Shown: positions 1 through 41,479, numbered from the stretch's first letter. The stretch is 41,479 nt of DNA from an uncultured virus (IMG/VR IMGVR_UViG_3300033148_003000) (IMGVR_UViG_3300033148_003000), one strand, 5' to 3'. Notes: generated by a model from the letters alone, not told the origin. Translations and numbers: made by a program.

Positions 1-991
1 TTTCTTTAACCAATTTTGGGTTATTTTGTGTTGTTTTTTTAATTTGTTGTTGATAAACTGGGAACACTTCTTTTTCACGTAAATCATTTATATTATTTGG
101 AGTAACCAACCCATGTAATAAATATTGTAATGATTTTTGTTTGTATTGGGTATAATCTTTATTATATATATGAATAGTAGCTGGTCCATGTTTAGGGATA
201 TAAATATTTTTTATCTTATTTCTATATTGATTAATAAAATTATTTATAGTCAGGACATGTTTTAAATTATTATCTAAAATAATGATATGATTTTTTTTAT
301 TTTTATTATAATAAATATGGATTAATATTCGATCATCTTTAATTTCATATTTTTGTATACTTTGGATTTCGTTTTGTATATAATCTAAAGTATCAATTAA
401 TTGAACACGGTCTTGGGAATCTCTTAACTGTTTTTGGTCTTTTATTGAGTTGTCTAACCCAACCAAAGATCTTTCTTTATCAGTCTTTGATAATTGGTCA
501 ATTTCTTTTTGTAATTGATTACAACTATCTTCAGATTGACTTTTAACATCAAATAATTTATCGAAAATATATTTACATCTTGTATGAGAAATATGTATTT
601 GTGATTTACGTAAATCATTATATTTTTTTAGATAGGATTTCCCATATAATATTGAAGTTATCGATTTATAATATGTTTGTTGTTTTTTTTCTTGAATGAA
701 AAATCCTGGGTTTTTATCAAATGGTAATCTAAGTTTTATATACCTAATATCATATTTATTCAATTGTTCATAAATAAAACGATGTAATATTGAAATATGT
801 TCTGTATCATTATCTAAAATCATTTGAGAATATTGGTCCTTATTATTTTCCGAAATGTTAATTAATATTCGGGATTTTTCAATCTCATAATTAACAATAT
901 TATTAACATTTTCTTTGATGTAGTCTAATTTTTCCACCAATTCATTTGATACTTGTTTAGACATTAAACCGTTTTCTATTATTGTTGACAT
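1..991 (-). CDS. Hypothetical protein with two internally duplicated domains, truncated by the window edge
   Basis: I translated it manually. ATG at 991 is preceded by AAAGG and the frame is open to base 1 (MSTIIENGLMSKQVSNELVEKLDYIKENV...). It contains two similar blocks: LDYIKENVNNIVNYEIEKSRILINI...NDLRK and LDYIQNEIQSIQKYEIKDDRILIHI...NDLRE. Confidence 0.75.
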   Translation of the reverse strand, partial: MSTIIENGLMSKQVSNELVEKLDYIKENVNNIVNYEIEKSRILINISENNKDQYSQMILDNDTEHISILHRFIYEQLNKYDIRYIKLRLPFDKNPGFFIQEKKQQTYYKSITSILYGKSYLKKYNDLRKSQIHISHTRCKYIFDKLFDVKSQSEDSCNQLQKEIDQLSKTDKERSLVGLDNSIKDQKQLRDSQDRVQLIDTLDYIQNEIQSIQKYEIKDDRILIHIYYNKNKKNHIIILDNNLKHVLTINNFINQYRNKIKNIYIPKHGPATIHIYNKDYTQYKQKSLQYLLHGLVTPNNINDLREKEVFPVYQQQIKKTTQNNPKLVKE

Positions 992-1015
992 TTAATAACC
1001 TTTCTTTAAATTTTT

Positions 1016-1248
1016 CTAACTTTTGTTAAATATTTCCTCTAGTTCTTGTTGTATCTCATAACCTTTTAAACTATAACCTAACATACATATCCCTCTAAAT
1101 AATTTCTTTTCAGTTATTTTTCTTTTTTTTTTGTTTCTTGCATAACTTTCATAACCATTTCGTCGATAAGTTTACAGGTTTCTTGAGGGATGGGATTTCG
1201 GTAACAATAATTTTTAAGTTCTTCAACTGTTATTTCTTGTTTGTCCAT
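1016..1248 (-). pseudogene. Small hypothetical gene, apparently frameshifted in an A10 run
   Basis: MDKQEITVEELKNY... stops just after the A10 tract (plus T 1123-1132). One extra A joins it to RKITEKKLFRGICMLGYSLKGYEIQQELEEIFNKS*. Confidence 0.45.
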
Positions 1249-1257
1249 TATTAACAC

Positions 1258-2238
1258 CTATGAAGATTTTGAATCATCAACTTCGTTTAAATCATCGGTT
1301 TTCACACTTTGTAAATAACCAATCATTCCGCCCAAAATTCGATGAAATTCTTCAGGATTATCGATACCATATGTTAAATCACTCAGAAACCCAGTGCCTT
1401 TCATAGTTATTCCAATTTGTGTTCTATCTTCAAATATAAAACCATGTAATCTAACACAATCATAATTAAATCTGTACGTTTGTTGAAAATCTTTAATATT
1501 GAAAGGTTTTACATTATCATACTTACTTGAATTAGGTGACTTTAATTTCCAAATTTCTTGTTGAAAAGATTCTAATTGTTTTTCCATTTTACTTACTTGT
1601 TCTTTTGATAATGTAAGTTCTTTAGATGTTTTAATATATTCTATATTGGATCTTTCAATTTGATTTTGTAAAACATTTGAATGATTTTTTAATTCCTTAA
1701 CTTCATTTTGAAAAGACTTTAAATGCCCTGTCATATTGGATACTTGTTGTTTGGTTTCCGTTAATTTTTGTTCTGTTTCCTGTAATAGACCATAAAAAGT
1801 ATCATTTTCTAAAATATTAATATGATCTTTCATTTCTTCAATTTCAACACATTGTTTATTGTAATCACTTTGAAATTCTCGAATAACATCATTTTGAGTG
1901 TCGATTTCTTTTTCTTTTAATACTGTATCATTATATTGTGATTCGTTTTCATCTTTTAATTCTTTAATAACATCAACTTTTCTATTACCTTCTTCATTCA
2001 ACATTTGAATATGTTTACCGTTTCTAATCAAAGTACGAGAAGTTTGTTCCAGTCTTTCCAGCACGCATTCATATGCTAATTTATAAACACCACAAGGTGT
2101 TACTTTAGGTGTTAACTGACCAGAAGGTTTTCCATATTTATCTAACAACATTTCCAATTTAACATTTTGATTATCAAATAAAGTTGTGAATTTTTGTTCA
2201 ATTTTGTTTTGTTCAACTTTGTTGTCTTTACTAATCAT
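1258..2238 (-). CDS. Coiled-coil hypothetical protein
   Basis: 326-aa ORF with a long E/K/Q/L heptad-rich central region. Confidence 0.75.
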   Translation of the reverse strand: MISKDNKVEQNKIEQKFTTLFDNQNVKLEMLLDKYGKPSGQLTPKVTPCGVYKLAYECVLERLEQTSRTLIRNGKHIQMLNEEGNRKVDVIKELKDENESQYNDTVLKEKEIDTQNDVIREFQSDYNKQCVEIEEMKDHINILENDTFYGLLQETEQKLTETKQQVSNMTGHLKSFQNEVKELKNHSNVLQNQIERSNIEYIKTSKELTLSKEQVSKMEKQLESFQQEIWKLKSPNSSKYDNVKPFNIKDFQQTYRFNYDCVRLHGFIFEDRTQIGITMKGTGFLSDLTYGIDNPEEFHRILGGMIGYLQSVKTDDLNEVDDSKSS

Positions 2239-2446
2239 TAACTTCTCCTTTATTATTTTCTGATATTAAATATGTATAAAAATCTTCTTTACAATAATTA
2301 TTTTTATACTCATCATTTTGTGTTGTTATTTTACAAAATATCTGTTGTTTATTATAATGATAACTATGAGTCCATATTGAACCTACAGATATACCAACTA
2401 TACACGACATTAATAGTACAATTCCTAAAATACATTGATCATTCAT
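2231..2446 (-). CDS. Small membrane protein
   Basis: N-terminal hydrophobic helix. First gene after the promoter at 2486. Confidence 0.65.
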   Translation of the reverse strand: MNDQCILGIVLLMSCIVGISVGSIWTHSYHYNKQQIFCKITTQNDEYKNNYCKEDFYTYLISENNKGEVND

Positions 2447-2485
2447 CTTTTTGACCTTTCTTCGTTTATATTCTTCATTTACTTA

Positions 2486-2514
2486 ATTTTAACACAATTA
2501 TTAAAAAAATACAA
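2486..2514 (-). promoter_or_regulatory. Sigma70-type promoter
   Basis: Minus strand TTGTAT-17 bp-TAAAAT with an extended -10 TG, in an intergenic gap. Confidence 0.7.
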
Positions 2515-2521
2515 GTTATAA

Positions 2522-2559
2522 TTAACAATAATTAATAATTATTTACAATTATGTAAAAA
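2522..2559. promoter_or_regulatory. 10-bp-period direct repeats upstream of the -35 (putative OmpR-family/HLR1-like operator)
   Basis: Plus strand TTAACAAT aa TTAATAAT ta TTTACAAT ta TGTAAAAA. Confidence 0.45.
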
Positions 2560-2561
2560 TA

Positions 2562-2876
2562 TCACTTGCACAAAAAATAAGTAATTGGTAATACAACCCC
2601 AATAAATACTCCGATTATAGTTACCAAAACCAATGTTGGTAAGGAAGTAAATCCAAATACCATCACCCAAATTGTACCTAAACCTAACAAACCATAAATA
2701 ATAATTGATACAAATAATAATGTTGTTAAACAGCGTTTAAGATCATTGGGTTGCACTACTTGTTTATAATAAGTAACACATTGTTGAAGTTTTTGTTTCA
2801 GGGTTTCTTTTAATTTTTCTTTAATATTGGGTGTTTTTTCTTCTTGAATCTTATTTTGTAATTTATCTTTAAACAT
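2562..2876 (-). CDS. Membrane protein with two predicted TM helices
   Basis: Two C-terminal hydrophobic stretches. RBS AAAGGTGA. Confidence 0.7.
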   Translation of the reverse strand: MFKDKLQNKIQEEKTPNIKEKLKETLKQKLQQCVTYYKQVVQPNDLKRCLTTLLFVSIIIYGLLGLGTIWVMVFGFTSLPTLVLVTIIGVFIGVVLPITYFLCK

Positions 2877-2889
2877 TTTTCACCTTTCA

Positions 2890-3099
2890 CTAAACATAGA
2901 CTATATCTTTAAAACATTTTTGTATTTTTGTAAAAACTTCATCTCTAATTTCTTTATTACAAAAAGTAATAAACTGATCTTTTCCTTCTTTAAACCTAAA
3001 TACAATTGAATATTCGCCAGTTCCAAATACTTTATAATAAACTATTACATTATCAATATCAGGGATTAAACAAACATCATCAACACATAAACTTTTCAT
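2890..3099 (-). CDS. Small hypothetical protein (F-x-N/S-x-E/K-x-R helix family)
   Basis: RBS AGGAG. The C-terminal ITFCNKEIRDEVFTKI resembles ORFs 4388 and 22640. Confidence 0.6.
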   Translation of the reverse strand: MKSLCVDDVCLIPDIDNVIVYYKVFGTGEYSIVFRFKEGKDQFITFCNKEIRDEVFTKIQKCFKDIVYV

Positions 3100-3113
3100 T
3101 TCTTCTCCTATCT

Positions 3114-3740
3114 TTATTCATAAATCCAAGATCCATAATCTTGATTTTCTAAAATTTCTAATATTTCATTTTGTTTTTCTTTTGAGTATATCCATTTAAA
3201 AAGATCTTCTAATATACCTGGAGATAAAAATTGAAAACTATCATGAAAATTAGTTTTTAACATCACCGTTGTAATACATTTATAAATAAAATGTATTTTT
3301 TCTTTAGATAATTGTCCTGATCCATGACAATGTTCACAAGATGTATTATAAGAACCACCATAATCACTTTTTCCTATAATACCTCTTCCTTGACAATACC
3401 AACATAAATTACTTGATAAAATTAATTCTAAATATCTTTTTTTATTTTCATCAGTAAAATCTGCTATAATTTTATTTTCATATTTTTCATCAATAGTTTT
3501 TTCATTGTATTCTATTTTATTATGAATATATTTCTTTAAATCTTCCAAATCTTCACAACAAATCTCATCTCCTGGTAAATTATCATATTTTTCAATTAAT
3601 TTATCTATATTAATTATATCATTTTTTAAATCTTTATTAATATCCCTTTTATCACAATCATTACATTCTCTTATTCTAATTGTTTTATTTCTAATATCAA
3701 TACGTTGTTTTATTAATTCTTTTAGTTCTTGATTATTCAT
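3114..3740 (-). CDS. Hypothetical protein with DnaJ-type zinc finger
   Basis: CWYCQGRG and CEHCHGSG (CxxCxGxG) motifs. Confidence 0.7.
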   Translation of the reverse strand: MNNQELKELIKQRIDIRNKTIRIRECNDCDKRDINKDLKNDIINIDKLIEKYDNLPGDEICCEDLEDLKKYIHNKIEYNEKTIDEKYENKIIADFTDENKKRYLELILSSNLCWYCQGRGIIGKSDYGGSYNTSCEHCHGSGQLSKEKIHFIYKCITTVMLKTNFHDSFQFLSPGILEDLFKWIYSKEKQNEILEILENQDYGSWIYE

Positions 3741-3744
3741 TTAT

Positions 3745-4068
3745 TTAATACTCCAAATTTCTTTTTTTAAAAAATTTTGTAATTTCTTCCAATTCATGTT
3801 TTATTTGGTAATTTGTAACATACATATCGTGGTTTATTTGAAGATTCATCCAAAAATGTGATGTTGTCCCGAATAATTTAGATAATCTTAATGCTGTGTC
3901 AACAGTGCATTCACCACCATCTAATAATTGTTGAATAACACCTTCACGAAATTTCCCCAAAATTGTTATATCTTTAACTGTTATTCCATACACGTCTATA
4001 AATTCTTGTTTTAATATCACCCCAGGATGTGTTGAAGGTTGTATATTACAAATGTCATTGTTTAACAT
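3745..4068 (-). CDS. higA: HigA-family addiction-module antitoxin (HTH), no adjacent HigB
   Basis: THPGVILKQEFI...TVDTALRLSKLFGTTSHFWMNLQINHD matches the HigA signature HPGEIL...ALRL...FGT..FW.NLQ..YD. Confidence 0.85.
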   Translation of the reverse strand: MLNNDICNIQPSTHPGVILKQEFIDVYGITVKDITILGKFREGVIQQLLDGGECTVDTALRLSKLFGTTSHFWMNLQINHDMYVTNYQIKHELEEITKFFKKRNLEY

Positions 4069-4073
4069 TTTAT

Positions 4074-4298
4074 TTATACTCCAAAACTATACATATAATC
4101 TGATAAAAATGTGCTCAAATCTATTTCTTTACTATTTTGTAAAAATTCATTTTTTGTCATTTTTAATCGTTTACATTCTCTTTCTAAATGTTTATCATTT
4201 AATATTTGGAAATTGAGATGATCTGGAGGACCATATTTACTTAAATTAAGTCTATAAAATTTTTCTTTATCAATTGTTAAATTATCATCATTTAACAT
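4074..4298 (-). CDS. Hypothetical protein
   Basis: ORF track, with RBS AAGGA. Confidence 0.55.
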   Translation of the reverse strand: MLNDDNLTIDKEKFYRLNLSKYGPPDHLNFQILNDKHLERECKRLKMTKNEFLQNSKEIDLSTFLSDYMYSFGV

Positions 4299-4387
4299 TA
4301 ATTATTATCCTTTATATAATATCCATAAAATAATTACCTATAAATTCAAAATGCGTAATAATTGTTTTAACTTTATTCATATAATAT

Positions 4388-4597
4388 TTATTCTTCTTTC
4401 AATAACAATAATTGATCTAATATTTTTAGTTGTTTATTTCTATCTTTTTCAGATTTATAATAAAATACATACACATTGTCTATTTTAGATATACACCAAA
4501 TACCATAATCACTAAAACTTGGATTTATTGGACTATAATTTAATAATTCATTAATATCAAAACGCCCATTTTTATTATCATTCATTTTAATAAACAT
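4388..4597 (-). CDS. Small hypothetical protein
   Basis: RBS AAGGAG. First gene after the promoter at 4640. Confidence 0.6.
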   Translation of the reverse strand: MFIKMNDNKNGRFDINELLNYSPINPSFSDYGIWCISKIDNVYVFYYKSEKDRNKQLKILDQLLLLKEE

Positions 4598-4639
4598 TTT
4601 CGGCTCCTTATTTACTTTAACAATTATTTTCTTTATTTA

Positions 4640-4668
4640 AGTATCTCATGTTTTATCTAAAATGTCAA
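4640..4668 (-). promoter_or_regulatory. Sigma70-type promoter embedded in the 3' end of the nicotinamidase gene
   Basis: TTGACA-17 bp-GATACT with an extended -10 TG. Confidence 0.65.
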
Positions 4669-5242
4669 GTATCTGAGAAGTTGTGTAAAGTTTTACTCCC
4701 AATTTTTCAACACGTAAAAGAAAGTTTTTACTGTCTTGTTTATTTATCCCTGCAATTGCGTCTGTAACGATCGCTACTTGATAGTTTCGTTTAATTAAAC
4801 CCTCAACTGCTTCTTTAACACAAAAGTCTGTAGAAACTCCATAAACAACAATTAAATCAGGATTAAATTTGTTTAACTGTTTTTCAAAATTAGAATTTGT
4901 AAAAACCGATATTTGGTTCTTTTCAAACACTGTCCTTTCAGTACCTATCAAAAATGTTTCTAAAATTTTGAACCAACCTTTTTCACCTTTAATACAATGT
5001 TGTGGAAACACATCAAATTCACTATTTTTAACTGGATAAACCCAGTTATCTTTATTATGTGTGTCCATTGTTACAAATACGTGATAATTTTCTCTAGCAT
5101 AACGAGTCAGTTTTTTTAAATTTGGCATAATATCTACACTATCAGGTACGTATGTTAGACTTTCAGGATTTAAGAAGTCTTCTTGTGTATCAATATCTAG
5201 AAATAAAACCTTATTAATATTTTTATTAATATTCTTATTCAC
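4646..5242 (-). CDS. pncA: Nicotinamidase / isochorismatase-family cysteine hydrolase
   Basis: DIDTQEDF (catalytic Asp), DTH, FPQHCIKG, FEK and GVSTDFCV (catalytic Cys). Confidence 0.8.
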   Translation of the reverse strand: MNKNINKNINKVLFLDIDTQEDFLNPESLTYVPDSVDIMPNLKKLTRYARENYHVFVTMDTHNKDNWVYPVKNSEFDVFPQHCIKGEKGWFKILETFLIGTERTVFEKNQISVFTNSNFEKQLNKFNPDLIVVYGVSTDFCVKEAVEGLIKRNYQVAIVTDAIAGINKQDSKNFLLRVEKLGVKLYTTSQILDILDKT

Positions 5243-5486
5243 CTTTAAATTCTACCATATTAGGAAATATAACTCTTTCACCTTTACTAAAATCACCATC
5301 TTTTATTAAATATACTTCATTTCCTTCTTGAATCTTTTGAATAAAAAAATCAAAATAACCTAATGCTTGTATAAATACTTCTGAACAATTATTAACTTCA
5401 ATAATTATTCGAAGTTTTTCAAGTATATATAGTAATTTTTCATTTACTTTGAAATTTATATTTACTGACATTTTATTTTCCTTCAT
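5235..5486 (-). CDS. Ribbon-helix-helix (CopG-like) DNA-binding protein
   Basis: VNINFKVNEKLLYILEKL...NCSEVFIQAL gives a beta-strand/helix/helix pattern. Confidence 0.5.
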   Translation of the reverse strand: MKENKMSVNINFKVNEKLLYILEKLRIIIEVNNCSEVFIQALGYFDFFIQKIQEGNEVYLIKDGDFSKGERVIFPNMVEFKGE

Positions 5487-5527
5487 AAATTGTAATAAAT
5501 TAACACTCTGAGTTCATTTAGATAAAC

Positions 5528-5938
5528 CTAATTAAAGTCTTTAGTAAATAAATTTTCAATTTCAATATTTGAAAAACTATTTAATAAATTTTTCAAATTT
5601 AGAACTTCTTCACTACTCATGAAAACTAAATGATTTTCTTGTTTAATTTCACTATATTGAATTAAATCTAAAGTTTTATATTCATTATCAATTTTTACAA
5701 AAATATCATTAATTGGATTTCCTTTTGATAATAATACTTCTTCACCTTTTAATAATTTATTTTTGTTTCCCATCTTTTTAAATCCCTTTCTCAGTTGTTT
5801 GTTTAATCTTTTAATTCCGTTTATTATTACATTTTGTAATATACCTGTCTCTTTTGTATTTAAATTAGATAATAAATATTTATTTGGTATATCACCTTCC
5901 CAATCTTTAAATTCCAATTTAATATCTCCCACGATCAT
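5528..5938 (-). CDS. Hypothetical protein
   Basis: ORF track. Confidence 0.55.
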   Translation of the reverse strand: MIVGDIKLEFKDWEGDIPNKYLLSNLNTKETGILQNVIINGIKRLNKQLRKGFKKMGNKNKLLKGEEVLLSKGNPINDIFVKIDNEYKTLDLIQYSEIKQENHLVFMSSEEVLNLKNLLNSFSNIEIENLFTKDFN

Positions 5939-6089
5939 GTTCTTTAGCTTTTTTAACTATTCTACATAATTCGCATTCATAACAACTTGTAGGACTCGTA
6001 GTTAAAAACAATTGATTACAAATTGAACATGTAATTTGATATTGATCTTCAGATTGATCTCTATTTAACCAATTATCGATATGTTCCAT

Positions 6090-6452
6090 TTAATTACTCC
6101 TTATTTCACCATATTTAAATTCATTAGATAAAAATATGTTTTCATCTTTATTGAATAATTTATTTATAATATTTAACAATTGAGTATTTTTTAAACCTTT
6201 ATCTAATAAATCCATATCATATGGTAATTCACCTAATGATCCTTCTTCGATTTCTTTTTTAACCAACTTAGCAAAAACCCTTCGGTCTTTAACATGTTTA
6301 CACCATGTTTCCAATTTATTTAAACAAAATTGTTCGTGGAGTTCTTGTTTCAATTCTCTTTTTCGTTGTAAATATTCCTTCTTATGGTTAAATTGCTTTA
6401 AACCTTTGTTTATTTGTTTAAGTTCGTTTAATGGTTTCAATGTTTTAATCAT
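6090..6452 (-). CDS. Hypothetical protein
   Basis: ORF track. ATGA overlap with the upstream gene. Confidence 0.6.
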   Translation of the reverse strand: MIKTLKPLNELKQINKGLKQFNHKKEYLQRKRELKQELHEQFCLNKLETWCKHVKDRRVFAKLVKKEIEEGSLGELPYDMDLLDKGLKNTQLLNIINKLFNKDENIFLSNEFKYGEIRSN

Positions 6453-6759
6453 TTATTCTCCTTTTCTAAATTCTCTAAATATTTTTTAATTTCATCACCG
6501 TGACATCTTTTAGGGTAACACCAACAAAACAATTTTAGTTTACCATATTTTTGGTAGATTGTCAATAACCTTTTAACTTTTTTTTGTAATTTTGTGTTGT
6601 TTTGTAACAATTCGGCATATTTATCACAAACTTCATTTCTATGGATTTCATCGATCATATAATAAGGATTACCAAATAATCCTTGACGATCAATACGAAT
6701 ATCCCATGGATCAGAAGGTTGTATTTTTCTTAAATTTTCTATTGTTATATTGATACCAT
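6449..6759 (-). CDS. DUF4326-family protein; the true N-terminus lies upstream of the track ORF
   Basis: The same frame extends to INITIENLRKIQPSDPWDIRIDRQGLFGNPYYM...LFCWCYPKRCHGDEIK (R...GNP and CWCxPxxCHGD motifs). It needs an ATC/ATA start after AGGAG, or a 1-nt deletion after the ATG at 6759. Confidence 0.75.
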
Positions 6760-6775
6760 TTCTCCTTTAGATAAA

Positions 6776-7303
6776 TTATATCCATTTAAATTGAGTTTTA
6801 TCTTTTTCCTTATTTATTATTTTGTTAATAATTACCTTTGGTATCCAACTTGTTTTTCCTCTTATTTTTCTTTCTTCTTCTTCTTCTTCTTTTATCATAT
6901 TACAAACTTTTTTATTAGTTACTTTTTCTATAATAATATAACCAATATCATGTATTTCTAATATAAAATTGGTTTGACATATTTTACATTTTCCTATGAT
7001 AATTTCATCTAATACATTATTTAATATATCTATATTATAATGAATACAACAATCATTTATTTTCATATTTTCTTTTATAAATATTTTATCTTTTCCTCCA
7101 GGAGTTTTAACAATTATTGAATCTGAGTTTTTCAATATTTGTGTTCCAATTTTATCTAAATATGGATTTGGCATGATTATATTAACAATATCAACACCTT
7201 GATTGTAGTATTTAACATATAAATTTGAGTCTTCTGAACAATCAAAATCATCAGGAAATAGTTCAGTTACAACCTTTTCAAACATTGTTAATTCTTCTAT
7301 CAT
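6776..7303 (-). CDS. Hypothetical protein
   Basis: ORF track, with RBS AAGGA. Confidence 0.6.
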   Translation of the reverse strand: MIEELTMFEKVVTELFPDDFDCSEDSNLYVKYYNQGVDIVNIIMPNPYLDKIGTQILKNSDSIIVKTPGGKDKIFIKENMKINDCCIHYNIDILNNVLDEIIIGKCKICQTNFILEIHDIGYIIIEKVTNKKVCNMIKEEEEEERKIRGKTSWIPKVIINKIINKEKDKTQFKWI

Positions 7304-7373
7304 TTATTTAATCCTTTATTTTATTCTTTATTGTTAAAGAAATATGTAACCTGGATATGACTAAACTATATAT

Positions 7374-7724
7374 TTAACCACCTTTTAATATTTGACTGAA
7401 TAAATCTTTCAATAGTGAAATTTCAAATTCATCAAAACTTTTAATTAATTTTCCATTAGTATATTTTAATTGATACAATTTTTCTCCATCTTCGTCTAAC
7501 TTTATAATTAGATAATAATCAGAAGTTATATATACACGTTTTTCATTTACACAATGACATTCTGGACATATCCATGTAATCCAATCAAAATCAATAAAAT
7601 TGTATATTCCTTGAGAAGGTGTAACCATTCCTTGAGAAGGTGTAAACAATCCTTGAGAAGGTGTAAACAATCTTTCTTCATATAAACATCCAAAATTGTT
7701 ACATTTTAAATAAAAATTGTTCAT
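7374..7724 (-). CDS. Hypothetical zinc-binding protein with an in-frame 7-aa repeat
   Basis: CNNFGC and CPEC pairs flank (L/M)(F/V)TPSQG x3. Confidence 0.6.
   Translation of the reverse strand: MNNFYLKCNNFGCLYEERLFTPSQGLFTPSQGMVTPSQGIYNFIDFDWITWICPECHCVNEKRVYITSDYYLIIKLDEDGEKLYQLKYTNGKLIKSFDEFEISLLKDLFSQILKGG
7608..7672. repeat. 21-bp tandem repeat x3
   Basis: The unit is TCCTTGAGAAGGTGTAA(A/C)CA(A/T). Confidence 0.9.
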
Positions 7725-7967
7725 TTAATTATCCTCATATTCATTTAATATTTTAGTAAATAAACCTTTTAATGATGACCTTTCATTTAAACAAGCATCA
7801 ATATAATCATCAACTGCATAAGTAAAATCTCTTTCACAGTCTTTAATTGTTAAACCTTCATATAAACATAAATCTTCAATGTTAAGAATTTTACCCCAAT
7901 AACATTTGTCTTCTTTTGACCATTCTAATGATCCTGTATAGTTTTTGTGTTTTATCTCATTTTTCAT
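7725..7967 (-). CDS. hicB: HicB-family antitoxin (N-terminal domain only), no adjacent HicA
   Basis: MKNEIKHKNYTGSLEWSKEDKCYWGKILNIEDLCLYEGLT...FTYAVDDYIDAC matches the HicB pattern YKGY.GS.E.S.ED....G........Y.G...AVDDY. The likely start is the ATG at 7967. Confidence 0.8.
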   Translation of the reverse strand: MKNEIKHKNYTGSLEWSKEDKCYWGKILNIEDLCLYEGLTIKDCERDFTYAVDDYIDACLNERSSLKGLFTKILNEYEDN

Positions 7968-8448
7968 TAAAATTCTTCCTATAATTAGTTGTGTCAATGT
8001 TAACTCTTTCAAAAATATCAAATTTTATATCTGGATGAGTATTTTTCTTAATAATAAATATAATTAATGAATAGTCTTCTAATTTCCTTTGTAGATTAGG
8101 AGATAGGTTTTTAAAGTACTTATTATCAAGTTCTGTTAGTAGGCTTAAACTTTTAAGTTTAAACTTATTGTCCATAAAACTAAAGAAAGTATTGAGTCGT
8201 TGTTGTCCATCAACTACTTCATAAGTATTTTCTAAACTTTCTGAAAGATAAATTACAGGAATGGGAATACTTAACAAAATTGATTCTATTAATTTTGATT
8301 GTCTTGCCGGTAATTTAGACCAAATATCATTACGTTGATCCTCTGAACTTAATAGGATCTCATTATTTTTATATCTTCTATACAGTTCAAAAACTGAACG
8401 TTGAACTTTTTCAATATAAATATCTTTTGTTTCATTTTTTAAAACCAT
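7957..8448 (-). CDS. Stand-alone DUF262 (ParB/Srx-like, GmrS-type) domain protein
   Basis: QRNDIW, LIESILLSIPIP, EVVDGQQRL and DIFERVN motifs. Confidence 0.85.
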   Translation of the reverse strand: MVLKNETKDIYIEKVQRSVFELYRRYKNNEILLSSEDQRNDIWSKLPARQSKLIESILLSIPIPVIYLSESLENTYEVVDGQQRLNTFFSFMDNKFKLKSLSLLTELDNKYFKNLSPNLQRKLEDYSLIIFIIKKNTHPDIKFDIFERVNIDTTNYRKNFNEK

Positions 8449-8690
8449 AAAACTTCTCCTGTAAATCCTTTACGAGTTTTTAAATTACTAGAAAGAGATC
8501 TCACTTTTACACCATTTGAGAATTTTTCTTTTATCTTCTTTAACTTTTTATTTGGCTTCTTTATATTGGTGATAGTTTGTCTTGTGCATATAGGGCAATG
8601 ATTTCCCAAAATATTTTTATATTTTTTATTTTGACAAAATATATCCAATCTAAATACACTATTACAATAATCACAAAAATAAATTTTCAT
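8439..8690 (-). CDS. Zinc-ribbon hypothetical protein
   Basis: CDYC...CPIC. Confidence 0.55.
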   Translation of the reverse strand: MKIYFCDYCNSVFRLDIFCQNKKYKNILGNHCPICTRQTITNIKKPNKKLKKIKEKFSNGVKVRSLSSNLKTRKGFTGEVLWF

Positions 8691-9043
8691 TAAAACCTTT
8701 CCTTAATCATTGTATCTTCATCCATCTTAGTATAACCCAACTTTTTAAAGAAGTCAATATTTAAAACATGGTATATTAACAATTCTTTATAATTTTCAAA
8801 TACAGTTTCTTCCAAAATACTCATTAAATATTGTCCATAACCTTTGTTTCTATATTGTTTTAAAACTTCAATACTATACAACTTGTTTTCTTTAAACATA
8901 GCATATCCAAGTACTGTATTACCTTCATCAATTACTATCAAAAATTTGAAATCTTCTACAAAGTCTTTATTTAATTTAAATTTTTTAAGTATTTGTTTTA
9001 CTAAAGGAAATTTTCCTTTTAGTTCTAACATTGTACAATTCAT
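8690..9043 (-). CDS. GNAT-family acetyltransferase
   Basis: IEVLKQYRNKGYGQYLM (acetyl-CoA motif A) and FFKKLGY. Confidence 0.85.
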   Translation of the reverse strand: MNCTMLELKGKFPLVKQILKKFKLNKDFVEDFKFLIVIDEGNTVLGYAMFKENKLYSIEVLKQYRNKGYGQYLMSILEETVFENYKELLIYHVLNIDFFKKLGYTKMDEDTMIKERF

Positions 9044-9203
9044 TTAATTACCTTCGCTTATATGGTTCTAAATTTTAATATTGATGACCCAAATGGGGTC
9101 ACTTACAAAATAATGATTAATTTGGTACTAACATACCTATCATGATTTTAATGATTAATCTCGACTCTGTTAAGAACATTTCCGTGGATATTTACATTTA
9201 TCT

Positions 9204-9413
9204 CTAATTATTTTTATTAACGATTTTATCAACAATTTCTTGACAATGATTTTTGATCCTTATCAGGTCTTTCAAATCTAAATCTATTGCTATTTCTTTT
9301 ATCAACACTGTTTCTTGTTTGATATTGTTGTGAACCAAGTCTTCAAGAATTAAATAATCATCTTCTATAGTTAACACAGTTTGTTCGTTATCATTGTTTT
9401 TAATTATTTCCAT
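9204..9413 (-). CDS. Small hypothetical protein, paralog-like to 15678..15920
   Basis: KEIAIDLDLKDLIRIKNHCQEI versus KEICMKLDLKDIKKIRDYCNEI. Confidence 0.6.
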   Translation of the reverse strand: MEIIKNNDNEQTVLTIEDDYLILEDLVHNNIKQETVLIKEIAIDLDLKDLIRIKNHCQEIVDKIVNKNN

Positions 9414-9448
9414 TATTCGTCTATTTCTCCTTCTAATTTTCTTCTAAT

Positions 9449-10147
9449 TTATCTAAATACATCAAGAATACTGTGATGATAATCGTCAATTTTTCTTCTA
9501 TCACTAACTTTTTTCCATTTTTTATCTTCTTCATATGAATACAACATATCAGTTTCATCATCATAAAGACAATAATTTATATTATCATCTTTATAATTAT
9601 AACACTCGAATGTATGATTACATATATTATATTCTACAATTATATTTTTTTGTAAACATAAATATCTATGATATTTAGTATCTTTAATTTTTTGACAATA
9701 ATTATCTTCATCAACAACAAAATCTACTAATTGTAACCATGTATAATCTCTTTTTTGAATATAATTATAATCATGGGTACTTCCATTTTTATTCCTTATT
9801 TTATTTGTAAACAATTTTTGTAACAACTCACATGTTTTTAAGTATTCGCTACGTTTGCATTGACATTGTTCTTGAAATTGCACAACCAACTTCTGTATTT
9901 CATTTTTGGTTAATAACCTTTCATGAATTTCTTGTTGAGTTATACTAATTAATTCATTACATACAATAATATCAAAATATTCATAACTAGAAGCTAATTT
10001 TATATAATTATCATCAAGTTTAATTATCATTATACATTCATCTTTACGATTTTCTTCATAACGAACAAATTCCCAACCCAATTCTTTAGTAAATTCCTTT
10101 AAATTTTTATTTCTAAATGTTTCTTTAGATTTGTTAATATTACTCAT
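9449..10147 (-). CDS. Hypothetical protein, tandem paralog of 10144..10596
   Basis: Shared KYHR.L.L and YCLYD..TD.LY.YE.DKKW..V.DR. Confidence 0.7.
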   Translation of the reverse strand: MSNINKSKETFRNKNLKEFTKELGWEFVRYEENRKDECIMIIKLDDNYIKLASSYEYFDIIVCNELISITQQEIHERLLTKNEIQKLVVQFQEQCQCKRSEYLKTCELLQKLFTNKIRNKNGSTHDYNYIQKRDYTWLQLVDFVVDEDNYCQKIKDTKYHRYLCLQKNIIVEYNICNHTFECYNYKDDNINYCLYDDETDMLYSYEEDKKWKKVSDRRKIDDYHHSILDVFR

Positions 10148-10596
10148 TCACTTATCCAACCTTTCTTAACTAATCTATCATAAACCAACACCCATTTTTT
10201 ATCTTTTTCATATGTATATAAATTATCTGTTGAATTATCATATAAACAATAACATGTTGGATCATCATCGTTAATTGTTAAACACATAGTTCTACTTTCA
10301 ATAGAATTAAAAATCATAACACTATTTGTTAAAAGATTTAAAACTCTGTGGTATTTTCCACTATATAAGCCTTCTATAATTGGCACACCATTATAAGTAT
10401 CAAAAATAACACAATCAACTGATTGTTTCCAAACAAATTTATTTCCCATTACCATAGAAACTAAATGATCTTTATTCAGATTGATTTGATTCACATATAT
10501 TTCACATAATTGTTGATTGGCTTTTTGATTTATTTCCTTTTCTATGTTTTCATGTAATTGGTTTAATTCAACAATTAATTCACACATTTTTTTCAT
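10144..10596 (-). CDS. Hypothetical protein, tandem paralog of 9449..10147
   Basis: Same shared C-terminal motif. Confidence 0.7.
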   Translation of the reverse strand: MKKMCELIVELNQLHENIEKEINQKANQQLCEIYVNQINLNKDHLVSMVMGNKFVWKQSVDCVIFDTYNGVPIIEGLYSGKYHRVLNLLTNSVMIFNSIESRTMCLTINDDDPTCYCLYDNSTDNLYTYEKDKKWVLVYDRLVKKGWISE

Positions 10597-10634
10597 ATTT
10601 ATCTCTAGATATATTTATAGTCATTTTGTTCTCC

Positions 10635-11231
10635 TTAATACAGCGGTTTTACTATAACAGGAACCCAAGAATTAAATCCACGTCTTTTCAATATTTGTTC
10701 AAATACATCATGTCCTGGGGTTTTCAGTTTTTTTCTATTTAAAACTTGATCTATTTTGTAGTAATATTCATGTTTACAGTGATTATAATCACTGTTTGTC
10801 AAAGTGTCGGCTATTTCCCATTCTAATGATTTGTGTAATGTCGGATCGATATCTAACATTACCTCATTGGAAATATATCTAGCAAGTATTTCTTCATAAA
10901 GATAATTAGGTTTAATTCCGGCATTTCTACACAACAAATGAGTTAATTCATGTACCAAAAATTGACACATTAAACCGTGATCATTTTGTTTCACACATAT
11001 GTTATATTCCAGATCTTTATCTAAACAACAAAATCCCACCACAGTATTTTTACAAGAAGAATTATTGATACCAAATAACTTGTCGTAATATTTAAGTTCA
11101 TGTATTTTGTAGATAATAAAATTATATTGATAAGATCTGGTAGCATTTAAAACTCTTTTACCTAATTCTGATTGTCTCAAAGTTTTACACAATGATCTCA
11201 GAATTTTTAAATTTTCTTGTTTGTTATTCAT
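10635..11231 (-). CDS. Putative zinc metallopeptidase (HExxH; ImmA/IrrE/ArdC-like)
   Basis: FLVHELTHLL followed by EEILA. Confidence 0.6.
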   Translation of the reverse strand: MNNKQENLKILRSLCKTLRQSELGKRVLNATRSYQYNFIIYKIHELKYYDKLFGINNSSCKNTVVGFCCLDKDLEYNICVKQNDHGLMCQFLVHELTHLLCRNAGIKPNYLYEEILARYISNEVMLDIDPTLHKSLEWEIADTLTNSDYNHCKHEYYYKIDQVLNRKKLKTPGHDVFEQILKRRGFNSWVPVIVKPLY

Positions 11232-12506
11232 CTAATCCTCTAAATCATTTTTTTCTTTATTTTCTAAAGATACATCAATTTTAACAATAGGTGTTATAAC
11301 TATTTCAGATTTATCAATAATGATATTCTCTAACACATCTTTTAAAATTTCAGGATGTTCTGTAAATGTTTCTCCAACATCATTCAATATTACAGTATCT
11401 GATGGATCTAAATCTATTTCATTAATTGTAGTTTCTATCCTAATTCCTAGTTCTTCATCTTTAAACGGATCAAATGTTCCATCAATGATATTTCTGAAAT
11501 TGGGTCGTAATAATTCACTAGATAATTGGCCACATTTTTTATAAAACAAACCCTGTTCTCCTCCCAATTTTGAGAATTGGTTGGTAAAATCTTTAAGAAA
11601 GTCTTTCATTACATCTGTAGATAACTCCTTGATAATTTTTCTAAAATCTTTGTCTGTAATATCACCCATTTTAGATAAAACATTCACCAAACGGTTAGGT
11701 GTTACGTACTTTTCCATTTCCGTAACTAAATTGTGAAATTCAGGTGATAAATCTTCAAACTTACATTGTTTTTTTTCTTTATTCCTATTTCGAGAAACTT
11801 CTTTAAATTTTTCAGTTTTATTTTTAAGAATAACACGGGTCTTATTATGGAACCATTTAGGTTTATCAGGTTTGATTACAACTCCTTCAGCAAAGTTGTT
11901 GTCGATTTTTGGTAGATTGAATTGTTGATAAACCAACGACTCAAATAAAGGGTTATATTCTAAACATTCATCAAATGTTCCTCTAAACAGTATTGGTAAA
12001 TAAGGTATATCAAAAAGTTTACAATACATATCAAACTCTCTACCTGAAACAAACTCTTCATTAACCATGATATCAAATGCTAAAAATTGATTATCAGGTG
12101 AATACCAAACACCGTGTTGAATTTTCATGGCAGTTTTTATTGGTTCAACTTTTTCATGTTTATATTCACCACCACAATTTTCACCAAATATTCTAACAGT
12201 CACATGACCACTTTTCAATTCTTTGATTACATAATCGTATAAACAATTTATGGAAACTTCTAACTTATTTTTAAACACTAAAAATCCCCCGAAATTACTA
12301 TCCGGTGAAATTAAACCAGACCTTTTTCCCCATTGTATTCCTTCTGAGTCTTTTGAAATTTGCATATTCTGACCGTGTACCTTTTCTCTTACTTCCCAAA
12401 TACCTTGATCAAATTGACCTTCTCTAATATATTCAAGAGTTTGTTTTCTTTCAACATTTTCGATGTCATTATAACGTTTAAATTTCATCTCGTTCAATTC
12501 TTTCAC
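11232..12506 (-). CDS. rnl2: ATP-dependent RNA ligase, Rnl2 family
   Basis: Motif I EKVHGQN, IFGE..GG, FLAFDI, EGVVIKP and ILKNK, plus the Rnl2 C-domain (YVTPNRLVNVLSK). Confidence 0.9.
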   Translation of the reverse strand: MKELNEMKFKRYNDIENVERKQTLEYIREGQFDQGIWEVREKVHGQNMQISKDSEGIQWGKRSGLISPDSNFGGFLVFKNKLEVSINCLYDYVIKELKSGHVTVRIFGENCGGEYKHEKVEPIKTAMKIQHGVWYSPDNQFLAFDIMVNEEFVSGREFDMYCKLFDIPYLPILFRGTFDECLEYNPLFESLVYQQFNLPKIDNNFAEGVVIKPDKPKWFHNKTRVILKNKTEKFKEVSRNRNKEKKQCKFEDLSPEFHNLVTEMEKYVTPNRLVNVLSKMGDITDKDFRKIIKELSTDVMKDFLKDFTNQFSKLGGEQGLFYKKCGQLSSELLRPNFRNIIDGTFDPFKDEELGIRIETTINEIDLDPSDTVILNDVGETFTEHPEILKDVLENIIIDKSEIVITPIVKIDVSLENKEKNDLED

Positions 12507-12582
12507 TCGATGTCTCCTTTAGTTATTCTTCATTACTTTGTAATTTCATTTATTATAAATTATGGATTTAATTTACTTAATA

Positions 12583-12729
12583 TATAATATACTACATATT
12601 GACATCCTCACCTACAAGGTAATTCCTACTAAGTAGTTTCTATTTAAGCTACTCTTTCGGCGGGTTCCTGATTCATCGACTGACCAGTGTCACATTCTCC
12701 ACAGGCTATTACGGCATGCCCTGCCGCTA
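12583..12729 (-). ncRNA. TnpB omegaRNA (reRNA) scaffold plus flanking guide
   Basis: GCGGCAGGGCATGCCG..AGCCTGTGGAG...TCGATGAATCAGGAACCC...GTAGGAAT...GGATGTCAA is the typical IS605 right-end RNA. The adjacent guide would be TATGTAGTATATTATA. Boundaries are approximate. Confidence 0.65.
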
Positions 12730-12926
12730 ATTGTTATTAACCTTTACTTGTTAACACTTATTAATTTATAGACTTTATTATTTATGTTTAAATTATCTAT
12801 AACAATAGTTTGGTTATCACTTATTGTTTTAAACAATTTGGTAAGTAATCAAGTCTAACAATTTTGGTTTTTTCTTTCTTTCTTTCTTGTTTAGTTACTT
12901 ATCACCGTCCTTAAGGACGGAGTTTT
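12599..12926 (-). mobile_element. Non-autonomous IS200/IS605-family element (internally deleted tnpB)
   Basis: Minus strand: TTGAT target (12931-12927), then a left-end hairpin CCGTCCTTAAGGACGG and a TnpB-like fragment TISDNQTIVIDNLNI (about 12783-12830). The right end is ...GGAAT...GAGGATGTCAA. Confidence 0.8.
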
Positions 12927-13264
12927 ATCAATGATGATAAAATTGTTAATACTATAATAAATGTTGATATACATAACAATCCCACACATTGAAATATAAG
13001 TATAAATAATTCTAACATTTTATTTTATCATCGCCTTCATTAAATAATATAACCCAACACAAAAGAAAATAGTTATACTTATTAATATTGACATTCCTAA
13101 AATTGTTAAAATTGTTTCTATTATTAACATTTCATCTCCTTTTTTTATTTAAATCAATTGCTTGTAATAATATTACCCATATTATTCCCCAAATTATTGC
13201 AAATATCATTGTATTTTCTAAAATGATTAATAATAATTCGTTCATTTTATATCCTCATTTTATT

Positions 13265-13546
13265 TTAAAGAAAACTTTTTAATTTATCTAAAGATAATTT
13301 TCTCAAATTCTTTAAACCAAGTTGTTTAAGTTGACCAACTCTTGAAGAAGAAATTCCTAAATCATTTGCAATATCTGCATGAGTGTGTGACATACACATT
13401 AATAAAACTTCTCCCTGTTTACTAGTTAATGTTGTTAATAATTTTTCAACATTATCATTCAGTATTTCTTCATCTAATTTTTCATCTAAATCTTTCATGA
13501 ATTGACCATTATCTGATGAAGGATTCTCGTTAGATATGTTTATCAT
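13265..13546 (-). CDS. Stand-alone sigma70 region-4 HTH protein
   Basis: LTTLTSKQGEVL...THADIANDLGISSSRVGQLKQLGLKNLRK. Confidence 0.75.
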   Translation of the reverse strand: MINISNENPSSDNGQFMKDLDEKLDEEILNDNVEKLLTTLTSKQGEVLLMCMSHTHADIANDLGISSSRVGQLKQLGLKNLRKLSLDKLKSFL

Positions 13547-14343
13547 TTTTCTTTCTCCATTGTTAATTTCATTGTTGATTTCATTCTCCTATTAAGTGTA
13601 AAATTCCTAGAACGGTCATTACATTGTATATAATCTACCAAAACTGGTATGTATCCAGTGTTTTCTATCATTGATCGGTAGTAAACTGTTTTACCTTGTT
13701 GTATAATTGAATTTTCCAATCCATGTTGATGTCCATAAAGCACCACATTAAATTGATATTTTTCAATCAGTTGTTTAAGTCTTTTAGTTTCAGGTGGATA
13801 ATGTAAAACCAAAACCTTAACAAAATTTCCTAAATCATAAATTGAAGAAATAGCCTTCATTCTTTCTGAGAGTATTTTATAGTGAGATGTTCTGGTACGA
13901 TATTTTTGTGTATGTACAGATTCACATTTAGATCCCACAATAAAGAGATTTCTAATCGTATACCATGAATCATCTAAAGGTATAATTGTGAAGTAATCAC
14001 GTCTTAAATTACCAATGGTATACCATTGGTCATGATTACCTTTGATGATAAATTTCTTTCCTGGTAATCTTTCAATTTTATCCAAAACAATTTGAGCATC
14101 TTTGTAATTTTTACCCCAGACTGTATCACCACTTAGTATCACCAAATCATTTTGTCCAACAGTTGTTTTCCACAATTGTTGCCAATATTGTTGATATTCA
14201 TAACCTTTTCTTAAATGTTTTTCATCCATATAAATATGATTCAAAGGATGAAAATGACCATCACTGTAATGCCAAATTTTGATTTGTTGATTGGTCTCGA
14301 CTATCTTTGGATCTTTATTATTATTTTCTTTTTTATTATTCAT
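13543..14343 (-). CDS. Calcineurin-like metallophosphoesterase
   Basis: SDGH, SGD, KGNHD, LHYPP and YGHQH motifs. Confidence 0.85.
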   Translation of the reverse strand: MNNKKENNNKDPKIVETNQQIKIWHYSDGHFHPLNHIYMDEKHLRKGYEYQQYWQQLWKTTVGQNDLVILSGDTVWGKNYKDAQIVLDKIERLPGKKFIIKGNHDQWYTIGNLRRDYFTIIPLDDSWYTIRNLFIVGSKCESVHTQKYRTRTSHYKILSERMKAISSIYDLGNFVKVLVLHYPPETKRLKQLIEKYQFNVVLYGHQHGLENSIIQQGKTVYYRSMIENTGYIPVLVDYIQCNDRSRNFTLNRRMKSTMKLTMEKEK

Positions 14344-14349
14344 ACTCTT

Positions 14350-14377
14350 ATTATATCATAATTTTCTTCTATGTCTA
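14350..14377 (-). promoter_or_regulatory. Sigma70-type promoter, probably giving a leaderless mRNA
   Basis: TAGACA-16 bp-TATAAT with an extended TG. The ATG lies 6 nt after the -10 and has no SD. Confidence 0.65.
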
Positions 14378-14405
14378 TACAGTTTAATAATTTTGTTACA
14401 AATAT

Positions 14406-14942
14406 TTACTCAACCCAATTTAACCAATTTTCTATGTCAAAATCTTCATATTTTATTATTTCATCATCTTCCTCTATAACTTGACCAGATAAAATATTGC
14501 ATTTACTCTTTTGTATAATAATATCATCTGGATTTAATATAAAATTAACACGATAAGAATATTCATAGGTTTGATTTGCAATTTCATATTCATTATATTC
14601 CTTTTTATGAAAATCACTTTTTTCTAATTTTAACATAACTTTACTGTATAGTTCATGTACATTGTTTGTTCTCATATTATCCTCATTAACATCCGCATAA
14701 AAATTATCATTAAGATGTTCTCGTACATATTTAGCTTCATCTATAGTTTCTTTCCATCTTTCATCTGAACATGTTCTATGATATGGATATTCTCCAAAAT
14801 GTAATATTACATTTCCATCTTTCCACTCTTCCATGGTCATTATTTTATTACACAATTGACAACATAACGTTCCATCAACTAGCTCTAACGCAGCTTCTTT
14901 TTGAGTGTATGATATTCCGTATTCATCTTTCTTAGGTATGAT
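14406..14942 (-). CDS. Hypothetical protein (start uncertain; frame open upstream of the track start)
   Basis: The frame of 14406..14855 continues upstream as IIPKKDEYGISYTQKEAALELVDGTLCCQLC without an ATG. Confidence 0.55.
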   Translation of the reverse strand: MIPKKDEYGISYTQKEAALELVDGTLCCQLCNKIMTMEEWKDGNVILHFGEYPYHRTCSDERWKETIDEAKYVREHLNDNFYADVNEDNMRTNNVHELYSKVMLKLEKSDFHKKEYNEYEIANQTYEYSYRVNFILNPDDIIIQKSKCNILSGQVIEEDDEIIKYEDFDIENWLNWVE

Positions 14943-15011
14943 TTGTTAACTCTCTTTCTATAACATAAACACCATCTTTTAACACAACCCAATATCTAGT
15001 TATCCATCCAC

Positions 15012-15245
15012 CTAAATATTGTCGAGTTTTCTCATTAAATCTCGTAAAGAACTTGATGAATACCATCCTATTTCACATTTACAATCTACTAAATCTAAAA
15101 CTTTATTTAAACTGTTGTATTTATCAATAACAAGTTTTAAATTACAATTATGTATTAAATACCTATTTCCATATATATGAAAATTACCTTCTTCTAATAC
15201 TAAAACATGATCTTTAGACATATAAGGGAATTTAATTATCTTCAT
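15012..15245 (-). CDS. Hypothetical protein
   Basis: ORF track. Confidence 0.5.
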   Translation of the reverse strand: MKIIKFPYMSKDHVLVLEEGNFHIYGNRYLIHNCNLKLVIDKYNSLNKVLDLVDCKCEIGWYSSSSLRDLMRKLDNI

Positions 15246-15678
15246 TTAATTGCTCACCATATACTTGACCATTTTTCATCAAATATCTAATCAATTTAAC
15301 ATCAACCAATATTACAGAATCTTCTCCTTCTAAGTTTTCGAAACTTTCTTTATTAGGAATCGGTATAAAATACCCATGCGTATATTTACCTTTGTATCCA
15401 AAATCTTTTTTCTTTAGATAACTGTTTAATTTTGTTATTTCTAATTGTGGTAATATAATTATATTATCTCCATCTATAATTGATTTACATGTTTCACCAT
15501 CTTTATCTTTAACAAATAGAAAACATGTATCATGTTTAAATACATATTTACCTGGTAATAATAATTGTAAATCCATATTCCATGAACCGCCTTGATTACC
15601 AGTTTGTAATAGATTATTGGTAAATAGGATATCTTCCCAACATTTACTAGAAATTTCTAAATTTTCAATAATTTTCAT
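15232..15678 (-). CDS. Hypothetical protein
   Basis: ORF track, coupled to its neighbours. Confidence 0.6.
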   Translation of the reverse strand: MKIIENLEISSKCWEDILFTNNLLQTGNQGGSWNMDLQLLLPGKYVFKHDTCFLFVKDKDGETCKSIIDGDNIIILPQLEITKLNSYLKKKDFGYKGKYTHGYFIPIPNKESFENLEGEDSVILVDVKLIRYLMKNGQVYGEQLNEDN

Positions 15679-15920
15679 TATTCCTCACAATTCAATATTT
15701 CATTACAATAATCTCTTATTTTTTTAATATCTTTTAAATCTAATTTCATACATATTTCTTTAGACAAATGATCAAAACATATTTCATTAACATTTTCTGT
15801 ATCATCTTGTATTTCCATCATAGATATATAAACACCTTTTTTGTGTTTTTCCATGTCTATAATACACCAAAATCCAGTATATTTCTTTATTTCTAAATCT
15901 TTAACAATTTTCATATTCAA
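15678..15920 (-). CDS. Small hypothetical protein, paralog-like to 9204..9413
   Basis: Shared LDLKD..I..C.EI helix. Confidence 0.6.
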   Translation of the reverse strand: MNMKIVKDLEIKKYTGFWCIIDMEKHKKGVYISMMEIQDDTENVNEICFDHLSKEICMKLDLKDIKKIRDYCNEILNCEE

Positions 15921-16008
15921 TCTCCTTTAACCAAAATTTGACCATGATTTTGGTTTTATATCTTTAACATATTTTAATAATATTTCTTCTTGTTTAGTTA
16001 ATTTTGTG

Positions 16009-16398
16009 TTATAACTGATCATTATTCCCCTTTATTTTTCTTTTTGAAATTGAAGATATTTTATCAACCTTTTCATGTTTTAAAAATTCTTTATAAAATT
16101 CTGTAAACAATTTTAATGTTTTAATAGGCGTGTCTTCACAAGCACCTACACCTGGTAATTCCTTAGAAATAGCTATGAAACATGATTCATCATTATCATA
16201 ATAGAGTTTAATATTAACTTCTTCATATCGTTTATTGAAATAATATTTATTAACTCTTTTTAAATAATTTTTATATAGTTTTTTGCCTAATAATGTTGGT
16301 TTTGGTTTTATAAAATTGATTGTTAAATTTTCTGAAATATTATCGCCAATATTTTCTATTTCTAATTTAAGAAATTTATTTAGTGTTTTATTTTCCAT
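16009..16398 (-). CDS. HicB-like antitoxin domain protein, no adjacent HicA
   Basis: YYDNDESCFIAISKELPGVGACEDTPIKTL resembles the HicB motif y.A..peLPG..a.gdT.eeal. Confidence 0.6.
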   Translation of the reverse strand: MENKTLNKFLKLEIENIGDNISENLTINFIKPKPTLLGKKLYKNYLKRVNKYYFNKRYEEVNIKLYYDNDESCFIAISKELPGVGACEDTPIKTLKLFTEFYKEFLKHEKVDKISSISKRKIKGNNDQL

Positions 16399-16798
16399 TT
16401 AATTTAATCCTCGTATTAATTTTATCTTTAATTTTATGGTAAATTTCATGTACATGTTTAGTAACTAATAGAATCTTGTCTATTTTACAATTATATTTAC
16501 TGTCAATATGATGTATTACATTATTTGTATTAAGTAATTTCCCATATTTATATTCCCCAACTAATCTATGTAAAGTTTTTTTAACTTTTCCTAATTGAAT
16601 TGTTGGATATGAATGTTTTTTAGTATTGATAAATATTTTATATTTCTTTTTAATTTTTATATTATTTTGATAACAAAACAAAATAATGGACTTTCTTAAA
16701 TGTTCATCATATTTAATATCAATATTTGAAAATATTTCAAATTTATATAAATTATTTAGTTTTTCTAATTTTTCTTTTTGATTCATTAACTTATTCAT
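16388..16798 (-). CDS. HNH endonuclease-like protein (possibly degenerate)
   Basis: YPTI...LHRLVGE...VIHHID..N......LVT...H...H. The likely start is the ATG at 16798. Confidence 0.7.
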   Translation of the reverse strand: MNKLMNQKEKLEKLNNLYKFEIFSNIDIKYDEHLRKSIILFCYQNNIKIKKKYKIFINTKKHSYPTIQLGKVKKTLHRLVGEYKYGKLLNTNNVIHHIDSKYNCKIDKILLVTKHVHEIYHKIKDKINTRIKLNGK

Positions 16799-16804
16799 AA
16801 TTTT

Positions 16805-16833
16805 AGTATAACACATAAATACCACCTTGACTA
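16805..16833 (-). promoter_or_regulatory. Sigma70-type promoter, probably giving a leaderless mRNA
   Basis: TAGTCA-17 bp-TATACT with an extended TG. The ATG lies 6 nt downstream. Confidence 0.6.
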
Positions 16834-16843
16834 GATGGTATTT
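16817..16843 (-). terminator. Hairpin overlapping the promoter (terminator or operator)
   Basis: AAATACCATCT-AGTCA-AGGTGGTATTT forms an 11-bp stem with one G.U pair. The U-tract is weak. Confidence 0.35.
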
Positions 16844-16858
16844 ACAATAATTAACAAT
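16841..16858. promoter_or_regulatory. HLR1-like direct repeat
   Basis: Plus strand TTTACAAT aa TTAACAAT. Confidence 0.45.
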
Positions 16859-16886
16859 AATTATGGAACAAAATTATTAAATATTA

Positions 16887-17165
16887 TTAAAATTTCCAAT
16901 CATTAGGTTCCATATTTTCTATTGTTGACATGGTTTCAATCTTTTCATTTAGAAGATTTCTTAATTTAATCAATTCGCTTAATGATAACACACTTGAACG
17001 ATAGTTTTCTCCTTCGCTCAAACCTTCCCTATTAAACACCTTGAAAACTAATCCAGTGATCATTTTAGTTGGATCTATACGAACCAATCCTGTTAAATAC
17101 AGTGTTTCGTTTATCCTATCTAAAACTGTTATTTTATGATGCAGTTTATTTATTTCTTTATTCAT
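16887..17165 (-). CDS. Hypothetical protein
   Basis: ORF track, with RBS AAGGA. Confidence 0.6.
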   Translation of the reverse strand: MNKEINKLHHKITVLDRINETLYLTGLVRIDPTKMITGLVFKVFNREGLSEGENYRSSVLSLSELIKLRNLLNEKIETMSTIENMEPNDWKF

Positions 17166-17201
17166 TTAATTATCCTTTTTAACCCAATCCAAAGATGGTT
17201 G

Positions 17202-17711
17202 TTACCAATCCATACTATATTCTCTATGTGTATTTCCGTCGGTTGTTGTGTTGATAAAATCCCAAACTGTTTTAAAATTATTACCCAATTTTTGCATTGA
17301 TGATGAAACTTGTTCTTGAGTAACATAATATTCCATTTGACGTAATTCTTTCTTTACTTCTTTGGTTGTTGTTTGGCCATTTTTTAACATTAAATATTCT
17401 GCTATTATATTAGTTTCAACATCATAATTTGTTGTTGGTGTTGCAATATCCGATAATGTGTAATCGTTGTCGTCATCACTATCAAAATAACTCTTCGATT
17501 TATCAATTAAATTATCATCAACTTGAACAGTATTCAAGTCACGTTTCATTCCGCTTTTGGAAATTTTACTTTGTATTGAAACTTCAGAACGTCCAGGTAA
17601 GAAATTTTCTAATTCTTTATTTGATTTAGTTAAAAAATTTTTTGTTAAAATTTGATCTTCTTCGTTAGACCAATGCGAACCTTTACTATTTTGATTTTTT
17701 ACATAATTCAT
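17202..17711 (-). CDS. Myb/SANT-like HTH domain protein
   Basis: HWSNEEDQIL...KELENFLPGRSEVSIQSK. Confidence 0.65.
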   Translation of the reverse strand: MNYVKNQNSKGSHWSNEEDQILTKNFLTKSNKELENFLPGRSEVSIQSKISKSGMKRDLNTVQVDDNLIDKSKSYFDSDDDNDYTLSDIATPTTNYDVETNIIAEYLMLKNGQTTTKEVKKELRQMEYYVTQEQVSSSMQKLGNNFKTVWDFINTTTDGNTHREYSMDW

Positions 17712-17733
17712 GTATTTCTCCTTCTTAATTTAA

Positions 17734-18009
17734 CTACCATACTTGTCCTTCCCATCCTTTTTTATTATGATACGTAATATAGCAATAACCGTCTTTATCC
17801 CTATAAACAGGAAAAAATTGGCCTGAATGAGAACAATATTCTTTTTTATTTTTAATTTTAATTTTACGTTTTATTTGGAAAAATGTTTTAGTTTCTCCAT
17901 TAGGATACATTTGTTTATGTTTTTCAATATCTTCTTCAATTTTTTTAATAGAATTAGAAAATCTAATCATATTATAATCATATAATACATATACTATTTG
18001 TGTATCCAT
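17734..18009 (-). CDS. Hypothetical protein
   Basis: Track ORF. The likely start is the ATG at 18009, after GAGG. Confidence 0.55.
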   Translation of the reverse strand: MDTQIVYVLYDYNMIRFSNSIKKIEEDIEKHKQMYPNGETKTFFQIKRKIKIKNKKEYCSHSGQFFPVYRDKDGYCYITYHNKKGWEGQVW

Positions 18010-18043
18010 AATTATTAACCTCAATTTAATCTTCTATTCCTTA

Positions 18044-18349
18044 CTAACTTAATTCCACTAAATATTCTAAGTATAAAGTTAATCCTATATCTATAATATT
18101 TTGTTGGTTATAAGGATTGTGATTATTACTTACCAATTTATGGAATATTTCTTTTAATTTTTGTTGAGAATAGTTAGACAATTCAATTGCACTAAAACTA
18201 GAACCACTTTTAGGTAATTGACCAACATTTCTGATAGGTCTTTCTGCATTTGGTATTACAAGGTTGACAAAATTTTGACTGTAGATTTAGTTTATCATAC
18301 CCAAATATAAATTTCCATATTTTATTAAACATCTATAAATATTTCTCAT
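18044..18349 (-). pseudogene. Hypothetical gene with an in-frame TAA
   Basis: MRNIYRCLIKYGNLYLGMIN*IYSQNFVNLVIPNAERP...LVELS*, with the stop at 18287-18289. Confidence 0.5.
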
Positions 18350-18422
18350 TTAATTTATATGTGACAACCTTTTCATATAAACCTTTTGTCATACATAATC
18401 CACTTTTCGTCTTTCTATTTAT

Positions 18423-18704
18423 TTAATCATCATCTTCTTCATAACAACATACAATAGAATTACCATCAGAGAATTTATCAACAAGATGTTTATAACGTTG
18501 CATTCTCAATAATAGCCAACTAACCATTGTGTTTGATCCTGAAACCTGTACAACACGGTTTTTACAATACTTTCTTCGTTCTTGACTATAGGATTCTTCC
18601 AACCATGTTTCACTTCTACAATTTAATTCTTCAATTAAATCATAAAGTGTTTTTAAATATGCAGGTTTAACCAATTTTTCGTCTAATTGAAATTGAACAA
18701 TCAC
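18423..18704 (-). CDS. Hypothetical protein
   Basis: GTG start after AGGAGG. Confidence 0.6.
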   Translation of the reverse strand: MIVQFQLDEKLVKPAYLKTLYDLIEELNCRSETWLEESYSQERRKYCKNRVVQVSGSNTMVSWLLLRMQRYKHLVDKFSDGNSIVCCYEEDDD

Positions 18705-18804
18705 TCAGTCGTTCCTCCTTCGTGTACTGCGTATCATCTCGTTCATTCCTTCCTTTTAGTCAGTCATTCTCTCGATGCACTCCACTTACGTTTCGTGTCA
18801 TCTC
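18702..18804 (-). other. Purine-rich, GC-elevated intergenic element with GA-mismatch hairpins
   Basis: GAGATGACACGAAACGTAAGTGGAGTGCATC...GAGATGATACG...CACGAAGGAGGAACGACTGAGTG. Confidence 0.45.
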
Positions 18805-18807
18805 AAT

Positions 18808-19509
18808 CTAAGTTAGTTTTCCAGTTCCTAAATCTAAATAACCGTCTAATTCATTCTTTAAAAATTGTAACCAACAATCATAAGAAAGATCTTTACTAAG
18901 TCCACAACCATTCTTTGAAGTATACTCTGCAACTTCTTCAACGGTTTTAAATGCTGGAGTCAAAGGTGATCCTTCAGAAATTGTTTCCCATAGTTGATAA
19001 TAATCCCCTTCAGGAGGTCCGACTTTCCAAGGATTATCATCATCGTTATAAATATCTTGGATTGTTTGATTATGAAAGAATTTTCCTTCACCTTTACATA
19101 AAGAACAAAATTTTTCACATCCTAATTTTTTTGTTTGTACTTCAGCAAAAAAATGTGAAAATTTATATTTTGAATAAGTATTTTTATTACATTCATTAAA
19201 AATATAATCTTGTATTTTTTCTGGAGAATTATTTATTTCACCTTTTTTTAAATAAATTGATAGGTCTTCTTTTAAATTTATGTCTTTTAAAATCAACTCA
19301 ACATCTTCTAAATCTACAGAAAATATTCCTTCATGCTTCCATTCTTCTTCTATATTTTTATAAATATTAGTTACACCATCACCTTTACATTTAGGGCATA
19401 AAGGAGGAGAAATTGGACAAATATATCCCCACCAAATTTTACTTAAAGGCCAATCGAAATCTTTGGGAACTTTTCTTAAAATCCTATTAATATTCATTAT
19501 TATAGGCAT
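18808..19509 (-). CDS. Phage-type hypothetical protein with DnaJ-type zinc finger
   Basis: RKVPKDFDWPL..WWGY, CPKCKGDG, CSLCKGEG and PPEGDYYQLWETISEGSPLTP. The likely start is the ATG at 19509. Confidence 0.7.
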   Translation of the reverse strand: MPIIMNINRILRKVPKDFDWPLSKIWWGYICPISPPLCPKCKGDGVTNIYKNIEEEWKHEGIFSVDLEDVELILKDINLKEDLSIYLKKGEINNSPEKIQDYIFNECNKNTYSKYKFSHFFAEVQTKKLGCEKFCSLCKGEGKFFHNQTIQDIYNDDDNPWKVGPPEGDYYQLWETISEGSPLTPAFKTVEEVAEYTSKNGCGLSKDLSYDCWLQFLKNELDGYLDLGTGKLT

Positions 19510-19510
19510 A

Positions 19511-20371
19511 TTAATTTTTACCTTTCTTATTAAATTTAAATAATACTTGTTTATTATTCTTCCAAACAAATTCTTGTAATTGTGAACCTTTACCCTGTAT
19601 GAAATGATATATACAACTTTCAATCCAACTTTTTAAAGCCAGTGAATAAAATCTAAATATCTGTAAATATTCTATTTTATGTTTATGGTTATTGATCATA
19701 TAATCTACACCATTTGATAAACATGGATCTTTAACTATTGATCCTGTTTGTATTTCAGTTATCACACCATTTAGTGGTATATTGTGACTACTTTTTTCAA
19801 TAAGTTTTTCAATATTTTTTTTTTTCATGTTATTTAATTTCCTTTTATTATCTACATAATCTTGTATGTCTAAAAACCATAAACCTTCAAGTTTATTTAT
19901 TTCATTTTCACTAATATTATATTCTTTTAAAATTTCTTTTTGACAATCTTCAGGCATTTCTTCAAAAGGTATTTGACATTTTTCACAACCACCATTTATT
20001 GTTATCATAGAACAATAATCATCCATATCTGGATATGGTGGAGTTTCACCAAATGTTGGTATACATTCTTGTCTAGGATATATTTCTCTCATTTTGTATC
20101 CTTTTTTCAATATTTCCTTTGATTTTACACTTAATATTGATTTTAATATATCATAGTTGTGTTCATTACTATTTTGAATAATTTCTTCCGTTAAATTAGA
20201 ACATTTTTCTTTGTAATAATCTCTATCTACAGAAGTTTGATATAATTCAGTTTTCATATTTAAATATCGATTTATAACTCCTCCTATTTGATATAAAATA
20301 TTATCTATAGGATCATGTGTAACTAAATATTTGTATTTTTCATGAAATTTTTCTTTTTCCATTTTTTTCAA
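19511..20371 (-). CDS. Hypothetical protein (possibly several fused small ORFs)
   Basis: 286-aa ORF with internal SD+ATG sites before MREIYP and MKKKNI. Confidence 0.6.
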   Translation of the reverse strand: MKKMEKEKFHEKYKYLVTHDPIDNILYQIGGVINRYLNMKTELYQTSVDRDYYKEKCSNLTEEIIQNSNEHNYDILKSILSVKSKEILKKGYKMREIYPRQECIPTFGETPPYPDMDDYCSMITINGGCEKCQIPFEEMPEDCQKEILKEYNISENEINKLEGLWFLDIQDYVDNKRKLNNMKKKNIEKLIEKSSHNIPLNGVITEIQTGSIVKDPCLSNGVDYMINNHKHKIEYLQIFRFYSLALKSWIESCIYHFIQGKGSQLQEFVWKNNKQVLFKFNKKGKN

Positions 20372-20428
20372 TATTTGTTTCCTTTCTTTCCAACTATTTT
20401 ATACTTCAATTAATTTATATCTAATATT

Positions 20429-20456
20429 AGTATAACATAATATAAAAATAAATCAA
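20429..20456 (-). promoter_or_regulatory. Sigma70-type promoter
   Basis: TTGATT-16 bp-TATACT with an extended TG. TTAACAAA aa TTAACAAA lies upstream. Confidence 0.6.
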
Positions 20457-20494
20457 TGGTTAAAGAATAATTAAACAACAATAATTAACAAAAA

Positions 20495-20803
20495 TTAACA
20501 AATTTCTTTTTCATCATCAATTTCTTCTATAATAAAATCACCATTTTCATTTATTGAAGCAACTAATCTAATTTTATCATATTTAAAACCACCTTCATAT
20601 CCATGATAATATAAATTATCCCATTCTATTCTTTCGTTTAAATTATCCATCAAATATTCAGCCATACACAAACAATCATCATAATCAGGTGTACCTGATA
20701 TGTGATCATATTCATTAATATGTGAACCATTTAATCCTGATGCTATTTTATTAACATTAACATCATTCTTTTTTATTTTAAATACTATTTCTTTATCATT
20801 CAT
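20495..20803 (-). CDS. Acidic hypothetical protein
   Basis: ORF track, with RBS AAGGTG. Confidence 0.6.
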   Translation of the reverse strand: MNDKEIVFKIKKNDVNVNKIASGLNGSHINEYDHISGTPDYDDCLCMAEYLMDNLNERIEWDNLYYHGYEGGFKYDKIRLVASINENGDFIIEEIDDEKEIC

Positions 20804-20831
20804 TTTTCACCTTTATTTTCCTTCTTATTTA

Positions 20832-20861
20832 AGTATACCATTAATCAATGTCATATGTCAA
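20832..20861 (-). promoter_or_regulatory. Sigma70-type promoter
   Basis: TTGACA-18 bp-TATACT with an extended TG. Confidence 0.7.
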
Positions 20862-20912
20862 TAGAAATAAAAATAAAAATAAGAATCTTTTACAATTCTT
20901 ATTAACATTTTT

Positions 20913-21317
20913 TTAATATTCATGTTTTAAAATAAATCCACAATTAAAATATTGATCTGTATCGCATTGTTGATAAACATGTATGTTATCATACATATTG
21001 ATTGCAAATGAAAACAAATCACAAACAGTAAAACTTTCTTCTGTAAATAATTCTTTTCTTGGATGAAAATATAAAATATTAATTAAATCTAAAAATTTCA
21101 AAGTTTCTATATCTATTAATTTATTAAAATCTTTATTATCATCTTTTATAAAAACATGCAATCCGTCATGTTTTGTAAATTCAATAAATTCAAAACTTTC
21201 AGTTCCATATACTTTTAAACATCTTTTTATCATATTAAACATTTGATGTTGATGAATTATGTTAGTTTTTAATAAATATGATTTATTACTATCTTCAAAT
21301 TCAAAATTGTTTATCAT
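20913..21317 (-). CDS. Hypothetical protein
   Basis: ORF track. Confidence 0.6.
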   Translation of the reverse strand: MINNFEFEDSNKSYLLKTNIIHQHQMFNMIKRCLKVYGTESFEFIEFTKHDGLHVFIKDDNKDFNKLIDIETLKFLDLINILYFHPRKELFTEESFTVCDLFSFAINMYDNIHVYQQCDTDQYFNCGFILKHEY

Positions 21318-21356
21318 TAATATTCTATAACTCCGTTAATAAATTTGTTAACTTTT

Positions 21357-21929
21357 TTAATACTCTATTCCCCGTCTACTTTTAACATTTTTTCTAAAGT
21401 AGTGTTTCACATCTCTCATTTCTGTTACCAGATCTGCAATCTCGATGATTTCAGGAATTTCACTACGACCAGTTGTAATTATCTCAACATGTGAAGGTTT
21501 ATTTTTCAAGGTTTTAATTACATCTTCAATTGGTATTATTTCCATATCAACAATGATATGAAGTTCATCTAAAATAATCAGGTCGTAATAACCTCTTTGG
21601 ATTTCTTCTTTAGCAAATTCCCAACCATTTTCAATCACCTTGGTCATTCGAGAACTCAAATCTTTATGGTACAACACACGTTCAGGGCCAAACTGTTCAA
21701 CACGAAATTCAGACTTTTTTGTTCTTTTTTTGATTGTGTTAACTTCACCGTAGAAGTTGAGATCATCAGGATGAAGACCTTTTGTGTATAGAATCAATAA
21801 AACTTTCCAATTATGACCTAAAGCCCTGAAAGCAGTACCTATTGATGCAGAAGTTTTCGATTTACCTTTTCCGAAAAATACCTGAATATATCCCCTTTTT
21901 CCAAAATAAGGGTTGTGTGATTTTTCCAT
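21357..21929 (-). CDS. cobO: Cob(I)yrinic acid a,c-diamide / cob(I)alamin adenosyltransferase (CobA/CobO/BtuR)
   Basis: RGYIQVFFGKGKSKTSASIG..RALG, YDLIILDEL, ITTGR, ADLVTEMRDVKH and RRGIEY. Confidence 0.9.
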   Translation of the reverse strand: MEKSHNPYFGKRGYIQVFFGKGKSKTSASIGTAFRALGHNWKVLLILYTKGLHPDDLNFYGEVNTIKKRTKKSEFRVEQFGPERVLYHKDLSSRMTKVIENGWEFAKEEIQRGYYDLIILDELHIIVDMEIIPIEDVIKTLKNKPSHVEIITTGRSEIPEIIEIADLVTEMRDVKHYFRKNVKSRRGIEY

Positions 21930-22045
21930 TATTACCTCTTATTTATATTTACTTCTTTTAACAAAACCATTATTTTCATATAATTGAGAACGAAATGATT
22001 TTTCTATCCATTTTTTCATTTCTTCCATAATTAATCCTCTAACAT

Positions 22046-22354
22046 TTATCTATAAACATATTCATATCCTATTATTTTAAATATTTTATTTATAATTATT
22101 TGGATTTTAAAACGAAATGTTTTACGATATTTAAATTCACATAATTCTTTAGACCATTCTTGTATTAATAAACCTTTATCAACATAATCTCGCAATATTT
22201 TAGTAACTAAATATGTATCAAATACTTCTATACAATTATCTATTGTTAGATTATCTTGATATTTATAATTAATAATCGCTTTACATTCATTGATATTATC
22301 ATCATTAAATCCATAATCATTTTTTAATTCTTTGTTTAATTCTTCTGTAAACAT
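22046..22354 (-). CDS. Hypothetical protein
   Basis: ORF track, with RBS AGGAG. Confidence 0.6.
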   Translation of the reverse strand: MFTEELNKELKNDYGFNDDNINECKAIINYKYQDNLTIDNCIEVFDTYLVTKILRDYVDKGLLIQEWSKELCEFKYRKTFRFKIQIIINKIFKIIGYEYVYR

Positions 22355-22377
22355 TATAATTATCTCCTATTAAACAC

Positions 22378-22587
22378 TTACTTTAACAGTCTTTCAAATT
22401 GAAACAACGTTAAAAATTTACAATATAAATTTTTACCTTTTTTGTCTAAAATCCTCAGTTTAAATTCTCTATTAACACCAGGTTGTTTAACATGGTCAAC
22501 AACAACCGTTTTTCCATTAACCTGGTCTTCTAAGATCACAAATCTTTTAATATTTAAATCAATCATCATATCCTTGTATTTTTTCAC
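22378..22587 (-). CDS. Hypothetical protein (start uncertain)
   Basis: ORF track. Confidence 0.5.
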   Translation of the reverse strand: MKKYKDMMIDLNIKRFVILEDQVNGKTVVVDHVKQPGVNREFKLRILDKKGKNLYCKFLTLFQFERLLK

Positions 22588-22639
22588 CCAACTTAATAAA
22601 CCATTTACCTAAATATTCCAATTAAAATCCAATCTAACA

Positions 22640-22960
22640 TCATTCCCGATCCTCATATAAATTATCTTTAGTAAAATGTTTTGTTAATTCTTTGTTCAAA
22701 TCCCAATAAAATTTGTTTCGAACTTCTTGATTAGGAAAACACATCAACAAGTTTTTATCTTGTAATGTGTAATCTTTATCTAAACCTACACAAAAAACTT
22801 GTTTGGAATCTCTAACTAAATTGATTTTATAAAGAACATCATGTTCAGAAATTTGGGTTAATCGCCCTTTAGAATCTGCAAAAAATCCTTTAGATTGATC
22901 AAGAATCCCAATCATTGAAATTAATACTAAACTTATTATTAAAAAATATTTAATTGTCAT
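22640..22960 (-). CDS. Secreted or membrane-anchored hypothetical protein
   Basis: N-terminal hydrophobic signal and a C-terminal CFPNQEVRNKFY helix. Confidence 0.6.
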   Translation of the reverse strand: MTIKYFLIISLVLISMIGILDQSKGFFADSKGRLTQISEHDVLYKINLVRDSKQVFCVGLDKDYTLQDKNLLMCFPNQEVRNKFYWDLNKELTKHFTKDNLYEDRE

Positions 22961-22973
22961 TATTATAATTATC

Positions 22974-23372
22974 CTATTTACTTGTTAATTGTTTATACTC
23001 TTTTATTAATTGATCTTGTTTAGATAATGATAAAGAAGAATAGTTCATATTCAATCCCAAAATGTCTTCTAATTCATGTACTCTACATGTATAAAATTTA
23101 TCTTCATAATGACAATCAGGATGTTCATGTAATCCACATCCATAAAATTCACAATTCAAACAATAATTTGGTTCATTTACTTCTTCAGAAAATTGGGTAT
23201 AATCTTCAAAAATTTCTTCACCATTATCATCTAAACCCAATTCACCTTTAGATATTAATTCTTCAAATATCCAAAAACGTTCCCAAATTAAACACCATTT
23301 TTTGTATAAAGATTGTCCTTTAATGATTAAATCTTTTATCTTAGAATTTAAAACATTTATTATCATATACAT
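22974..23372 (-). CDS. Cys-rich hypothetical protein
   Basis: ORF track. Confidence 0.55.
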   Translation of the reverse strand: MYMIINVLNSKIKDLIIKGQSLYKKWCLIWERFWIFEELISKGELGLDDNGEEIFEDYTQFSEEVNEPNYCLNCEFYGCGLHEHPDCHYEDKFYTCRVHELEDILGLNMNYSSLSLSKQDQLIKEYKQLTSK

Positions 23373-23847
23373 ATAATTTATACCTTTCTATTAACTCAAT
23401 CAACATTTCACCCTTTGTTTTACCGTTAACTTCTTTTGCATTAGGTGCATATATGTCGCCCAAAATTTCACAAAATTGTTTCACGTGGTATCGTTCTTTC
23501 AACGCCTTACCGTAAACCAGCACTTCACTTAACCATCTACGATATGACAGGTAATAACACATACACCACACTGATTGATCCACGGTTTTAAATACACAAT
23601 ATTCACATTTACCATCACATGCACATATTTCGACTTTATCAATATTGAATTCTTTCGGTACTACACTTTTCAACGCAGAATATTTAATTCCAAATAAATT
23701 ATTGTATTGAGACAATTTTGATCGTCCCCAACCACTTTCATTGATTGCATTAGCGATTATGAAACTCGGTGCAATATTAAAATCTCTTTCACATTTTTTT
23801 GAGACTGTAATTAAACTGTCTATGAATTTTCTTTGATATGTTTGCAT
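23341..23847 (-). CDS. Glucosaminidase / muramidase (GH73, FlgJ-like) peptidoglycan hydrolase
   Basis: IIANAINESGWGRS...NNLFGIK...YA...LIERYKL. Confidence 0.8.
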   Translation of the reverse strand: MQTYQRKFIDSLITVSKKCERDFNIAPSFIIANAINESGWGRSKLSQYNNLFGIKYSALKSVVPKEFNIDKVEICACDGKCEYCVFKTVDQSVWCMCYYLSYRRWLSEVLVYGKALKERYHVKQFCEILGDIYAPNAKEVNGKTKGEMLIELIERYKLYVYDNKCFKF

Positions 23848-24139
23848 TGTAAATCCTTTTCTAATTTATTCCACAACTTTTCCATCAATTCCTTTTGTCT
23901 TTTTATAAAATACGGATATTTTTTAATTGGTTTAATTATAATATCGATTATATCACATTTTCTAACTATATTAAGATCAATTACTTGATTAAGATGATAA
24001 TCAAAATTAAAATGTTTCTTATCAATAAAATAATACTCTCTATTAATATCATCTACCTGAAATCCGACACTATATAATATTCATCGATGTATTCTATAAC
24101 CCCATGATATGTATTGTTTACAATATCTCTATTATTCAT
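23820..24139 (-). pseudogene. Hypothetical gene with a 1-nt frameshift near 24070
   Basis: MNNRDIVNNTYHGVIEYIDEYY in one frame continues as SVGFQVDDINREYYFIDKKHF...KENS* in another. Together they fill the gap in the ORF track. Confidence 0.55.
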
Positions 24140-24329
24140 TTAAAATTTTCCTTTTATACATTTCACAAGTAAAATTATATATAAATTCACGAGTTAACTT
24201 GTCTTCAGTATCAAATTGAATATAAACATTACCATATATCATTAATCTTATAAAAAAATCTATTAAAAAATCACAATATGCTTTATTAGTAGTCATTTTA
24301 TTAATTATTATTGTATTTTTGTTAACCAT
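24132..24329 (-). CDS. Hypothetical protein
   Basis: ORF track. Confidence 0.5.
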   Translation of the reverse strand: MVNKNTIIINKMTTNKAYCDFLIDFFIRLMIYGNVYIQFDTEDKLTREFIYNFTCEMYKRKILNE

Positions 24330-24333
24330 TAAA

Positions 24334-24864
24334 TCACTTTCTTTTAATTTTTCTTCTTTTAGATTTCGCCTTTTTAGTATAACTCACACCACCAATTTTA
24401 TCAATTAGATCAGGTGTTAAATTTTGCAGTATGACGGATTTCCATTTAGGTTTGACTACACGTTTGGGTTTCAACCATTCTGAAATGTAAACATTATTGT
24501 ACTTGAAATTTTCGTTAGTTAATGATTCAGGACCATATTTGAGAATACCCAACCCTAACGCTTCACACAGATATTTGATACGTGCCAATTCAGGTGATCT
24601 TGGTACGACATATTGACCTTTAAACGGGAAAACTAAATATGAATAATTACAAAACCAGGTGTTTTTAAATGTTTGAAATAGTAGATGTAAATTACACAAT
24701 AATTTCATCTCTACAGCTACGAGAACACCACCTTTCTTACCAACATGATCAATAACCCCTTTTTTGTCGGGAACTTCACCATAGACCTCAAAACCTCGAT
24801 GTTTTAAATATGCCACAATCGCTGAAGACATATCTGATTCTTTTTTAGGTATCCAAGTAGACAT
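24334..24864 (-). CDS. PD-(D/E)XK nuclease-like protein (DUF2161-like)
   Basis: KESD...YLKHRGFEVYGEV...IDHVG....VAVEMK....L.Q. Confidence 0.65.
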   Translation of the reverse strand: MSTWIPKKESDMSSAIVAYLKHRGFEVYGEVPDKKGVIDHVGKKGGVLVAVEMKLLCNLHLLFQTFKNTWFCNYSYLVFPFKGQYVVPRSPELARIKYLCEALGLGILKYGPESLTNENFKYNNVYISEWLKPKRVVKPKWKSVILQNLTPDLIDKIGGVSYTKKAKSKRRKIKRK

Positions 24865-25037
24865 TTATTTAACTTTCTTTAATAATTTATTTATCATTTT
24901 TCTTAAAGTCTTCATATTTTATAACCTTTTCATCATCGTATAAAGAACTAAATCCACATGTTGTATGAAATTTACATTTCTTACATATATTAGATACATA
25001 CAAAGAACGTATTTTATTTAATAATTTATTTAATAAT

Positions 25038-25291
25038 TTATTTATCAATTTCAAATTCCTTGTCTAATCTTTCATCTTCTTTTATTTCTTTAAATAATTT
25101 ATCAACGAGTTGTTGAGCTTCCCATTCAACTGCTTCAAATAACACGCCTTGATCACCAATTCTTCCTTAACAGTATGTCTATGAATATTGTGAAGAATAT
25201 CTCCAGGGATACCTTTAGGAAACGCAACACAATTAAATCTTAAATGATTAAAATGTTTACAAAATACACATTGTGAAATTCTATAACTCAT
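25038..25291 (-). pseudogene. Small Cys-rich phage protein (CxxC...CxAFPxGIP family), frameshifted near 25165
   Basis: After HRHTVK, the expected GDxGxxFE motif (IGDQGVLFEAVEW...EIDK*) is in a different frame. Confidence 0.55.
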
Positions 25292-25304
25292 GGTTTATAC
25301 CTCG

Positions 25305-25583
25305 TTAATCTCTATAAACTTTAATTATACCTAAATTCCCATCATATTTTGTATAATAATATTTTTTTTCTTTATCACAATAATTCCAAATTACATAATC
25401 TAAAACACCTTTTTCTGTAAATTCAAAAATCAATAAATTATCATAATTATCTTTAAGATCTTCATGTTTTTCAACAATTTCTTCAAAATTCCACCCAATT
25501 AGAACCAATTCTTGAGTATCCCAGTAACTATTCCACAACGCATAGAAATGTTTCCTAAATTTTTCTGTACATTTATTACACAT
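25305..25583 (-). CDS. Hypothetical protein
   Basis: ORF track, with RBS GGAG. Confidence 0.55.
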   Translation of the reverse strand: MCNKCTEKFRKHFYALWNSYWDTQELVLIGWNFEEIVEKHEDLKDNYDNLLIFEFTEKGVLDYVIWNYCDKEKKYYYTKYDGNLGIIKVYRD

Positions 25584-25607
25584 TTTATTTCTCCAATTAC
25601 CTAATAT

Positions 25608-26150
25608 TTATTTATACTCAACAACTACAACTTCCAACCCTCTAGTTTTCGCCTTTTCAATTGAGTCTTTGGTTCCTAGGCTTTCACCATCCCAAAATGC
25701 AATCAACAAATCAGAATTCATCACAATGTCAACATTTCTTTCAAAACCTGCACGAGGATTATATCGACCATTTTTGTTCCATTCAGGTTTAAAAATAAGT
25801 GTTGGAATCAGTCTTTCTTTAGCATATCTTTCACTCAAACTATCGGCACCCTTCGCTTTACCAGAAACAATAGCACCAATTTTATATTCGTCTAAAGTTT
25901 GTTTAAGTAATTTGTAATCTTTAAATCCACGACTACCAACCACACCTACCCTATCATATGTTTCAATATCTACATGATGACAAGATAAACCTAAGAAAAT
26001 TTGTGTCCATAACATTGTACCAACTTTTGGGTGATTAATTGTTTCTTTTGTTAATTCATTAAGAAATTTTATATATTCATTCCTAGTTTTAAACCTAATT
26101 CCACAATGATTTAACATTTCTTGTTGGTCTTTAAATACTTCAAATTGCAT
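25608..26150 (-). CDS. SLOG-superfamily (DUF2493/YspA-like) protein with an N-terminal extension
   Basis: VVGSRGF.DY, IVSGKAKGADSL, AGFERN and AFWDGESLGTKDSI. The likely start is MQFEV. Confidence 0.85.
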   Translation of the reverse strand: MQFEVFKDQQEMLNHCGIRFKTRNEYIKFLNELTKETINHPKVGTMLWTQIFLGLSCHHVDIETYDRVGVVGSRGFKDYKLLKQTLDEYKIGAIVSGKAKGADSLSERYAKERLIPTLIFKPEWNKNGRYNPRAGFERNVDIVMNSDLLIAFWDGESLGTKDSIEKAKTRGLEVVVVEYK

Positions 26151-26451
26151 TTGGTTTACCCATTTCTTCAAAAGTATCAACTAAATTTGATTCTATTATA
26201 TCAACATCAAAATCCATCTCAAGATCAACATCTAGATTATATTTATCTATAAAATCAAATTTAACTTTTCTTCTATCTTTCCATGGATAACTATCATACT
26301 CTTTCTTAAATGTTATAAAATCATTATATAATTTATCAACTTCGTCTTTAGAAGTAAAACATGTATTATTAATCATTACTTTATAAGACCATTCCCAATC
26401 ATATTGACAAAATTCAACATAATATATTTTAATTTTCATTTGTTTACTCAT
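26140..26451 (-). CDS. Hypothetical protein
   Basis: ORF track. Confidence 0.6.
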   Translation of the reverse strand: MSKQMKIKIYYVEFCQYDWEWSYKVMINNTCFTSKDEVDKLYNDFITFKKEYDSYPWKDRRKVKFDFIDKYNLDVDLEMDFDVDIIESNLVDTFEEMGKPNAI

Positions 26452-26850
26452 TTATAAATCCCAATCACCTAATGTTTTAAATGTTTCTTGTAATCTTTTA
26501 ATATTTTCTAATACTTGTTTTTCACGTCGTTCTAAATGTCGTTGTTTATTAACTTCTCGATTTTTAAACAACGTTGCACGTCTTCGTTCTTGGGTTAACT
26601 CTTTTTTAAGACGTAATTTTTCGACTTCTTCATCTTCTTTATATTTTAACTTTTGTTCTTTTAATAATTGGTCATAATTTTGTTCTATAAAGTCATCTAT
26701 GTCCATTTCAAGTTCTTCTTTTGTAACACATGCACAAAAAGGATCTAAATACACTCCACCTGTATAATTTATGTGATTACATTGATCTCTAAATTCACAA
26801 GTTTGACAACTATTATCATATTGTTCTTCAAAATATTCACTAAGATTCAT
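26452..26850 (-). CDS. Hypothetical protein (Cys motif plus coiled coil)
   Basis: ORF track, with RBS AGGAG. Confidence 0.6.
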   Translation of the reverse strand: MNLSEYFEEQYDNSCQTCEFRDQCNHINYTGGVYLDPFCACVTKEELEMDIDDFIEQNYDQLLKEQKLKYKEDEEVEKLRLKKELTQERRRATLFKNREVNKQRHLERREKQVLENIKRLQETFKTLGDWDL

Positions 26851-26863
26851 CTATTTTATTCTC

Positions 26864-27346
26864 CTACTTAAACTTATCCCAAAAACTTTTAGGTGCATAT
26901 TCTTTTGATATTTCAACCAAATAATCTTCAGGATCAAAATTAGAAAAATTTAGAATATTTTCTTCAATATTTGTAAAAATCCTAAAGTCTTTTTTAAATT
27001 CTTCTCCTGTATACTGATCAAATATATCCCGCTTGTTTTTTACCAACCATCTAGTTGTTAATTTTAGATTGGTTATACCAACAAAAGAGTGTATTTTTAT
27101 ACCCCATTCATTTATTAATATTTCATTTAATTGCAACGTATCTTCCATACAATTTCTTCCATTATGAATAACAGTTTTCATTTCATTAGTATCAATATTA
27201 TAAAATAAACATTTACTCCATCCTAATTGCGCTAACTTTTCTTTTCTTATATTATCTAAATAATTAAAAAATTCTTTTGTAATGTAATACGCTTTAACAG
27301 GTTTAGATTGAATCATTTTTGTTTGAATTTTTGGTTGATTATTCAT
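26864..27346 (-). CDS. Hypothetical protein
   Basis: ORF track, with RBS GGAG. Confidence 0.6.
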   Translation of the reverse strand: MNNQPKIQTKMIQSKPVKAYYITKEFFNYLDNIRKEKLAQLGWSKCLFYNIDTNEMKTVIHNGRNCMEDTLQLNEILINEWGIKIHSFVGITNLKLTTRWLVKNKRDIFDQYTGEEFKKDFRIFTNIEENILNFSNFDPEDYLVEISKEYAPKSFWDKFK

Positions 27347-27376
27347 CCTTATTTACTCCAAATATATTAATTTTTA

Positions 27377-27829
27377 TTAATTTTTATTAATGTCTTCACA
27401 CACTAACCTGGATCTAACTAACATCAAAATCTGACCTAACTTATTTAACCCTTTTCCAGTTTTCCCCGAACCCCAATAATTATCCCATGGTGAGTTTTCA
27501 ATTATGTGTGAAGTTTCAGTGTATTTCAATTTTTGTGCTAATAAAGGATTTTGTTTAAATTTCTCGTAAACTCCTTGATACATTACATAGTCTTTAATAA
27601 CATCAAAGATTTCTCTCATGGGTAATTGTTTACCTAATCTTCGTGCATCAGAAGCCAAACTACATTGCAGAACCTGTTTTTGATGTTCTTTTTTAACAAA
27701 TTTTTTTGATTGATAAAAATGCTCGACAGTTTTGTATATGAAGCCATCTACTTTAAACTTTGCAAAATAAAAATTTGACAAATAACCATAAGATGGATCT
27801 TTACAACCTTTAAATTTAAGTTCTTTCAT
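27377..27829 (-). CDS. NADAR (YbiA-like) family protein
   Basis: LSNFY, TVEHFYQSKKF, KFKQNP, IIENSPWDNYWG and GLNKLGQILMLVR. Confidence 0.9.
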   Translation of the reverse strand: MKELKFKGCKDPSYGYLSNFYFAKFKVDGFIYKTVEHFYQSKKFVKKEHQKQVLQCSLASDARRLGKQLPMREIFDVIKDYVMYQGVYEKFKQNPLLAQKLKYTETSHIIENSPWDNYWGSGKTGKGLNKLGQILMLVRSRLVCEDINKN

Positions 27830-27847
27830 TTTGTTTAATCCTTTATT

Positions 27848-28135
27848 TTATTCAATATTAGTAATATTAAAATTTTTCTTTAATTCTTCTATTGTTTTTT
27901 GAGTTAATTTAATACCATCATTATCAACAACAAGATACTCATTTTGCCATAAATAAATAAGTAAGAGTTCTATTACATCAATACTTATATCTAATTCTTT
28001 TGTTACTGATTCCTTAAATTCAACTAGATTATTTTTTTCAAAATCATCCCTAGTTAATTCATATTTATTATCATTAATACCTCTCAAAAATTCTATGAGT
28101 ATTTCTTCATATCTTTTTTCTTTTTGTTTAATCAT
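27848..28135 (-). CDS. Hypothetical protein (possible winged helix)
   Basis: LWQNEYL.....IKLTQK pattern. Confidence 0.5.
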   Translation of the reverse strand: MIKQKEKRYEEILIEFLRGINDNKYELTRDDFEKNNLVEFKESVTKELDISIDVIELLLIYLWQNEYLVVDNDGIKLTQKTIEELKKNFNITNIE

Positions 28136-28472
28136 TTTGTTTTTCCTTTTTCATCTTTCTAAAATTAGTTTTTGGAATAAACCCATCTTGAGGGTCGCCG
28201 TCTTCTTCTCTAAAATGATTAAACCTCACATTGTAACCCAATTCAATCATATCATCAATAAATTCTGGTTCTACACTAATATATCCATTATAATTACAAT
28301 TTTCATGACACCCACAACAAGAATCTCCTGTTATAATTCCCAATCCCCAAAGATTCAATATTTCTTCTTTCAAACATTTATCAATGCAAATTCTTTTTTT
28401 AGATGAATTCCAAAAAGGTTTTAATTCAATATGACATTGGTATTCTTGAACACGACTTTCTTTACATTTCAT
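28128..28472 (-). CDS. Phage-type hypothetical protein
   Basis: IDKCL..EI..LW..GI.T..CCG motif. Confidence 0.6.
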   Translation of the reverse strand: MKCKESRVQEYQCHIELKPFWNSSKKRICIDKCLKEEILNLWGLGIITGDSCCGCHENCNYNGYISVEPEFIDDMIELGYNVRFNHFREEDGDPQDGFIPKTNFRKMKKEKQND

Positions 28473-28666
28473 TCTTAATCACCTTTATTTTTTTAAAATG
28501 TTTTCTTAAATTCTTTTAATATATTTATTCCATCAATAGTAAAATATATGATAAAACACCCCAATAATAACATTAATAATATCATTAACCCACAGAATAC
28601 AATCCCATAAATTATTCCAACACTAAACAAACATGTTAATAAAAATTCTACCATTAATTTTACTCC

Positions 28667-29104
28667 TTAATTTCCTTCATCACATTTACAAGGTTTACCT
28701 TTAGTTATTTTACATTTTCCCTTAACCGTAATTTTCTTTTTAGGTTGTAAATGACAAATTTGATCATCTATAAAAATTGGGTAATCTATACTATCTCTTT
28801 CTCTTTGTAATTTAATAAGTTCAATTGTTTTATCATAATTATCTTTTAACATTTCTTTAGCTTCTTTTAGATGTATTTCTTTTCTTTGTTTATTTTCTTC
28901 TTTATTATTTTCATTAAATAATTCTAAACATTGTTTACAACGTTTTTCATTTTTTAGATCTTCACCAACTTGTTCTAAAAAATCACCAAATAAATGACAA
29001 TAATATTTAAAAAATAAACCATATTCTAAATATTGGCATTTAACATTACAATAATTATTATCAAAATTCACTTGTTCCTTAAGATATTTTTCAAATTTGT
29101 TCAT
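28667..29104 (-). CDS. Cys-rich hypothetical protein
   Basis: ORF track. Confidence 0.55.
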   Translation of the reverse strand: MNKFEKYLKEQVNFDNNYCNVKCQYLEYGLFFKYYCHLFGDFLEQVGEDLKNEKRCKQCLELFNENNKEENKQRKEIHLKEAKEMLKDNYDKTIELIKLQRERDSIDYPIFIDDQICHLQPKKKITVKGKCKITKGKPCKCDEGN

Positions 29105-29156
29105 AACTTGAACCTAAACTTTTCTTTTTGTAATTTACATGTAACAATAAACTCAT

Positions 29157-29402
29157 TTAGTTCATTAACTTTTTTTCTAATTCTTTAATTTTACATACTA
29201 AAGTCATCAAACATTGTTGATAATCACTTAATTTTTCAGTTTTTTCACTAGGATATCTTTTATTATACATATTGGTTCTAGGACAATCACCAAAACTACG
29301 TTTCATAACTAATATACATGGATTTGTATAATTAGATCCATTACGTTTAATAAGAAATTGTATCATAGCATTATAAACATTAAGAATTTTATAGTCAACC
29401 AT
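29157..29402 (-). CDS. Hypothetical protein
   Basis: ORF track. Confidence 0.5.
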   Translation of the reverse strand: MVDYKILNVYNAMIQFLIKRNGSNYTNPCILVMKRSFGDCPRTNMYNKRYPSEKTEKLSDYQQCLMTLVCKIKELEKKLMN

Positions 29403-29475
29403 TTAAACCACCAACATTAAACCAAATCCAACTACATATATTATACAAAAAACTAAACCAATTTCTCCTTTTTCT

Positions 29476-29742
29476 TTAAATACCTAATGTACATGAACCT
29501 ATAAGTGAAAACATCACTATCACACATATAATTCCAACCCAATTACATTCATAATCCTCAGCATAATTCTCAGTATAAGCTTCATAGTTTTTACAATTAT
29601 TTTCTTGATTAAGTTCTACACAGGTTTGTTTTAATCCAAAATCTTCGTTTTCAAAAGGTGAATTTTTAACTATTTTATTTCCAGGATGATAACACCTACG
29701 ATACATTTCATGTACACATTTATTACAAAAAACTTTAGTCAT
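29476..29742 (-). CDS. Cys-rich protein with a C-terminal TM helix
   Basis: CNKC...C...C, followed by a hydrophobic tail. Confidence 0.55.
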   Translation of the reverse strand: MTKVFCNKCVHEMYRRCYHPGNKIVKNSPFENEDFGLKQTCVELNQENNCKNYEAYTENYAEDYECNWVGIICVIVMFSLIGSCTLGI

Positions 29743-29749
29743 AATGTCT

Positions 29750-30073
29750 TCAATCTTTCTTATTTCTTTTATCGTTTTGAAATTTATATTCTTTCATATC
29801 ATCCAACACCATTTTAACTTTAGTTAATTCTGAATTAAATCTAGACGTTATAAAACGTGTTAAATAGTAATTAATCTGACCAATCTTTTCAGCATAATAT
29901 TCAGCTACTTTATTATTTTGTAATATTCTTTCACCAATCATATCAATATCCCCTTCTTCTTGAAGATAACCTTCGACTATCACATGACCACAATGACAAA
30001 CCAATTTTGAATCACACCAAGACATATTACATAGATTATTACATTCCAAACATCTTATCCATAAACCTGTCAT
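29750..30073 (-). CDS. Zinc-ribbon hypothetical protein
   Basis: CLEC...CHCG, with RBS AGGAG. Confidence 0.6.
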   Translation of the reverse strand: MTGLWIRCLECNNLCNMSWCDSKLVCHCGHVIVEGYLQEEGDIDMIGERILQNNKVAEYYAEKIGQINYYLTRFITSRFNSELTKVKMVLDDMKEYKFQNDKRNKKD

Positions 30074-30355
30074 TTTTATTCTCCTATATTTAATGTTAAA
30101 AATATACTATCAACAGAAACTTTTGGTTTAACCAAAGTTGTTATAATTACCATTATCATCTGTAATTTTTTGTTTAATATTTATTTTTTTTAAATCTTCA
30201 AAATTAATCATTGTCACCTTTAAACTTCACTTCTAAACAGTTATAATTATCTAATGAATCTACTAAATAATATAACAAAATACCGACTACCATACCTATG
30301 ATAAATATTTCAGAAAACCCCATTTTTATCTCCTTATTAATACTTAACTATTTTA

Positions 30356-30384
30356 AGTATATCACAAGTCTTTAAATATGTCAA
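30356..30384 (-). promoter_or_regulatory. Sigma70-type promoter embedded in the 3' end of ORF 30362..30628
   Basis: TTGACA-17 bp-TATACT with an extended TG. Confidence 0.7.
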
Positions 30385-30628
30385 TATCTTTAATTGGTTT
30401 ATTATTAAAATAACATGATTCATCATATAACACTGTTCCTTTAAATCCTGCGATAGTTTTTGGATGAGTAATATTTAGGATTTTTCTTTTGATTGGTTTA
30501 TTTACGAAACAATTTGTAATATTCATCCAACTAAAAAATGGTAATTTCGTTTTACACTGTTCTTTAAACCATAATGCTGGATTATCTTTATATCTTTCTA
30601 AATACTCATCAACTGTTAATTTTTCCAT
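30362..30628 (-). CDS. Small protein with terminase-large-subunit-like motifs
   Basis: YKDNPALWFKE and TIAGFKGTVLYDESCYF (Walker-B-like). No Walker A. Confidence 0.35.
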   Translation of the reverse strand: MEKLTVDEYLERYKDNPALWFKEQCKTKLPFFSWMNITNCFVNKPIKRKILNITHPKTIAGFKGTVLYDESCYFNNKPIKDIDIFKDL

Positions 30629-30685
30629 AATTAGTCTTTCTGTTTTTTAACTGATCCCCAAATATCTAATTTCCAACTAGGCCAT

Positions 30686-31189
30686 TCACGAATTTCTTCT
30701 GCATTTTTTTTTGAGTAATTGATTAAAATCATCATCAAGATATCTATGATCTATCATTACAACATCTTCACTTATATCATTTATTTCTTTAGCTAATCTC
30801 TCAATAATAAAATCATCTTTAAAATCACCATATTGAATTGTTTTACAACCATTATTTTTGATAAGATTGGTAACAGCATTTAAACTATGTATAGACGATT
30901 TTGAAAAATATAAACCTTCCCAACTGTTAAATACTACAAATAATAATTTTTCTGGGTTCTTATTTGAAACTTCAACAGCTTCTGCGATGGAAAATACGCC
31001 TTTCATTTGTGGTGTTATCACAATCAACACTAAATCACAAGAAATCTTTTCTCTTTCTTCATTTATTTTAGCTTCATCATTCCAATCTTTCACGACCGGA
31101 TCAAAATAATCAGTAACTAATAAAGGTTTTAATTTATCTCTCCAATTCGTTTCGGAACATGTTCCACCTAAAAATACTTTAAATCCCAT
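30686..31189 (-). CDS. Nucleoside 2-deoxyribosyltransferase-like protein
   Basis: KVFLGGTC...WRD...YFDPVVKDW...E..CD...VITPQMKGVFSIAEAV. Confidence 0.8.
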   Translation of the reverse strand: MGFKVFLGGTCSETNWRDKLKPLLVTDYFDPVVKDWNDEAKINEEREKISCDLVLIVITPQMKGVFSIAEAVEVSNKNPEKLLFVVFNSWEGLYFSKSSIHSLNAVTNLIKNNGCKTIQYGDFKDDFIIERLAKEINDISEDVVMIDHRYLDDDFNQLLKKKCRRNS

Positions 31190-31191
31190 TT

Positions 31192-31494
31192 TTATTTCTC
31201 CTTTATTGTACTATCCATGTTATCATGACATTTCTGTAACATTTCTATTAATCGTTTAACCTGTTCTTTAAGTAAATGCACAACGCACATATTTCCAAGT
31301 TCATGTTGATCATCAGGTTCATCATAATAATAATTATGTATAAACATTTCTAATTTATTTTTATCATGATGGGATATTAACAATCTACATTTACATTCAT
31401 CATAATAATTTATCATCTCAAAAGGTAATTTTAATTCGCTATCTTGGCCTCCACCACCATGTAAATGAAGATCCTCATAAAATTCATTTATCAT
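31192..31494 (-). CDS. Hypothetical protein
   Basis: ORF track. Confidence 0.55.
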   Translation of the reverse strand: MINEFYEDLHLHGGGGQDSELKLPFEMINYYDECKCRLLISHHDKNKLEMFIHNYYYDEPDDQHELGNMCVVHLLKEQVKRLIEMLQKCHDNMDSTIKEK

Positions 31495-31686
31495 TTATAA
31501 CCCCTTGTATATTAATTCATCTATATTATATTTGTGAATTTCAAATCCTTCAGGGTCATAATTTTCTTGTTGAATATAAGCATTAAGATAACTTTCAGCA
31601 ATTAAATCCGTACTAAAAATTCCTAAAATACTTTGTCGTCCTGAAATACAATATTGTAAAATCACATAAATTTCATTATTATTCAT
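31495..31686 (-). CDS. Small phage-type protein (vY.v...lGiFSt.e.Ae family)
   Basis: IYVI...ILGIFSTDLIAESY, similar to 37599..37961. Confidence 0.6.
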   Translation of the reverse strand: MNNNEIYVILQYCISGRQSILGIFSTDLIAESYLNAYIQQENYDPEGFEIHKYNIDELIYKGL

Positions 31687-32288
31687 TTATATTTCCTTTA
31701 AGCCTTTCTTAAAAAAATCATACCAAACATACCTGTTTCCATATCGATATGGACTTAAAGCGTTGTAATAACTTTGTCGATTTTCATAGAAATATCGAGA
31801 CATAAACAACGGTTTTAAACCATTTCTCACGCATATTAGGGGAATCAATAACCGACCTAATCGACCATTTCCATCTACAAAAGGTGAATCATTTCAAAAT
31901 CGGCATGTAAATTACCCACAACTTCATAACCATAAAATTTACTCGCAGTTAAATATACATAGAATTTTAAAAATTCTTGTGGTAAAATTCTACAATCAGT
32001 GGTGGGATTTCCACCTACATTAACATCAACTTGTCTTAATTTACCACCCTTTGCAAGATCAGGAAATAAATATTGATGGATTTCTTGTATCGCAAAATAC
32101 CAATTTTCACTTTGGCTTGATTGATAATCTGTTGATTCTAAATTACAACACAATACTCCATCTTTAATCCATTTAGCTAATTTGTTATAAATATCGATTG
32201 GGTATTATAACTCATTGTAATTTAATGACAACCCTTCTATTTGCCAACTATGTGCAAATTCTTCAATTAATACATCTTTATTCACCAT
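31687..32288 (-). pseudogene. fic: Fic-domain protein, interrupted by a nonsense codon and a frameshift
   Basis: GGAGG-ATG at 32288, an in-frame TAA at 32205-32207, then IQEIHQYLF..GGKLRQVDV...LHADFEMIH. Restoring one C at about 31884 gives HPFVDGNGRLGRLL...RQSYYNAL...WYDFF*. Confidence 0.85.
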
Positions 32289-33366
32289 TTAATTCCTCCA
32301 ACATTTCTTCTATTGAATATGGTAATTTTTCGATAAATTTCTTTAAAATATTATACTTTTTAAACAACTTGTCATATTCTTTACCTGAAAATACCCGTTT
32401 GCCTAATTCTTCTTCAGCTTGATCGATTATTTTATCAAATTCTTTATTTTGATCAACTTTTTCTTTAAATTTTTCTTCATTTTCAACTAAAAAGTTTACA
32501 AGTTCAACTTCTTCTGGATCGAAATTATTTATATCTTCTTCGTCATCAATTACAAATTCAACTTCTATTTCGCTTTCACTAATTGGATCTGTATTACCAA
32601 CAAAATCATCAAGTAAAGTTAATGTATCATTTTCTTTTTTATTTTGAACAACTTCGTTGTCATTCTGATCAAGTTTATCATTCTTTGTCTTTTCTTCTAA
32701 TCTTTTTGTAATCTTTTTCATCACATCACCATGTTCAAGTCTATAATATCTACCAGTCCATCCACAGTCTTCACAATTATAAACCCGCATTCCGTCTGAT
32801 ACCCAACCATGTCCTTTACAAGTTTGACATTTCATCCAAGGTGAATAAAACCCACCACAACAGTATGTACAATAATCGACTTCTTTCCAACCTGCTTCAA
32901 TCAATTTTTGGTTTGTTTCTAATATTATTTGTAACTGTCTTTCACAATCGCAATGTATACACAAATCCTCATATGAGTCTTTTGTAATTACTTTTTGTAT
33001 TTCTTCCCATTTTCTCAAATTTTCTTCAATGTTTTCTTTAGACCATGACTGACTAAATTTAGTGTTAGGTCTGGATATTCTTTGTAAACTAAAATAATGA
33101 AAATTATTTATACTATTATTATATTTAACATATTGACAATTAATTTGGTATTTATTCCATAACCATAAATAAATATTTTCTTTAAAATCAATAGATAATA
33201 TCTCTATGTTATTTAAAGTTATCGAGTAAATACATTCACCATCGATGTAATTATGTCCATTGTATGTGTTTATATTTTCACTAATTAGTTCTTTCCATTT
33301 TTTTAATAATATTTGTTCTTGCATTTTAAATTCCTTTTTCATTACTTCGTAGTGGATCTTTATCAA
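32278..33366 (-). CDS. Hypothetical protein with a zinc finger and acidic C-terminus
   Basis: CTYCCGG, CQTCKGHG and CEDCGWTG. Confidence 0.65.
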   Translation of the reverse strand: MIKIHYEVMKKEFKMQEQILLKKWKELISENINTYNGHNYIDGECIYSITLNNIEILSIDFKENIYLWLWNKYQINCQYVKYNNSINNFHYFSLQRISRPNTKFSQSWSKENIEENLRKWEEIQKVITKDSYEDLCIHCDCERQLQIILETNQKLIEAGWKEVDYCTYCCGGFYSPWMKCQTCKGHGWVSDGMRVYNCEDCGWTGRYYRLEHGDVMKKITKRLEEKTKNDKLDQNDNEVVQNKKENDTLTLLDDFVGNTDPISESEIEVEFVIDDEEDINNFDPEEVELVNFLVENEEKFKEKVDQNKEFDKIIDQAEEELGKRVFSGKEYDKLFKKYNILKKFIEKLPYSIEEMLEELNGE

Positions 33367-33492
33367 TCATTAAACAATTTTTCTAATCTTTCTAATCTTT
33401 CTAATATTGAACTATGAGTATGTAAAGTATCAGCATCAAATAATTTTGTTTTTCTTTTAAATATACCTTTTAAAAACCCAATATTTTTTTAA

Positions 33493-33693
33493 TCATTTTA
33501 AACTCCTTCTTCTTTTTAGTATTTCGCTTGCAGATGGTAGTCGTCTAACATCAACTACTTCACCATCGATATCCCAATAAAACCGTTGGTTTTTTATGGT
33601 TTTTATCATTTGCATAAAATCAATAGTTAAAATTAACCAACAAAATTTTAAATTATCTTTAAACATTTTCTTTATTTCTAAACTTTTCAACAT
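33493..33693 (-). CDS. Hypothetical protein
   Basis: ORF track. Confidence 0.45.
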   Translation of the reverse strand: MLKSLEIKKMFKDNLKFCWLILTIDFMQMIKTIKNQRFYWDIDGEVVDVRRLPSASEILKRRRSLK

Positions 33694-33940
33694 CTTTTTT
33701 TATTTTCAAATAGTCTTTATCAGACCATAAAATTTCATCGTTTAATTCTTTTTCACTCATTTCATTCAACTGATCTATTCTTCTAATGAGGATTTGTAAA
33801 AAGTTAATTTGTTTTTCTTCATTAACTCCATCACTAAAACAACCTTTAAATTCTTCCATAAATGCAATCTTTTTTATTAAAATCTTTTTTATTCCTAATT
33901 TTAATAAATATAAAATTTTATTTTTATTACACTCAACCAT
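33659..33940 (-). CDS. Hypothetical protein
   Basis: ORF track, with RBS GAGG. Confidence 0.55.
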   Translation of the reverse strand: MVECNKNKILYLLKLGIKKILIKKIAFMEEFKGCFSDGVNEEKQINFLQILIRRIDQLNEMSEKELNDEILWSDKDYLKIKKDVEKFRNKENV

Positions 33941-33941
33941 T

Positions 33942-34250
33942 TTATATTACCTCAAAATAAATAATTGTACAATAGGTTTCATCTGTAATATCAGGATAAA
34001 TATCTTTTAATACTTTTTTTAAAAATAATAAAGACATTCCTTCTTGTTCTGCAATATAAACATTTAATTCTGAAAATTTTAAATATTCAATATTTTTTAC
34101 TAATACTGTAATTTCTTTTTTATTATCCAATCCTTCAAACATTAAAATAGGTGTATCTTTAATATATCTTATACCTTTTCTAACAGTAACAGTTTTAATA
34201 CCATCTTCAACCATTTTTAAAAAATTATCTTGTAATAATAATTTATTCAT
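33942..34250 (-). CDS. ASCH (PUA-like) domain protein
   Basis: GIKTVTVRKG...FSEL...AEQEG...LKDIYP. Confidence 0.8.
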   Translation of the reverse strand: MNKLLLQDNFLKMVEDGIKTVTVRKGIRYIKDTPILMFEGLDNKKEITVLVKNIEYLKFSELNVYIAEQEGMSLLFLKKVLKDIYPDITDETYCTIIYFEVI

Positions 34251-34262
34251 TTTCTAACCTTT

Positions 34263-35417
34263 CTAATCATTATAAACCAACCGACCATTAACAAATGTTT
34301 TTTCAACTTTTCCAAGAACTTCTTCACCATCAAATGGTGTATTTTTACCTTTTGAAACAAATTCTTCTTTGTCTATAACCCATTCTCGATTAGGATCAAA
34401 TACTACAATATCAGCAATTGAACCACAAGATAAATCGCCTATCATGGATGTTCTCAATATTGTTGCAGGATTAGAAGTAAACCATGAAACCAATTGTAAT
34501 GGTTCAACATCTTTAAATAGTGAATATACTAAAGAAAATGCGGTTTCAAATCCTGATACACCTGGAAATCTCTCCGATTCATGAGGTGCATGATCTGTTA
34601 CTACACAATCAACCAATCCTTTAATCAACTCGTTTCTTAAACTATTATAGTCTTCATAAGTATTAGATACAGGTTTAACTTTCCAATTATATTCAATAGG
34701 ATATAAATGATGAGGTGTAACATCGCAAGTAATATTTAATCCTTCTTCTTTTCCTTGATATATTAACTCTAAAGAACCTTTTTTTGATATATGAGTAAAA
34801 TGTAAATTAATATTATAAGGATTTGATCTTAATAGTTCTATTTCTTGTGCTATCTTTGAAGATTCATCAACATTACATGTATGAGATATAATAACTTTTT
34901 GATCTTGAAGTTTAAACAAATTTTGTTTCAATTGTTTACAAGGTGTATCACATCCATCATTAGAATATCCAACACATAAATCTTTTAAATAAACTTCACT
35001 CATAGGTGTGTGTTGTTTCAAACCTTGAGTAAATGGGCCAATAACGTGAACACGACATTGTGCATGTTTGTTAATTAGATATTTGTAGTATTTTAACACC
35101 AACGAGTTGTCTAAACAAGGTTTAGTATTAGGCATACAACACACAGTTGTATATCCTCCTTTGACTGCTGCAAGGGTTTCGGTCTTGATTGTTCCCTTTT
35201 TCCATTCGAACATGTCCCTTAAATGACAATGTAAATCAACAAATCCAGGTAATACCCATTTATCATCACAGTATACCTCATTTAGTGATTTTAAATTATC
35301 ACCTATTTCACTTATTCGACCATTTTCTACACGAATATCTGTTATCTTATCCAATCCACTTCCAGGGTCTATTATCCTACCATATTTTAAAACAAAACTG
35401 TTTAGTTTATTATTCAT
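34263..35417 (-). CDS. pyrC: Dihydroorotase (class I)
   Basis: PGFVDLHCHLR, AAVKGGYTTVCCMPNTKP, CDVTPHHL, TDHAPH, PGVSGFET and SKGKNTPF. Confidence 0.92.
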   Translation of the reverse strand: MNNKLNSFVLKYGRIIDPGSGLDKITDIRVENGRISEIGDNLKSLNEVYCDDKWVLPGFVDLHCHLRDMFEWKKGTIKTETLAAVKGGYTTVCCMPNTKPCLDNSLVLKYYKYLINKHAQCRVHVIGPFTQGLKQHTPMSEVYLKDLCVGYSNDGCDTPCKQLKQNLFKLQDQKVIISHTCNVDESSKIAQEIELLRSNPYNINLHFTHISKKGSLELIYQGKEEGLNITCDVTPHHLYPIEYNWKVKPVSNTYEDYNSLRNELIKGLVDCVVTDHAPHESERFPGVSGFETAFSLVYSLFKDVEPLQLVSWFTSNPATILRTSMIGDLSCGSIADIVVFDPNREWVIDKEEFVSKGKNTPFDGEEVLGKVEKTFVNGRLVYND

Positions 35418-35883
35418 GTGAAATATCCACCTTCATAAATGACACAATATCTTTCAGTTGTGAACGATCTACCACGCAACCAACACCAACTACTTCTCCA
35501 CCTTGATCTTCAATTATTTTTTTGGTTTGATCAACTGTTCCACCTGTCGTTATCACATCTTCAATAATAATGTATCTCTTTTGAGTAACCTTAAACGATC
35601 TTTTCATAACCATTTGACCGTTAACTTTTTCAACAAATAAAAAATGTTTACCCATTTTTTTAGCAACTTCATATCCAAAAATTGTTGCACCCAATGCAGG
35701 ACTAACTACAACATCAAAGTTTTTGGGTATTTTTTTTACCAGTTCTGTAACCACTTCATCAACTAAATAAGGTGATTTCAACAATTGTGAACAGTCATAA
35801 AATGTGTTGGTTTTTGAACCATTGGTTAAAACGAAATTACCTTTTTGTTTAATCAATTGTATCACAAATTCTTTACTTAACAT
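35410..35883 (-). CDS. pyrE: Orotate phosphoribosyltransferase
   Basis: GNFVLTNG, PALG and the PRPP motif IIIEDVITTGGT, plus VDRS. Confidence 0.9.
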   Translation of the reverse strand: MLSKEFVIQLIKQKGNFVLTNGSKTNTFYDCSQLLKSPYLVDEVVTELVKKIPKNFDVVVSPALGATIFGYEVAKKMGKHFLFVEKVNGQMVMKRSFKVTQKRYIIIEDVITTGGTVDQTKKIIEDQGGEVVGVGCVVDRSQLKDIVSFMKVDISHE

Positions 35884-36644
35884 TTTTTTGTAATTTCCAT
35901 AATTTCTTTTTTTAAACTAATTATTATTTTATCATTTACAAAATTAAATATATCTTTTATATATATTTTCATTTTAATTAAATTATATGGTATTTCTTCA
36001 CTTTTTCCAAATATTTCAATAGCATATATTTTAGTATAAGTTTCATACCCATTATAAGATATTGTTGAATAATTCCTACAAAATTTAAGTTCACATTTAT
36101 ATTTTGTACCAACTTTATATTTAGAATGTAATATTTTACATTCATAGGATTCTATATATTTACCATTATCATCTTCTAAAATATTACAAATATTAGATAA
36201 TTCTTTTATCTTTTCTTCTTCATTCATTTCTAACCAATTTTTTCCTATATTTTCTACATAATATGGAAATTTATATTTAAATTCTTTTATAAAATTAGAT
36301 GACATATGTTGTTTATCTATAATTAAAATCCAATGAATTTTATCTTGAAATTCTCTCATGAAATTTTCAGATAATATTTGGCTTACTGAAACCCAATACC
36401 AATCTATTTCATTTTGAAATTCTCTCATGAAATTTTCAGATAATAATTGAAAATTTGAAATATAAGGCCATATAATATAATCTTGAAATTCTCTTATAAA
36501 ATCTTCAGGTAATATAAAATATTTTGATATAATTACCCAATCTACATTTTTATAAAAATAAATTTGTTCTTTTTTTGTTTTGATTTGAAAATTATTTATA
36601 AAATTTTCTATTTCCTTGTTTGTAAATACTTTATCTGTAAACAT
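35877..36644 (-). CDS. Tryptophan-repeat protein
   Basis: 23-aa repeats W..IS....L.E.F.REFQ..I, with a near-identical 32-nt DNA duplication at 36345 and 36414. Confidence 0.75.
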   Translation of the reverse strand: MFTDKVFTNKEIENFINNFQIKTKKEQIYFYKNVDWVIISKYFILPEDFIREFQDYIIWPYISNFQLLSENFMREFQNEIDWYWVSVSQILSENFMREFQDKIHWILIIDKQHMSSNFIKEFKYKFPYYVENIGKNWLEMNEEEKIKELSNICNILEDDNGKYIESYECKILHSKYKVGTKYKCELKFCRNYSTISYNGYETYTKIYAIEIFGKSEEIPYNLIKMKIYIKDIFNFVNDKIIISLKKEIMEITKKC

Positions 36645-36653
36645 TTTATCTCC

Positions 36654-37562
36654 TTAATTTAATAACCATTCAAAGATTCCCACTCTTACAGGAACACTAT
36701 TTTCAACTTGTTTCAAAATCAATGACAATTTTTGATCATCAACCAAATCAGATGTAATTTCTTTTCCTCTGTTTACTGGTCCTGGATGCATTATCTTAGC
36801 TTCAGGACAGTATTTCTCAACTAATTCCCTGGTTAATTTATATGCGTGTTCTTCGCTTACACCTTTAATGATGTCTTTTATTGATGATTGTTTTATGTCA
36901 TATCGTTCGATTTGATCTCTCAAACACATTACAATATTGGCATTTTTTATACCATCAATCAATTTTGTATGTGATGTAAACGGACAATTGTGTATTTCTT
37001 TAGGTAATAGTTCAACTGGACCAACTAAATGTAAATCAATACCATATTTAGTCAAAAGTTTAACATTGGATCGTGCAACTCTTGAATGTAACACATCACC
37101 AATAATTATAACTTTTTCCAACTTTTCAATTTCTTTCATCATTGTATAATAATCTATCAATGCCTGAGATGGATGTTCATCACAACCATTTCCTGCGTTA
37201 ACAAAGTGAACTTGATGACCAAATTTCTTCACCAATTCTTTAACTAAATTTTCTCTTTGATGTCTGATTACCAAAACATTTATACCCATTGTAACCAAAT
37301 TTGCAACAGTATCAAATACTGTTTCACCTTTAACTTCTGCGGAAGTATCGAGATTAAGATTGATTACATTGTAACCCAATAACTTCGCTGCTAACTCAAA
37401 ACTACATCTTGTACGTGTAGAATTTTCATAAAATAATAATCCAACATTTACATGATTTAAACGAAAATTATGATTACATTCATGATTAAATATTTTATCA
37501 ATATCACTTGTTGATAATTTATCTATCGATATTAGATGTTTCAATCCTTTTTGTGTAGTCAT
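36654..37562 (-). CDS. pyrB: Aspartate carbamoyltransferase catalytic subunit
   Basis: FYENSTRTRCSFE, KGET, IRH, NAG...HPSQAL, GDVLHSRVARS, R.Q.ER and MHPGPVNRG. Confidence 0.95.
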   Translation of the reverse strand: MTTQKGLKHLISIDKLSTSDIDKIFNHECNHNFRLNHVNVGLLFYENSTRTRCSFELAAKLLGYNVINLNLDTSAEVKGETVFDTVANLVTMGINVLVIRHQRENLVKELVKKFGHQVHFVNAGNGCDEHPSQALIDYYTMMKEIEKLEKVIIIGDVLHSRVARSNVKLLTKYGIDLHLVGPVELLPKEIHNCPFTSHTKLIDGIKNANIVMCLRDQIERYDIKQSSIKDIIKGVSEEHAYKLTRELVEKYCPEAKIMHPGPVNRGKEITSDLVDDQKLSLILKQVENSVPVRVGIFEWLLN

Positions 37563-37598
37563 CTTGTTTACTCCTATTAATTATTCTATCGACACATT

Positions 37599-37961
37599 TT
37601 ATCCTTCTTGATTCTTAAAAATTAAAAAATCATTAGAAACAACACTATTGTCTTTTAATACAAAAGAATTATCTGAGTTAATTATTTGTATTTGATCTTT
37701 TACATAAAATGATCCTTCAGATAGATTAGGTTTTTCAACAATAACCTTATTACCCTTTTTGAGAATTTCACCAAAATAATCTGTACCATAATATTCAACC
37801 AAATCGTCTATTTTCATTTTAACAATATCGTAATAACGAGAATCATGTTGTTGATTAATATAATTTTCACCTTTTTCTTTAGTTGAAAAAATACCTACTG
37901 TATTTTTTACATCATATGAACCACTCATAATAAATCTAACTGCATAAACTTCCATTTTCAA
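37599..37961 (-). CDS. Phage-type hypothetical protein
   Basis: VYAV...VGIFSTKEKGENY. Confidence 0.6.
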   Translation of the reverse strand: MKMEVYAVRFIMSGSYDVKNTVGIFSTKEKGENYINQQHDSRYYDIVKMKIDDLVEYYGTDYFGEILKKGNKVIVEKPNLSEGSFYVKDQIQIINSDNSFVLKDNSVVSNDFLIFKNQEG

Positions 37962-37978
37962 ACAACCTTTCTTTATAA

Positions 37979-38458
37979 TTACTCACCAATTTTAAAACAC
38001 TCTTTCATTTGTATTTCTTTATCATATATTTTCCAACATTCACTTTTCTTAACCCATCTTGGGCATTGACTAATATAACCACATAAAGGAAGTGAACTTA
38101 CACACATTATTTTATATATAGATGTATTTCGATCTTGTCCAGTCCAATAAAAAGGACAATATAAATCTTTAATAGGTTTAGGTTGTACACCATTTAACCA
38201 TTCTTCATAAGTACAACCACCTTCCGAAAATTTAATATCGTTGGTATTTTTACTTGATTGACAATAACCACAACCTTTAAATACTCTGTCTATATTTTCT
38301 CGTTTTACTAATTTTGTGAAATTTTGATATTGATAATTTATAAACCCTTCACCATCACATCTAGAACACACGACAGCACAATTATCTTTTTCACCCATTC
38401 CTTTATATAATCCAGTTCCTTCACAAGAAGTGCATAATATTTTCATTGTTTTAATCAT
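37979..38458 (-). CDS. Hypothetical protein with DnaJ-type zinc finger
   Basis: CTSCEGTGLY...VVCSRCDGEG. Confidence 0.7.
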   Translation of the reverse strand: MIKTMKILCTSCEGTGLYKGMGEKDNCAVVCSRCDGEGFINYQYQNFTKLVKRENIDRVFKGCGYCQSSKNTNDIKFSEGGCTYEEWLNGVQPKPIKDLYCPFYWTGQDRNTSIYKIMCVSSLPLCGYISQCPRWVKKSECWKIYDKEIQMKECFKIGE

Positions 38459-38473
38459 TTTATTTTACCTTTC

Positions 38474-39223
38474 TTATAAACTTTCAACTAACCACGGATT
38501 GATTAACATAACTGAACCAACACCACATTCTTTAACACCTAATTGTTCAAGTCTTTTCAAATCATCTGTTGAAACCCAACTTGATCCTGATAATGTCACC
38601 CCGTTCTTTTCTAAGTCCTCTAAATGGTCTTTTACGAATTGCCAATTTCTTTTTTGTGCTAACTTACCACTTACACCACCACCATATTTAGGCACTGAGT
38701 TTAACCTCACACCCTTCACACGAGACAAGTTGTAATCATTTGGGTCTTGGTTCCATCTCAATTTTAAATACAAAGAAAGGTCGCTCACAGGAATTAAATT
38801 ATTTTGGGGATCTTTTATATTAGGACAACTAAAATTCAGTTCCAAACCTTTAATATTTATTAAGTTCTCATAACTTAAATAATTCAAGTAACTGATCATG
38901 TGATTAATTTCACTATCGGTTCCGGCTAAAGAAACGACCAAATGATTGGTTTCAATACCATTCAATTTATACCACTCTAATTTTTTATATAACCATATAA
39001 ATCCTTTGTTGTGTAATTGTACTTGATTCCAAGTGGACTTTGTTATTAAAGGATCAACTAAAATTCTGTAAGGTGTTCCAACTTTTTTGTTGATTGTAAC
39101 TGTTTTAGTTACAGTTTCAAATTTAGAAAATTTGAAAAATTTATGCCAAGAATATCCTTGACCTAAATTACTCATTGTTGAACTCTGATAAAAAAACTTC
39201 ATCTTGTTAATCCTTTTAAACAT
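38474..39223 (-). CDS. pyrD: Dihydroorotate dehydrogenase (class 1-like, short and divergent)
   Basis: KTVT, N...L.N.G, VSLAG, ELNFSCPN (catalytic Cys), LKL, GGGVSG and VGS...NP. Confidence 0.8.
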   Translation of the reverse strand: MFKRINKMKFFYQSSTMSNLGQGYSWHKFFKFSKFETVTKTVTINKKVGTPYRILVDPLITKSTWNQVQLHNKGFIWLYKKLEWYKLNGIETNHLVVSLAGTDSEINHMISYLNYLSYENLINIKGLELNFSCPNIKDPQNNLIPVSDLSLYLKLRWNQDPNDYNLSRVKGVRLNSVPKYGGGVSGKLAQKRNWQFVKDHLEDLEKNGVTLSGSSWVSTDDLKRLEQLGVKECGVGSVMLINPWLVESL

Positions 39224-39390
39224 GTTTTAATTTCTTCTTTATCATTATGTGATTTAAAACAATAATCAAAAGATTTTTCAACTAATTGTTTATTATTAAT
39301 TAATTCATTATGTTTAATCCATCCAGCATATATCATTAAAATTGTACCAAGTATTATACACATTATTACCATTTTATTATATAAATCCAT
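39199..39390 (-). CDS. Small membrane protein
   Basis: N-terminal TM helix. Confidence 0.55.
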   Translation of the reverse strand: MDLYNKMVIMCIILGTILMIYAGWIKHNELINNKQLVEKSFDYCFKSHNDKEEIKTCLKGLTR

Positions 39391-39394
39391 CTTG

Positions 39395-39679
39395 TTAATC
39401 CTTTAATATAACTTTTAACCCTTCTATAATAGGAACCATTTCTTTACCAGAAATGTCCAGTGAATCCCATCGGTCACAACCAGCACATACACATAAACCT
39501 TTTTCAATATTATCCATGAAATAATCATCAACAATCCAACATTCATGCCCAGTTACACCATTTAAAACTTCTAACTTAAGTGTTTTATCTCTTCCATACC
39601 ATATTTTAAATTCAACATCTACTTCTCTTTTTTCTTTGGTTCTACAATTTGTTCTTACACCTTTAACTGTTAGTTTCAT
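39395..39679 (-). CDS. Hypothetical protein
   Basis: ORF track, with RBS AAGGTG. Confidence 0.6.
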   Translation of the reverse strand: MKLTVKGVRTNCRTKEKREVDVEFKIWYGRDKTLKLEVLNGVTGHECWIVDDYFMDNIEKGLCVCAGCDRWDSLDISGKEMVPIIEGLKVILKD

Positions 39680-39707
39680 AATTTCACCTTTTTGTTTAAT
39701 TCACTGA

Positions 39708-39899
39708 TCAATAATTATTTGTTTCAATAGCCGTTAATATTTTTTCTATTTCTGAATCATTAACGTTATCATTATCATCATCAATTATATCCTTTTTAAG
39801 TATATTAATAATTTCTTTATTATTATTTATACATATAAAATAGATTATAAATATTGCACTAATATTTATAATTATATTTATGATAATATAAATCAACAT
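39708..39899 (-). CDS. Small membrane protein
   Basis: Ile-rich N-terminal helix. Confidence 0.5.
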   Translation of the reverse strand: MLIYIIINIIINISAIFIIYFICINNNKEIINILKKDIIDDDNDNVNDSEIEKILTAIETNNY

Positions 39900-39911
39900 A
39901 TTCTAACCTTT

Positions 39912-40100
39912 CTAATAATTATTACCATTAAGACGATGACAATTACTATAATATTCATAATGATTACAATACCGTTCTTCATATGGGTCATTAATAAATA
40001 AATTTATTAAAGAACAATAATTGTAATAAGCATTTATATTATTATACTTTATAGATAAATGATAACAATCTTCACATCTACATTTATATCTTAATACCAT
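39912..40100 (-). CDS. Small Cys-rich protein
   Basis: CEDC...C...C. Confidence 0.5.
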   Translation of the reverse strand: MVLRYKCRCEDCYHLSIKYNNINAYYNYCSLINLFINDPYEERYCNHYEYYSNCHRLNGNNY

Positions 40101-40140
40101 GATTATTTCCTTGTTATTTCCTTGTTATTCAATAAAAATG

Positions 40141-40227
40141 AGGATAGAAAGGGATTTGAACCCTTGATCCGTTTAAGGATACCTGGCTAGCAACCAAGCG
40201 TAATAAACCAAACTCTACCATCTATCC
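40141..40227 (-). tRNA. tRNA-Ser(GCT)
   Basis: Acceptor GGATAGA/TCTATCC, anticodon arm CTTGG-TTGCTAG-CCAGG, long variable arm, T-arm AAGGG-TTCAAAT-CCCTT. No encoded CCA. Confidence 0.9.
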
Positions 40228-40240
40228 TTTATATAATAAG

Positions 40241-40312
40241 GGTAAGTAGTGAGAATTGAACTCACATAAATCGGACCACAACCGATTGTTTTACCATTAA
40301 ACTATACCCACC
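40241..40312 (-). tRNA. tRNA-His(GTG)
   Basis: G-1:C73, anticodon arm ATCGG-TTGTGGT-CCGAT, T-arm GTGAG-TTCAATT-CTCAC. Confidence 0.9.
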
Positions 40313-40321
40313 AAAATAAAA

Positions 40322-40404
40322 TAGGATCGGCGAGATTTGAACTCGCAAGTCATCTCTGACAATGTTTCTAAAACATTTGTGTATACCAATTCCACCACGA
40401 TCCT
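40322..40404 (-). tRNA. tRNA-Leu(TAG)
   Basis: Acceptor AGGATCG/CGATCCT plus A73, anticodon arm AATGT-TTTAGAA-ACATT, long variable arm, T-arm GCGAG-TTCAAAT-CTCGC. Confidence 0.9.
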
Positions 40405-40422
40405 TTAAAATTACATACCATA

Positions 40423-40788
40423 TTACTTAGAATTCAGTTTTTCAAGATCACACAGACCATGATCTTTTAATAATTGTAAAAATATCAATAAATCGTCCTT
40501 ATTAATTTCAATTTGGTTGACTTGTTTAAACATTAAACATCTTTTTAACAAAATTCTTTTAATATTTGTTTGTAAATATTTCACTGAAGTTTTATTTAAA
40601 GTCTTTAACAAATATTGATAATTATTGATATTATCATTCGGTGATAACTTATCAAAGTCTTTGATTAAATCTTGAATACTTTGAACAACTTCATCTTCAG
40701 AAATTTTAACATTTTCGACTATCATATAGAATGCCGAAATAATCTCATCTAATCTACTTCCATAAGCTATTTTTTCTATTTTAGTCAT
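40423..40788 (-). CDS. Hypothetical protein
   Basis: RBS AGGAG. First gene after the promoter at 40829. Confidence 0.65.
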   Translation of the reverse strand: MTKIEKIAYGSRLDEIISAFYMIVENVKISEDEVVQSIQDLIKDFDKLSPNDNINNYQYLLKTLNKTSVKYLQTNIKRILLKRCLMFKQVNQIEINKDDLLIFLQLLKDHGLCDLEKLNSK

Positions 40789-40828
40789 TTATTCTCCTAT
40801 ATTTGTTTTACCAATTTCTAATACCTTA

Positions 40829-40857
40829 ATTATACAGTTAAATAAACTAAATGTCAA
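40829..40857 (-). promoter_or_regulatory. Consensus sigma70 promoter upstream of the tRNA/pyr region
   Basis: Perfect TTGACA-17 bp-TATAAT. Confidence 0.85.
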
Positions 40858-41016
40858 TAATATTTTAAACAATGTTGACATTTCTTAACAATTATTTATC
40901 TTCTATTATGATAAACTTGTTATTACTTTGTAAGTGGATCAAAGATCCATCATTCAAAACATTTAACATCATTAGTTCAACTTCTCTTCCCAATTTAATC
41001 CTTACATTATTCCTTA

Positions 41017-41307
41017 TTATTCCTTATTATATTCCAACTCATATAATTCATCCAACCTTTCTACATTGTCTATATATTGTCTAATTAAATATTTAACAAA
41101 CTCCACATGACATTCACTACCAGAATATAATTTTACAACATGTTGAAATCCTTTAGCGTATACTGGTTTTGTCCATAATGTTAAATTAGGATCTTCAATT
41201 TTATCCCACTGTTCTTTAAAGACGAGATAATATTCATCGCATAGATTTACTGCAAAATCCAATGTTCCTTTTTGTGGATTTGTAATTTTTAAATAATAAT
41301 GTTTCAT
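41017..41307 (-). CDS. Hypothetical protein
   Basis: ORF track. Confidence 0.6.
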   Translation of the reverse strand: MKHYYLKITNPQKGTLDFAVNLCDEYYLVFKEQWDKIEDPNLTLWTKPVYAKGFQHVVKLYSGSECHVEFVKYLIRQYIDNVERLDELYELEYNKE

Positions 41308-41364
41308 CGCACAGGTTTAACAAAACAATTTAAACAACGTGGTTCGTAAGAATATAAGTGACTC

Positions 41365-41479
41365 AAACAATCATTAGATGTTGATAAACAATCATTAGAT
41401 GTTGATAAACAATCATTAGATGTTGATAAACAATCATTAGATGTTGATAAACAATCATTAGATGTTGATAAACAATCAT
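41365..41479. repeat. Perfect 21-bp tandem repeat, at least 5.5 copies, running off the window end
   Basis: The unit is AAACAATCATTAGATGTTGAT. The minus strand reads (DCLSTSN)n-DCLSHLYSYEPRCLNCFVKPVR*, with the TGA overlapping the ATG at 41307. Confidence 0.95.

Follow-up and report, generated by a model that had tools for sequence, protein, structure and literature searches.

Phages are known to carry single genes of nucleotide synthesis. Many huge phages carry genes of de novo purine and pyrimidine synthesis, and the rows listed of Supplementary Table 5A in the study that described them include at least four aspartate carbamoyltransferases (ATCases), at least two dihydroorotases (DHOases), at least 19 orotate phosphoribosyltransferases (OPRTs), at least one dihydroorotate dehydrogenase (DHOD), and at least three OMP decarboxylases (PMC7162821). 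Among those rows, a single pair looks clustered, a DHOase and an OPRT three genes apart (PMC7162821). Tighter linkage occurs in two large phages of IMG/VR. In L004 (252,876 bp, DTR ended, and 100% complete), pyrE, a miniature pyrD, and pyrF are adjacent, in that order, and in L007 the same three genes lie within 8.4 kb. The window considered here, a whole stretch of 41,479 nucleotides (41.5 kb) from an uncultured virus (IMGVR_UViG_3300033148_003000), in our judgment encodes a real phage auxiliary pyrimidine pathway, which would function and benefit the phage as proposed below.

The preliminary description of this DNA had placed four compact genes for consecutive pyrimidine steps within 5 kb, interleaved with phage-type open reading frames (ORFs) downstream of a consensus promoter and tRNAs, and had reported no carAB, pyrF, pyrK, pyrI, or pyrR in the window. 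Our analysis bears out this layout. The genes pyrD, pyrB, pyrE, and pyrC all lie on the minus strand, between positions 34263 and 39223, densely packed with three phage-type ORFs. Read along that strand, a gene for a mini class-1 DHOD (PyrD-like; 38474 to 39223, 249 aa as annotated) is followed by one for a 159-aa Cys-rich protein (37979 to 38458), whose two CxxCxGxG (DnaJ-type) zinc-finger motifs are real, as read from the sequence, and which weakly matches Anti-TRAP (E = 0.008) and phrog_8027 (2e-4). Next come a small DUF7336-like protein (37599 to 37961; Pfam score of 24.5 bits against a cut-off of 25), of which a second example lies at 31495 to 31686 (27.8 bits, Pfam), and pyrB (36654 to 37562, 302 aa). 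The Trp-repeat family protein (35877 to 36644; phrog_3532 at 2e-22), whose repeats are evident in the sequence itself, overlaps pyrE (35410 to 35883, 157 aa) by 7 nt, and pyrE overlaps pyrC (34263 to 35417, 384 aa) by 8 nt. An ASCH-domain protein is encoded on the same strand 12 nt downstream of pyrC (33942 to 34250; Pfam ASCH 42.4 bits, over the cut-off); it shows a weak likeness to N4-acetylcytidine amidohydrolase (NF003443, 41.6 bits, under the cut-off of 93), and its position suggests that it might be tied to the pyrimidine pathway. A nucleoside deoxyribosyltransferase-like protein is also encoded near the block.

Upstream of the pyr genes are three minus-strand tRNA genes (Leu-TAG, His-GTG, and Ser-GCT; 40140 to 40404) detected by ARAGORN, with Rfam tRNA scores of 49 to 63 bits. 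A promoter-like site, TTGACA-17-TATAAT, is predicted upstream of a small ORF, these tRNAs, and the pyr genes, and matches the consensus at 12 of 12 positions (40857 to 40829, minus strand). Overall, promoter-like sites are not enriched (77 found versus 75.7 expected from shuffles). Minus-strand ORFs cover 85% of the window, Shine-Dalgarno-like motifs are present upstream of the pyr genes, and neighboring genes overlap. Family scans of the 84 minus-strand ORFs of at least 60 aa gave no match to OMP decarboxylase, carbamoyl-phosphate synthase, PyrI, PyrK, or PyrR; two phage pyrF proteins used as tblastn queries had no match in the window either, and an Rfam scan of it returned tRNAs only.

PyrB reads as a normal Bacillus-type ATCase catalytic chain. 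It passes the NCBIfam cut-offs of both NF002032 (284.3 bits; cut-off, 263) and TIGR00670 (238.5 bits; cut-off, 236.95), scores at most 107 bits against ornithine carbamoyltransferase (OTCase) models with cut-offs of 281 to 306, and matches the B. subtilis ATCase 2at2 at 4e-50. The columns STRTR, KGE, RH, HPxQ, HSRVARS, LRxQxER, and HPGP are invariant and common to 11 homologues; we take STRTR, R-H, HPxQ, HSRVARS, LRxQxER, and HPxP (HCLP in OTCases) to be the carbamoyl-phosphate/aspartate-binding motifs of ATCases. The PyrB protein is encoded on a 165,479-bp contig. To our knowledge, Bacillus-type ATCases have no regulatory subunit; therefore, the gain to the phage would be escape from transcriptional shutdown rather than from allostery.

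By its motifs and closest structural match, PyrE is a short Thermus-type OPRT. It matches TIGR01367 at 131.1 bits (3.5e-38), under the cut-off of 150.25, over model positions 14 to 146 of 187, and its best solved match is the OPRT 4paw (3e-24), the next family, APRT, reaching only 3.9e-8. In the alignment with 4paw, PyrE has both the acidic-TTGG motif and the N-terminal G-x-F-x-L-x-x-G segment, presumably the PRPP- and orotate-binding motifs of OPRTs, respectively. Its nearest homologues share 44 to 48% identity and are mostly 186 to 205 aa long, PyrE being shorter by approximately 30 to 35 C-terminal residues.

PyrC is a bacterial type-I DHOase, as NCBIfam models, structure matches, alignment, and a structural model all indicate. 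The best 18 NCBIfam rows are all dihydroorotase; the TIGR00857 score, which a deletion splits into two stretches, is 255.7 bits, under the cut-off of 279.05. Among solved structures, the best matches are bacterial type-I DHOases (eight at E <= 1e-34), headed by the Aquifex aeolicus DHOase-ATCase (3d6n, 4bjh) in both sequence (3.9e-62) and fold (3d6n_A, TMq 0.92). The window's PyrB in turn matches the Aquifex ATCase chain at 6.4e-39. The invariant set given for type-I DHOases comprises four His and one Asp metal ligands, a bridging Asp followed by Gly, and a substrate Arg, Asn, and His (PMC9771888). PyrC keeps nine metal/substrate residues (H63, H65, R67, N97, D154, H179, H209, D275, and H279), all in invariant columns common to 24 homologues, and shares G155, whose column is at least 90% conserved. 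Its bridging Asp then Gly, short loop 4, and large beta-sandwich domain are those of bacterial type-I DHOases. Unlike the Aquifex DHOase, it lacks loop 5, which is described as contacting ATCase in the Aquifex complex (PMC9771888). Indeed, 25 alignment columns of the homologues are missing after about residue 179-180, with seven positions conserved in 23 or 24 of the 24 homologues. PyrC deviates at approximately 25 more conserved columns outside the deletion, including NPPLR, which, unlike in bacterial type-I DHOases, reads KPVSN; the replacement of this motif by KVKPVS had been pointed out earlier, and the homologues have P (24/24), L (23/24), and R (23/24) where PyrC has V, S, and N. The PyrC model (pLDDT 81.3; weak at 246 to 249 and 283 to 286) consists of a TIM barrel and an adjacent beta-sandwich domain, in which strand 175-179 runs to helix 185-198, so that approximately 5 residues separate strand 5 from helix 5. 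Its Foldseek ranks 1 to 11 are the Aquifex, B. anthracis, and S. aureus DHOases (TMq 0.84 to 0.92).

Alignment and modeling assign PyrD to the class-1 DHODs, as a member of a phage-specific mini family. Taken alone, it scores just 30.7 bits with NF005574 (cut-off, 269) and 22.4 bits with Pfam DHO_dh PF01180 (cut-off, 27); among seven relatives, five pass PF01180 (28.4 to 38.3 bits), one reaches 26.4, and one has no match at E <= 1e-5. The family profile, in turn, aligns almost end to end with the Lactococcus DHOD-B PyrD (6.5e-21). The likely start is residue 8 (38474 to 39202, 242 aa): its ATG overlaps the stop codon of the upstream ORF (ATGA) and is preceded by an AAGGA motif, and the homologues begin at the same place, as does the Atlas record. 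The AlphaFold model (pLDDT 92.4) includes all barrel strands and retrieves class-1 DHODs only among the Foldseek matches listed (ranks up to 50; TMq 0.64 to 0.73). PyrD appears to share its barrel with the Lactococcus lactis DHOD-A (1dor) and DHOD-B (1ep1), and it has their SCPN catalytic Cys loop and the Lys and Asn residues that hold FMN and orotate in class-1 DHODs. Across the 24 aligned family members, K40, N66, N72, S132-C133-x-N135, K154, and N175 never vary, nor do G182 and G186, and the Cys, Lys, and Asn residues align to the matching motifs of DHOD-B. Unlike solved class-1 DHODs (306 to 354 residues), PyrD is approximately 60 residues shorter. It lacks two helices, one following the Cys loop and one following strand 5, together with the hairpin that follows strand 6, and the GxGG phosphate loop is AGCS, with the Ser invariant in the mini family.

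The family members have approximately 230 to 250 residues, and the nearest Atlas clusters are 97 to 100% viral; the family is absent from INPHARED and PHROGs. Unlike class-1B DHODs, this almost wholly viral family comes without a PyrK partner in the window ORFs, and PF10418 was found in none of five related phage records searched, one of them complete. The linkage of mini-pyrD with pyrE and pyrF in L004 and L007 supports a pathway role for the enzyme. OMP decarboxylase was detected in three of nine IMG/VR records with mini-DHOD, twice over the cut-off; six of the nine records, most of which are fragments, have no detected pyrF and five no phosphoribosyltransferase match, and one that is 96% complete has just a cut pyrF piece. 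As for family scores, three of the four pyrimidine enzymes of the window lie under the curated cut-offs, an observation that counts against the explanation favored below.

The viral setting is well supported, albeit indirectly, by PHROG matches, the Trp-repeat family, GC3, and the use of one coding strand; the window would come from a large and very AT-rich tailed phage, whose host is probably a low-GC Gram-positive bacterium. On a contrary view, the contig would be a small AT-rich cellular genome, a plasmid or other mobile element, or a phage/bacterial chimera, with ordinary cellular pyr genes. Pfam, PHROG, and family scans found no viral hallmark gene (capsid, portal, or terminase) within the 41.5-kb window, IMG/VR searches with PyrB, PyrC, and the RNA ligase brought up no close relative of the window, and many "phage" records with pyrB/pyrC are unannotated multicontig sets, some of them named as bacterial contigs. 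Nevertheless, the 84 ORFs scanned include no cellular housekeeping gene, roughly half of the larger ones belong to no family, and the rest are typical phage accessory genes, with PHROG matches to an Rnl2-type RNA ligase, a phosphoesterase, and an endolysin-type glucosaminidase. In INPHARED, tblastn finds the Trp-repeat family in seven records only, all of large Bacillus, Listeria, or Clostridium phages; the clusters nearest to the mini-PyrD are viral, and no near-identical DNA is present in 72,556 plasmids. Moreover, the GC3 of pyrB, pyrC, and pyrE (0.156 to 0.209) is in line with that of 43 other ORFs (0.160 ± 0.050), a uniformity that argues against a chimera or recent capture, and phage-type ORFs alternate with the pyr genes in the block, with overlaps of 7 to 8 nt. 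We therefore regard a nonphage origin as very unlikely.

The same compaction could instead reflect decay, the pyr genes being host-captured passengers that are undergoing reduction and have ceased to make up a working pathway. Besides scoring under the curated cut-offs, three of the proteins fall short of every close homologue in length, and the window has no pyrF. However, the four frames are open with catalytic residues intact, the codon composition is fully phage adapted, and the genes overlap and have Shine-Dalgarno-like motifs upstream. Furthermore, no fewer than 21 clusters (E <= 1e-30) keep the trimmed form of PyrD, and 16 columns of the alignment do not vary, which indicates purifying selection, making decay highly improbable. 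A shift in substrate deserves somewhat more attention: PyrC and PyrD in their trimmed forms, perhaps joined by PyrE, might make a noncanonical pyrimidine, such as a modified-base precursor, or work in the degradative direction, rather than lead to UMP. The preliminary description had left room for a variant product on the grounds that PyrC and PyrD are divergent. PyrC does depart from its 24 homologues in 36 columns with a conservation of 90% or more, including the whole of loop 5 and NPPLR, and PyrD belongs to a virus-only family found without pyrE or pyrF in several phage records; the ASCH and nucleoside deoxyribosyltransferase-like proteins encoded nearby, the latter with a 43% homologue adjoining pyrE in L007, point the same way. 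The variant product itself gains little support, since all the canonical contact residues for metal, FMN, and the pyrimidine ring are kept. In DHOases, it is the main chain that contacts the substrate around NPPLR, whereas loop 5 has its role in ATCase docking and not in chemistry, and human DHOase is without it (PMC9771888). In addition, PyrB is an ordinary ATCase, over its cut-offs, and two phages have mini-pyrD linked to pyrE and pyrF, in keeping with the canonical route. Such a shift thus appears unlikely.

We consider it probable that the window belongs to a large AT-rich phage whose auxiliary pyrimidine module feeds UMP precursors during infection. In this model, an early-type, one-strand gene block would carry the module; PyrB would join host carbamoyl phosphate and aspartate, PyrC would close the ring to give dihydroorotate, the miniature FMN-dependent class-1 PyrD would oxidize dihydroorotate to orotate, and PyrE would combine orotate with PRPP to yield OMP. 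Carbamoyl phosphate and OMP decarboxylase would be supplied by the host or by the phage genome outside the window, so that the bypass of host feedback control proposed earlier could be at most partial. Tight gene packing may couple translation, and reading from phage promoters would make the supply of UMP precursors independent of host pyr operon transcription. In Lactococcus, host pyr operons were reported to be severely down-regulated within 5 minutes of phage infection (PMC10986495), and the block would represent a specific way in which a phage might get round such a shutdown. A bolder proposal, which we hold to be possible yet doubtful, is a miniaturized, host-independent orotate/OMP factory, with a stand-alone loop-5-less DHOase and a 242-residue, PyrK-free, virus-only DHOD using an acceptor unlike that of cellular class-1B enzymes, permitting replication in cells that are shutting down or lack pyrimidine synthesis. 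In either case, the trimmed proteins are naturally reduced forms of enzymes that have been studied in depth. The mini-DHOD and loop-5-less DHOase could help to reveal the roles of the segments they lack and could possibly serve as compact parts for pathway engineering.

A near-complete route had been judged rare in phages, and our surveys agree: INPHARED holds no bona fide phage record with a comparable pyr set, and in IMG/VR, mini-DHOD records with pyrE and pyrF exist, whereas none of the nine, searched as whole records, has pyrB or pyrC. The set described here is fuller than in the other phage records compared, and with four successive steps of de novo pyrimidine synthesis inside a single 5-kb block, it pushes the known limit of phage metabolic autonomy. 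Among the rows listed for huge phages, no genome has more than two pyrimidine steps (PMC7162821); the window, unlike these, has four consecutive steps within 5 kb and a miniature phage-type DHOD. It shares with L007 the deoxyribosyltransferase-like neighbor (43% identity), which adjoins pyrE there, and with both L004 and L007 a mini-DHOD of the same family (40% identity), next to an OPRT in those phages. L004 and L007 encode the last three steps, from dihydroorotate to UMP, without pyrB or pyrC, whereas the window, with no pyrF seen, adds the earlier steps of the route.

The pyr block lies on the minus strand of a window with 25.5% G+C, 85% of which is covered by minus-strand ORFs of at least 50 aa, and the ORFs that we re-derived from the window bear out the coordinates and gene calls of the preliminary description. 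Read 5' to 3' along this strand, the block opens with a promoter-like site matching TTGACA-17-TATAAT perfectly (40857-40829), followed by a 121-aa ORF, by tRNA-Leu, tRNA-His and tRNA-Ser (40404-40140), and by four small ORFs. Then come pyrD (39223/39202-38474), a 159-aa protein with two CxxCxGxG fingers, a DUF7336-like ORF (37599-37961), pyrB (37562-36654), a Trp-repeat protein, pyrE (35883-35410), pyrC (35417-34263) and, 12 nt downstream of the latter, an ASCH-domain ORF (33942-34250). Intergenic gaps within the block measure 9 to 36 nt, the Trp-repeat gene overlaps pyrE by 7 nt and pyrE overlaps pyrC by 8 nt, and an SD-like motif precedes most starts; beyond the tRNAs, the window yielded no RNA element such as a PyrR attenuator. 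The DUF7336-like small protein has a second copy at 31495-31686, outside the block. The ASCH protein weakly resembles N4-acetylcytidine amidohydrolase (41.6 bits, for a cut-off of 93) and may act on pyrimidine nucleosides.

The window, part of a contig of at least 165 kb, contains no viral hallmark gene. That it belongs to a phage is nonetheless very probable, given its PHROG/Pfam content, the majority of ORFs that fall into no family, the Trp-repeat family, the viral mini-DHOD, the single coding strand, the tRNAs and the GC3 values. The PHROG and Pfam matches include an Rnl2-type RNA ligase, a metallophosphoesterase, a glucosaminidase, a NADAR/gp30.3-like protein, GmrSD_N, HNH and a sigma region-4 protein. 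By tblastn, the Trp-repeat family occurs in only seven records, all of them large phages of Bacillus, Listeria or Clostridium. One strand is coding across 41 kb, which also carry the tRNA cluster. The GC3 of pyrB, pyrC and pyrE lies within one standard deviation of that of the other 43 ORFs, and that of pyrD is higher (0.28). Megablast queries of 24.9 and 25 kb from the window retrieved no near-identical DNA from phage or plasmid collections, an exact 41-mer of pyrB was absent from collections of metagenome and genome contigs, and IMG/VR yielded no close relatives with PyrB, PyrC or the RNA ligase as queries.

Several genes outside the block merit mention. The T4 Rnl2-type RNA ligase and the metallophosphoesterase two genes upstream (11232-12506 and 13543-14343) may form an RNA repair pair; the closest phage RNA ligases, about 32% identical, are those of Aeromonas and Vibrio T4-like phages. 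At 21357-21929 lies a full-length ATP:corrinoid adenosyltransferase (CobA/CobO/BtuR; E value of 2e-50), a cofactor gene that is unusual in a phage-like setting. An isochorismatase/nicotinamidase-like protein (4646-5242), a SLOG (YAcAr) protein (25608-26180) and a NADAR protein (27377-27829) represent scattered NAD- or ADP-ribose-related genes of the type reported for gut jumbo phages. The 163-aa ORF at 7957-8448 resembles GmrSD-type restriction enzymes in their N-terminal domain alone (phrog_2598, 5e-39) and is a truncated or stand-alone form. Two adjacent ORFs (9449-10147 and 10144-10596) are paralogous, with 39% identity over 98 aa, and a 362-aa ORF (32278-33366) gave no usable match in the Atlas search.

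PyrB, of ordinary length (302 aa), scores above the two curated cut-offs that NCBIfam sets for the catalytic chain of ATCase, while OTCase models score far under their own cut-offs. Among solved structures it is closest to the B. subtilis enzyme (4e-50), and its catalytic motifs are invariant columns, all common to the window protein and 11 homologues. PyrE is best matched by the Thermus-type OPRT family (131 bits, against a cut-off of 150) and, among solved structures, by the OPRT 4paw (3e-24; next family, 4e-8). It stops about 30 to 35 residues before the end of its homologues, which share 44 to 48% identity and are mostly 186 to 205 aa long.

Phylogeny did not yield a donor or host. A genome profile search with the PyrB alignment found at least 80 loci, which supplied named sequences for a tree of 69 rows (30 of 80 genome loci, 34 of 119 database matches and 4 of 12 IMG/VR loci). 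In this quick IQ-TREE analysis, the PyrB branch is long (0.86) and groups, with 97% support, with Bacillus, Paenibacillus and other sequences, whereas Melainabacteria and Cyanobacteria MAGs are among the matches of highest identity for both PyrB (45 to 47%) and PyrE (47%). Given so long a branch and a skewed composition, we claim no donor.

The strong family and solved-structure matches of PyrC are dihydroorotases (DHOases) without exception, and its score is slightly below the TIGR00857 cut-off. Its closest relatives among 5.8 billion cluster representatives are only 34 to 39% identical, and those among the matches listed all measure 419 to 483 aa. Compared with 24 homologues, PyrC keeps the metal ligands (four His, the Asp and the bridging Asp-Gly of type I) as well as the substrate-binding Arg, Asn and His, carries KPVSN where they have NPPLR, and lacks 25 residues directly after His179 of strand 5. 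As described in PMC9771888, the segment following strand 5, loop 5, is alike in all bacterial type-I DHOases, is missing from human DHOase and, in the Aquifex complex, touches ATCase; elsewhere, the substrate is contacted through main-chain atoms. In the AlphaFold model of PyrC (pLDDT 81.3, weak at 246-249 and 283-286), strand 175-179 runs directly into helix 185-198, and the model superposes on the Aquifex DHOase, an enzyme that depends on ATCase, with a TMq of 0.92. We read PyrC as a type-I DHOase minus the docking loop, and infer that it is probably active. Prediction of a PyrB-PyrC complex returned a score of 0.00, which speaks neither for nor against such a complex.

By sequence alone, the assignment of PyrD is weak: it reaches 22.4 bits against the Pfam DHOD family (cut-off, 27), and phmmer aligns only its residues 20-138 with DHOD-B (9e-5). 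Among 1.84 billion representatives, an exhaustive search retrieved 92 relatives at E values of ≤1e-3, 21 of them at ≤1e-30, most full-length ones being 221 to 280 aa long. A 24-member alignment of this mini-PyrD family has 16 invariant columns, among them the VTKT Lys, the asparagines of N..L.N.G, the S-C-P-N stretch that bears the catalytic Cys, a Lys in strand 5 and an Asn in strand 6. Against Lactococcus DHOD-B PyrD, the family profile gives 6.5e-21 over 220 of 234 positions and locates about 60 residues that the mini-PyrD lacks: two helices, one following the Cys loop and one following strand 5, and the hairpin that follows strand 6. The PyrD model has a pLDDT of 92.4, and its Foldseek matches, listed to rank 50, are class-1 DHODs only. 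The closest ESM Atlas clusters (225 to 235 aa, PF01180) are 97 to 100% viral; the family has no match in INPHARED and no PHROG, and among the matches listed in a metagenome profile search there were only distant DHODs (≤35% identity, most partial). Since there is an ATGA overlap, an AAGGA motif upstream and agreement with homologue starts, the true start of PyrD is probably Met8.

The preliminary description held a near-complete route to be rare in phages, and our searches uphold this. Among 50,697 phage records (INPHARED), tblastn found PyrB in 24, PyrC in 31, PyrE in one and PyrD in none. These matches do not prove phage carriage, because many such records, indeed most of those matched by PyrB or PyrC, consist of several unannotated contigs or are named as bacterial contigs; two, each of about 501 kb, go under the name of Salmonella enterica contigs. 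One 595-kb uncultured phage has an ATCase 28% identical to the window PyrB. In pattern-limited, nonexhaustive scans of IMG/VR (58 DHOD-pattern and 12 ATCase-pattern loci), no locus except L039 had at least three of the four genes within 10 kb. That locus, in a giant-virus MAG fragment (L039:10001-14253), has, within 4.3 kb, a DHOD-like match and, beside it on the other strand, ATCase-like and DHOase-like ones; it may be a giant-virus bin with three pyr steps, or else eukaryotic or cellular DNA. De novo purine and pyrimidine genes are described in many huge phages by Al-Shayeb et al. (PMC7162821), with at most two pyr steps per genome among the rows examined of its Supplementary Table 5A. We found no report of a phage pyrB/pyrC/pyrD/pyrE cluster in the literature searched, including the jumbo-phage reviews and surveys examined.

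The most likely reading is that phage signals drive an auxiliary pathway converting carbamoyl phosphate and aspartate into OMP. The phage would profit from it when infection leads the host to repress its pyr operons, as PMC10986495 reports, or when pools run low. The preliminary description is borne out as an observation and upheld in part as an interpretation. The window supplies neither a carbamoyl phosphate source nor an OMP decarboxylase, so that autonomy would be partial at best.

The pyr block belongs to the known class of phage auxiliary genes for nucleotide synthesis. What stands out beside the cluster is the virus-only miniature DHOD family, whose genes other large phages carry in linkage with pyrE and pyrF, and a type-I DHOase without loop 5. 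Close mini-DHOD relatives (38 to 47% identity) occur in nine IMG/VR records of 26 to 253 kb. In one of these (L004; 252,876 bp, terminal repeats, rated 100% complete), OPRT, mini-DHOD and OMP decarboxylase are all adjacent, in this order (L004:9369-11474), and in another uncultured large-phage record (L007) they lie within 8.4 kb (L007:4439-12832). A nucleoside 2-deoxyribosyltransferase-like protein of the window (30686-31189) has a 43%-identical homologue directly upstream of pyrE in the latter record, suggesting a recurring link with pyrimidine genes. Across the nine whole records, three have an OMP decarboxylase (two over the cut-off, one interrupted by the contig end), three have a PRTase over the cut-off and a further one a weak match, and none has an ATCase or a DHOase; absences in six of them count for little, since these are rated ≤53% complete. 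The PyrK Fe-S domain was found in none of five records searched. The linkage with pyrE and pyrF supports a DHOD role for mini-PyrD. The L004 and L007 phages carry a module from dihydroorotate to UMP, with pyrB and pyrC nowhere in either record, whereas the window has both, which shows that its phage differs from its mini-DHOD relatives by the addition of two earlier steps.
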